DNA of 63,583 bases, counting the filler, from Perkinsus chesapeaki ATCC PRA-425 (Eukaryota; Protista; Perkinsozoa), in NCBI GenBank assembly GCA_013115145.1. It is 8 parts of 8 records of this genome, joined end to end, with 100 filler letters (N's around TTAATTAATTAA, not from the genome) between each part and the next. Parts side by side here need not be neighbours in the genome. Positions count along the whole stretch, not along the records: positions 1 to 15,434 come from JAAPAO010000726.1; 7 more parts are not named here. The stretch is one strand, 5' to 3'. The position numbers and the translations under genes are program-made. Below the pieces are notes generated by a model. That model worked only from the letters and a program-made list of their open reading frames with translations. It did not search any database and was not told the DNA's origin. This document shows positions 1 to 63,583 of this stretch, one piece after another (position 1 is the stretch's first letter; each line of letters opens with the position of its first letter).

Positions 1-1190
1 CATGATTCGACATGGGGGCCGCTTTTAGACCTCTGCCATGTTCCGATCTCTGTGATGTCTTCATTACGATATTGTCCACCCTAGCTGCTCTTCCAGCAGC
101 CCTATTTATCGATTCAACTTAGGTAATACTGTTATATTGTAAACCAGGCGAACCTACTGTGAGTAGGCTCGCACCTGCCAAAGCTGCAATGAGCTCCAGG
201 GATGATATATCCCCGCTCTCCGACTTCGCTCTGTCAGGTTTCTCGCTATTCCTCTTTATCAGTGCCCTCGCCTGACTAACTTGTCGGTAACATGATCAAT
301 CCGGCCACCGACTGTAGAGTAGCATCAGATACCACCACTTCTTTGGATTCCCCATCTTTAGCTACACATCCCCCTCCTAGTAGGGATGTTGGAGCGTTGG
401 AGCTTATACTAACGGGTTTCTTAAGGCAACGTAACCGAAAGTCCAAGCTTTGAGATGCCTCCGTGGTCGGGTTAATCCCTCGCAGACCTGTATGCTTCGC
501 TATGCAGCCTTCCATATAAGGGTTTCAGCCAAGGTCGAAATTGATAAATAATCTGAGCCATCCAGGCTGCATTACCAACTATAGATTGAAGCTCACTCAC
601 CGTCACCGCTTTGTGTTCACTATTCGGTCCCAGCAACCGGCTTATCTGAGATATCAGTTTCTTTGTCTACCTATAGAGACTGCTACTCTGCAACAACTCA
701 AATCCCACTGGAATTTAAGTAGCACCGGCGTCGCTGACGCACGCATCTAATGATACGACAAATCTGCCCCTACCACTTCATGTAATGATAATAACGATAC
801 TAGCCACCTCATCTCGAACTGTTAGGTAATTGACATAATTCCATCAAGATATGCCAAAGTACGTATAACGATCAAGACAAGCCCGCTGTATACTCTGACC
901 CACAAGAGGCCAGCCGGGCTCGAGCCAAATGGCAGCCTAGAATGGCATACCAGCGAAGGAGCTTTATCGTCCTTCGAAGGTATGAACTTCATACAGTACT
1001 TGCGTTCTGATTCCTTTATAGGTACATTCCTATGTGGTGCAGAGCAGTCCAATTCAACCTTAATCAGCTCATGGTTCGAAAGGCTCTCTCTGTCCTTCTC
1101 TCCAAGATAACGATGATAGGAGTGAATAAGGTGAGCAGCTGTGGCTAATCCCGAGAGTTGCAATATCTCAGGTGCTCTCACCATGGCGTT
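1..1190 (-). mobile_element. Decayed LTR-retrotransposon pol fragment (reverse transcriptase + RNase H), BEL/Pao-like
   Basis: ORF 822-1184 has RT motifs LDCSAPHRNVPI, RLPFGSSPA and AYLDGI (degenerate YxDD). Downstream on the same strand are VVVSDAT (RNase H D1, ORF 276-515) and ISSLELIAALAG (~130-190), like BEL/Pao ipRLELxA. Stops and frameshifts present. Confidence 0.75.
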
Positions 1191-1424
1191 AACTCCCGAG
1201 CGAAAAGAAATAATCCTCTCGCTCCATGATTCAGGTCATCCTCGCGTTCACTCCTATCACACGGCGCACTTTTCGGCCATCTTTCCGGGGCAGGTATGGG
1301 CTCCTCTATGCCTACACCCCCTTCTAGTACTGTATTTCATCAAGTGCTGCGGGCAGTTGCTGCGGCCGCAGCATTTTCTAAAAGTGTGCGGAAATGAAAG
1401 AGAATAAAGATGATAAATGAAAGA

Positions 1425-1695
1425 TTTTCTAAATGTACGAGATATGCTTGTGTGAAATAAGTGTGGATTGAGATCTTGGTGTATGAAATTGGGGTGAACG
1501 GAATGGAAGTGTATAAACTTTCAGTGTACTGAATGGTAGTGTACCGAGCTTATCGACATGAGATAATAGTGAACGTACTTTTGGTAGTCGAACTGCCCAT
1601 GATCTGGATAAGAGTAAACGAGCTGACTGTGTACGTGTTTCAAGCGATTGAGTTGAGTGTGTAAGTGTTTTATGCGTACCAATCGTTAACTTCGC
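1425..1695. mobile_element. Solo right arm of the 15-bp-periodic foldback element
   Basis: Clearly aligns with 3430-3727 (GTGTACG/GTGAACG motifs, shared end GTACCAATCGTTAAC). No left arm nearby. Confidence 0.8.
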
Positions 1696-2882
1696 CGAGC
1701 TGGACACTCATCCTATCGAAAATATCTCTGATATCTTCAAAAGTATTCAGCATTCGTCTTAAAGCCAAACGCTCAACACTCTTAGCATAAACATGGTTAT
1801 CGCGCAACCAAGATATCGTTGACTTGCTATCACTAATAACAACCACGCAAAGGGGCGTTCATGATCGACAGTATACTCTTCCAACAATTTGACAGTAAGC
1901 CTTGAAGAATACGCCACGCTTCTCGGCGATTGGAATGCCAAGCCGATTGTGCGTTAGGAAGAGGTTTCGCTCGAGAGGATTCAAATCGACCGAGGCGAAA
2001 CCTACAATAACCTACAATCCTATTCCCCTTTTCGCAACACAAGGACTGGTGATACAGAAATGGGCCTATCTCGAACCCGAGACCAGTAAACCGTGCTGTA
2101 ATGATGGTACTATTAGTTGGCTGTACCAAACCAAATCTGATCAGGTAAGGTCCTTATCTATTGAGCCAACTTGACTCAGCCAAGTAATACCATCAATGAG
2201 TGATCATAATAACTATCAGAAACTACAGCACAGAGCCAACCACCCGTACATCTTAAAAAAATCAGAATAAAACTCATAACTAACAGACTGAATGACGCTG
2301 ATACTAGCGTGAACTACACAACTGAGTACTTCAAACGAGCGGAGAGAAAGGGGTATCAGATTGTAATTTCATGCACTTAGTGCATTGCACTACAATCATA
2401 TTCCCCTTTTCGCAACACAAGGACTGGTGATACAGAAATGGGCCTATCTCGAACCCGAGACCAGTAAACCGTGCTGTAATGATGATAGTATCAGTTGGCT
2501 GTACCAAACCGAATCTGATCAGGTAAGGCCCTTATCTATTGAGCCAACTTGACTCAGCCAAGTAATACCATCAATGAGTGATCATAATAACTATCAGAAA
2601 CTACAGCACAGAGACAACCACCCAGTAGCTGGTCTCCTCGAGAAGGCCCTTTGCCATCATATACACCATCTTGAATAACTGTTCTCTCCTCTCAACCAGT
2701 TATACTTCACTTGAGTTGGGTCAGACCGTAACCATGACTCTACTGGTTTGGATTGCCTTCTCTGTAGCTTCCTTGTTCCCACCGGCTCAGAACTTAGCGT
2801 AGACCGAGTACAACTTATAGAGCCTATTACAGCGTTCACCTCACTCTTCTTTCCCTGAGCTGGCCGAGATTGATTCCATTGT
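1696..2882 (-). mobile_element. Second decayed LTR-element pol remnant (RNase H region)
   Basis: Frame-shifted translation gives VVISDSKSTISWL...VERLALRRML (RNase H DS motif), preceded by SRAKPLP...WHSNRREA. Interrupted by repeats. Confidence 0.5.
2012..2623. repeat. 234-bp direct repeat (2012-2245 and 2390-2623) around a 144-bp spacer
   Basis: Near-identical copies from CTACAATC(C/A)TATTCCCC to CAACCACCC. Confidence 0.95.
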
Positions 2883-3136
2883 GGGTGTGTAACGATTGGT
2901 ACACATAAATTACGTACACATGAAACTCGTACACGGAATTTTTGACTTTTGACTGGTACACCAAATTCCCGTACACTCACATCTCTGTCGACAAAAGGTG
3001 ATACACCAAAAATAGGTTCAGGGCCAAGTAGTACACAAAAATTCCGTTCATATGAGTGCCGTACACTAAGATTTGGTTCACTTTGATTTCGTACTCCTCG
3101 AACTCGTACACCCGATGGCTCGTACACTTATGCGAA

Positions 3137-3208
3137 TTTTTTTCAGTTCAGTAGGGAGATCACTAATTTGTTAATCCAAAGGTTGAGCGTTCAATCCCCA
3201 GAGGCCTG
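3137..3208 (+). pseudogene. Degenerate tRNA-derived sequence (Asn-like loop TTGTTAA)
   Basis: A-box-like CAGTTCAGTAGG, 7-nt loop with GTT at 3170-3172, AGGTT, B-box-like GTTCAATCCCC at 3189-3199. Stems do not pair well. Confidence 0.55.
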
Positions 3209-3283
3209 ATAACCGGCAAACTTTGTCTGTACGGCGGAGCAATTAGCACTTCTGGGGAGATCAATGCGACATTGCATTGTGTA

Positions 3284-3355
3284 GTCAGATTGCTCTAGTG
3301 GTATAAAGGCTATCTGACATGGGCAAGGTTCTAGGTTCGAATCTAACCCGGGGTA
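3284..3355 (+). pseudogene. Degenerate tRNA-derived sequence (Val-like spacing)
   Basis: CTAGTGGTATA (A box), CTGACAT loop, AAGGTT, GGTTCGAATC (B box) at canonical tRNA spacing. Stems decayed. Confidence 0.6.
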
Positions 3356-4322
3356 TTCTCAGTTCATGGGAGTGTGAGGATCTGAAAGCCTGGGGTGAGT
3401 AAGTTTAAAATTTTTGGAGTGTACGATATGAAAGTGTACGAGATATGCGTGTATGAAAAAAGTGTGCATTGAGATTTTGGTTTATGGAATGGGGGTGAAC
3501 GGAATGAAAGTGTACGAACTTTTGGTGTACTGAATGCAAGTGTACCGAGTTTATGGATACGAGATAATAGTGAACGTACTTTTGGTGGTCGAACTGCCGA
3601 TGATCTGAATAGGAGCGAACGAGCTGACTGTGTACGTGTTTCTAGCAATCGAGTTGAGTATGAATGTAATTTATGGAGATTGAACATTAAGTGTACGTGT
3701 TTTATGTGTACCAATCGTTAACATCCCAACAAAGGTGCTCTCGACAAGTCATTATCAACACCATCATCATTGAGCCCATTCGAAGAACAAAAGATACCAT
3801 GATGAGAGGGGTCGATAACAATACCAAGTTGAGTCATTCCTTCCCAACCAATAAATAGTTCGGGAGAAAGTGAAGGAACTATATGGAAGAACAAACCCTT
3901 CGAAGAGCCGTCGAAGCTTGCCACAAGCTCAATCCGGCCTTCCGAATCAACATAGTTACCATCAGCTAGTAACACCTAATGCTTCTTGTCGTCGCCAACT
4001 TTACATGGGCAACCTGCTAACTGCAGCGATTTCACCAAAGATGAACCGGTATAGTTGAGACTCGCACTAGAATCAAACAAAGCTTGCTTCCACAACTTTT
4101 CATTGCCAACTTTTTCCCGAAGGCTCGAATGAAAACAAATAGCAACTGGTCTCGCAGCGGGGCAGTTCTCCTCGGCCTCTTTCAAACACTCAGGCTCCTT
4201 CTGGACAACCATAGCGGCAGCTCTTGATGTCGTAGTAGAAGCAGGCCTAACAGTAGAATCATCACCCAAGCCAGATTTCTTCGGATCTGGTTTATCATGA
4301 GCTTTCGACCTAGCCTCTTCTT

Positions 4323-5071
4323 GGGGTGCACAGCGATTCGTCCATTATTGTTTCGTCCATGGCATGTTCCGTCCAGAATTGTTTCTCCCAGATCCCAGTT
4401 TATCCAGGATTGTTTCGTCCACTGTGATTGTGCTCGTTTCGTACACATTTGTTTCGTCCATGTAGGGTTTCGTCCACGATTGTTTCGTTTATGCTTGCTT
4501 CATGCAAAGATATGCTGACAATGCGTGTTTCGTACATGATCTTTTCGTCCAATAGCAATTCGTCCACGCTTGTTACATCCACAGAACATGCTGGGTCTAT
4601 TAGAAACCTGGTATGAGATAATAGATAGAATAAGTAGCCTTGGAATCACCCGAATGTTGATTATCCGATTGAGTGGGATATGCGGGGCGAAGCGCATGCT
4701 GTTTGGTACGACGCTTTCAAGCATAATCCGACGAGGAAAGTCTAACTTGCAGACGCGCGCCAGTGCAGTTGGTTAAACGGGTCATCTGCGGAACAGAAGG
4801 TCGTGAGTTCGATCCCCGGTGAGTGCTTGACCAAGATTCTCCGGGGTGGATGAAACGAGCATGCACGAATCGAAATATGCATGTACGAAGCGCATATGGA
4901 TGGAACGATCAGCGAAAATGGAAGAAACGGCGTGGACGAAAGAAGCATGGGGAAAAGCGCGTGGGTGAACTGCAAGTGGACGAAGTGAGCTGGAGGAAAC
5001 GCGCATGGACGAAACAATTTTGGACGGAACACACCGCGGACGAAAGAACACTGGATGAATGGCGACACCCC
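4323..5071. mobile_element. Complete foldback/MULE-like non-autonomous element (749 bp) with 9-bp TSD and tRNA-derived core
   Basis: Termini GGGGTG...CACCCC. Flanks CCTCTTCTT (4314-4322) and CCTCTTGTT (5072-5080). TTCGTCCA recurs every ~15 bp on the left and TGGACGAA on the right. Excision restores the gag-protease frame. Confidence 0.9.
4755..4827 (+). pseudogene. tRNA-derived core (Ile-like D and T regions), non-functional fold
   Basis: GCGCGCCAGTGCAGTTGGTTAAACG...AAGGTCGTGAGTTCGATCCCCGGTGAGTGC has tRNA length and A/B boxes. Anticodon loop lacks U33; T and acceptor stems are mismatched. Confidence 0.7.
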
Positions 5072-6129
5072 CCTCTTGTTGAGCTAGTTTAGGACGCTCA
5101 GACTTCAGATAGTCAGGCTGCCGACAATAATAGCAGACCTTCAAAGCGGACGGACTCGTACCAATGGGAGCTTTGGCATCTCCTGAAGCTGGTGCTGGAG
5201 CAGCTCTAGTGGGCGATGGGACCACAGTAACTGAATCAGGTGAACCATTAAGTGCACGCTTAAAAACTCGCTCTTCAGAGATCAAACGAGCAACCAAATC
5301 ATCTAGATTAGTAACACCAGTACCAATTGGATTTGCTGCGCTGAAAGCCGAATTCTTATTCCCGACCGAAGCGAATTGTATAGTAGATTGGTAATCATCA
5401 ATGTCATTACCAAAACATCTGGCCTCTTCTTGAGCATCTTGAAACCTTTGGCAAAAGGGGAGAGCTTCTCGTTCTTGCCTTGACGGAGCTGAAGCAAAGA
5501 GAGCCATGAATGAAGTTAACTAGCATCACCAAGACCATAAGCAATCAATAGACCAGTGGTCTAAGATCACTAACTTCACGTTTTAGCTCACGCTTCAATT
5601 CAGTATAAGTGGTTACTGCAACTGATGAACAACCTTTCTAGCCTCAGAGGTAATTTGACGTTTCATCATTTCCCTGTATTCCAAGGCAGACCAGCCTTCA
5701 TCAATAGCAGTGTCACGGAGAAAGATCAGCACTCTACTATAGAGCGAGAATCATCCTTCCCAGAGAGTTAACCTCCTTTAAGAAGATCAACATCATTAAC
5801 ACTCTTTTTAGCATCCCGTCGATCTTGGGAAGGTATAACACCTTCGTCGTCTGAGAAAGCCGGCAGTAAGTTACCTTAATCACAAGGCTCTACAAGAGAG
5901 TATTGATCTTTAGGAGAAGTAGTACCCGGTAAACCTTAACTGAATGAGAAGAAGGCTGAACTTTAGACTCAGTCGGAACTTCGTTAACGGTCGGTTAAGA
6001 CAGGGAAAGAGGGTTCAAAAATACTACACTTATCGTAGTTTGAGAACTTCACGGAAGTAATTTTTTGAGCCATGATAACCCGCTCATCTCTATCGGCGAT
6101 ACTATCTAATGTTACTAACTGTTCGCTTA

Positions 6130-8600
6130 CGACACGACGGAAATGCTTTCAGACCCTTAGCAAGTTCTTCGACCCTTTGGATATCTGAATAGAAGCAGTC
6201 TCGAAGAAGAGGTATCTTTTGCGAGAGGCAGCTTGTGAGACAGCCCATTGGGGTTCCCAGGATGTACCCAATAATGTTATGCTAGATATCAAAGTCCTCC
6301 TCAACGCCAACCTACCACCACAACCACGCTTTACGAATTCCCGCCCCGGTATAGTTGTCTTTTGCGACGCAGCTGGAGCTGGTTGTATCTGCGCAGATGC
6401 ACGTGCCAGAGCTAGTGGTAGGCGAATAATTGCTCGGCAATGTTCACTTAACCCATCATGGTCTGTTGCTCGCTGAGCACTATGTGGTGACCACATCGTG
6501 GTCTCCCTCTAGCAGCAGATTTGATGTCTAACATCTTGAGAGAGGCAGATTGTGGTGGAGTGATCGATGTCGACCGTTCTGGGCGCGACCATAGCCGGAT
6601 CGATATTAGCTATTAGCACGCAGGCGCATATCGGGGGATATCCCCCCCTACAGTTGCTCTTATCGGAGCCGTATTCTCTGATAGCGCCCGTTAACACACC
6701 ATAGTCTGTTGCGTTAATGAGAAACACTTGCACAAGTCATAAAATGGTGCCCAGACCCAGGAATGTGTGTTCCTCAGAAGCTTTTGCTTTTCCTTGTGCC
6801 CGAATGAGTGTTTCCCCGAGCTCCCTGGAGTTTTTACACCAACCGCTAAGAATTGCACAAGCCATAGGCCCAGTTCTTCAAGAAGTTGCTGCTGAGTTCA
6901 AAAACACTGATGAGATAGAACGTTATGAAATATGTGAAGGCCTTATCTATAAAGTTGGTAATGTGTCCCTGGACGGCGTACTACTCATCAAATCGTTGTA
7001 CCAAATGATCGCCGAGATGCACAAGCATTGGTAGTTTAACTACTTAACTACCGTAGTTAAGTGGGTTCACGATAAGCATGGTGGTCATCCTGGTCGTACG
7101 ACTCTTGCAAGATGGGTTTGGCGAAGCTTCTATTGGAGACGAGTTGAGTCAACGCAGTTGTCAACTGCCAGTTGGCACTGCTGTGAGAGTTGTGAATCGG
7201 GACTGCGAAGGCTGTCAAGCAAGGAGGTTAGCTGCCAACAAACTACAAGTACAGTCACCAAGGCCACCTGGTTGCTCGGTACAGTATGAACCTTTCGCCA
7301 TAGATTATTTTGATGTTATGGGTCCGTATCAGTTGTCGAAGTCGGAAGCGGACACTAACACTAAGGTCTATATCTTCACCTTGTCATGCCACTCTAGGAA
7401 GTTCGTGAAGTGTGAGGCTGCTCATGACAAATCTGGTTACAGTGCCTCACAAGCGTTGTTTAAGATGTTATCTGATGAAGGCCCAGTACCACTACTAGTG
7501 GTAGACCAGGGTCTCAATGTCCCAGAGGTTATGTCTGTTGCCGATGAGTGGAATGCTATTGTAGTAGCTGCTCCTCCATGAGGAGAAGAACTCCGTGGGT
7601 GGGGGGAACGTGCTCACCGAGATGTCCATGCCGTCCTACGAGGTTGTCTTTGGGATCTATCAGCAGAGCGCACACTACCCAATGAAGATGAGTTCCTTCG
7701 TCTGGTTAGTAGAGCCGTTACTATTGTCAATATGACGCCTTACATTGGTCGTTCTCCACTCTGTCCTTTGTTGGTATGCAGAGGACACAGTCGTATGATT
7801 AGTGACTTGAATGCAGAAGCGGAGGCTGAGAGTATCAGAAAGGCTATCTTAGACGGCTTAGACGGCCCCCAACTTGGTGGACTGAAGAATTGGCCAAGCA
7901 CTATCGAGAACAAATTGATGAAGGACATATGTTCACTTTGAAGGAACTTGCTGACGTCTGGGGGATGCGACGACGTGATGTTAGAAGCAAGCTTCTGAAC
8001 CGCGTACAGCGACATGCGAGTAGAGATCTAGAAGAAGGTTCAACCGTATATCGTTGGCGCCCAAATTTGGGATGGTTTGGTAAACTTAATAGTGGCTGGC
8101 ATGCAGCGGTTTTGGTGAGAAAATCAAGCAGTAGTGTTTGCATTGCAAACTTCGCAAGACCGCCTACCTAATGGGAAAGAGACGACTGAGAGCGTATCGA
8201 ACCTCAGGCCGGCGAGAGTGTGCCGGTAACGGCATTTGTGCGATTGTTATGTTATACAACTTATTTCTGTGCTGATGCTATTCTGTGACAGCATGTCTGT
8301 CCAGAATTCTTTGTTGTTTTCCGCGCTCATTTGTCTACCATAATTGTGTGCTAAGATTCCTAGTGCCCAGCTAGTGGACTCGGTCCGTAACTCATGAGTA
8401 GTAAAAAGTTTTTAAGCTTCTGCGATATCGACTTCATCACCTATGAACCACTTGTATTATCTTCAGATCACGGAAACGAGTCTTGAGTTATCTATTATTG
8501 TAATAATAACACCGTCATACTGTCGTCAGTCACTGACCTGACTTGACTCGAAGGTGACTCGTACTTTGAGTAGTATCACTCCTCAATTTGCTATTGGTAA
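6130..8600 (+). mobile_element. Decayed BEL/Pao-like pol 3' half (RNase H + integrase), probable LTR at ~8220-8600
   Basis: IVVFCDAAG and SWSVAR.AL (ORF 6219-6476), VFSDSA, HGGHPGRTTLARWVWRSFYW..CEGC (H2C2), FDVMGPY / VVDQG / RGWGER (DDE), C-terminal LEEGSTVYRW...GKLNSGW. Frameshifts and an in-frame TGA at 7579. The LTR call is tentative. Confidence 0.8.
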
Positions 8601-8921
8601 GTTAGTAGTACTAACAAAAGATGATATTCCAAGATGAAGCTGCTGCTGCTCTCTAATGATGTTTGTGATGATGATGATGATGATGATAATTATTTATATA
8701 CTACTTCTTATCAACATTGTTGGAGGAAGGTATATTGTCAATAACTCTTATGATGATGAGCAGCAATACATAGGTAAAAAGGTAATACCAATTTGGTATT
8801 ACCAAACACCGAAACCACCACCACCATCATGACCACTACTGCCATTTACAACAACAAGTGTGTTATCATATTCTTTGATTATAGCAATATAACTATATAA
8901 TTATTATTATCATTCCTATTC

Positions 8922-10590
8922 TTATTGAGTATTATTATTTAATGTTGTTGTTTCCATTTGAGATAATAATGCTGTATTAACTGCTGATGCTAGATAACCA
9001 ACTTGTAATTTAGTATCAGCTATAATATATTCATGCATTGCTGCTATAGCTACTCTAGCATCACAAGCACGGGAATATCTAATAATACAACTAGTAGTGT
9101 GTAATAATAACAACAACAATAATAATAATACATAATATTATTATTACATAACAAATGCAAATCCTCGTGGTCTTCCAGTATATGGTGATTTAGCTATCTC
9201 AATTGATTGTATATCACCAAATGGAGAAAATAATTTTCGAAGTTCTGATTCTTGAAGATGTATTAATGGTCCTTGTAGATTACCAATATACCTATACAGA
9301 TATTTATTATAACTATTAATCATTATATTCCCATTACGCCCATTACACTCTCATTGGTAAATCTTGTTGTTGATTCTGTACTACACGTGCCGCTTCAGCT
9401 GCACGATTCTTTTCAGCTTGTGATGCTTGTACTAATAATAATAAGACCTATTTATTACTATTACTATTACTACTACTTATTACTTCGTATTGGATGACCC
9501 ATTAATGGCTGACCATTACAAGCTAATGCTTTTAATATTGTTTCAGGTGTATAAAATTCAACATATGCTACACCTTTGGAACGATTAGTACCTAATAATA
9601 ACAACAACTTATTAATAATAACAACTTATTATTATTATTACGTGGATCACGTATAACTTGTACATCTCGTACTTTACCAGCATTTTGACTAAATAATGAT
9701 TAATGCTTATTATTATGATTATCCACACTAATAATACTACTACCTCATAAATACATATACTTCCCTTTCTGTACATTTAGGATGTATTCCCATAACCATT
9801 ACTGTACAATCATCTCTATGCGCTTGTTGTACCATACGTGCTCTTTCATCATTATTAATACCTCCTCCCACTCCAGCTACTGCTGCTGCTGTTGATGATG
9901 ATGATTTACCCCTCCTTCTTTTAACTTCATCATCATCATCGTCATTGTCGACATTGTTATATCGTCTTGGCCGTCTACTACTACTTCTATTACGTGACGA
10001 TGATGATCTTTTATAATATCGATCACTACTATCATAATTACCATTATCGCGGCGGTCATGTGTTAACTTATTATCATTATTATCTATATCATAATAATCA
10101 ACTAATAATGCTGCCCTACTATAATACGCTTTATATTACAATATCCGCCATCCCCATCACCGTCACTACCACCTTGTTGTTGTTGATGATGTTGATGATG
10201 TTGATAGTATTCATTATCGTTGTTAGATTGTTGTTCTATTACTCCTCCCCTTCTTCCTCCTCCTCGAGAAGATATTTCATTATTCCCTATAAACAACAAC
10301 AAAAAGTAGTGATAGTAGTAGTAGTAGACGATAATAACAACTTATTCGACGGTCGGTGGTATCATTCAATAATGTTACATACTTACTAGGTCTATACTAC
10401 TACAAGAAGAAGAGGTGGAATTATTATTATTATTACATGTTGATGATCTTCTCCTTCCTATTCTCCCTTCCTCCTCCTCTCCTCCCCTTCTTATACCATC
10501 ATTACCACCACCACCCTGCATACCACCACCTTCTTGTTGTTGACGATCCATCAACTCTTCTACTTGATCGAAATCTAGATCATCATCCAT
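8922..10590 (-). CDS. RBM39: RBM39/RBM23 (CAPER)-like RS/RRM splicing factor, multi-exon
   Basis: Spliced translation: RS-rich N-terminus, RRM1 (GKVRDVQVIRDPRSGRSKGVAYVEF...QASQAEKNRAA), RRM2 (VYIGNL...LFSPFGDI...RGFAFV). No third (UHM) domain seen. Confidence 0.8.
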
Positions 10591-10760
10591 ACTTATTACT
10601 ATTAAATAATATATAACTTGAATAATAATTAAATACCCATTAATAATAATACAATAATAATAAATAATAGAAACATTATAATATTGTTAGCAGTAAAGAG
10701 CAGCAGCAGAAACAATAATAATAACAACATCAGGTGTTATTCTTATTCTGTTTATTTATT

Positions 10761-11653
10761 CTAATTTACTTTATTATTATTATCATTATTATTCCTACTA
10801 CTACTACAAGTAGTATAACAATTAAGCCTGATTATATTATTATACCATATATCATAATTTCCTATTGCAATTGCTTTACGTGCTTCATCAAATAATCTAT
10901 CTAACATTATTATATTATTTCTACATACTAATTGTGGACCAAGTAATTCACCACATTTATATAAATGATGTATCTATTATTAATAAGGGTAATACAAGCT
11001 ATGTAGAGTATATAATCATTATTATTACATATGATAGAGTATAATGCCCCTGCTGCTGCCCCTCAGTATCATCATTATCTTCATGTAATGTTATATTACT
11101 AGCATATGACTTTGTATTATTGATAAGTGATATATCCGACTTTACTCGAATTATACTAATAAAAATAATAAGTAGTAATAAATAATAACAACAATAATAA
11201 TACCAAATATTATTACCAGCATGGTTTTAAAGGTTTCCATTCATTATTATCTATATCATTATTATTATAATCTATTATAATATTTTGTGAATCTGATAAT
11301 ATATAGTTCATTATTATTACTATCATATATCATCATCACTATTACCTGGTATATCCCAATTCAATAATAAACCATCATTTGCCATATCAAATACGAATGA
11401 TGTATCAATAATATCTATACCACATTTGATACTGTGTAATATTTCATGTAAACAACAACAATAACAATATTTTGGTATATATATAGTATCATAATCACCA
11501 TTATTATTATCTAATAATACTGTATAATAACAATATTAATAATACCAATATTATTACTTTTAATTATATTACAATATACCTCGTTACATGATATACAATC
11601 ATCAATTAATACAGTCATCATCTTCCCTACTACTGATTTATCATCACCACCAC

Positions 11654-11704
<51 letters not shown>

Positions 11705-12959
11705 TCTTCTTCTTCCTTCCTTTTCCTTCCTCTTTCTGTGATACTACTTTAATAACCTTTCGTAGTGATAATGGTATACCTATTATTAATCATTATTATT
11801 AATAACTATTATTATTTAATTACATCGTAACTCTTCATTATTATTACATATACTTGCATTAATAAGCTTATTACGTAATGATGGTGGTTGTGCATACGAT
11901 GAGCTTATACCACCAATCCATTTACCACCATTATTATTATTGTTCCATTTACAATATTTATTACGAAATTCATAATCCTATAATAATACATACATTTATC
12001 TCAATATCTCTATTATTATAACTGCTACCCTCCATCCTTGACAATTCTTCATTATATAGTATGATGATTTATCTTGTGATATATTATTTATTAATCTAAT
12101 AGCATCATTAATTACCACATAATAATATATTCCCCGTTCCCCCACCCATAGTACTCATTTTCCCAATAATCATGACATTCTTTAGTCCTATTTAACCTTC
12201 TTTTACCAATATCCTTTCCTCCTGCTACTACAGGTAACTAATAATTATATATTATATCATCAACTTAATAATATATTACATTCTCAGATAACATAACAAT
12301 AATATCAACATCATTTATATTATTTATTATATTACTATATAATTTACTATTAATACGTTGTCTACCCGAAGCAGAATCGATAATTAAACCTTTATTTTTA
12401 TCACCATTATATATATTACAATCATTTTGCATCATACTTATCATAATCATATAATTATCAGGTATCTGATAATCTGATTATTGTCTAAATTATATTGGAT
12501 ATTATTATTACCATTAATAAACCATTACGTGTTTCACCTTTATATTCTTTATTATATTTTTCTAATAATTCTCTAATACATAATAAATCACCAATATAAC
12601 TAATATTAATAATATAATTATAATATAATTATAATATAATTATAATATAATTATTATTACAATGATATTATTCTACTATTATTTGATGATGTTATTGATT
12701 TAATATCATTATATGTTAACCTTATTGGTGCTAATAGCTATATATTATATTATATTATAATATTGTTATTACCTGCTTTATTGGTTGATATAGTATATGT
12801 TGGTGTTAATATATTCCTATTATTATCATTATATATATAACCACATCTAGCAACATCCACATCCACACTATTATTAACACTTTTATCTAATAATAATATG
12901 TATCAACAATACAACAATAACAACAATATCTTACCAATCTTAAATCTTATACCGCCCAT
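10761..12959 (-). CDS. QTRT2: Queuine tRNA-ribosyltransferase family protein, accessory-subunit-like, multi-exon
   Basis: Exons give ARCGYI...ILTPTY, LHEILHSIKCGIDIIDTSF, WKPLKPC and IHHLYKCGELLGPQL...EARKAI, all TGT-family motifs. Subunit assignment is inference. Confidence 0.7.
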
Positions 12960-13078
12960 CGTAATAAAGGTGGAACCTAATATTAATAGATTACAATGGC
13001 GGGCGCCGGCGCGTTTACAATGCTGCCAGGCCGATGGTGGTGGTGTGTTGTTGAAGTGGTGTTGTTGTTGAAGTGGTT

Positions 13079-14891
13079 ATGATTAGATTTATTGGTGGTA
13101 AAGATGTAATAAATAATATGAATATATTTAAAAACATTATAATTGATAATTATGGTGGTATTATTGATAATACGTAATAATATTTCTATCATTTGTATTA
13201 TTTATTAATTAGGTATAATAATACATTATATAATAATAAACTTATTATTATAGTCCGACCTAAACAGAAATTTAATAATAATGAATTTAATGATATTATA
13301 AATTATATTAATAATGGTGGTTCATTATTAATATTAAGTAATGAAGGGGGGGATGGATTATACAATAGTAATATTAATTATTTATTAAATAATTACGATA
13401 TTAATATTAATAATAATACAGTAATTGGTACTATACATAATAATAATTATCATCCTAAAGAGGTAATAATATTTATACTATTTATATTATTCATAATAGG
13501 TTATTATAAAATATAATAAGTATAAATTTATATACCCATATGGATGTACATTAGATAATAGTAATAGAGATTATAATAAAATATTGTTAAATTCTGGTAA
13601 TTTATCATATCCTATTAATAAACCAATATCAATAATAAATAATAATGGTAATGGTAAAATATGTGTTATTGGTAGTCATATGTTATTTAATGATAATTAT
13701 ATTAATAAAGAGGATAATACTTTATTAGCAGTAATAATAGTAATACTACTACTACTACTACTACTTATATTTCGAATGTCAGGATATTATTCTAAAATAC
13801 CTATTAAATAATACCGATAAAGATTATGACAATGGAATGATAGAGTAGTATTATTATCAATTAGTATTATAGTTTAATCATCAGCTTAATTAGGTTTAAT
13901 AATAATATATATAATAATATGAATAATATTAGCATACCAAATACAAGATTATTAGCTGATATGTTAAAATCATGCTTACAACATGATCAACAATACAGCA
14001 CTGAGCAGCAGCAGCAGCAGCTGAGCGGCAGTGGCAGTGGTAGAGTCGAAGGAATATATAATAATATAATGATGGTAATATATGTTGTATTGTATAATTA
14101 TTTATTATAGGATAATTTACCAATAGTATTAAATACATATAATAAACTAATAAGAAGTATAGGAGGGAAAAGTAATATATTATCATCATGACCATCTTGA
14201 TTTAATCAAGATTGTTGTTGTTGTTATTGTTGTTAAGGTGGTGGTTATATTGTAAACGGTGGTGGTAAGTATAATAATAATACTAAAAGGGTTTTAAGTG
14301 TTATAAAACCACATTTTATAACTATTAATGGTTTGATAAATAATACATATAAATTTACATCATCACCTGCATTAATACCACCATTATTATATAATATATA
14401 CAATAATGGAGAATCAGGGCACCACCAGCAACAGCAGCAGCAACAGTCAATGGATAATAATAATCAGTATCATCATCAGCAGCAGTATCATCAGCCTAAT
14501 TTAGAAATGTAATATTGTTTTATTGATATTATTGATTGTTGTTAAAATGGCAATATTATTAAATAGGTATGATTTGGAAGATGAGCTATCATCATATTCA
14601 CAAAGGCTTAATACTTTAATAATTAATAAATATAATAATATAATACAATTTGATGAGAATAATAATAACATTGGTAATTTTATTAAAGACGCATGCTCCT
14701 CTATTAATGATGATAATATGATAATGAGGGTAAATTATAAATTAGAATATAATAATGTTAGTATGCAACACCACCACCACCATGCACATATAACTGATAA
14801 TAATAATAATGGTATATATAAATATGATACAATTAAATATAAATATATGTTATATAATATATATAAATATATAAGTGATTATAAAACATGA
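13079..14891 (+). CDS. IFT52: Intraflagellar transport protein 52
   Basis: PKQKF...NGGSLLILSNEGG...NINYLL...HPKE; FIYPYGCTL; GKICVIGS...KEDN; PNTRLLADMLKSCLQ; PNLEMYDLEDELSS...RL. Confidence 0.9.
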
Positions 14892-15186
14892 AGAATTGAA
14901 TGGGCGAAGGCGGAGGCGGAGGCGGAGGCGGTATGATAGGATATAAATAAAAAGTGTAACATTATTTAGTGTATTCATTTATTTATTTTGGGTTGTTATT
15001 ATTAATGTTAATATAAGTAGTCATTATTACTAATGATTATTAATACCAATAATACTACTACAACAACAACTTGTAGTAGTAATAATAATAATACTATATT
15101 CTTTCCAACACTTAATAAGGATGCTGGAGCATTTGAGTTTGAACAAAGGTAATAATAATAACAAGAAGAAGAAGAAGTTTATTTTT

Positions 15187-15434
15187 ATATATTGTCATTC
15201 TTGTCATTGTTGTCATTGTTGTTATTGTTGTTATTGTTGTTATTGTTGTTATTGTTGTTATTGTTGTTATGGTTGTTATTGTTGTTATTGTTGTTATTGT
15301 TGTTATTGTTGTTATGGTTGTTATTGTTGTTATTGTTGTCATTGTTGTTATTGTTGTTATTGTTGTTATTGTTGTTATTGTTGTTATTGTTGTTATTGTT
15401 GTTATTGTTGTTATTGTTGTTATTGTTGTTATTG
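15187..15434. repeat. (TTGTTATTG)n compound microsatellite at contig end
   Basis: Direct reading; it generates the poly-L, poly-V/I and poly-C/Y ORFs. Confidence 0.97.
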
Positions 15435-15534
15435 NNNNNNNNNNNNNNNNNNNNNNNNNNNNNNNNNNNNNNNNNNNNTTAATTAATTAANNNNNNNNNN
15501 NNNNNNNNNNNNNNNNNNNNNNNNNNNNNNNNNN
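15435..15534. other. Assembly linker N44-TTAATTAATTAA-N44; same 12-mer at 26933, 36533, 40177, 41638, 48349, 49464
   Basis: Identical 12-mer with stops in all six frames, embedded in N runs. Neighbouring segments are not genomically adjacent. Confidence 0.98.
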
Positions 15535-15535
15535 A

Positions 15536-15595
15536 TATTCCAACCGTCTTGTCGATCTCGCTGTTCACATGAGCAAGGTCGATGCTGCTCAGTAA
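15536..15595 (+). CDS. GAPDH: 3' end of glyceraldehyde-3-phosphate dehydrogenase (truncated by contig start)
   Basis: YSNRLVDLAVHMSKVDAAQ* matches the conserved GAPDH C-terminus. Confidence 0.85.
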   Translation, partial: YSNRLVDLAVHMSKVDAAQ

Positions 15596-15996
15596 GTTTT
15601 CTTACTTACTTTTTTTCTGATATTCAGAGATATATTTGGCTGAGAGCCAGTTTTCCGCAAGCTTATGTTTATTTTGTTTGTAACTTGTACACAATACTAG
15701 TTAAGCCAATTCGACCGATGCGTCACCACTGGTGACAGCCACCAGAAGCAACGCGACTGGGCGGCGCCTACTCGGTATGGGTGTCTTAGTGTGAGAGAGG
15801 GATCGGCAGAGTGTCGATCGACAAAGTAATCTTGCGTGAAGTAAATTATCCAGTACTGCCTCAACCATGTTCATCATGGTCCAATGGTGACATCATGTGG
15901 CTCACATGCAGTCATTGTTTGACAGTGACGGTCACGTCACGTGACATGACCCCCTGACTGGATGAAGCCCCATCGATAGATGTCAATCACCCTCTA

Positions 15997-16377
15997 ATGA
16001 TTCCGTCTAACACATTACTGCTTGGAGCCGTTGCCACTATTATGATTTTCGTGATGCTTGGGTGCAGCGTAATTGGTAATTATCATGGTGAGAACTCTGG
16101 ATTCACCTTTGACTGGCATGTGACGAGCGGCTCCGTGAAAATGATCACAACTGATATCAGGGTCAGGGGACCTAATGGCGAAGTTGGTAGCTGCAACGGC
16201 GTCACGTTGGAAAATGGCATCAACTTTCGGACTGACTGTCTCGTCAAGCTATCTGAAAAGACCGGTGTACCCAATGGTAACTGGGACGTGATCATCGGCA
16301 GCAGACCAGAGGCTACCATAGGATACATCCTCCTGCAAATTGGTGCTGATTTTTACATAACCTCAGACAAGCAGTAA
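15997..16377 (+). CDS. Small putative secreted protein (126 aa), unknown family
   Basis: ATG start, hydrophobic N-terminus (LLLGAVATIMIFVMLGC), single exon, two further Cys. Confidence 0.6.
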   Translation: MIPSNTLLLGAVATIMIFVMLGCSVIGNYHGENSGFTFDWHVTSGSVKMITTDIRVRGPNGEVGSCNGVTLENGINFRTDCLVKLSEKTGVPNGNWDVIIGSRPEATIGYILLQIGADFYITSDKQ

Positions 16378-16989
16378 CGGTTGTTTTTTCACTGGCTAAG
16401 CTCAACCTCCTCACCCGCTCACCTCTACAGTGGTAGTTGCAACTTGTACAGTGTTAGCGGCCGGCATATTGCTGTGTATTTGTCCCTAAGCATTGTGAAA
16501 GAGCTGCTAGGCTTGTGCAACATCTTTTTGCTATGGTAAGTGAGGTAATGTTTGTCTAACAATGTCTACCTTCATATCAGATATAGTATATCTGCCCCAA
16601 TCACTGTAGTACGTGCCCACATTTGGACGTCTACTTCTAACAATTGTGCTGCTGCTACGGGAATCCCGAGCGCCATGAGAACGGTTGGAAACATAAGAGC
16701 TTTCTTTCGATATAGCACTGCGCCTTGCGTTACTAGTGTGTGCTAGAGGGTCTACCGTAGTGAACAATGTTCAGAGAACATGGTAAGGATTATCCCCACT
16801 GGACATCCAACGTAGCATTCAGCCTCCCGCAATACTTTAATTTTGCACATGAATATCGTACATGAGCAGCTAGCCATTCACACAATTATCATAGCAGTAC
16901 CTCGCAGTTGCTGACGTTACACGGTGTAACTTACACCAAAATCGCCGCTGTCGGGAAATTTAAGTATATGCACTTTAGTCCTGAGTCGT

Positions 16990-19900
16990 GATGTCACATT
17001 CAACTTCTCTATCCCCAACTCCGAGGACTAATCGGATGTCGCCGAGGTTGAGGAGGCAATTTGGCGTTCCTCCATCACCGTTGATGCACACTTCCGATCA
17101 TGGCTTCCCGTATGCGGTAGCCGATCAAAAGCGATATCATCTTATTGCCTTTGTGTTCGGCAAACACTCAGGCAGTCATCCAAGCCATCAGATAGAATCA
17201 TGCTTCAAAGAACACGGAGTTATCAGAGCAGATATCACGCGATCGAAGTTCTAGAGAGACGTAGACGAGAGAGACAGATTGAGCGGTTAGCTCTTCGCAG
17301 CATGGAACGGCTAGGTGCTACTGCTGCGTCGCACATGCTGCTCATCAATCTGCATTCATCGTAGATTCCCCGTCTACACGTTCCATTGCAGTGGATGAGC
17401 TTCAGCACATAATTGGTAGATGGTGCTTGATAGACTCGAGGAAGAATGACAGAGAAGCAGTCCTTCGACTGTTACTGAGCCCTCATAATATGAAAGGGCA
17501 CAGCAAAGGAGCGATTCGAGTATCGAATGGCAAATATATAAATAACTGTCATAGTGTGAAAAATTCTGAATTTTTGCAAAATCCTGATGATTCAAGATAC
17601 TTATTTGGGCCTCACCATAAAGCATATGAAGCTAGCCTGTGTCAGGAGCACGTAAGCCTGTTGGGATATGTAGTTGAGCACAACCTCGCAATCAATCCGA
17701 CTTGCTTCGTCGAGGACGACAGCCTGTTGTTACGCATCATGGATGTCCTTATAAAGGCCTTGGAGATTCCTGAAACTGAAGATGTAGGAAAGCGAACATC
17801 ATCGTGCTTACACGGTGTGACAGGGTTAGATACTGCCTTAGGTCGTATCCCAAACTGTTGTGGAGATCTGGCATAATATAACAGGAAAATCTGCTCAAGA
17901 GACGTGGAAGCTCTACTATGATATAGTGGCTGGTAGACTGTTTAGAGTGTTGAAGAAACACAACAGAGTCGGCCTCAATACAGAAGCACGCCGTCAGTGA
18001 GAAAAGCGCCGTAGACTACGGCCCGTAGTGTTCCCGGTAGACCTAAGTGGTTTCATCGTTCAGATTGTTCCTTGTGATAGCGCACTTCACTCGAGCCCTC
18101 GTCGAATCGGTTTCCAGCATACAGTCAAGAGCGGTCACTCGTATACTCGTGAAGCATTCTGAGGAACTACAAGTACTCCTTAGAGAAAGTAACCAAAAGT
18201 TTCCGCCGCAATGGCGTATTCACCAGTGGTGCACTGTCACACGCCTCAATAAGTATATTACGATAGAGGCATATCATAGATTGTTACGTTTACATATATT
18301 CAACATAGTGGGATACGCATATCATACATTTAACATTGATGGGAGCGTAAGACGTGGTTATCATCCGAACTGAATTCAACTCAGTGAATTGGTTTTTTTA
18401 TACCGGCTCCGAGCGCGGTCAAATCATCACTGCGAACTCGTTGAAGTCTTTCTGAAAGACTCTTTAATCTCGCAAGTTGTGAGCCACAACATAGCTCAGG
18501 CTCTTGAAGAACATCGGTGGTCTGAGACTATTACTAGTAGCGTCAGAAGTAGAGACACATGGTCTCATGATGGGGATCCGACTATCAGTTTCCTTTAGTT
18601 TCTTGGATCCACCCTAGTCGTCTATGTCAGGTCGTAGCCCGGCCGAGTTGGAGCTTTCCATATCGGGCTTAGCCGAATACTTGGCTGCCGGCTACAGCTT
18701 GCCGCGTCCGGGCCTCGTATTTCTCGGAAGAGCATGTCTAGATGTTATAAGCGGATCACACGAACAGCCTATGAAGCCGCAGCTAGCTCGATCTCTGGCA
18801 TTCGCTGCAACTGTATGCCTTGGCCATCTTGCCAAGTTTGGTAAGTTGAGCTGGCTATGTCATTCATCCGTGAGACTATCGGGATCGGAGCATAAACTGT
18901 GCTCTAAGCATTGCACTCCCTGGGATGTCCGGTCTCGATCGAATCGCGAACATCGGTTTTCATAACATGTTGCGGATCCTTGTTTCAGCTAACTACGATG
19001 CAATGCCTACAGGAGAGGTGTTGACAGTTTTAGAGAGAGACAACCTATCACTTTACGAGCTCACCCGGTCCAATCCTCGACTAAGGCAGGCAATAGCGTT
19101 TGCGAGGCAAGCGTGGGCGTTAGCAGCGAGACACCGAGGAAGCATCGGAGTGGAAGAAAGCGTCACAGAGTCCCCAAGACGAACGCGGTGTTACGAAAAT
19201 ATGTACGTCCCGAAGGTCATGAAAAATAGATACATCATAGTTGTTAAAAGTTTTATCTTGAAACATAGTATGAGATAGTCTGATATTGTTACCAACGTTA
19301 TGTTAATAAGATTTTTGTTTAACTTTACAGGTTCTCTCTGAGGGGCAACGAGGAGGCCCTGGTCAAATCGCTATTCTCATCCCAGTTTATTTCTCCCGAG
19401 GAAGGTCACGGCATGACAATGACTGAGGGTGCTGGCGCGGCGCCAGGCGCGCAGCTAGCGAATCGTGTTAGCGGATGGGTAGACGATTCTGTACAGAGTA
19501 TAGCTGCTGCCATGCTACCCAACGATGATAAGCGCACCGACGACGAAAAATCAAGCGCGCGGCAAACTGTGAATTCTGGACATGCTAGCGTTACGGAAGA
19601 GTTAATTGTTACCAATGCACAGGAGCATAAGCTAAGCGGTTTTCCGAGTGAGACTAGCTCAAGAAGTGACTTTCGAGAAAGAGAAAGCGGGGATGAATCA
19701 TTTCATGGAGATCAGATTATGCAAGGCAGTCCAAGAGGTATTGGTACACCTCATCTCAGCGAGGGGCTAGTCGAAAATACACAAATCAGCAAAGCGCAAG
19801 ACATAGACCTTCCTGGTATTATGCTCGAGTCATTGCACTCGAATTTGAGCTCTAGAAGACTCTCCAGTCGGAAAGAGTCTGCTGTGGAAGCTATCGTGGA

Positions 19901-21240
19901 TCCAGGCCGTGCAATCCGAATGGAAGAGAAAGAATCAAGGAAAGGATCTGGAAGCTGGGACTCTCTCTGCGATAGGGCAGCACGTGATATTCACACGACG
20001 GTACGGCAAACACAAGAAGAAAGCAGCAACAGGCTATCCAACCTTCGCGGGAAGGATGAGCCCGTCCTTGAAGACCTTCAAATTAGTGGTGCGGAAATTG
20101 AGTTTCGCGTTTGTGCCCCCGACAGACTCTTGAACAGGCGAAATGAACACAAAAGCCCAAGCACACATGGAGAAAGATGGACCAATGAGCTATGCAAGAG
20201 AACCCTGGGAAGCATGGAAGCTTGAGCACACGTCTAGCAAATGCATTATTCCACCGGTAAGCTGTTGGGCTCGATCTCTCGTTTGTGCAGTTTATACTTG
20301 CCTGCCTAGAGCCCGATTGTCAAGAGCATACATGCGAATCATGATGTGCATGATGCGATTGATCAAATCGCTAGCGAGAACGTTCTGCGTGCCGTCCAAG
20401 CGAGAGCACTAGATATACTTTCGGCTAGTGAAGCGTCTTTGAGTAGTGAGACGCTCGCAGCCATGAAGTTATTGGCCGATGGACGATATACGAAAAGCTT
20501 TGAAGTAAGTAACTGGAAATGGTCTACCAGCGACTCACCTGTGGTGTCTATGAATACCATTTAAGCACCTGATATCCTTATTAGGTGATATTTCGCTACG
20601 GAAACGAGGAGGGCTTTATGGAGTTGCTGGGCTGTTTCAGAGACTCAGCTGAGCAGGAAGTCCTGTGGGAAGTCTTAGGTGCACCGTATGGGAGGTAGGT
20701 CGCGTGGCGGGTCAATAGAAACCGTGCGCTCTGCCATGAGGTGAATCTTCGCCACAGAGTGACTCTTGTGACGATAAAAAACGAACGATACAACCTAATC
20801 AAGCAATAGATATACGAGTTGTATCGTCACTAATCGTGACTCACGATACTATCGTGCCACCAAACCTTCTCACCACGATCAGGTACCTCAAATTTCTCCT
20901 GGATGAACTAGTTCTTACAGGCAGGAGCGTCCTCGCCGCACAGTGGTTGAGCACAAGGCAAACACTTACATGATTACTTGAACCTACTTGTTCACCACGA
21001 GATATTGCGCTAAGTTCTGATGATGTTTTGCGTTCGCCGAACGCCGTCGGTAACCGGGAGGTTCGCAGCAAAAAGCGGTTTACACTGTATAGCAAGCTCG
21101 CACAGTGCGAGCTACTCGTAAAATAGCTACTCGCAAGTGCGACTCGTACTTTTGACCCCGACCGTTTCACTTTAGTAACCCGGCCAGTATGTCGCACGAA
21201 GCAGCTACGCGGTGACATGGTAAAGAACCTGCATATAGCT
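16990..21240 (+). CDS. Probable multi-exon hypothetical protein
   Basis: Chain of same-strand ORFs (17391, 18047, 18389, 18624, 18925, 19413, 20346) with plausible GT-AG boundaries (e.g. acceptor at ~19330). Only weak ankyrin-like segments. Confidence 0.4.
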
Positions 21241-21611
21241 GGTATAGGTGACGCGCGACCAGTGTTACAGTTTACCGTGGCTCAGTTGATAGAACGGCCA
21301 ATAGCCGTGATAAGTAAGCAATCAGATGCGTTAGCATTCCCACCAACAGTTGTGTTGCTCATGAGGACTTCGATTTAAGTGATTCTCATCAGTTAGCAGG
21401 TGGATCTGGTGACCATAATGTTCTACGTAGAAGGAATCATGTGACGGGACTAGAAGTTAGCCGTGAAGGAGCACGGGATTTTCCATCTGTGTGTGATGTA
21501 GGCATTAATCAAGTAGTACCTGACTCACTATAGCGCTCATCTCGCGAACAGCAAGTTAGCATTTTACCAGGGGCTGTTCCCGACGTTACGGCACATTCGG
21601 GGAATGTAATC

Positions 21612-21818
21612 ATGGAACGTAGGATTGCGCCAAAAAGTCACGCCGCCAAAAAATGGCGAAGGCTAGTGTGTGGAGCGTGTGGAAGGTTTACAGGTAGGAC
21701 AACTATATGTGGTAAGTGCTATTCGAACTCTTCAATGTTGAATGAGCAACAGTCAAGTGTAATCGTGAAACATGACTGTCATGTTTCACGAATGTTACGT
21801 TCAGAGTTGTTCATATAA
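21612..21818 (+). CDS. Small basic CxxC-x9-CxxC ORF
   Basis: APKSHAAKKWRRLVCGACG...ICGKCY; weak resemblance to ribosomal bL32-type zinc ribbon. Confidence 0.25.
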   Translation: MERRIAPKSHAAKKWRRLVCGACGRFTGRTTICGKCYSNSSMLNEQQSSVIVKHDCHVSRMLRSELFI

Positions 21819-21951
21819 TTGAACAGAGCCTGTTCAACAGACAGTTTTCGATGTGTTACTTAACATTTTCCAGCCATTTTTGTACATCAATGTATTGATG
21901 TGAATGTATCATTACTTGCTCGTAGGAAGTATATAGTGAACACCCCGCTTA

Positions 21952-22091
21952 GGGTGTATCATGTCTCGTACACCGAAAACTCGTACACTTTCACTTCGTT
22001 CACCACTCGTACACATAAAGTTCGTACACCAAAAACCCGCATACCGGAAACCCGTACACCGTCAATTCGTGAACACCGGGAACTCGTACAC
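21952..22091. mobile_element. Solo left arm of the 15-bp-periodic foldback family
   Basis: Starts GGGTGTATCATGTCTCGTACAC; CGTACAC units mostly at 15-bp spacing. Confidence 0.8.
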
Positions 22092-22470
22092 TTCGCAGCC
22101 ATGCAACCCTCATCTTGGGTTTCCTAGCTTTTACAGATTCTAAGGTTTTACGGCTGTTAGTGTGGCGGTGGTAGAGTGTGGTGCTGTAACCTTATTGTTG
22201 TTGACGTCCCTCAATGAGGAGCTATAAGTATGGATGATCTTGCCGGGCTCATCTTTATGTAGTCTCAGAAAATGATCGTACTCGCACTCTATGTGCCTGC
22301 GTGTTGTCGGAGCGCACACGTGCTTTTGCTCACTTGGAGCGCACGCGTGCTTTTGCTCACTTTGTTGTTCATCGTCATAAGTAGGTGGGCTGTAGCAAGG
22401 CCCCGGATAGCTAGTCGTGGCGGTGGTTAGAATCCCGTCTCTACTTGAGTAGCCTTTTCTTGAGACCTTA

Positions 22471-23634
22471 ATGGACATGCGTTCAGTCCGGGGCGGCGAA
22501 CCAACAACATCTGGCTCCGATGCGGGGACCTTGCCGCCCTTGAGGACTATCTTCATATATTCTGACGATGCTGTGGAAAATGCTCTCGACATCGTCCCCA
22601 GGGAAGAGCGTGGTGAAGACCTTTTGTTGACGGTCCTCGAGAAAACGGCCGAGGAAGGTTCTGTGGTTGATCCCGAGGCCTTCGCCAAAGAAATGGCCGA
22701 GGCCCTCATCACCACTCCTTTCCGGATGGCTTGCGCAGGCGTCAACATCAAAGAACTGTTGGAGGACATTGACAAGGACGGTTTGTGTGACTACATCAAG
22801 AGATGGACGAAGAGGGTTTGCGACTTAGCTCAGCACGAAGTCTTAGACGCCGAGGCCAAGACCATCATTACTGAACACCTCCCACCCCTGGTAGAGGATG
22901 CGACGTTGAGGTCTGATTTCTTCAAGGATCTCCCGGGCTCGGCGGAGGTCTTGAACGAAGGGCGTTGGAGACGGCTGTCGGCTAAGAGAGACTTCAAAGC
23001 ACTCCCTGACAGTCCGTTCTCGAATGGCTGGTGGGAACGGTCACTAGAGCGTCCTAGGCTGGAGGCCGCATTCCAGACGCCGCTGTCCGCGACTAGTCGA
23101 GCCCCCGTTCACCAGCCTCGAGTCCCCACCAGGACTACTGTTGCGGTCAGAAGCTCCGCGGAGTCGGTATCGACCAATCAGGATGTGGTCACTCAGGAAC
23201 AGCGGCATTCGGCAGCTAAAGATGCCGATAAGGCGGCCGCATCTTTCAGCGGTGGACCCTTCCGGCGCGTCGGCGATCCCCGAGGTTTCTCCGGCTTCTG
23301 GCAGCAACTCGAAGGAAAACTGCTGCGTCGCGGTTGGGAGTATGGCGGTCTTGAACATTTCTACCTGTTGACTAGCTTGCTACCCGAGACGTTCGTCAAC
23401 AAGGCTGTCGGAAAGGTACCACCCAGGACTCGGTCAGGCTTCAACGGGGCCGTCCAGACTATGCATGACGCTCTTGTGGCTGAGTATGGCGGTTCGGTCG
23501 AAGTCGAGAAGTTGCTGTCCCGCAGTTTGGTCCGCGGCGCCAAGGAGACCTTAACTGATTACATATCACGCCTGGACTACTGGGAGGACCACTGCGCAAC
23601 TGCTGGGGCTCCGGTCCCTGACGCCACCCTGGTC
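22471..23634 (+). mobile_element. Retroelement gag-like ORF truncated by the hAT insertion
   Basis: FSG...DPRGFSGFW..LE....W...L..EYG...ETLTDYISRL resembles a retrotransposon gag. Coding character breaks at ~23635, where ACCCGA repeats begin. Confidence 0.6.
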
Positions 23635-26600
23635 CAGAGCTCTGCAAATGTCGGGTTCGGGACCCGACCACAGAACCCGAACACTAGGAGTTGAAACCCG
23701 AGCCCGCATCGAGTCGGGTTGTCGGGTACCGGGCGGGTCCCGACAACCCGAATCTTCTCTTCACTAGCCAGGAAATTATCGTCTTTTGTTTAGCCACCAA
23801 TTTCTTCGGGCCTGATTTCAACCAGGCCCGAAAAGTGGAATTGCGATCGTATCGGAAGCACGCACTGTGCAGCACTGGTAGATCGGATCATCTACAGTAT
23901 ATAGCGTTTATAGACCTATTATTGAAACAAATATTTTTGCAATTAGAGTCTAATTATTAGACTATGACTTCTGACGTGCATAACCATCTCTATTATCATG
24001 ATTCCTGTTGTCCCTGTGTCTCATGCCCAATCCCGTGCTCAGCATTCGTCAAAAGCTCTTAAAGTGGGTGAAAGAGCACTCCTGGTTGGAAACGAGCGAG
24101 GACGCAGATGGTTCGATCCTTTACCGATGCTCTCTTTGTTGTTTGAATCCCACTTCGGGAGTGGTCGGAGTGGAGGTCAGCGGATGGGTTACAAAAATCC
24201 ACTGTCGTAAGCCATGGCAAGGATGGTAATCATGCCGAGTCTGTCAAACTCGCGGCGGCCAGAGAGGTCAATAATAGTTTTTGGAAGGGCCAAGTATCCA
24301 GAATGGAAGCAGAGAAAGATAAAAGGTTGATGGGCTACTCTCCCTTAGTGCAGAACGCTATTTGGCTTGCCCGAGAAGAAATAAGCATAGTCAAATTTGA
24401 GTCCCTTGCCGAGCACTGCAAGTTGCTCGGGAGTTCTTTATCAACCGAGTTTCATGCGACTCGCTACAGCTCATGGGAGTTCATAGAAAGTATCGATATA
24501 GTTCTTATGAGAAAGAATGCCGACACCATACGGAATGCTGTGATGCATGGAATTATACTTGATACTGTCATAGACTCGGCCCACCGGGCCCAACGTATGT
24601 CACTTCCGGGCTGTAGCAGGGCCCGGAAGTAACCGGAAGTGACCACCAGTTCCCACTAACAGGGCTGCCCAAGCTTCTGCTCACGTTCTACTCGGGAAAG
24701 GAGGCTTAATTATATAGACTGCAAACCGAACTAAAGCTCGGCCGGCCTCGGCCAGACCTGTAGAATATCCCAGGGCAACACGGATACTATAGCGGGCCGA
24801 AGGCCCGCGTTTTTCTTCGTCTAAACCACCTTTTTTGGTATGACATACGTTGGGCCCGAAAGTGACATACGTTGGGCCCGTACAGCTAAGTGGTCTCACC
24901 GTCGTTGTTCAGGTTGGCAGTGCTTGCACGTTGCATAGACAGTGAAGGCGTTTGCCAAGTCATTTTATGGGATTTGATCACCATAGGTGACGGCAAGGGG
25001 GCGACGATTGCCGAGGCAATCAGAAATCTTCATATCCGCGATAACATCGATGTCTCCCGTTGTTACTCCTGGACGTCAGATGGGGCTTCTGCTATGGTTC
25101 TCGCCGCCCAGCTGGCCAAGAAGGAGCCAGAAGGCGGGTGGATAGCCTGCCACTGTATGGCTCACCGGCTAGACTTAGCCGTCAGTTGCGATACCTGGAA
25201 AAAATCTAATATATGTCAGCGCATCGAGAGGAGTCTCCGAATTGTATACAATATATTTAATAGATCTGGGCAGCGCCGCAAGGAATTGAAAAGGCTAGAA
25301 GGGGAGTTTGGCCGCCTGGTTATACCAGCAGCTCTCCAAGATGTGAGGTGAGAAAGGGTGTTCCCACGGTGGTATAAGGTATGCCCTCATGGCCTCAGGT
25401 GGCTCTCAAAGTTACAGTGTTTGGATATTTTCTACTCCTCGAAAGACGCCATAGCTGCTTTCATTTCTAGTCAGAAGCAGCAGTTTCGAGACAACACTGA
25501 CTATGATTTTCTACTAGAAACTATTGATGAACACTCGGAAGATGTGTTAATGCTCCTTCGTTTGCTCCGACCTTGTGGTCTCCTAACTAAACGTCTCCAG
25601 GAGCGCTCACTGGACTTATGGGGAGCGCAAGGTTTGCTTGAATCTACAACGATTCAACTGAAGAACATCCAGAACCTCTCGGCCGATCTCTCATCTCTTC
25701 GTGATGCGCTTGTTGACCATTTGATGGAGCGCTTTCCTATTAATGAGGCTTCGTGGATGTCTCTCTTGGATATGAGTCATGAATATCCTGACGGCGTCGT
25801 AAAAGCAAAGTTTAATCAGATCTTGGGAAAACTGAAGCTTGAAGATCCAGAACTGAAGGCTGTAGACTTTGCCAGAGATTACCAACTTGTCCGGAATGAA
25901 TATTTCAGACTGAAGGCTGCTGGCGCTGTAATTCCAGATATACACAATATCAAGCCTCCGGGTCTGTCTGTTTCTTGGGCTTTCTATGACAACATATGTC
26001 GAGTGGTATCACCTACATCTGCCGATGCGGAACGAGTTTTTAGTGCTCTTTCCCGGCATAGGTCTCGTTTCAGACGCCGACTCCACATCCATCTGCCAGC
26101 TTTAGTGAGGATAAGCATGTCGAAGACTATCGGTGCTAGCAGTCAACCGAGTGACGAAGCTTTCATACGAGAGGTGCTCCGAACTTGGGATGGATCCAAA
26201 CAGCGTCGGCGTCGCGCTAAGCGACTGGGACCGGTGCCCAAGAAACCTCGTAGGGAAATCCGTTCGGAGCCTCCGATCGGCAGTACGACAGACTCGGACC
26301 CCTCTGAAGATGATATGGTCATACAGCAAGCTGATGCTCGTGAATCACGAGTCGTGATAAGCCCGTATTACGCGCGCAAAGACGTGCGAAGTACGTGGCC
26401 TTGCGTAATATGCAAGTATATTTCGCTGCGGATGCGGGCTCAGGGTCAGGGTCCGAGTGAGTTTCAGTTTTCCAGGTTGTCCAAGGTTGTAAGATATTGC
26501 GCCGTCAATTCAATTATAGCAGATCGAATATATAGATAATATGGTTTATAAACCTCAGATCATCTGAGGTTGGTAACTATGGGTCAGCCTGAAACCCGTC

Positions 26601-26809
26601 AACCTCTAAGTCAGATGTAGATACACACCATCAACCCGCGAACATTATTCTCTGTCATAAGTTATGAGCCATAACATATACCAGCCACGATAACTCTTAA
26701 AAAATAGCCAAAAAATAGCGAATTTTTTTTCGGCAAACCAGACACGAATTATTTTTTTTTCAAATCGCCGAAGCAAAAAAAATTTTTTTTGGCCTTATAG
26801 GAAACCCTG
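23635..26809 (+). mobile_element. hAT DNA transposon, probably inactive; transposase 24008-26539
   Basis: TTF-type Zn finger (W..EHSWL...RCSLC...H...H), LDTVID, WTSDGASAM, CHCMAHRLDL, DVR/WLS, PTSADAERVFS. ACCCGA/TCGGGT subterminal repeats at left; right end GAAACCCTG. TIRs match poorly and no 8-bp TSD was found. Frameshift near 24150. Confidence 0.85.
24585..24880. mobile_element. ~296-bp MITE inserted in the hAT transposase
   Basis: Perfect 19-bp inverted repeat CGGGCCCAACGTATGTCAC / GTGACATACGTTGGGCCCG, second internal copy at 24842-24858. Splits the ORF just after the first catalytic Asp motif. Confidence 0.9.
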
Positions 26810-27059
26810 AAGCCAGTTACGAGTATCCGTTTCGATGGGCTGATTTTCGGCTCCGTGCTCTCACGAGAGCGGCGAGAGTCGACGCAGANNNNNNNNNNNN
26901 NNNNNNNNNNNNNNNNNNNNNNNNNNNNNNNNTTAATTAATTAANNNNNNNNNNNNNNNNNNNNNNNNNNNNNNNNNNNNNNNNNNNNTGATCCAGTGCT
27001 ACCGTTTTCATCCTCAGACTCGATCTACATCACATTTAGATCGGCGCTGGACAATTTTT

Positions 27060-28401
27060 TTTACCAAACTGTATATACTATATATTATTATTACTACCTT
27101 GTATTATAATAACATTCCCACCTTTCATATTGTAAACATCCATTATAATTACAATTACTATATACCCCCAATACCTAATACTCAATAAATTACTATTTAC
27201 TATTAATACTACTACTTGTAATGTTATTGGTAATATATTATTATATAATATAAATGTGGTTATTTGATTGTTACTATCTAACAATGGTGAATTTGGTGTT
27301 GTACTACTACTAGTAGTATCATCATCAATAGTTGTTGTTCTAATAATATCCTCATTATAACTATCATCTGGTGTATAACATATTGTATATAATCCACCAT
27401 GCATGAATCTATTCGACTTCGGACTATGGACGTATTAATATATAAATCCTATTACCTTATATCAGTTGTGATAATATTACTACCATCATCACTTAATACA
27501 TTTAATGATGTTGTTAATGTATTATAAATATCATCATCTAATGATGAACTATCTCTAAATAACTAACATATAACATATAATAAATATTAATAATATATTA
27601 TTACTTGAATACCGTATGGTGATATTAATGTACTATTATAATATATAGGTATAGTAATACCACCATCTATAGTACTACTTAACCCCCTCCATATATGCAT
27701 TGGTATTACTATACTCTACAACATCATTATAACGACGACTTAATAATATAATAATATTACATCATCATTGCATTGTTTTCTTGATGTTGTTGATAATGGT
27801 ACTACTCTTATACGGGGTTGTGGATGATTAAATGTATCATAAGTATTACCTATAACCATATTAATAATATATATATATATTAACAATACTAATTATAACC
27901 ATCAGATTTTATTTTAATATTATTAATTGATTCTCCAGCATATATTATTATTGGTTTATCAAGTTTATCATTATTAGTATCACCTACTGCTGCTTGTCTA
28001 ATATCAGTATTTGATGTTAACTAATAATATCTTATTAAATCTATATTATCAATATCATCTTTACCGTTAATATTGTATCATCTGGGAATATCCAATCCTT
28101 TAATGTTGTTATAACCTCATTTGATAACCTTCTCTTCATTTCATCATCACCTTTTAATATACTTATTATAATACATACTATATAATAAGTAATAAACATC
28201 ATCAACACTTAATAATTTATTAAGCAAGTAAAGATAATCATCAAATCGGATAAGTATACTTAATAATGGCGAGCGATATTTTTTATGCGTTGTTATTATC
28301 AGTGGCCTAAGGGAAAAAGCGGCCAACAACAACAAGAGAAGGGAACTTTTAACAGTTGTAAAGCATGGATTATATAATTGGCTCTTGCTGCTGACCCCCA
28401 T
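27060..28401 (-). CDS. Multi-exon hypothetical protein (AT-rich compartment)
   Basis: Exon-like open segments (MKRRLSNEVITTLKDWIFPDD, FNHPQPRIRVVPL, GGLYTICYTPD) separated by GT-AG microsatellite introns. Ends uncertain. Confidence 0.5.
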
Positions 28402-28859
28402 CAGCTTCTTAAACTCGCATCATCCCGTATGGAATTGAGTGTATTTGTGGACACAACGGCGCTAATTACGAGGGAAGCAGCCAGAATTATTAATATACAT
28501 CTAATACCACCCTTTCATCAATACCATAGGTCTTAGTCTACAATCAACAACTCACTCGGTAAACCAACTTGATCAATTTACGCCTGCAGTGTGCCTCTTT
28601 TACGAAGCCTTCTTTAACTTGGGTTTAAATAAATCTTGTTGGGGTCCTTTATATGACTCTTGAAACTGGATCAAGCAAAGTGTGTTCACCGAGTCACCAT
28701 TAAAGTGCTTAAGGGGCTGTGGGTGATGTTTATTCCAGTTATTGTTGTCGTATATGCCAGATTCATTAATCCTTAGACCTCATTCGCCCTCGCCTTCATT
28801 ACGATATAATGGTAATAATTAAGTAATATATTTAATATATTATTAATAAAGATAAAATA

Positions 28860-30934
28860 ATGACCAGAAAAGAGTTTTTAATAGAACAAGAGGAGAGACG
28901 TGAACACATGAGTATGGTTAAATTAATGATGTTAACTAGTTTCAATTATCCTTATGGAGCTATATGTGGCAGTATGGGTAGTAATATATAGTCATATATC
29001 ATCAATATATAATAATATTATTAGGATTATTTGTATTACCAGCAGAATCATTACGTTTATGGCCTCAATCACAAGGCCCTATGCTTGGTATTATGTTAGG
29101 TATTAATAATAATATATATTATTATTATATATATTATTATTAGGTGTTGTCGGAATATCTCAATTAATATGCCCAATAGCTGGTAGATATTCAGATGAAT
29201 GTAGTTCATCATTTGGTAGAAGAAGGCCACTTATAATAATATGTACTATAACTGGTATAATAGGAGTATTATTAATGTGGGCTGCGAGTGCTCTTAAACT
29301 TGGGTAATAATATAGATCATTATAATAATAATATTGTTATTAGTACCCTCTATATTATCCTATTATTCATGTCTATGCTATCACTTAATACTATATTTGC
29401 TGCACAATGTGGTTTAGTACCAGATTTAGTAGAAGCATCACAACAAGTAATAATAATAACAATTAGTATAATAGTAATTATTATTATTTACAGGGATCAG
29501 CATCTGGTATAGTAGCAGTACATCAATTGACTGGTAGTATAACTGGCTTCCTGGTTGTATTAGTTACTAGAGGTAGGAATAATAACAATGTAATATTAAT
29601 ATATTATTCATCATCAGTACATGATTATCATCTTATATATGGTATATATGCTATATTAGTATTAATAACAACATTAATAAGTTGTAATGTTGCTAAAGAG
29701 TCTCCCTTACCAAAGTATCTATCAAGGTAGTTATATCCAGCATACTATTTGTTAATATTAACAAGGCTAACATTTATTAGGCCTCTTACACTATCAACAT
29801 TAGCTTCCTCTTTTACATTGGATTGTTCACAAGGTTACGATTTCCTATGGGTTTTTATCGGACGTGATAATAATAGTTATATTATTATTATTAATATTAA
29901 CAATAGGTACATTCTATTATATCGGTGTATCTGTACAGGCTTTCATACTTTATTTTTTACGAGATCAAATAAGTAATATTAAATAATCATAATATATAAA
30001 TATATGTTGTTATAGAAACAAGTGATGGTACAGAACCATCAGAAAGTTTATTACAAGTATGGATTGCTGAGATTGCTATTACAGCACAAGTTGTAGCTGC
30101 TAGTGTGGCATATCCTATGGGCAAGTTATCTGATAAAGTTGGGAGGAAGAAATTAGTATATATAGCATGTAATAAGAGCATGCATATATATTAAAATATA
30201 TTATTAGTACATACTAGGTATTGTTATGGCATCAGTTTATCTACTTTTTATGACTGCACCATTCAGACCACCAAAATCATGTAATAAGATTTAGTCATAT
30301 TAACTTATAATATATCTTTAGTAATATCACCTGTAACGGTTATATTAGCAAGTTGTATAATATATGGTATCGGTTGTGGATGCTTTTTAAGTGTTGATTA
30401 TGCTATAGCATTGGATACATTACCAAGTAAACATAGATTAAATAATAATAATAACATAACAACAACAACAACACTTGATGAGAAACAACCTTTATTAAAA
30501 AATGATGATATTACTACTACATCATCATCAGTTGTTAAAGACGATGATGATGCTGCTGCTAAGGTAGAGAGAAGATCGATTTATTATTATTAAATATCAT
30601 TATTAGGATTTGGGTATATGGGGTGTATCAGCATTTTTAGGCTCAGCTATTGGACCACTTTTATGGGGTAATAATAATGCTAATTACAAATAGTTGTTAT
30701 TTATTAATATTTAGGCGCTACATTACAGTTATTTGGTTACAAACCGACCACAACTACTTCAACAATACTACCAGAGGAGGAAGAGTCGTATACATTTGCG
30801 GGTAGTAATAGTAGTATTATACTTTATATATATATATATTCGCTATATTAGGATATGCATCAATAATGATTGGTGGTTGTATTGCCTGTATATTAGCAGG
30901 TATATCTATTGCCTTTGTTAGAGGTACTCATTAA
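28860..30934 (+). CDS. Major facilitator superfamily transporter
   Basis: GRYSDECSSSFGRRRP and GKLSDKVGRKK (motif A in both halves), many hydrophobic exons, GIGCGCFLSVDYA. Confidence 0.9.
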
Positions 30935-31027
30935 ATTGTTACTATGTGTGTGTTAACTACTACCAGTATTCATAATATTATATATGTTGTGTTAATAAGT
31001 AACAATTATAATAGAGGAAACATAAAC

Positions 31028-33614
31028 TTAATTAATATCACGATTATGACTACCAACTTGAATAGTTGTTGAATATATCTTCTCTTTTCTTTGCATACTT
31101 CTTGCGGTATCAAGTTGTATAACTCTACCATTAGAATGTACTTCAGCCCATCCAGACGTTCTTTGATTATCCATATAATAATTACTACCATCAATAATAT
31201 CATCGCTACTAGTACCTATTGCTCTTGTATTATTAATATCTTTTGGTGAACTAATATGATAATCAATACTACTAGTAATACTGTTACTTCTATTGTATTT
31301 CCATGGTGAAGACCTATAAATAATAATTATATACATATATTATTAATGGATTATAGTTTATTATTATTACTTTCTTTTATAATAACCTTCTAATACTTCA
31401 CTTCTACATGATTCTAATATAACACCAAAATGTGATGCTATATTATTATCAGTTATACCACAATCATTAAGTGCAGTATGAAAGTTTTGACATACACAAT
31501 CGAAATGATAATCAGATAATGGTAAAAATCTATGAGCTTGACTAACTGATGAGGATGATGATGATGCAGCAGCAGCAGCAGTAGTCGTCGTTGGTTGTTC
31601 ATTTAAAGTAGAATAGCAACTTATTTTATTTACTAAATAATTAATTAATGATGGTATTATACGAGCAACTACACATATAGTAGTCTCCTCTGCTCTTGAC
31701 ATCACGTTATTATTATCACCACTTAATAATGATATCCTGGCTGCGGCTGCTGCTGCTGTTGATCTAATATTTGGTGATGTTGATTCACTTGTAGCATGTC
31801 TTATATAATACGCTCTAACACGAATATCACCAGCAATAATCTCAACTGTTCGATTAACAAGTCTAGTTATACCATCAACTCCACCTAACATATTTAATAA
31901 TGATATAGTAGTACGATGAGCACCACTAATAACTAATTCATTATTATCATTATAGCTTGATGATGTATTATTAGATTGTATCATCATTTGGGAATCAGTG
32001 GTTAGAGGCGTGAGGCATAAATATAATATTGGTGTAGTACAGGAGGAAGATGCTGCTCTTCCTCTGCTGATGCTGCTGCAGCAACTTGATGATCCTGATG
32101 ATGATGATGATGGTGTTGCAGTTGATGATGATGATGATGATAAAGTGTGTGAGTTAAAACAACTAAATGAAGAATAATAATAACAATTTCATATATTTAT
32201 CATTACTTACCATGTGTATGATCCTTTCACATCATCAACTGTATATTTTGATGTATTATCAATGTCATTATTATGTTCATATTCTGTACTACATGGTGGT
32301 GATAGTTTAGGTTTGATAATTAATGTTGGTGTTGATGTATTAATTATTGATCTAATAGCATTAGCTATATCTTTATTATTAGGTAAACCATCACCATAGC
32401 TAATAGCTATATCTTGGGATACCATTGCAAAGTTTTCTAATAATGCCGAAAGATGGTATTGAGTAGTTGGTAAAACTGATGAGAATGCATTAGTTATCAG
32501 CTTAACTCCATTCCTTAATGTATGTGATGATGATGATGATGATGGTGGTGGGGGTAATAATAAATAAGTCTAAATTATAATATAACAGATATAAGATTAA
32601 TACTTATTAAATTGATCACTACTTACAAGATGATTGTTGCTGTTATCAGGTAATGGTGTGGCAAGTAAACTATGTGCTATTAACTGCAACCATGCCTTTT
32701 TAACACATTCAGGCGGTGGAGTAGTATAAAGGTTATCAATACCTATCATAATACATTATTAATGCACCAATATAATAATACAACCATTATACCTTCATCA
32801 TGGTTAATTGTATAAGCTAAGAGCCTCAGACGAAGTCTTGGATCATTAATACCTATTAATAATAGTATATATTATTAATAATAGTATATATTATTAATAA
32901 TAGTATATATTATTAATAATAGTATATATTATTAATAATAGTATATANNNNNNNNNNNNNNNNNNNNNNNNNNNNNNNNNNNNNNNNNNNNNNNNNNNNN
33001 NNNNNNNNNNNNNNNNNNNNNNNNNNNNNNNNNNNNNNNNNNNNATATTAATAATAATAGTGTATATTATTAATAATAGTATATATTATTAATAATAGTG
33101 TACAAATGGTATATTACTCCTTTTCCACAGTCTATCAACTAAATCTCCTAATGCAGCAATACCACCATATGAACGTAATAGAGATGATGATGGAATACTA
33201 GTATAGTGGCATTGTTGTTGTTGTAGCATCTAGCAATAATAATAGTTAATATTATAATAATGTTACATCGTGTGGTGGTTGTGGAGTAGTTATGTTAGTA
33301 ACATATTCATGTCCTTCATGTTTATGTAATGATGATGTTATTATTGTATCATCTATTATCCCATCAAATTCAGCCATTATCACCTAATTCAATATATGAT
33401 CTATTATTAGTATTATTAACATTACACTATCATCATTTATACATCGTTCATTAGGTATAACAAGATTCTCCTTATTATTATAATTAGGTAACATCCTTAT
33501 GATACTACTCTTTCTAGGCCTATTAGCTGATATACCAACACCACCTTCAAATGGTATTATTGATGATGATGAGTCAATATATGATCCATTATTAGTGTAT
33601 TGTTGATTGCCCAT
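31028..33614 (-). CDS. Multi-exon protein with C-terminal 2/2 (truncated) globin-like domain
   Basis: SLLNMLGGVDGITRLV...GDIRVRAYY ... AHRFLPLSDYHFDCV...ALNDCGI...ILESCRSEVL. The frame is open upstream of 31987 and splices in phase to the 32207-32425 exon. Probable start MGNQQY at 33614. Confidence 0.7.
32855..33100. repeat. 19-bp tandem repeat (TTATTAATAATAGTATATA) spanning a scaffold gap
   Basis: Direct reading on both sides of N 32948-33044. Confidence 0.95.
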
Positions 33615-34034
33615 TGGAATAAACAACTTACCGAAATACCTTAGCAATCCCCTCAAAACGGCCCAAACGAAAATGTGCGTCGTGAAAAGCGCCCGCCCAA
33701 TATCGGCGCACATAATACATATTTCCAATGAACTGTTTGAACGATGTTTCACCTGAAAGACGTTCCCTACCGCACTAGAACTACTCTCCTAGACTAACGG
33801 TTTTGGCTTAGCCTGTATAATCGCTAATTCTTACGCTTTTTGGTGTACTAGTCGGTATTCAGCCTTATTATCGCCGGCAGCGGCGGCGGCGGCCCTGACG
33901 GCCCGTTTTTTACAGCAACTCATCTCTCATTTATCCACTCGGATGCGCCGCTCCCCCTTCTCCAGGTTTTATCCTTTTAGCTTTCATTATTTCTTGCATT
34001 TCTTCCATTGTTTTGAAAAGCCCAACCATAATAA

Positions 34035-34820
34035 ATGTTAAATATTATCACGGTTATCTGTCTGGTTAAATGTACTTTAGGGAGTTTTTTATGGAAGAAG
34101 GTATTCAATAATAATAAAGAATGTAGTGTTGCCAAACGTAATAGTCTTATTGATTTTGAAAGTAAGTATTATATTTTATATGATAGGTGGTATACGTATT
34201 TAATGATAATTCTTTCTGGGATATTGGTGATTATGATCCAAAGATGAAGTTTACAGTAACAGCATTAAGTAAATTAGAAACGGCTAAGATGATATGCTAT
34301 TCACATAGTTTTATGGTAGAGAAGGTAGGAAGGGGTGAAGGTTTGATTCTACACTATTGTGATACATGATAATTTTACGGATGATAATGAGTAAATGTTG
34401 TTGTTGTTGTTGTGATGTATGTTGATACTTATGTTAAATAATAATTAATACTTTACTATCACCTACTTGTAATATTGTTGATAATAAGTGATGTAAGTGT
34501 TGCTTAATATTTACCATTGTTTTCATCTTTACAAGGACACTGCTCCTCCTCCATTTCGACCATGACACCCTCGATAATATCCTACGCTAACCTATGTACT
34601 AGGTTTTAAAATATATAGACAAGTACAGATTAGTATAATGCAACAACACTTATAGATAGCAAGTATGCAAGATGCCTACTAGGGGACAATGTGGAGTAAA
34701 GTGAGTAGCAACAACGTGTGGGGCATAGAATATCATATTTAAAGGAATTAATAATAATCTGTAACGATGTTATTGAACATCCTAATATAAAGAGGATTTA
34801 TCATCTTCTCGACTAATATA
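34035..34820 (+). CDS. Multi-exon hypothetical protein
   Basis: Open segments flanked by GTAAG/GTAGG donors, e.g. FWDIGDYDPKMKFTVTALSKLETAKMICYSH. No family recognised. Confidence 0.4.
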
Positions 34821-34910
34821 ACATAAAAAGGGTATGTTATAGAAACATTAAAAAATAACATACAATAATGATCCTCATGAAGGTGGTGGTGGTTATTATT
34901 GTTATTGTTG

Positions 34911-36320
34911 TTATATACCTTTATTATAAACTACATTATTTGATGCAGCATTATGTCCCCATAATGCTAAAGCCTTCTTTTGTGCCTATTATCAGCCTAC
35001 TTACATCAGGTTAACTTTATATATTACATCATCCTCTAATTCATCAAATCTCATAATACCATCTTGAGGGAACATTGCAATTGCTGCTGGTAATGCAAAT
35101 GCAAAACATAATATTGATAATATAGCTAAATGATAATATACATAATAATAAAGTGGTATATATGATGAATATTACACATTCCTATTATATTAGCTCTTGT
35201 ACCTGGTAAACCAGCTGTTGGCCAGAATCGGACTAATAATCCACGATGTAATAATGGTGGTAATAATAATACTGGTATTGGTAATATAATACTAAATAAT
35301 AATAACACGCATATTACCGCCATACAGACATGTTACCGAGTTATAACAGTATCTTTAACAGCCCTTTTAGCTGCTTCTTTTGATTGAATAACATTGCTAT
35401 TATTATTATTATCATATACACTTCCTTTTACGGGTTTAACAGCTATACCAGTTGATAATTCATGCCATCTCATTAATAATACTAATATATCAATAATATC
35501 ATTAATAAATATTATTTACTATTGCTACCAGATGCTATATTTCCACCCATTACAGCTGGGAATGGTATAAGTGTCCTTAAGAATGCATTAGCATTAGGTG
35601 TAACCATACCACTAAGTACTTTATTAAGTATAAGACCTATTATAATAAAAGAGGAGGAGTTACCTCATAAGTCATTACCTAAACCCATACTAGTTGATAC
35701 TGCTCCAATATATCCCATAATAAAGCGTTTATTGGATTGTTTTATTATATTAGGATCATTACAATTAACTTCAGCACTTGCATTACGATTAGCATAATTA
35801 AATAATGCATTATGACTTTGGTTAATAAATTGCCATACTGCAGTACCTATTATTAATATATTATAAGATATTGCTATCACTATTATTAATACCTAATGTT
35901 GGATTATTCCTAAACCCAGCTAATGTAAGCATACCTATTACTGGTATTGAACCAAATGATACAAAACCAGCCATACGTAAAGGTAATAGTATAGTCTATA
36001 TAATAATGCTATATAATAATACTATTTATTACTACCTTATTAGTATCTGGATGTACTGATGCTTGTACTATCTTTTTGGCTAATATCCTATCTTTACCAG
36101 TTATAACATTAGACTGACCACCATTCATAATATTACGTGCTTCATCTAATGTCTAAGTATAATATATAACCCTCCTCCTTCTCCTCGTATACCCCCTTAC
36201 CATTCCAAAGAATGTACCAGGTGCCATAGTCCTTGGATCAGTAAGTGATAGGAAATGTTTATATCGATCAACATATGCCCCTAATGCCCCAGCACCACCC
36301 CTTTTATCAATAAGACTCAT
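34911..36320 (-). CDS. SFXN: Sideroflexin (mitochondrial carrier)
   Basis: RYKHFLSLTDPR, LRMAGF, WQFINQSHNALFNYANRNAS, MRWHELSTGI, FALPAAIAMFPQ, C-terminal YNKGI*. Confidence 0.95.
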
Positions 36321-36599
36321 GCCGCCTGCTAATATGTGATAAGAGGGAATACGGTAGAGATGATGAGTTTTAATATAGCGCTCGCCATCCTAATCGATTA
36401 TGTTCGAAGTGAGCATGTGTTCTTGTTGCTCTGTGTGAGAACTCAAGTCTTCGTAAGATGTAAGGTGTAAGGTAGGCTTAGTTGATACNNNNNNNNNNNN
36501 NNNNNNNNNNNNNNNNNNNNNNNNNNNNNNNNTTAATTAATTAANNNNNNNNNNNNNNNNNNNNNNNNNNNNNNNNNNNNNNNNNNNNTAAAGGTGAGA

Positions 36600-37402
36600 T
36601 ATCCGAAGGAAAATTTTATTCGCATTTGATCCCATGTCAGCCCCACTTACGGCCAGCCGTGGGAAGGGTAGCTAGTTAGAATATTGTGGTTGTTGCACCA
36701 AGCTTTCATTCAGGGCAACTCCATTGGATATGCTGGCTACAATTTACAAGGCCAGTAAACCGAGTAGAGACTTGGCCGCGAGATTAAAAGGACTTCTTGC
36801 TAAGTCGGTCTTGAAACTAAAATTTGTTTTAGTCGCGAGATTCGCTTGCACTCAGGTTGAAAGACGAGAAGATTTCTAGCGCTTATAGGATGAGTCTTTT
36901 TCGTATCTGTTCCAGTAGAGGGCTAATGTCGACCTGCAATTCTTCAACGTGCCCCTTCTTCACGCGGATCGAGAATAGCTGGCTTGACTATGGAACTTGG
37001 TTATGTCGCGAAGGCTTTGGAATATCAAAAGAAGATGTCTGTATTATGAATTCAATTTTGCTCACTATTTTTAAGATACTCAAAGGAGTCGAAGAACACA
37101 GGAAATACGTTGGAGACTTCCGCAATACAACTCATATACTATCGATTAATGGTGATGCTGATCCATGGTATCCATCATCTATCTTTAAAGAAGGAGAAGG
37201 GCCTGAAGTGCAAATGGTAAGAGCAGGCGAAATAAACGATGTTGTATTGAATCCAGGTGACGGATGCATCACATTGCTACTGGTGCAAGGGGGAGGACGA
37301 GTACGGTTTCTGTCATCCTAAGTGTGCATTGGGATTCTCTTGTGCGCGATCAGGACCGTCTTGAAGAGGATACGCAACGTCATCCAGAAGTGGCTTAAAT
37401 AA
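36600..37402 (+). CDS. C-terminal part of a serine peptidase S28 (PRCP/TSSP family)
   Basis: TCNSSTCPF, ILSINGDADPW, ASHCYWC (catalytic His), IRNVIQKWLK*. Confidence 0.8.
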
Positions 37403-39247
37403 CTGTTTAGAGCTCCCCACGTTGGTCCTTGAGCTCGCTCGTTTGGGGATCTAACGGGCCTTATTTACTTCGATTTTTCAAAGAAATGACTTACTACAAC
37501 CAATCATACGTTGTTTGTCTTTTCATGCGGCATATGATTCGTAGTTAAGTCGAGGACATTTCGCAGAAAGGTTAGACTTGCGTTTACGTAAATATTCTAT
37601 CAACTTCTCGTCTGAAGTGGATAAAGCCACGCCTGGCAGATGATCGATCACCACCGCTAGGCCTTCTTGAAGGAGGGACGGAGCTCGACGAACCGTGAAT
37701 AAAGCCCTTTGGCCAACGGTTTTTTCCTAACCGGTTAGGAGGAACTCTGTTAGCTTTTCCTCTCATTGCAGTTTTTCCCAACTAAATTGGAAAATATATC
37801 TTAACCCGCAAACGATTAAGCTTTCCAATGGGTGAAATATCCCCTTATGAACTAATCAGAAAAAAAATTTTTGCGAATGTCGCGGAGCTGCTCCGCGAAT
37901 TCACAGAATTATTCTGCCGGCTTCGCCGGCTCGCCACTGGAGGGTAGTTCTACCTTCAGCAGCTTGCTTAGTTCTCGACAGATCTCTTGTTGAGATCGAA
38001 CCTGCGCCCTCGCGACAGATACTCATAATTCCTACAGCTATGCTACATCGACATCCAGACTACAAAGCCTCTCACCAGGGTTGTTAGGGGCTTTTCTATT
38101 CTTGATCAGCACCGCTATGACTATAGCGTTGTCAGCGGTAGATCTCCCATTGTTCAACTCGGGACTTGATGATGGCAAACTCATAATAACAAATAGGAAA
38201 TAGTAGTAGTGGCTCTCACTTATTATTTACGTTGTATAGCAAACTAACTAGCGTAACAGCTTTGTGTTACAGTCTGTAACCTACAGACAGTTCAGAGGAT
38301 ATACAGGATAGCAAGATATAACATAATATTCATTCATCGATCAACAGAATACTATCACAAGCGTAGCTTAGCTACCGTCTAGTAGGCGCCGCTTGGGTGG
38401 CTGCCACGGTTATAGACGCTCACTGTCACTGACACACTCAGTCTGACAGCTCCACGCACTGCGGGAAAACAGTATTCAACGGTTTATATAGTCAAGTTAG
38501 TAGAGCGCTCTGTGTGAAGTTTATAAACGAGAGTTACGGAGTTCGATCGACGCAGGCAACGTTGTAATGCGAATTTCAACGCGGAGCATATTTTCAACAT
38601 ACTTCTAATATGAGACCAGACATGTATCATCCAAAGTATTCTCTATTGCCGAGAAAGCGGTATGAAGATGCGTAGCCGTGTGAAACTGCCAAATAAGCAT
38701 AATTACCCAAGGAATCCTCGGTGAGGATTGTCAGACGATATTACTCAAACAGGTGGTTAGGTTTTTGCAGGTTGGTAATAGTGCCATATAGTTGATATTT
38801 CGGGTGAAAACTAACGGACTGTTTACAATTTGTGCCTGTCGTTGACATTAACGAGAGGTTTGAAAGAAATGTCGTTGACATTATGCTCTCACCCGACGAA
38901 CCGTCAGTAAATTCTGTCAGATGGACGCAGGTTCGATCCCCAGGCCTGTCATTCTTAAGCTGAAATTTTTTTGGCCCGGAAACCTTCAAGATACATTCAG
39001 AACCAATTTTTCGTTTTTTGTCTGGTATCGGAAAGAAATTTATACCAGCGGCCTTCGGCCGCAAAAAGACGGAAAGGTGTCGCTTCGCCTTTGCCAGCGA
39101 CAATAATTGTCTGTGACGCCGGCAGATTGACGGGGGCAATTCTATAGTAGCACTACTGATGCTGCACCGTTCTTGTGAAGTGACTCTAATGGTAGAGCCT
39201 CTACCTCCGGAAGGTGCTAGTAACACCGTGTTACCTACTCGATTTCG

Positions 39248-39682
39248 ATGACTCAGCTCGTTGAAACCCCGAAGAATCGCCATAAGATTGATGGAACTTT
39301 CATCATGGAAGTGGCTTTAGCCGGATTAATTGAACTGAAACCCAGGAGTTCTGGTCAGGGGAAAACACGTCGATGCTTCAACCATACTTCTACTAGGACT
39401 ATGCCGGTTTTGGCTGTGAACCGCGGCGCAGAAGACGACACTATCTGGGGCATACGTGCTCTCCAAAACCGTAGGATATGGGTCATAGCTCAGCTAGAGG
39501 GTCGACAATGTCGACTCGACATGAGTATAACGGGTGACATCCACCAATCTGTTACTATCGGTCCGCTAGTAACAGATAAATTGGGTCTGTCGCGTCGCCA
39601 GTGGCGAGCCAGCGGCATAACAAAACGCGCATATGCCAACTTGACGTTACCACTTGGCTTAGCTAATTTCGCTAAACCGTAA
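39248..39682 (+). pseudogene. Degenerate retropepsin-like ORF
   Basis: WVIAQLEGRQCRLD...SVTIGPLVTDKLGL resembles a retroelement aspartic protease lacking an intact DTG. Confidence 0.3.
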
Positions 39683-41693
39683 AAGAGGGGGCGAATAGAA
39701 TAACGTTAAGCCTTAACGGTTGAGATCTAGGAAGCCTGGGAGGCACGCGCAAGGGTAGGAACCCGTTACAAGCGGATACATAGTACTATACTATGATAGT
39801 AGTCAGAGATGTCATAGACTGTGACTCACACGTGACGCACTGTGACTCACTCTTGTGCTAGTAGTTGAAGACTTCAACTCGAAGAGCGGAATTTTGTGAC
39901 CAATGCACATTGTCGAAAACCGCCCAGGAAAATCCTCCCCGTAACCAATGAAATCCGTAGAACAATGACCGTTAAACAACTCGCTGAAAAGCAGGGTTGG
40001 CGAATGTCTCGGAACATGTGACTGACATCGATTCGTTTAGCTAATTCCCAGGGTACTCCTGTTGTAGACCTGTGTGAGCGAGCCTCTCCTTCGGGATACA
40101 GGGCGAGCGAGATTCACAGTGGTCGCGCAAGCNNNNNNNNNNNNNNNNNNNNNNNNNNNNNNNNNNNNNNNNNNNNTTAATTAATTAANNNNNNNNNNNN
40201 NNNNNNNNNNNNNNNNNNNNNNNNNNNNNNNNTATACATATGATGCAATAGCAGTCAGATTTGCTCCTGTAAGGTGGCCCAGCTTAAGCGGACTGCTGGG
40301 CTGCAATCATATGCCTAAGTATATAGAGTGCTCCATTGACTTCTCTCCCTTGTTTCTCAGCTACAACTAGACCGATGTCGGTGGCGTCTCGGGCGAGTAG
40401 GCTCCCGCGATCAGCAGTACTGTTGAGCATGCCATGGAGACAACCCAAAGCAGTCGATGTGAAGCTGTTTAAACTGACGTTAGCGTCCCGTTTTCAGTGA
40501 TGACTTGAAGCAGGTTTTGACAGGAGGATTCGCATCGTTTTGTCCAACAGGGAAGAGGAGGGACATATTAGTTGATGTAAGAATACATTTGAATGCATTT
40601 GATTGATGAGGAAGAAGACCGGGAAAATATTTGTGTTTCATCCTAATAACACTGCTAGCTCGGAATTAATGCTGTTAAGCTATCGTACGACGTAGGAGCT
40701 AAGTGCATGCATGTACCTGTGTGTTCCCTGGAGACTTTTAATGGTCACTCGTGCTGATCTGATTTCCGTTCCCGAGAGGGCTTTATTCAACAAAGGGTTC
40801 TCTTCAGAACGTTCTTCATTTTCAACTCAGAACTTCTAACAGAGGTCTATTTAGCATCTCCACTGCATGCTTTGCATAACGGTATATGGTTTCCTCTGTC
40901 AAAATTGAAGCCTTTCCGTGTATTATGGTTTCTCCCCCTACTTCCATCTTCTACAGGTTATCGACAGCGAAAGCCGAGCGCGAATGCACCAGTGGTACTC
41001 GAAACATGACGACCAAGATGTGACCGCGAAGATCCTCCCTGACAGAGCATCGAAAACAACTGCTACCACAGCTTCAAGTAGGCGAAAGTCATTACGGGCC
41101 CCAGTTGTTTCTACGATGCTACATTGAGAAGGCATGGGGCAACTTTTGCACAACGTTTACTTCCTGAAATTAAAGGGCAGTCCTTTTTCATTCGCAATGA
41201 TTAATGACTTAATCTAACAATCAGTACAGATTGCTGATCGCACTATGATCACTTCACGCGCACTTCTGAACTCGATGAATTTGGTCTCATAAGTTAGATC
41301 CCGTCTCACCCCGCCTGTAGCGAGATGGATGCTAGCTGTGTTAGGCCGGCCAGTTTCGGCTGCCAGGCGACAGTCTAGACCGAGCAGCAGCGCATCGATG
41401 CGCGGTAAAAAGAAGGCACACGCGAAGACCCAAAGTAGACATGCTAAGCGGTGGCAGTAGCCGAGCGGACATTTTAGCACAACACAAGTCGAATAGCTAC
41501 ATATCTGTATATTACTCGTATCATTGCTCCGCCCAACGGCCAATGATTTGAGTTCGGCTCGCCTATCCGGCACGTCCATGATTTTGTCAAACANNNNNNN
41601 NNNNNNNNNNNNNNNNNNNNNNNNNNNNNNNNNNNNNTTAATTAATTAANNNNNNNNNNNNNNNNNNNNNNNNNNNNNNNNNNNNNNNNNNNN

Positions 41694-41770
<77 letters not shown>

Positions 41771-44134
41771 CATAATCATCATTATAAAGTAATATTACAT
41801 TCCCTTTATATTATTATTATATTCTTTATCTTTATCACAATCTTTAATATTACATATTATATCTCCTATTATACTATTAACATACCTCCTATCACTCATA
41901 CCTCTATTATTATCCATACTTAAACCAATATTCCAACAACAATATTCCCCTTTATATAATATCTTAATAATAATAATAATTAGATATTAGTACATATCAG
42001 TATTAGTACTACTACAATATTATTATTAATTATATTATTACATAATCCTTTATATCATCATTACAATCATAACAACAATTATTATCATTATTGCTTATTG
42101 CTGTATAATTATTCATGTTCTTGTTGTTGTTAAGTAATACTTCTTCACTGAATGGCTTCAATTTATATATATTATCTTTAATCTTAATACATGATACATT
42201 ATCCTATTATTAATACTCTAATACTCCTTATTATATTATTACCTTATTCTCGTCATCATCATCATCACTATTACATTCTATATCATCACCATCAGCCCTC
42301 CGCCTCTTATTATCATTACTCAATAATATAAAATCATTACACCAGTCCCTCCAATTGTCAATCTATTATTACTATATTAATTACAATTATTATTATTATT
42401 ATTATTATAATAATAATAATCATCATAATCATGCTGGATACTACCCAAGCATTAATATTACCTTTATATCACTTTTACTATATTTAATACTTATATCAAT
42501 TAATTCATTTATTATATTGATAATATTTGGTGCATGCTTACTAAAATATGCCTATTATTATAATAACAACAATATATTTATCATAATATATTTCCTATCA
42601 CATGTTTCATATTTTTCTTCTTCTTCAACATTTCCCTGTATTGAGATACATCTTTATTATTATCATTACCTATATCATCAATTAATAGTCTACTACTACC
42701 ACTACAACTACGTCTTCATTTCTATACAGTATTATTATGTATACAACATATTACTTTTCCTATTTAATGACTCTAACCAATAAGCGTCTAAACAATAGTC
42801 TCCTTCTCTGCTTCCTTTATTATTATCCTATTATCTTTATTATTATACATACTTCATAATAATATACTTACATAATCTTTATTTATCTTCTTTATCTTCG
42901 ATATTATTAATTCCTCCCTATTATTATTCCTACTCCTTTGCCTACTATACCATTTACCCTTATTCTTATTCATATTACTATTATTATTACTATCAATTCT
43001 ATCACATTTTAATAATATATCCTATAATAATAATATCATCATTACCATTATTATATATAATTATTATTACTTGTATATTTTTACCATATTTAATATTATC
43101 TTTCCTAATCATATCAATACTATTATTATAATTGTCCCTAATATCCTCATTAATATTCTATATTTATAATCATTATATTACCTTATAATATATCCTATTT
43201 TATCCTCTCTTACAGTATATCTACGCTCCCTTGTTTCATCATTTATCCTTTTTAATATATCATCTATATATGGTATATTCCTTTTCTCAGCCTTATATGA
43301 TACTAGCGCTAATTCCTAATATTCAATAATAATTATCATATTCCATATTAACATATTAATACTATTTTACTATCACTACTCTTTTTAATATTGTATTATT
43401 ACCTCCATAAATGCTTTACCACTATCTCTTAATATACCATTATCGTCTCTTATACTATTATTATTTAATAATCCTAATCTATAATCCATATTAACTTTAT
43501 TATTATTGTTTCTATTAAATTGTATATCTATTCTATTATTATTCTTAGTATAATAATCATCCCTAAATCTCATAATAATATATTATTCTAATTATTATAT
43601 TTTCCTATTACTTTATATTATTACATATTTTCTTTAATTTCCGATTCATGCATGTCTTCTTCTCTTCCACCTAATGAGATAATAATCACCCCAACTTGAC
43701 TATTCAATACTGCAATATGCATTATTACTATTACCCTAATATCATCTCTAATACGTTTAATCATATTAATACGGCTCTTAACCCATTGCCTATTGCATCT
43801 ATTTATCCATGCATTATTCAATACTCTATAATAATACACAATAATAATAATGATACGTTGAATATTATTATTATTATAAATCCTACTACCTATTCGCTCT
43901 CATAATTTTAATATTCCTATCTCTGTTATATAACTTATTATTAATAATATATTCTTCTTCCATATTCCTCATATTATTAACACTTATTTCTGACTTAACT
44001 TTTTCATCTATAAATGGTTTAGATAAATATTTATCCAATTTAATATTATTATTGGATAATGCATTTGAATAATAATAAGTGTCCGTGGAGGGGGGCAGTA
44101 GTGGTATATTATTATTAGTAGTAGTATTATCCAT
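41694..44134 (-). CDS. Multi-exon Asn-rich, probably coiled-coil hypothetical protein (3' truncated)
   Basis: ATG at 44134; charged exons such as DDILKRINDETRERRYTVREDKIGYYK between microsatellite introns. Contig begins in (AAT)n. Confidence 0.55.
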
Positions 44135-44379
44135 TATTCAATTTACTTGTAATTCTGTACTCGAATTACAACTAACTATAATATTAATTAACACATTATC
44201 TTCATTATCAACGCCAATATTAATAATAAAAATAAGAAACTATTATGAATTAAAACCACCACAACAAAAATAGCATCATCATCATCATCATCAGGAGGAG
44301 GAGGAGGAGGTGGTGAATCTAATGTATTATAGTTTACTACCTAATGATGATAATATAATAATAATATTTAATATTAGTA

Positions 44380-45996
44380 TTAGCTATATATATTATTATC
44401 TCCTCTATTATTATCATCATCTGTATTATTGTCTTTGTCCTTATTTATTATATTACTCCTTCTTGTTGGATTACCTAACCTTACTAAACCCTCTTGAATA
44501 GCTGTACATACTAATTCACCATTACGTTTAAATATATGACATATACCTGCTGATGATGATGACAGAAGGTAGTATTACTATTATTATTACATAAAGCTCT
44601 ATTATGGGCATATATAACACATTTCATATCAAATAATAACCATTCATCTGTTTTTATCTAATAATATTTATTATCAATAATAACAACAACAAAGTAAGTA
44701 GTTGCTGTTATTATTATTACTACATTAGTCTTATGAAAATATAAAGTATGATCTAAACTTGTCATTTTAATAACATTTGCAAATAATATTCCCCCCAATG
44801 GTGCTAATGATGTTGCGATGAGGTTAAAATCAGACATATAAGCTAATACCTAATAATAATAATAAATTATAATAAATAAATAATAATCAATTATTACACT
44901 TTTATGGGCTGCATCAGTATTACCAACAAGATTACTACCTTTAGCCTTTAACCAATATCTACATAATAATCAAGTATTATTATTATCATTATTCAACCTC
45001 GATCTACTATTATTACTGCTTGTGTGATTTCTTATAATCTTCCCTTTTGTCATTAATGCTATTGTCAATAATATAATTAATTTCCTATAACTTATTGTTG
45101 TTAATAATATACTACTACTACTATTTATTATTATCATCATTATTAATACTACAACTACCTTTCCTTTAACATTTAATCCACTAACTGGCCTCTTATCAAT
45201 TGGTACTGAGGTTGCACTATATCTCTTTAAGAATCTGATAACATAATAATACTCCCTATATTATAAATACGTAATAATAATAATTACTCCTTAGCGCCTT
45301 GAGATAAATTATTATCCTGTTCGGCTAATCGGCTTGCAGCTCTACTAGTAACAACAATGAAAAGATTATTATGATTACGATTATTACGATTCAGATGATA
45401 TTAAATCCTCTGGTTCATATTTAACTTTAGGCATTGGTATTGAATATGTATATAAATTAGATGATGATGATGTATTTCCTTCTTCTTTTTCTTCTTGTTG
45501 TTGTTGTTCAAATGTATGATACTGTACCTTGTTATTATAAATATTATTAAACATACCCTTAATAATAATCATTATTATTATTACCATCATTTTAAATATA
45601 ATATTACCATTTTGTCTACCTTCAACAGACCTTGTTGCAAATGATCTACCGTCTCTTAAGTTTTCAATATAATATCTAATACGATTACGATACTATAATA
45701 TTAATATGGGATAATATTATTATTACAATATATCTTGATTTGGATTACCAGGTAGTATAAAGTAACAATGTAGTGAATGTACAGATAATAATGATGTTAC
45801 CTATCATCATTATTATAACCATTAATAATATTTATATTATTAATAATACAGTATCATTTGATGCTACTAATGCTTGTCCTATAACTTGTCCCCCAAATAC
45901 CCCTTTAGCTCCTTTAGGTAACCATAAATTCTCCTTATATGCTATATATAAATATTTATCCAATTTATCAACATACAATGACTCAGCCACAGTCAT
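44380..45996 (-). CDS. ACOT8: Acyl-CoA thioesterase II (TesB/ACOT8)
   Basis: GVFGGQVIGQALVAS at the N-terminus; GICHIFKRNGELVCTAIQEGLVR at the C-terminus. Confidence 0.9.
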
Positions 45997-46120
45997 TCTC
46001 ATAATCATTATCAACAACAACAACAACAACAAGCCCTATTAATTAACATTAACTAAATGTTGATAATGATATATTATTGCTAGTAGTAGTAACTTATTAT
46101 TATTGCTAAGGTCTTATTGT

Positions 46121-46563
46121 TTATTGTCCTACTACTCCTCCATTATTATTAAATGCTGCTGCTTGTTGTTGTTGCTCTTGGGCAACTTGTTGATTCTTTT
46201 CGGCGAATCTAGTACCAACTCTTTGAGAATATGTCATAAACTTACCAACACATTTCTTAACACAATCAGTCTAAAATTAACAACAAGAACTACTATTGAT
46301 AATGATAATTATTACTACCTCCTCATAATCTAAGTTCTTTGCTCTAAAGTTTTGAATACATTGATTAAAACAGCGTTCAACTAGACCATTATATGTTTGT
46401 AATGATTCATTAACCTACGTATTAATAATAATAATACTAGCACCACCATTATTATCTGCATATCTACTACTACTACTACTACCTGCATATCTTGCATCTC
46501 TTTATTAACCATTGCTTGATCAGCTGGTGTTAGATTACCAAGATTAGGTAGAGATGATGCCAT
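46121..46563 (-). CDS. TIM9: Mitochondrial small Tim chaperone TIM9 (3 exons)
   Basis: YNGLVERCFNQC...E.DCVKKCVGKFMTYSQRVGTRFAE (twin CX3C). Confidence 0.9.
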
Positions 46564-46753
46564 TATTTTATAACAACAAGGACAATAACAACAAGGACTA
46601 GGACAACAAGGACAAGGAGAATATTATGTTACTGTTTAATAATAACAATAAGAGTATAATAATTAGTGGTATCTTCAGAGTCAGAAACAGAGTCTTAACA
46701 TGTATTATCTTCTTCTATAATCTCCCTTACTATTAATCATATTGTTATTATTA

Positions 46754-47059
46754 TTATTCTTGTTCTTGTTGTTTATTCATAATATTATTGTTTATATTCC
46801 TATATCGTCTATCTTGTGCCCATGATAGGAATTGCCTCTTCCATTTGAAGAAGTATCTAATATTCATTATAGTATCTATATATTATTATGATTACGGTTC
46901 AGGGTCATAATCTGGCTTATACTTTTTACCAGCATCAATACCCTCTACAACAAGGATAGGATATATAATATATTAATTATTATTATTACCAACACATAAT
47001 GTATATGTTAATATTATTGAGAATACTCCATAGCTAACTATCTTCTTATCAATTGCCAT
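46754..47059 (-). CDS. Small single-TM protein (3 exons)
   Basis: MAIDKKIVSYGVFSIILTYTLCV / GIDAGKKYKPDYDPEP / YFFKWKRQFLSWAQDRRYR. Confidence 0.55.
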
Positions 47060-47185
47060 TAAAATAATGAGTAATAATAATATTCATTATTAATATAATA
47101 ATAAACAATAACATAAACATATAAATAATAATAATAATCATAATAATAATAATGATCATAATAATAATTATGATGATGATGATGA

Positions 47186-48170
47186 TTATAATAATATAGT
47201 ACTATTATTTCTCGATTGTCTATTAATAAGAATTCGTTGACTTCTTCTTACTTTTAATAATTCTTCATTACCTTTATTATCTTTAATTATCTCATTCACA
47301 ATAACACATCCCTGATAATAATAACCATGACAATAATAATAACTATATTACATTATTATCATCCCTATTATTAGTATTCCCCTTATTTCTTACATTATTA
47401 TCATCCCTATTATTAGTATTCCCCTTATTTCTTACATTATTTCATTACTACTTCATTACGGGTTCATCCACATCACTATCCCATCTCCAATACCCTTTTA
47501 ATGGTGCAAATGTTATTCTATGATACTTGCTTGGTCCTATACGTTTTAATATACTAATATGTGATGATGTTGGATATCCTTTATGTTGATTTAAATTATA
47601 CTAATAATAATATATTATTAATTAAATCAATATTATCAATACTACTAATGGTATATCATTATTAATATTATGCATTATCCTATCACGTGTAACTTTAGCT
47701 ATTATCTGCTATTAATAATATATTCATTATAATAATTTATATTATTATTACTGATGCAGCTGCTATTATAAACTCTTTACCATCACCCTTAACTATTGCT
47801 TCAGCTCCAATGATATTATTAGCAGCAGCACCACCACCACCAGCCTTAAGAGTATTATATCAATATTTATATTATATAGTATATTACTAATAATAATTTC
47901 GGTGGTATTCTATTACCATCTATTAATATATAATATTTATTATTATTGTTATTATTATTTATTAAATTATATACAGCATCAGACATAGCTTTAAATGTCG
48001 CCTACTACTACTAAATAATAATGTTATTATTATTATTACTACCTGTAATATATTAATATTATCAATTTCTCTATTATCAACTATACCAATACCGTATTTA
48101 ATACATTTATTATTTACTAATATATTATAAACATTTTCTCTATCACATTCTTTATTCAATAATTTAGAAT
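47186..48170 (-). CDS. rnhB: Ribonuclease HII, bacterial type (5' end lost at contig end)
   Basis: DSKLL, EIDNINILQ, LIDGN, VKGDGK..IAAASIIAKVTRD, HKGYPT..H...L..IGP..YHR.TFAP. Confidence 0.9.
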
Positions 48171-48180
48171 CCTAATAATA

Positions 48181-48304
48181 CCATAATAACCATATTAAAC
48201 ATCCTATAACTACTTACACATATACCATTAGATACCATAATAACCATATTAAACATCCTATAACTACTTACACATATACCATTAGATACCATAATAACCA
48301 TATT
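48181..48304. repeat. 54-bp tandem repeat, ~2.3 copies
   Basis: CCATAATAACCATATTAAAC...CCATTAGATA repeated exactly. Confidence 0.95.
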
Positions 48305-48404
48305 NNNNNNNNNNNNNNNNNNNNNNNNNNNNNNNNNNNNNNNNNNNNTTAATTAATTAANNNNNNNNNNNNNNNNNNNNNNNNNNNNNNNNNNNNNNNN
48401 NNNN

Positions 48405-49419
48405 GCATGACAGCAGAGTGTAAAGGCATAAATGGTGCTCATAGGATCTTCCTCAGAACGACACAATTTATAGGGACAAATAGTATCAAAATATGCTACC
48501 GCAAAAGGCCCATACTGAGCACTACAAGCAGGCGGACGAGCAGACATAGCCCTTCTACGATTAGCAGCTGTACGACGACTCTGGCATCCGATACAATTAT
48601 CATTAAAACGCCTCACCGTCTTATCCATGCTGTGCCAATAATAATGTCTCCATACCCAACGAAGTAGTGTGACTCGTCCAGGATGTCCTCCATGTTGGTT
48701 ATGTACTTTTGCAACAACTGCAGTTTGTAATTTATCATCAACATCAGGTATAATAATTTGTGACACAGCACAGCTACCTCTGTTACTGTCATCCAGAGCA
48801 ACATTACCAACCCTATATAGCAAGTCATTCTTAACCTCATAGCCTGGAGTGTCTACCCCCTTCATGACCTTATCAAACAGCAGTTTCAGCTTGGCGTTAG
48901 CCGTCTGGGAAACTTTTATCATCCAATGCAATTCAGAATCTTCGATTGGCGGAGGGACATCTTTGTGGAGTTGTACAGCAGCTACTAGGGTAACAACATA
49001 GTCTGGTTCGGTATTATCATATAATTCCAGCTCATCAGGATACTCGTCTTCAACATCCACTCCTTGTATTCCAAAAGTTGTTACCGTAGATACCGAATCC
49101 AGAATAGCACTCATCTCATCACCATTCAGCTGTAGCATATCTTGCACACCAAGCTCAGGTCTAGTCGCCCTGTCAGCGGGGTTCACTTTACCAGATACAT
49201 GGCCAACTCTAATAGGAACATAAAGTTCATTAGCTAGCTTCTGCAGACCACTCCTCAATAGTTGAACTCTCCGTCGCTCGAATATCGGAAGGTACTTAGC
49301 ATCGCTAGCCTCAGGTCTCCGTAACCGCCAGCAGTTGAGCTGCGAGTCTGTAAGTAACCATATCTGAGGAAGAGCAAGGCCATCTATCGTAAGGGTGTCC
49401 ATCTCCTCACATATCTCGT
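48405..49419 (-). mobile_element. BEL/Pao-like pol fragment (RNase H end, integrase H2C2 and core start), open frame
   Basis: LTDSQLNCWRL...HVSGKVNPADRATR; HGGHPGR...YYW...CIGC; PFAVAYFDTICPY. Clearly homologous to 6900-7400. Confidence 0.9.
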
Positions 49420-49933
49420 NNNNNNNNNNNNNNNNNNNNNNNNNNNNNNNNNNNNNNNNNNNNTTAATTAATTAANNNNNNNNNNNNNNNNNNNNNNNNN
49501 NNNNNNNNNNNNNNNNNNNAGCACTGTGTGACTATAACACAATGGGACAGGACAAGGAACCGACTCCGGCTCGAACTGTACCTCCAAGCACCCGTGCTTT
49601 CCAAGACAGTTGCAGAGATCGCGTAATAGAACTTCCACTACTCTTTCGAAATCCAGCGGAACGGCTCGTGAACCTTCCACGATTCAACTCCGTTAGCTTA
49701 GCGTCGCCCGAGGAATCTATGAGTGAAGCTTATATTATATAAGCTATATGATCACTGGCTTGGCGTGAGCAATAACCAAGAACTTGTCGCGTGTGTGTCA
49801 AGACTGTATTGGTCTTGCTAAAGAACGATCTTTGCCACTGATGTGTTCTTGAGTTACCTTTATTGATTCAAGGTAAAATACTGACTCTCAACTAGACAAG
49901 ACAGAAATGGAAACTAGAAAATAACAATCACTT

Positions 49934-52820
49934 CTAGTCTGTCTTCGGTGGTCTTTCAGCTCCTGCAACCTCAGGCTCATTAAATGCATCCTTCGCGATA
50001 AGATCGAGAATCTGCTTGTGAAAGTTCACAGTCTCTTCGTCGAGCTTCTTCTTCCTGTCAGGATTCTCCTTAATCTGACACATTGGAAGCCAATGTGAGA
50101 AGACTTTAAAATTGATCCATTTTTTCGATCGATTCTTGCTCCGCTTTCCGACACTGAAGATCGCTTTTACTATGGTCGTTCGCCGAGGGAATTTCAGTTA
50201 CCAACTAAAAAGTATGAGCCAAACCCAATACGATACGCCGGATCTGATACTAGATCGTCGGCATGGGCGCGAAAAAAGATGCACTGAGGAGGTAAACCAG
50301 AAACCCAAAACCCGGATTCCTGAATATCAGGTACTACCTATTCTAGCGCTGTTGAAAACTTGCTGGACCATCAGCAAGCTAAATACACATTTACAGAATT
50401 GTTTTATACTTGATCAACGATTCTTTCAATTGGCAGAATATTGGTTTTCGAAAACTCAGCAGTCGGCAGAAAATAAGAATCCATGAGAACAAAGGGAATC
50501 AAGTTGGAAAGCGAAATCTAAACTTCACACTTAAAACGTGATAACTAATTCCGACCAGTTCCAATCGAGCTATCGCAGTTTCAAGCTGCGCATGAAAACA
50601 CTATATCTGCGCAGAAATTCCGTCGACGCGAATCTCACCTGCTTGAAGAACATCTGCACCATTGGACGACTCTCCTTCAATTGGTGAGCCTGAGAAGGTT
50701 CTCCCCACAATTTCCTGGCGCGTGACTCCTACCTCTCCAGCGAGATCCATGATATTTCTAAGCACCAAGTAATTCCTGCAGCAATTCAAAGATGCTTCTC
50801 TTTCATGAGCGCATTCCAGTCTCTTGGCAAATATAAGGATGGTCATACAGCCATACTGAAATCAAAAAAATGCACATCGACTGTGCTTTGGCGGCATTAA
50901 TTATCCCCACTAGAGCCAAAGTAGGAAACCTACAACCGCTATTCCCGAGTAATTTCCGCAAAAACACTGATCAGGCTCTCCGAAAATTGCATACATATCG
51001 GAACGTTTTCACTCGCCTAATATTTTTCTGTGGAAGCTCACCTCGTGAAGTAGCACTGGATGGTCATAAAGGAACTGCTCGAGCTCATCCAGGTCGGTGA
51101 TCTCTGCATACTGCTCCAGCACGTCCTCGTTCTTCTCCATATAACTGAACGCCACTAACAATGGGAAATCAGACTTCGGTCCAATTCACTAGATGACATA
51201 TAATTGCGAGCGGTTTTTCTGATGTTTACTAACAGTGCACAACATTAACACAAAAAGTATATCGTTAACCAGTTCATGTTCCCCTGCCATTATCAGCGGA
51301 AGGATCCAGCGATCTATGGCAGAGTGGCTTACTCGCAGCGATATAAGGTCCCACTGCATTAAACCATTTCACATTTTCGTCGATTATGACAGTATACATT
51401 ACTACGTTAGTTACAATTGTATGCATATGTTACATATATACAAATATATTATACAATATACATTAGTTATGACAATATACATTAGTTATGACAATATACA
51501 TTAGTTATGACAATATACATTAGTTATGACAATATACATTAGTTANNNNNNNNNNNNNNNNNNNNNNNNNNNNNNNNNNNNNNNNNNNNNNNNNNNNNNN
51601 NNNNNNNNNNNNNNNNNNNNNNNNNNNNNNNNNNNNNNNNNNNNATGACAATATACATTTTCCCCATGCTTAGGACTCATCATCTCCGGAGTTTCATGGT
51701 CTTAGGCGTTGAAATGAACGTTTTGAAGCATCAAAATCAAACAGGCTGTAACAATGATAGTATTGTAGCTTTGGTGTGTCTCAGTATCTATTCCCCAAGT
51801 TCTTATGGACCAGTGCCTTACTCTAGGGTATCTTCTCCACTCGATGAGGCTTCATCTTTAGTGACAGGTGGCGGAGCATGCTCTATTTTCTTATCGGAAA
51901 TGATAGTCTGAAAAGCAAACTCATAAAAACAGTAATAAAAAAACAATCATAAAAACAGTAATAAAAATTGTCATAAAAATTGTCATAAAAAATGACCGTG
52001 GAACACCTAATGATTGAAGTTTACGTATGGAACGCTGACACACAAAAACGTCAGCATTCAGTGAGAGAAGCTCAAAGACGCTTTTTGTTAATCCTGCACC
52101 TTTGACATTACCTTCTCATCAACAACATGACACAGATCTTCACCAAATAATGGTTTCGACTTCTCTAGTTTCCTCAGCTTGTCCATTGCCGCCGGGGAAC
52201 CATCCTGAAACCAACACCAATCAACGGCGGTCACCATCACTAGAAATGACTATGAGCACAAGTACAATTTCAACTCCTTCTGAGATGCAGCAGATGAAAG
52301 ATGGTTGTGGATGATATATCCAGTCAAAACTTGCTAAGACTTTGCACGCCCAATCACCACTGCCAGTCGCCCCGAACGAGAGACACCGTGCATATTCAGT
52401 CTCATCATTAGAAGCTCAATCGAACAATGAACAACTTAGTCGGCAATGAGCTCAGAAAGAAAGTTGAGAGGTCTGGCAGATTGCCAGATCCACATCAGCA
52501 GGGCCAACTCACACTACTGGCGGAAAACTGAGCAGCGTTGGACTCCAGAGCCATCCGAAATAATAAAGATTCCATATCACGACGAGTTCGACCAGCCTGG
52601 TAGTACAGCTAATAGTTCCTTTCGTTGCTTCTCATACTCATCCATTTTACGCTCCCTTTGAGCTCGTTTCACCTTAATATTGAGACCTGTAGCAATAAAA
52701 TGCCCCGCCTGGGATTCGAACCCACGACCTACCGGTGTCTAAATTGGGATGAAAATCAGTCTCGTCGTCAGAGAGATCGATGTTGTCCCATTTGGAGTAG
52801 TCGAATGAAAGATTAGACAT
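49934..52820 (-). CDS. CDC37: Hsp90 co-chaperone Cdc37, multi-exon
   Basis: DYSKWDNIDLSDDETDFHPNLD (N-terminal signature), KRAQRERKMDEYEK, EQFLYDHPVLLHE. Intron 1 is 52687-52732. Confidence 0.85.
51453..51660. repeat. 19-bp tandem repeat (CAATATACATTAGTTATGA) spanning a gap, intronic in CDC37
   Basis: Direct reading on both sides of N 51546-51644. Confidence 0.95.
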
Positions 52821-53229
52821 AACACTCAAACAAACACAAAATTAATAATCACTGCAAAACCAGAAGTCGCAAGCAGTGACCCACAGAAGAGAAACAGACA
52901 CTTCACCATTCCCTCTGCTTGATAGAAATACCATACACCAAATTGAGTTATATCTCCGCATCATCCAGTTCTAAAAAATTTAGGCCTCCTTGGATGACTC
53001 ATCTATAGTTTAAATGACTCCCGAGTTCGATCCCCGACAGAGGCAACTACTTTACCGTCAAAAATTTGAGTTATCAAGTCCAGCGAATCAAACGGGATGG
53101 ACGTGAACTGGAATCCGACCGATTCCAAGACTCCTTTCACTTCCGCAAGCTCCCTCCACGCCTTTTCCCATCCGCTATATCCAACTAATTTGACCCCCCT
53201 CAAATCCAGTCCAAAGTTCAATTGAAACG

Positions 53230-55107
53230 TTACTCCTCGCAGTTGAGCATTCGCTCCGGTATGCCCCGATTCAGCACTTTCCTCTTCCCTTCAGGCCCTC
53301 CATCATCCTTACACACTCGACCATCCCGTTTGGTGCCTCGACGCTTATGAGCTTCGGCAACCAATCGATGCATGTAGACGAAATACCAAAGCATATTATC
53401 ATAGCGACCATCATAGGGTTCTGAGGAGGCAATTCTATAGCCATCTTAGAGACACGAGAGAGGCATTTCTGAGAGGGTAGATACGCCATTTTGGCATGAA
53501 GTCGATCCCATGGCCATGCACAGTGTTACCAGTTGAAAAGACATCGGTAATGTGGCGTTACTAATGCCTGTATCTTCTCTATCAATGTATTACTGACAAA
53601 ATTCAACTACTTTCTTATCACGCAGAGCACCCCGTACTAGATCTAGCTACGAGGACGCCTAATACTAGTTGAACACCTTCAGCAATTAATAATTGCTAAA
53701 GGTGATTACTAAGATAATTCCCAATTATCTTAGTCTTTCCCGTAAGCACCTTTCGTTCTCACAAAGAGGCATATTTTCTGTCTTGACTACTCAGCATGAG
53801 ATAGCCCACCATAGCGTTATCTATTAACATCCAATACTACTTTCCTCAACTGCATCCCACTCCTCTCTGCACAACAGATAACAAGCTTCGACTGTCGCTA
53901 GACATTCTGGACCTTCATGCTGGTATCTCCAGAAATTCGTGGCGTGTGACTTTATTCCCACTTTTGGTAAATTTCTCAAGGAGGGATGGCTGAGACAAAA
54001 TACAACATTACTCTCCCGCTTTTAGTTTTTCATTGCTCGAACAATTTGCTCGAAAAAGAGTTTTTGTCGAGTAAAATTCAGTAAATAATATGAGAATCAT
54101 ACTTATGCTGTGTCTCAGCAGATCATAGAAAAACCATTATATGCGGAAGTTAAGTAACTGAAAAAACAGCTGCATGCGCTGGGAAAATATTTTCCAAAAT
54201 AATTCATTTCGCATCTCCGCGTTAAGAGGGCTTTCTGGGCCTCGAGGAACATATTTCAGTGAGGCTCCTCTGAATTTGAAGAGCCGGCCTCTCGTATAGA
54301 TGGTACTTAGATTCAACCCAAAGACGGAGTTTAACCCGAGGGCAACGAATCAACCTGTGAGGAATCTTTACTTTAACATATATCCAGTTTGGTGCCAAGT
54401 GCAATCGATGACAGCAACTCGCTTTATTTTACTCCATTCGACTTCGTCGATGCTTTGACTGTCCTCACCGGGGTAAAGAAGGACAGTTGATTCGGGATCA
54501 AAATTCGGATTGAAATCCTCTGTTGCAGAATGAAGATACGCTCGAGGTATCTGAGCCATGTATATTGACCTATTTCGTATCATGCACGCTTCAACCTCGC
54601 TAGTATCTTTCCCTTCATCTCGATCAGGATTGCATATTAGTTGTAAAGGTATAACGCTAGATTTGCTTGCCTTCTCCGTTGGATGTCGTACAAGGTGAAT
54701 ATCAAACGGTGGCTTCACGTAAGGAACCTGGAAATAATAACTGTGTTCAGCCCAACGCTTGATGTTATCCTTCTTGACAAATGCACCTTTGGAGGGCAAG
54801 CGTGATTCTTCTTCTAGCTACTTTAATTTAATGTGGATGTCAACATGAATCAACCCCTGAGCTCTAATATCACAGTCAACTGAGTCATAGGTGGGGTCAG
54901 CCATGAGACGACATCGCAACCACAACAACAACTCACGATGCTTACACCTCGCCAGCCATTCAAAGGCAAAGCACATTCATAGCAGTAGAACTTTCGCCGT
55001 CGTCCACATTGGGGACAGTTTTTGCGACACTCTTCCGACTCTAATGCTTGGAAAGAATCGAGATGCAACGACTTCAAGTCGATAGGGGGGAGTTCGGAAC
55101 CTGCCAT
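53230..55107 (-). CDS. DTWD1: tRNA-uridine aminocarboxypropyltransferase, DTWD1-like
   Basis: CPQCGRRRKFYCYEC, HPTEKASKSS, VLLYP, VIDCTW, TNFWRYQ..LATVEA, YDGRYDNMLWYF. May extend to a stop at ~52980 through extra exons. Confidence 0.9.
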
Positions 55108-55460
55108 GTTCAACGGGTGTCAATTTCAGAGGAGAATTAATTCCTTTAAAATTACCGGATCTGGGGTTCGAACCTGAGAGCAAAGCGCTTGCATGACAAA
55201 TCTTCATGCACTTAGGCGAATTGTGATAGCCGTCACCACACGCTCATGCAGTCTTTTACTTCGGCGAACCGGCGTTTGTACGTCCTGAGCGGCGATTATA
55301 GCGTTATTCAGCAAATAAGATGTATTATTGCCTTCCTCGGCCATCTGCGTTGCATCCGTTGGTGGTTTTATCGAGCTTTTCGACATTGCGTTTATGAAGG
55401 GCATTTTATAGCTAATCTTTGTTGTCAGGCTTCTCCCCAAAAACCAAAAAAATTGCATAA

Positions 55461-57458
<1,998 letters not shown>

Positions 57459-58630
57459 GGTTTTTCCGATGGTGGTGGTTGTCTCTCCGAAGGTGACCGG
57501 TTGGTTTTCTATCTGTAGCCGCTTAAAAAAGTAAAAATATTTTTTCTGGTCTATCGTCATCTAGTAATGATCGTATTGGTTGTTGTAAGTTATGATAGGC
57601 TAAGTATGGTGTAAGTAGAAGAACGGGAGAAAGTAGTAAATAGTTCAAGACGAAGCCGTTGAGTAGTCGACGGTGACGTTGTTGATCAGCAGCAGCCTGA
57701 TGATAATACGTTTCCAATTATTACATAAACAAGAGCTATAGTTGATTCCAGTCGCCGTTCAGTCTGTTGTGTTCATACCGTTAATCAATATTAATATGAT
57801 ATTGGCTCCGTTTCAGGTCAGATATGGCAGTTTGAGGGTCGAGTGATCGACATGGCTGACTGATTAGGTTGACTGAGTTCGGCAGGGCCTAGAGTGTTTC
57901 TTTGTTCAAGCATATATGCCGACTGTTTGACGGCGGCTGAGCTTTGAGCTGATGAAATTAGGTTCGTAGGAGGAGTTGAGTTGCTCAACTTGAGCATCAT
58001 TTGCAATACGTAATCTTTGTCTGGCGTTATCTTGATTCTAATCGGCTCTGAAGAGGTTCCGCAAACTTCGAATGGATCATTCGACACGGAAGCCCAATCA
58101 TTCGGAATGATTGGGCTTGTGTGTAGTGCAACGAGGCGTACCTGCTGCTTGGTGCGGGCTAGTACTGGCGGCGGTTATCTTATCGCTGCCCTACCGATTA
58201 TGTATTGAAATGGGTTCATTGCAGATGGCCCTTGGTCGATATTAGTTATTTAAAATAACTTATTTTATAATGATCTCTACAGCTGCGCCACTCTGGCGGG
58301 TGCGCGGAGAGGCCGCAACAATACTGCATCTACAGTCTAGGACATTCTGGAAGCTACCGGCATGGAAAGAGAGAGCAGATGGTCGAGGGGAGGGGGGAGG
58401 ACAAATGCTACGTAATATTCCGAAATAGGGAAGGTGACAGTGCTCAGGATCAGCGGTGCTTTTTTGAAAGTCACGGCCTAGGGTTTTGGGGTCTTCATTT
58501 GGGGAAAAAGATGTTCTTGAAAAGTACGGTTTTGGAAAACCGCGGAAGGCTCATTTTCGCCTTGTAACGGGGAGAGACAATAATTTGCCGGACAGTGTCC
58601 ATTTTGGAGTCATCTGAGTTTGGAGAATAA

Positions 58631-59644
58631 ATGTTTTCTGTGCGGAATTGCTTGCCCTTCCTCGAGGGCTTTCTTTCAGCTGTGGAGTAGATTATCAGGC
58701 ATGGAGGGGGCGAGGGGTCATCTGGAAATGTGAGGATGGATGGGGTGAACTCGACCCTATTGTCCGGAATAGTCTTCATAGAACAGAAAAATATCAACTG
58801 CCACCACTCGAGAAATTTCCGGTTCCGATGTTACGAATTTGGCGGGCTGGGTTAACAGTTGACCGTTTCAGGAGACCGCGAACTGATTCGAGCGGTGGGC
58901 AGCGGATTCTCGAAAAGACGACCGCGAGCTCGGCCAGGGTTCACTCAGAGGGTCTTCTACAATCACATTGCATTCTCCTATTTGGCGCAGCTTTGCCCGG
59001 ATTACTTTGCCACTTATGAGGGGACGATGACCGACATCTGCAAGGGGTCACAAATTGCACTGAAGTATCTTTCTGAAAAGGTCACTGATGATGACCTCAA
59101 CGCGCTGAATCAGCGTCTGGAAGATTCCCTGTACGAGGAGATGTCGAATGCGGTTGCGAAGTACAGGCCAGTTTGGGAGATTGAGTGGCCGGATGTTGAG
59201 GCGCAGCTGGACCAGTTGATTATTATTATGGGAGGGACTCGAGGAGGAAAGATAAGACCTGGTCAGGTAGTAGGGGGAGGAGGACTGGTAGGGGGTTGGC
59301 AAGAATAGAGCTCCTCTGTGCTGCTCGGCAACTCGGCATTAAGGGTCAATAGCATCCATTTTTGGTATCCTACATGGCTTGTCTTCTCATGAGAAATTTT
59401 TATGAAATTTTGACCAGCGGAGATGTGCCAACTTATGGCGATTGTGCGCAAGTGTGCTGGATTTGTCTGTAAAGGAAAGAGTCCTTCGTTCGGCAGTGGC
59501 TGAGACCATTCATCAAAGATGAGCCGGTGGATCCTTCGGAATCGATCGCGTTCGTTTGGCATAATACAATCGAGTGGAGTGGTGATGGATGATTTGGCCT
59601 GGGATGCATTCTCGGGGCTCAATGCATCGGTGGCGAATATGTGA
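58631..59644 (+). CDS. Tim44-like/MAIP1-like mitochondrial protein, multi-exon
   Basis: ICKGSQIALKYLSEKVTDDDLNALNQRLEDSLYEEM resembles Tim44-domain helices. An intron at ~58851-58902 joins ORFs 58648 and 58859. Start uncertain. Confidence 0.45.
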
Positions 59645-60316
59645 TTGGGCTCGGCCTCCTGTACCTGTACCTGCGTGAGCGCCTATCGCCTTCGAGGATA
59701 TTTACATATATTTCATTCCATCATAAAAATGCGAACTTCCGTCATCGTTATTTAATTTATAATTATTGGTTGCCTGAACAACTCATTACTGACTGGGGGG
59801 GATGAGGTGGGAAGAGAGGAAAGGTAGCGAGCTTCCTCCCTCGCTTTTATCTTTATGTCCTACTCAATCTTCATTCTCAACGCCCCATAACTCGCTCATG
59901 CTCCTTCAGTGTAGGTGTGCACAACAGTGCTACAGTACCACACACATGTCACGGATCCACGCTAAGATACTCGTGACATCGATGCTGGTTTCATTACGGA
60001 ATCGATTTCGAGTATATAGAAAATATTTACTATAAATACTCAGTTTGCAGTTGAACTCACTTGTCAGATATTTACCATCGGTGGCCAGCAACTGGTGATG
60101 CACACTGAAGAGGCTGCCAGGATGAATCTGAGCAATCCAAAGAAGTGGTCAAAGGCTGCCGGGCTGTTGAGATCTGGTGGACTTGTTAATGCGGATGTTA
60201 GGATTAAATGCCGACAAAAATTTTGGATACCTGGCGAGGAGGAAGTGAGGAGCAGCTTTGATCGAGTGGAGGGACTTACGGACTTAACTGTTAATGGAGA
60301 GTCGACATTTCTATGC

Positions 60317-60468
60317 CATTTTTATGCCTCCACTTCCCCATTACATTTATATATCATTTTTATGCCTCCACTTCCTCATTACATTTATATATCATTTTTA
60401 TGCCTCCACTTCCTCATTACGTTTATATATTATTTTTCTGCCTCCACTTCCCCATTATATTTATGTAC
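60317..60468. repeat. 38-bp tandem repeat, 4 copies
   Basis: CATTTTTATGCCTCCACTTCCCCATTACATTTATATAT with few substitutions. Confidence 0.95.
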
Positions 60469-60501
60469 TGTTCTCGTAGCTCATTAATAGTTTTTTCGCT
60501 T

Positions 60502-62946
60502 TTTCTATCAGAAACCAGCGAAATCCGAGGCCACCACTCACATATTTCGCATTGAAATGGATCTAATTCCGCACTCGGAGGCGATGTCCGACTACAGACC
60601 AACAAGCAGCATGAATGCGAGAGATATCTCCTGGTAAAATGCCCCCACCAGGGATCGAACCTCTGCTCTTATTTTTCCACGCGGTGTGCGGCAGCGGGCG
60701 AGCGACATGAGGAAGTATCTTCGTTTTGTCGTTCGTTTCAGTGGCGTATCTTACGAGCCAACACAGTGGAAGATAATCGATATTAATGATGTGTTCGGAG
60801 GGAATCCTCCAATGAAGTGATTCTTGCCAGTTTGTCTTTCTTTTACCCTTTTCGCAGATTTGATGAGAGCACGCCAGAAATGGACGAGGAGCACTGGAAA
60901 GGTGACACCTTCCATACAGGCTTTCCGACCAAGTCGTGACGACTCTGACGATGATTATGTTGAAGAAGATAGTTTCATGTTCAGGCTTGCATTCGATTGT
61001 GTTATCGCTGTTTCCCGGTTTTTGTAGTTAATTTATTTTGAATGCCAGAAGACGTCCCCAGTGGAAGCAGCAAGCCGGAAGAGAAGGCCGCTGATGAGCG
61101 CGATGTTCAAGTCGACTGGCGCTCGAAATCGACGATGTTAGCTGCAAAGAAGCCTGGCATCATTCCCAAGTGCAACCCATGCCGCCCCGAGTCCTGCAAG
61201 AAGTCCGGTCCACAGTGGGAGACAGATGATGCGTCGAAGAGCGAGGAGTGGTATAAGAAGAACATCCGCAAGTTCATCTGGGAGTTCTCCCCTGACGCCG
61301 CCGACCCGACCGACGAGGAGCTCACCGGCTTGCTTGAATCTATGAAGCAAGGAAGGGCCAGCCAGTTCTCAAGGAGGATGTTGAAGATCACGCAGAACAC
61401 GATCGAGAAGCGTGTCGCCGAGCGGGCCAAGAATGGTGATCCGAAGGCCGACTACTTCAAAGTTTATGCCATTCATGAACGGTTCGATCGCTACGGTTTG
61501 CAGATGCCCAAGAGCGACAGCTCCCATCCGCAGATGAGCTTTGGCGATAAGGCCGTGCAGCGGTTGAAGAGAAATTTGGTTTTTGGGAGGATGCTACTGA
61601 AAAAGCCTCATGTTGCAACGTTCTCTGGTGAGCTGCTTTTTCAGAGAAAGAGGTTGACTTATGGAGAGAACGAGAAGACGCCAGATTACGTTGGAATCAG
61701 ATCGGCAGAAGAGCTCAGAGGACAAGTGGAGTCGATCACGGCCACGAGCAACGGCGCCAACTTCCAGTTCTTGGACGAGAAGTTCCGGACCAGGGTCGTT
61801 GAGAGAATTGCCAGCATCAACTGGGAGGAGACGATAATTGATTTATTCATGCCGGTGCCGTTCCCTGATGGGACTGTTTATCGGCCGGCAATGAACTCGG
61901 TGTGGGTGGTTAGGAAGAAGGAGAATGAGGAGCTCCTTTTCTATGTCCTGCATTCGGCATCTGCAGCTGGTGAACCGAAGGCCAAGTTCCTGGGTATCAA
62001 TTGGGAAGAGAAGACTGTGGGTAGAGCTGGCCAGAAGTTCACCAGTCTGTCCAATGCGGAGAACGTCTATACCATGTCGGCCACCGAGAAGCCTTTGACG
62101 CTGACGCTGGAGTCTTATTACTTTAACCGCTGTTCGGAAGGCGACAAGCCTTACGTGACGATTACGTGCATTTTTGACCCATGCACGAAGAAGACCTACG
62201 ATGAGGAGTACGGCACTCACGATGGTCATTTAGCATTGTTGGAGATGAGCTTGTTGAAAGGCGAGTTATGGGGCAGTTTGGATGGTTGGATTTGTTGTCT
62301 TTTAGGCGCTCTGATGTTTGCTTTGACCGAGAATTATTTCCCTGATGAGAGAACTGCCGCAATCTTCAGACAGGTTAACATCTCAGAACGCAAAGGCTTG
62401 TTGCAAGATTTACAGGTATGCATTTGTTCGAGCGTTTCCCGCCCATTTCTGTCCATCTCGTCATAGAAGGTTCGAGGAGAAATTTGGTCCGTTGGGATTG
62501 GTCTGATTCTTGTTTGCGCAGGCTCGGTTCCAACGTTTAGCGTTTATGATGAGCGGTCTATTGCAGCTTAAATCAAGTCGAGAATGCATTTTCTTCATTA
62601 GGACGAAGTTCTGGGTGCAACCGTGAATCTATTTGGGGATTACCAGAACTTCCACGGCGCCTGCTGGGTGGTTCCACCGCAGTTGTTAGAAGTTAAAAAC
62701 TCGGAGAAGGATGACGCTGTGCAGAAGGTGAAAGAATCGATTGAATCGACCGCTAAGGAAGAACGGCTGAAGCATCGCGAGAAGGTGAGCAAGAACGGCT
62801 TTCGGAATGTATCGATTATCTTTAGCTTGAATCGCTCCATCGAACCCTCGACGATGCGGTTAAAGAGGATGCTGTGTGAAAAGTTGATGATACTGGATGA
62901 CTATGAAGATGTTAGCATGTTGCCGCTCAACGGGCGGACTTCATGA
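60502..62946 (+). CDS. Large multi-exon hypothetical protein (main exon ~61042-62415)
   Basis: 474-aa ORF with C/G-ending codon bias like PABP. Upstream exons join through GT-AG introns at 60634 and ~60820. No family recognised. Confidence 0.7.
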
Positions 62947-63452
62947 CAAAGCACCACCGTTTAGAGTTTATTAGTTAATGTTATACTCAGAATTTCGAAA
63001 GGAGAAGTCATGAGCGAACGATGAGGCTGTCTGGACGTTACGGGTATTTGAAATCGTCGTATTTTAAGGAGCTGAACAACAGCTGTAGTTGACTCTGTTG
63101 AATTACTCATCCTGTGAATTACTAAAGAACGCATGGTGGATGAACAATGACATCAGAAAAGAATCAGATCCTCGAGTGGCAATTTGCCGCCCGTTTCTTT
63201 GCCTTCACGGGCCAATCCTCAAACAATACAACAGAGTCGCCAAGCAATGGACCGGCTGGGACTTTCTAAAGTTCTTCTTCATAGTTGGAAGGACAAACGA
63301 ATACGCTAAGAGCCGTTGTGTGGACTAAGACGTGACTACAGGAAAGACTTCGATGGTAAAAGATAATCATACTTCGAAGACGCAGAATCGCGTGCTGCTT
63401 CAAGGCCTTACTTCCGGACGTAAGAGCCCAAGGGTCGCTATGCTCCGGCGTA

Positions 63453-63583
63453 ACACTAGAATCCATAAGCCATAACTAATAACACTAGACATAATACTAG
63501 AATCCATAACACTAGAATCCATAAGCCATAACTAATAACACTAGACATAATACTAGAATCCATAAGCCATAACTAATAACACT
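63453..63583. repeat. Compound minisatellite (41-bp unit ACTAGAATCCATAAGCCATAACTAATAACACTAGACATAAT)
   Basis: Two full units, one 15-bp partial and one terminal partial. Confidence 0.9.

Follow-up and report, generated by a model that had tools for sequence, protein, structure and literature searches.

The FB element of Drosophila generates a target duplication of 9 bp; for Foldback/Mutator-like (MULE) elements at large the length is about 9 bp (8-11), and their autonomous copies encode a MULE/Phantom DDE transposase. The ends of Merlin elements go with a DDE_Tnp_IS1595 transposase. In hAT elements such as maize Ac/Ds, subterminal regions of ~240 bp are studded with short transposase-binding motifs; the duplication is 8 bp and the inverted repeats are short, starting with YARNG. 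Dada elements generate duplications of 6-7 bp. FB and Tm1 of the root-knot nematode, both of the Foldback/Mutator type, have arms of homogenised tandem repeats (10, 20 or 31 bp), short non-coding copies, a variable loop and a linked MULE/Phantom-type transposase (PMC3169594). Merlin elements are defined by a 5'-GG at the ends, duplications of 8 or 9 bp and inverted repeats 24-462 bp long, and some families also have tandem repeats in their interior. In Perkinsus marinus and P. olseni, ORFs for Merlin-like transposases have been reported, and no inverted repeats were found around them (PMC8101967). Captured fragments of host genes, namely protein-coding exons, are amplified by the non-autonomous inverted-repeat elements Pack-MULE/Pack-TIR (PMC8277862). 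Dada transposons are physically associated with tRNA sequence; their insertion sites lie within tRNA or snRNA genes, halves of which come to flank them (PMC3706591).

The window analysed here is the whole stretch of 63,583 nucleotides from P. chesapeaki ATCC PRA-425 (GCA_013115145.1), a parasite of oysters and clams. Two non-coding foldback DNA transposons of 750-850 bp, E1 (2883-3727) and E2 (4323-5071), are present on JAAPAO010000726.1, both inserted among dead retrotransposons that are nested together. Their structure is foldback-type and MITE-like, though longer than most MITEs. The features are as follows.

1431-1697, no strand assigned: solo right arm of E1 type, truncated on its inner side (similarity and periodicity)
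2883-3142, plus strand: E1 left arm, terminus GGGTGTGTAACGATT, ~17 units of 15 bp with (T)CGTACAC
3143-3403, plus strand: E1 core, varying among copies (sequence, read contigs)
3145-3200, plus strand: E1a, weak tRNA-like stretch with a GTT 'anticodon' and B-box-like GCGTTCAATCC
3281-3355, plus strand: E1b, decayed and probably tRNA-derived segment with A-box-like TTGCTCTAGTGG, loop CTGACAT and B box GGTTCGAATCT
3404-3727, minus strand: E1 right arm, ~21 units of 15 bp with GTGTACG, terminus ...CCAATCGTTAACATCCC
3728-5507, minus strand: host of E2, a degraded gag/protease-like reading frame (CYYC knuckle remnant, FDSSAS; by eye)
4314-4322, no strand assigned: left copy of the E2 target-site duplication, CCTCTTCTT (sequence)
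4323-4590, plus strand: E2 left arm, terminus GGGGTGCACAGCGATT, ~18 units of 15 bp with TTCGTCCA (some TTCGTACA)
4591-4845, plus strand: E2 core, in fewer copies than the arms (depth, joints)
4754-4833, plus strand: E2 segment, tRNA-derived as judged by blastn and local alignment, ending in ACCA
4846-5071, minus strand: E2 right arm, ~15 units with TGGACGAA, terminus ...GGCGACACCCC
5072-5080, no strand assigned: right copy of the E2 target-site duplication, CCTCTTGTT (sequence)
6301-8387, plus strand: Bel/Pao-type retrotransposon remnant with pol, integrase and part of the 3' LTR (P. olseni homologues)

The arms of E1 and E2 are long and inverted, are built of short tandem units and fold back into hairpins, as in Foldback elements. 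Tandem-unit arms, short non-coding copies and a variable loop are shared with FB and Tm1; a 9-bp duplication such as FB has is seen at E2, with one mismatch, but not at E1. Unlike FB and Tm1, E1 and E2 have no linked MULE/Phantom-type transposase, their unit is strictly 15 bp with 8 bp conserved, and the inner parts of their arms are only ~70% complementary. The terminal definition of Merlin also describes the Perkinsus family (GGG ends, long inverted repeats, 8-9 bp duplication). Thus, of the fit to Mutator/Foldback in the original prediction, the foldback-type modular arms hold but the assignment is not established, since such ends, inverted repeats and duplication also define Merlin. In the Perkinsus Merlin-like contigs (PMC8101967 supplement) the arm motif was counted at background level only, a weak negative because the contig stretches are short. 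The subterminal motif arrays recall hAT, and an 8-bp duplication fits the P. olseni copy O1; however, the termini of E1 and E2 are GGG and not YARNG, and the E2 duplication is 9 bp. E2 is also comparable to Pack-MULEs, although its cargo is a fragment of a tRNA gene, a putative capture, and not exons. In contrast to Dada, the tRNA piece is internal to E2, the flanks of which form a 261-aa gag/protease-like frame. Neither a transposase nor a long copy was found within the window or in three retrieved Perkinsus loci. Because no transposase was found, Mutator/Foldback, Merlin and hAT all stand as candidate superfamilies.

Termini and 15-bp motif arrays of the arms

The terminal inverted repeats of E1 lie at 2890-2919/3691-3720 (93%) and those of E2 at 4333-4390/5006-5063 (79%). 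Past these terminal 30-58 nt, complementarity of the arms is only ~67-80%. When folded as single-stranded DNA, both E1 and E2 formed long imperfect hairpins (z -5.75 and -7.72, respectively). The ends of the arms are side-specific, GGGTGT.TAACGATT on the left and GGGATGTT.ACG on the right; GGG termini, of the overall form GGG(T/A/G)TG, are common to E1, E2, O1, O2 and B. The solo arm is 86% identical to the E1 right arm (1431-1674 against 3432-3675). A left arm for it was not found anywhere upstream, and no further motif clusters were seen within the window. A similarity between the flank of the solo arm and the left flank of E1, GAGCTGG(A/C)C, was judged to be due to chance.

In each 15-bp unit, 8 bp are kept as the motif TCGT[A/C]CA(C) while a 7-bp spacer drifts, over arms of ~230-320 bp, and the orientation of the motif is inverted between left and right arms. 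In autocorrelation, lag 15 ranked first or second in all five arms (z 5.1-7.0); in the solo arm lag 30 leads, with z of 6.4 and 5.1 for lags 30 and 15. The motifs are spaced by 15, 30, 45 and 60. Each arm has 8-15 motif matches against 0.3-2.0 in shuffles, and the arms hold 16 of the 18 forward and 12 of the 14 reverse exact matches to CGTMCA within the window. There is little information in the spacer columns, and conservation is limited to the motif whether the arms of one element, E1 and E2, or the two species are compared. As the arms are ~67-80% complementary inside, the motif is better kept than hairpin pairing. From this pattern of conservation the motif is predicted to be a probable transposase-binding site. 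The argument that a 15-bp period places sites on alternate helical faces is arithmetic and not evidence.

The original prediction was thus accurate as to E1, E2 and a solo arm (1425-1695 there, 1431-1697 here), which are borne out by inverted repeats, periodic motifs and GGG ends, and as to 15-bp-periodic inverted arrays, confirmed by the lag-15 z of 5-7 and the excess of motifs over shuffles. The predicted match of 15/22 between the termini of the two elements is obtained when E2 is read from 4324.

Target duplications, copy number and relatives

The two 9-bp copies of the E2 target-site duplication are identical at 8 of 9 positions. Removal of E2 and 9 bp in silico gave a 261-codon open frame spanning the junction; excision of E2 restores the reading phase, as expected for one interrupted host frame. 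Restoration of a frame upon excision is a 1-in-3 event. The host frame is annotated as FOL47_009925, and the annotated protein includes exons built from E2 arms. Protein searches with the host ORFs matched only the window's own proteins. The stretch 6301-8387 is homologous to P. olseni pol genes with RVT_1, Pao_retrotransp and Integrase_H2C2; atlas features there match integrases and are taken as leads only. Pfam returned nothing on the retroelement pieces, and their identity rests on the P. olseni relatives together with the atlas leads.

At E1, no target duplication was found when sought at 0-12 bp. At its left end a read contig departs from the window exactly at 2882/2883, and at its right end heterogeneous loose ends start directly past 3727 in three of four runs (X1, X4, X5). 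Contigs with 100% identity cover the junctions 3700-4362 and 5002-5400 in two independent samples. The only contig listed across the left flank of E1 has 6-8 differences and exits the window at the E1 boundary. In view of this exit and of the missing duplication, the two flanks of E1 may come from different loci, brought together by inter-copy recombination or by an assembly mis-join.

Copy numbers were taken from summed contig depths, a rough measure, in run X2, where the single-copy depth is ~100. The values were 12,800-45,800 for E1 arms, 10,400-17,200 for the E1 core (~100-170x single copy), 2,300-4,400 for E2 arms (23-44x) and 560-1,200 for the E2 core, with the tRNA piece at ~6x. A large share of E1-type copies carry the E1 core.

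The same family is present in P. olseni, with a complete copy of 497 bp, O1, at L131:996-1492. Its duplication, TTCTGATT, is 8 bp and perfect, or 9 bp with one mismatch, and O1 is complete without any tRNA-like centre. Coreless copies are present in both P. chesapeaki and P. olseni. The proposal of a non-autonomous DNA transposon family is supported by the duplications, the frame-compatible excision, the copy number, the sharp ends and this P. olseni sister family.

Origin of the cores and alternative explanations

Part of the E1 core is bracketed by an imperfect direct repeat of 13-15 nt, CAGTTCAGTAGGGAG (3143-3157) and CAGTTCATGGGAG (3360-3372). In read contigs, other E1 copies diverge at 3261/3265 and 3403/3404, and in a coreless variant 3142 is joined to the right arm via 18 nt. 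A tRNA covariance model of our own was built from 21 E. coli tRNAs. With this model E1a scored 5.6 bits (E 7.4), and its score of 11 against Perkinsus tRNA-Val equals the background maximum, that is, noise level. E1b, followed on its 3' side by a T5 run at 3411-3415, aligned with P. marinus tRNA-Val over 63 nt (score 13, z 5.2, p ~0.0025), a score exceeding all of ~9,600 background windows. These values suggest that E1b is probably derived from a tRNA. As a tRNA, it was undetected by ARAGORN, Rfam and our own model.

The E2 core matched by blastn the sole tRNA gene within 45 kb of Perkinsus DNA. Positions 4794-4818 agree with tRNA-Val positions 39-64, over the T arm, at 23 of 25; the 3' half of the segment is well kept, and decay has affected the 5' half and the anticodon arm. 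In local alignment the segment scored 40 against 15.8 +/- 2.1 in shuffles, the best of the whole window (z 10.7 against Perkinsus tRNA-Val). Judged from these alignments, the E2 segment is truly tRNA-derived, yet it is not a tRNA. ARAGORN found 0 tRNAs, and with relaxed thresholds the E2 match surfaced only alongside nine noise matches. Rfam gave no tRNA match on the whole window or on either core, for the cores even at E<=10. Our own model also ranked E2 best in the window, at only 9.8 bits (E 0.54) as compared with 54.7 bits for a real Perkinsus tRNA-Val; this score was discounted as support because noise in control Perkinsus DNA reached 9.9 bits. Other E2-type copies skip the tRNA-like part through the joints 4740->4859, 4785->4846 and 4800->4952. 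Blastn of the cores against phage genomes with annotated tRNAs gave no match. The tRNA-like centres that had been proposed are thus upheld at E2 (23/25, z ~11) and moderately at E1b (z 5.2), but not at E1a.

Several readings of these centres were weighed. In the original prediction, Pol III promoters (A/B boxes) are captured again and again, and might serve transcription, hairpin RNA or insulation; the reading weighed here adds that such captures would benefit the family and explain its success. In keeping with this, the three tRNA-like segments share one strand relative to the arms, a genuine Perkinsus tRNA-Val has exactly the B box of E2, GAGTTCGATCC, E1b has an A-box-like site ~40 nt upstream of its B box and the T5 run 55 nt downstream, and the E1 core has reached ~100-170x single-copy depth. 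However, coreless copies transpose, as O1 with its perfect duplication illustrates; judged by depth, most E2-type copies lack the tRNA piece, and unrelated sequence takes its place in other copies; and the segments have decayed (no more than 9.8 bits), only that of E2 being clearly tRNA-derived. The E1 core was held by no listed RNA run, a weak negative because only two small RNA runs are listed (~5 million letters apiece, of unrecorded library type). As the cores vary, coreless copies exist in both species and the tRNA segments do not fold as tRNAs, the idea that Pol III promoters are captured repeatedly and to a purpose is unsupported, and we consider it improbable. It is similarly doubtful that the tRNA modules keep working B boxes and usable A boxes, giving ~100 TFIIIC/Pol III entry sites scattered genome-wide, and that the family gains by repeated acquisition; if true, such sites could yield silencing-feeding hairpin transcripts or chromatin boundaries.

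Alternatively, the centres could be independent insertions of a tRNA-derived SINE, or of a tRNA retro-pseudogene, into the loop of a coreless ancestor, after which DNA transposition would have amplified the composite; such a reading competes with capture only over where the cargo came from. The direct repeat bracketing 3158-3359, the single CAGTTCAGTACGGA of the coreless E1 variant at the place of that repeat, the ACCA end of the E2 segment, like that of a processed tRNA, and another low-copy repeat with box-like motifs in the window (2012-2245/2390-2623) are consistent with such an origin. Against it, an A-rich or simple-repeat tail is absent, the putative insert of E1 has its better tRNA-like part at the 3' end and not at the head, and the coreless variant also lacks 58 nt past the repeat and is thus not a clean empty site; nor did the rest of the window or a further 45 kb of Perkinsus DNA yield a matching SINE. 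The whole elements, with inverted repeats, a fixed 8-9 bp duplication and tail-less cores, do not resemble SINEs, which have a tRNA-like head at the 5' end and variable duplications of their own but no inverted repeats. SINE insertion is thus regarded as a possible, though rather unlikely, source of the centres. That the elements are not transposons at all, but a 15-bp satellite duplicated locally in inverted orientation, or a product of misassembly, could be argued from E1, which has no target duplication and a left junction unconfirmed by listed contigs. The duplications of E2 and O1, the two junctions recovered at 100% identity in independent samples, the sharp ends with heterogeneous flanks and the same termini in a second species make this hardly credible.

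A foldback-type family with probably dispensable cargo

Very probably, E1 and E2 represent two subfamilies within a single non-autonomous cut-and-paste family of Perkinsus with motif arms, the cores being dispensable, partly tRNA-derived cargo. Most likely, a transposase provided in trans would bind at the many motifs, pair both arms, excise the element and reinsert it through a staggered cut of 8-9 bp. We infer this mobilisation in trans and the binding of protein to the motif, since neither an autonomous copy nor a transposase was found. The centres would be dispensable; in some lineages decayed pieces of tRNA genes may have been acquired via gap-repair capture or the landing of a tRNA-derived SINE in the centre. 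Such cargo would then be copied passively as the lineage amplified, the E1 core to ~100 or more copies. The E1 core may also confer a benefit.

Spurious ORFs of the arms, used as protein queries for more copies, gave no matches. In metagenome scans the terminus pattern had 0 matches, and a three-motif pattern had at least 120, none of which resembled E1 or E2 in anything but the pattern. No published description of this transposon family was found in the literature searched for Perkinsus or the assembly accession. The family is new, but it is a fairly ordinary foldback-type transposon, and on present evidence no new mechanism is involved.

Transposons of Perkinsus are poorly described, and this family is abundant, occurs in at least two Perkinsus species, breaks assemblies and corrupts gene models. 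Its strict 15-bp motif array is a clean substrate, provided by nature, on which the cognate transposase could be sought together with its binding code. The tRNA remnants show that inverted-repeat elements of this lineage acquire and multiply fragments of Pol III genes.

Periodic arms and copies in a second species

The two foldback elements of the 15,434-bp Perkinsus chesapeaki record JAAPAO010000726.1 (assembly GCA_013115145.1), E1 (2883-3727) and E2 (4323-5071), carry terminal inverted repeats at 2890-2919/3691-3720 (93%) and 4333-4390/5006-5063 (79%), respectively, and a solo arm at 1431-1674 is 86% identical to the right arm of E1. In autocorrelation, lag 15 ranked first or second in all five arms (z 5.1-7.0) and lag 30 was also high. 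Exact motifs are spaced at 15, 30, 45 or 60, with a few slips of 1-3 nt, and 8-15 motif matches were observed per arm as against 0.3-2.0 in shuffles. Nearly all of the exact CGT[A/C]CA sites in the record lie inside the arms (16 of 18 forward, 12 of 14 reverse), and the columns between motifs hold little information. The motif reads (T)CGTACAC in E1 and TTCGTCCA, with some TTCGTACA, in E2; the two forms are a single motif, TCGT[A/C]CA. Aligned from GGGT, the termini of E1 and E2 have 15 of 22 bases in common. The description of the arms in the original prediction is correct.

An exhaustive protein search with a neighbouring integrase ORF as query led to a P. olseni contig that carries the same foldback family.

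Features of P. olseni contig L131 (JABANP010000777.1)
996-1492: copy O1, complete, 497 bp, perfect flanking TTCTGATT
end at 2950: copy O2, 5'-truncated
left arm from 4673: copy B, arm interrupted by a Bel/Pao retrotransposon LTR
4886-10950: Bel/Pao-type retrotransposon with RVT_1 and Integrase_H2C2; LTR pieces at 4952-5008 and 10728-10782

The arms of these copies also have a 15-bp period (z 5.5-14). The left end GGGTGT(G/A)TAACGATT and the right end GGGATGTT(A/C)ACG are common to the P. olseni copies and E1, as is, in both species, a right-arm unit 4 that does not have the motif (CAATCTCCA / CATATCTCCA). The Bel/Pao element, which sits in a foldback left arm, is a homologue of window positions 6301-8387; foldback elements and retrotransposons are mutually nested in both species. 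At 961-995 of the contig, a 10-nt exact match (GGTCGCGAGT) to the T-arm region of Perkinsus tRNA-Val ends about 25 bp upstream of the O1 insertion site; with a score of 12, the noise ceiling, it is probably due to chance.

Both E1 and E2, taken as single-stranded DNA, fold back into hairpins that are long but imperfect (z -5.75 and -7.72). Across species the motif and termini are kept while the spacers vary, and past the terminal 30-58 nt the arms of one element are only ~67-80% complementary. This pattern suggests that the motifs may be sites for protein binding, more than that a perfect hairpin has been selected for. The 15-bp array of putative binding sites is notably regular.

Copy number, junctions and host region

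E2 lies between CCTCTTCTT (4314-4322) and CCTCTTGTT (5072-5080), and its in silico loss together with one 9-bp copy leaves a 261-codon minus-strand open frame spanning the junction. A phase match alone has a 1-in-3 chance, so the weight rests on the long open stretch on either side of E2. Logan contigs of two samples, four DNA runs in all, were aligned to 1300-5400. In sequencing run X2, where single-copy depth is ~100, depth reached 12,800-45,800 over the arms and 10,400-17,200 over the core of E1, and 2,300-4,400 and 560-1,200, respectively, in E2. Past 3727, numerous contigs have loose ends that conflict (agreement 0.39-0.49); with the exit of the left-flank contig exactly at 2882/2883, this is the picture given by a repeat whose copies end against many different flanking sequences. 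Junctions 3700-4362 and 5002-5400 have contig cover without differences. The arms and the mobility of the family are well supported; no earlier description of it was found in the literature searched.

E1 is the weaker case: no target duplication was found for it at any offset, and its in silico excision leaves a frame of ~155 codons open. The sole contig listed for 2594-2882, present in all four runs at single-copy depth, differs at 6-8 positions (e.g. 2757, 2788, 2796), departs exactly at the E1 boundary and continues for 4.67 kb unlike the window, whose own version of 2594-2882 was not seen among the contigs of the four runs. The mismatch could stem from a second haplotype or a paralogue, or from faulty assembly at E1. 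Because the duplication is missing and the left contig is both mismatched and departs at the boundary, the E1 flanks may belong to two separate loci, brought together when dispersed copies recombined or when the assembly was mis-joined inside the 845-bp high-copy repeat.

Other features of JAAPAO010000726.1
2012-2245 and 2390-2623: 234-bp unit in two direct copies, 97% identical, 144 bp between them, ~4-5x single-copy depth
3976-5507, minus strand: FOL47_009925, annotated hypothetical protein, 271 aa, sole named protein of the record
9144-9323, minus strand: RRM
13193-13516 and 13584-13811: IFT52 GIFT domain exons (E 2.5e-23 and 3.6e-11)
15192-15434: TTGTTATTG x27

FOL47_009925 is a chimeric gene model. 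Exon 1 extends 38 nt into the right arm of E2, a 27-aa mini-exon (4615-4535) spans the end of the E2 left arm and the start of the core, and the remainder is a retrotransposon-like remnant. The 234-bp repeats hold A-box-/B-box-like motifs on the minus strand, are called by ARAGORN at relaxed thresholds only, and may be a further small repeat, either Pol III-related or of miniature LTR type. Positions 1-8480 (G+C 45.7%) are a nest of dead retroelements. The switch to 8481-15434 (26.7%, whereas three other Perkinsus loci have 44-51%) is sharp; this half, with the RRM and IFT52 matches, has many codon-like repeats (poly-N/Q/H/D) and no annotated gene. One explanation is an unusual compartment rich in AT, the other a join that is chimeric or due to contamination.

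Superfamily affiliation

The Mutator/Foldback affiliation first proposed fits the long modular arms and the ~9-bp duplication; the published definition of Merlin elements (5'-GG ends, 8-9 bp duplications, inverted repeats as long as 462 bp and, in some families, internal tandem repeats; PMC8101967) matches the family equally well. In P. marinus and P. olseni the same study describes Merlin-like ORFs whose ends were not recognisable, and the TCGT[A/C]CA motif occurs only at background counts in its Perkinsus contigs, so these counts do not link the family to Merlin. With hAT elements the family has the subterminal-motif architecture in common, whereas the termini differ. As a rough judgement, MULE/Foldback is a tentative assignment, a little more likely than Merlin or than some other superfamily, the last two being about equal. 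In supplement file 45 of that study (Ptychodera flava Merlin-hit contigs, ~400 kb), one strand has 75 occurrences of CGTACAC and the other 11, possibly an unrelated tandem repeat.

Origin and role of the tRNA-like centres

tRNA-like segments
3145-3200: E1a, E1 core
3281-3355: E1b, E1 core
4754-4833: E2 segment

ARAGORN called no tRNA in the E1 and E2 centres, and Rfam likewise reported none when each core was submitted alone at E<=10. Our own covariance model, trained on 21 E. coli tRNAs, scored the E2 segment at 9.8 bits (E 0.54) and E1a at 5.6 bits, as against 54.7 bits for a genuine P. marinus tRNA-Val(TAC) (L133:4164-4236); across 45 kb of Perkinsus DNA, background scores rose as high as 9.9 bits. 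The centres thus fail all of these structural tests. By sequence, E2 4794-4818 matches P. marinus tRNA-Val positions 39-64 at 23 of 25 (anticodon-stem 3' strand, variable loop and T arm), and in blastn the match falls on the sole tRNA gene within 45 kb of Perkinsus DNA. Its local alignment, by far the best in the record, scores 40 against 15.8 +/- 2.1 for shuffled sequence; a softer scoring scheme gives z 10.7. The alignment of E1b to tRNA-Val spans 63 nt and has a single gap (score 13, z 5.2); it exceeds all ~9,600 background windows from the record and the Perkinsus loci. E1a is no higher than the noise ceiling. Judged on sequence similarity, the E2 centre is certainly tRNA-derived and E1b probably so, while for E1a this is unproven; the cores proposed as tRNA-like are upheld to that extent. 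The E2 B box is that of the real tRNA-Val; given a D arm of another type, no amino-acid identity is assigned.

That the family repeatedly captures Pol III promoters was not supported: O1 transposed without a tRNA piece, the cores vary, and in X2 the bin holding the E2 tRNA-like part (4725-4861) has ~6x single-copy depth against 23-44x for the arms. A read variant passes from 3142 to the right-arm start via 18 nt (CAGTTCAGTACGGAATGA), further E1 copies part from the window sequence at 3261/3265 and 3403/3404, and further E2 copies skip 4741-4858 or have 12 nt in its place. The E1 core is common, with roughly a third to a half of the depth of E1-type copies. The figure shows amplification of one sublineage that carries the core, not the reason for it. 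No RNA run holding the E1 core was listed, among just two small RNA runs. An imperfect direct repeat (3143-3157 / 3360-3372) round part of the E1 core, single in the core-less variant, hints at insertion into the loop, though that variant falls short of a clean empty site. The elements form a real and abundant Perkinsus family of non-autonomous DNA transposons of foldback type, and the evidence says that its tRNA pieces are passengers, carried in some lineages.
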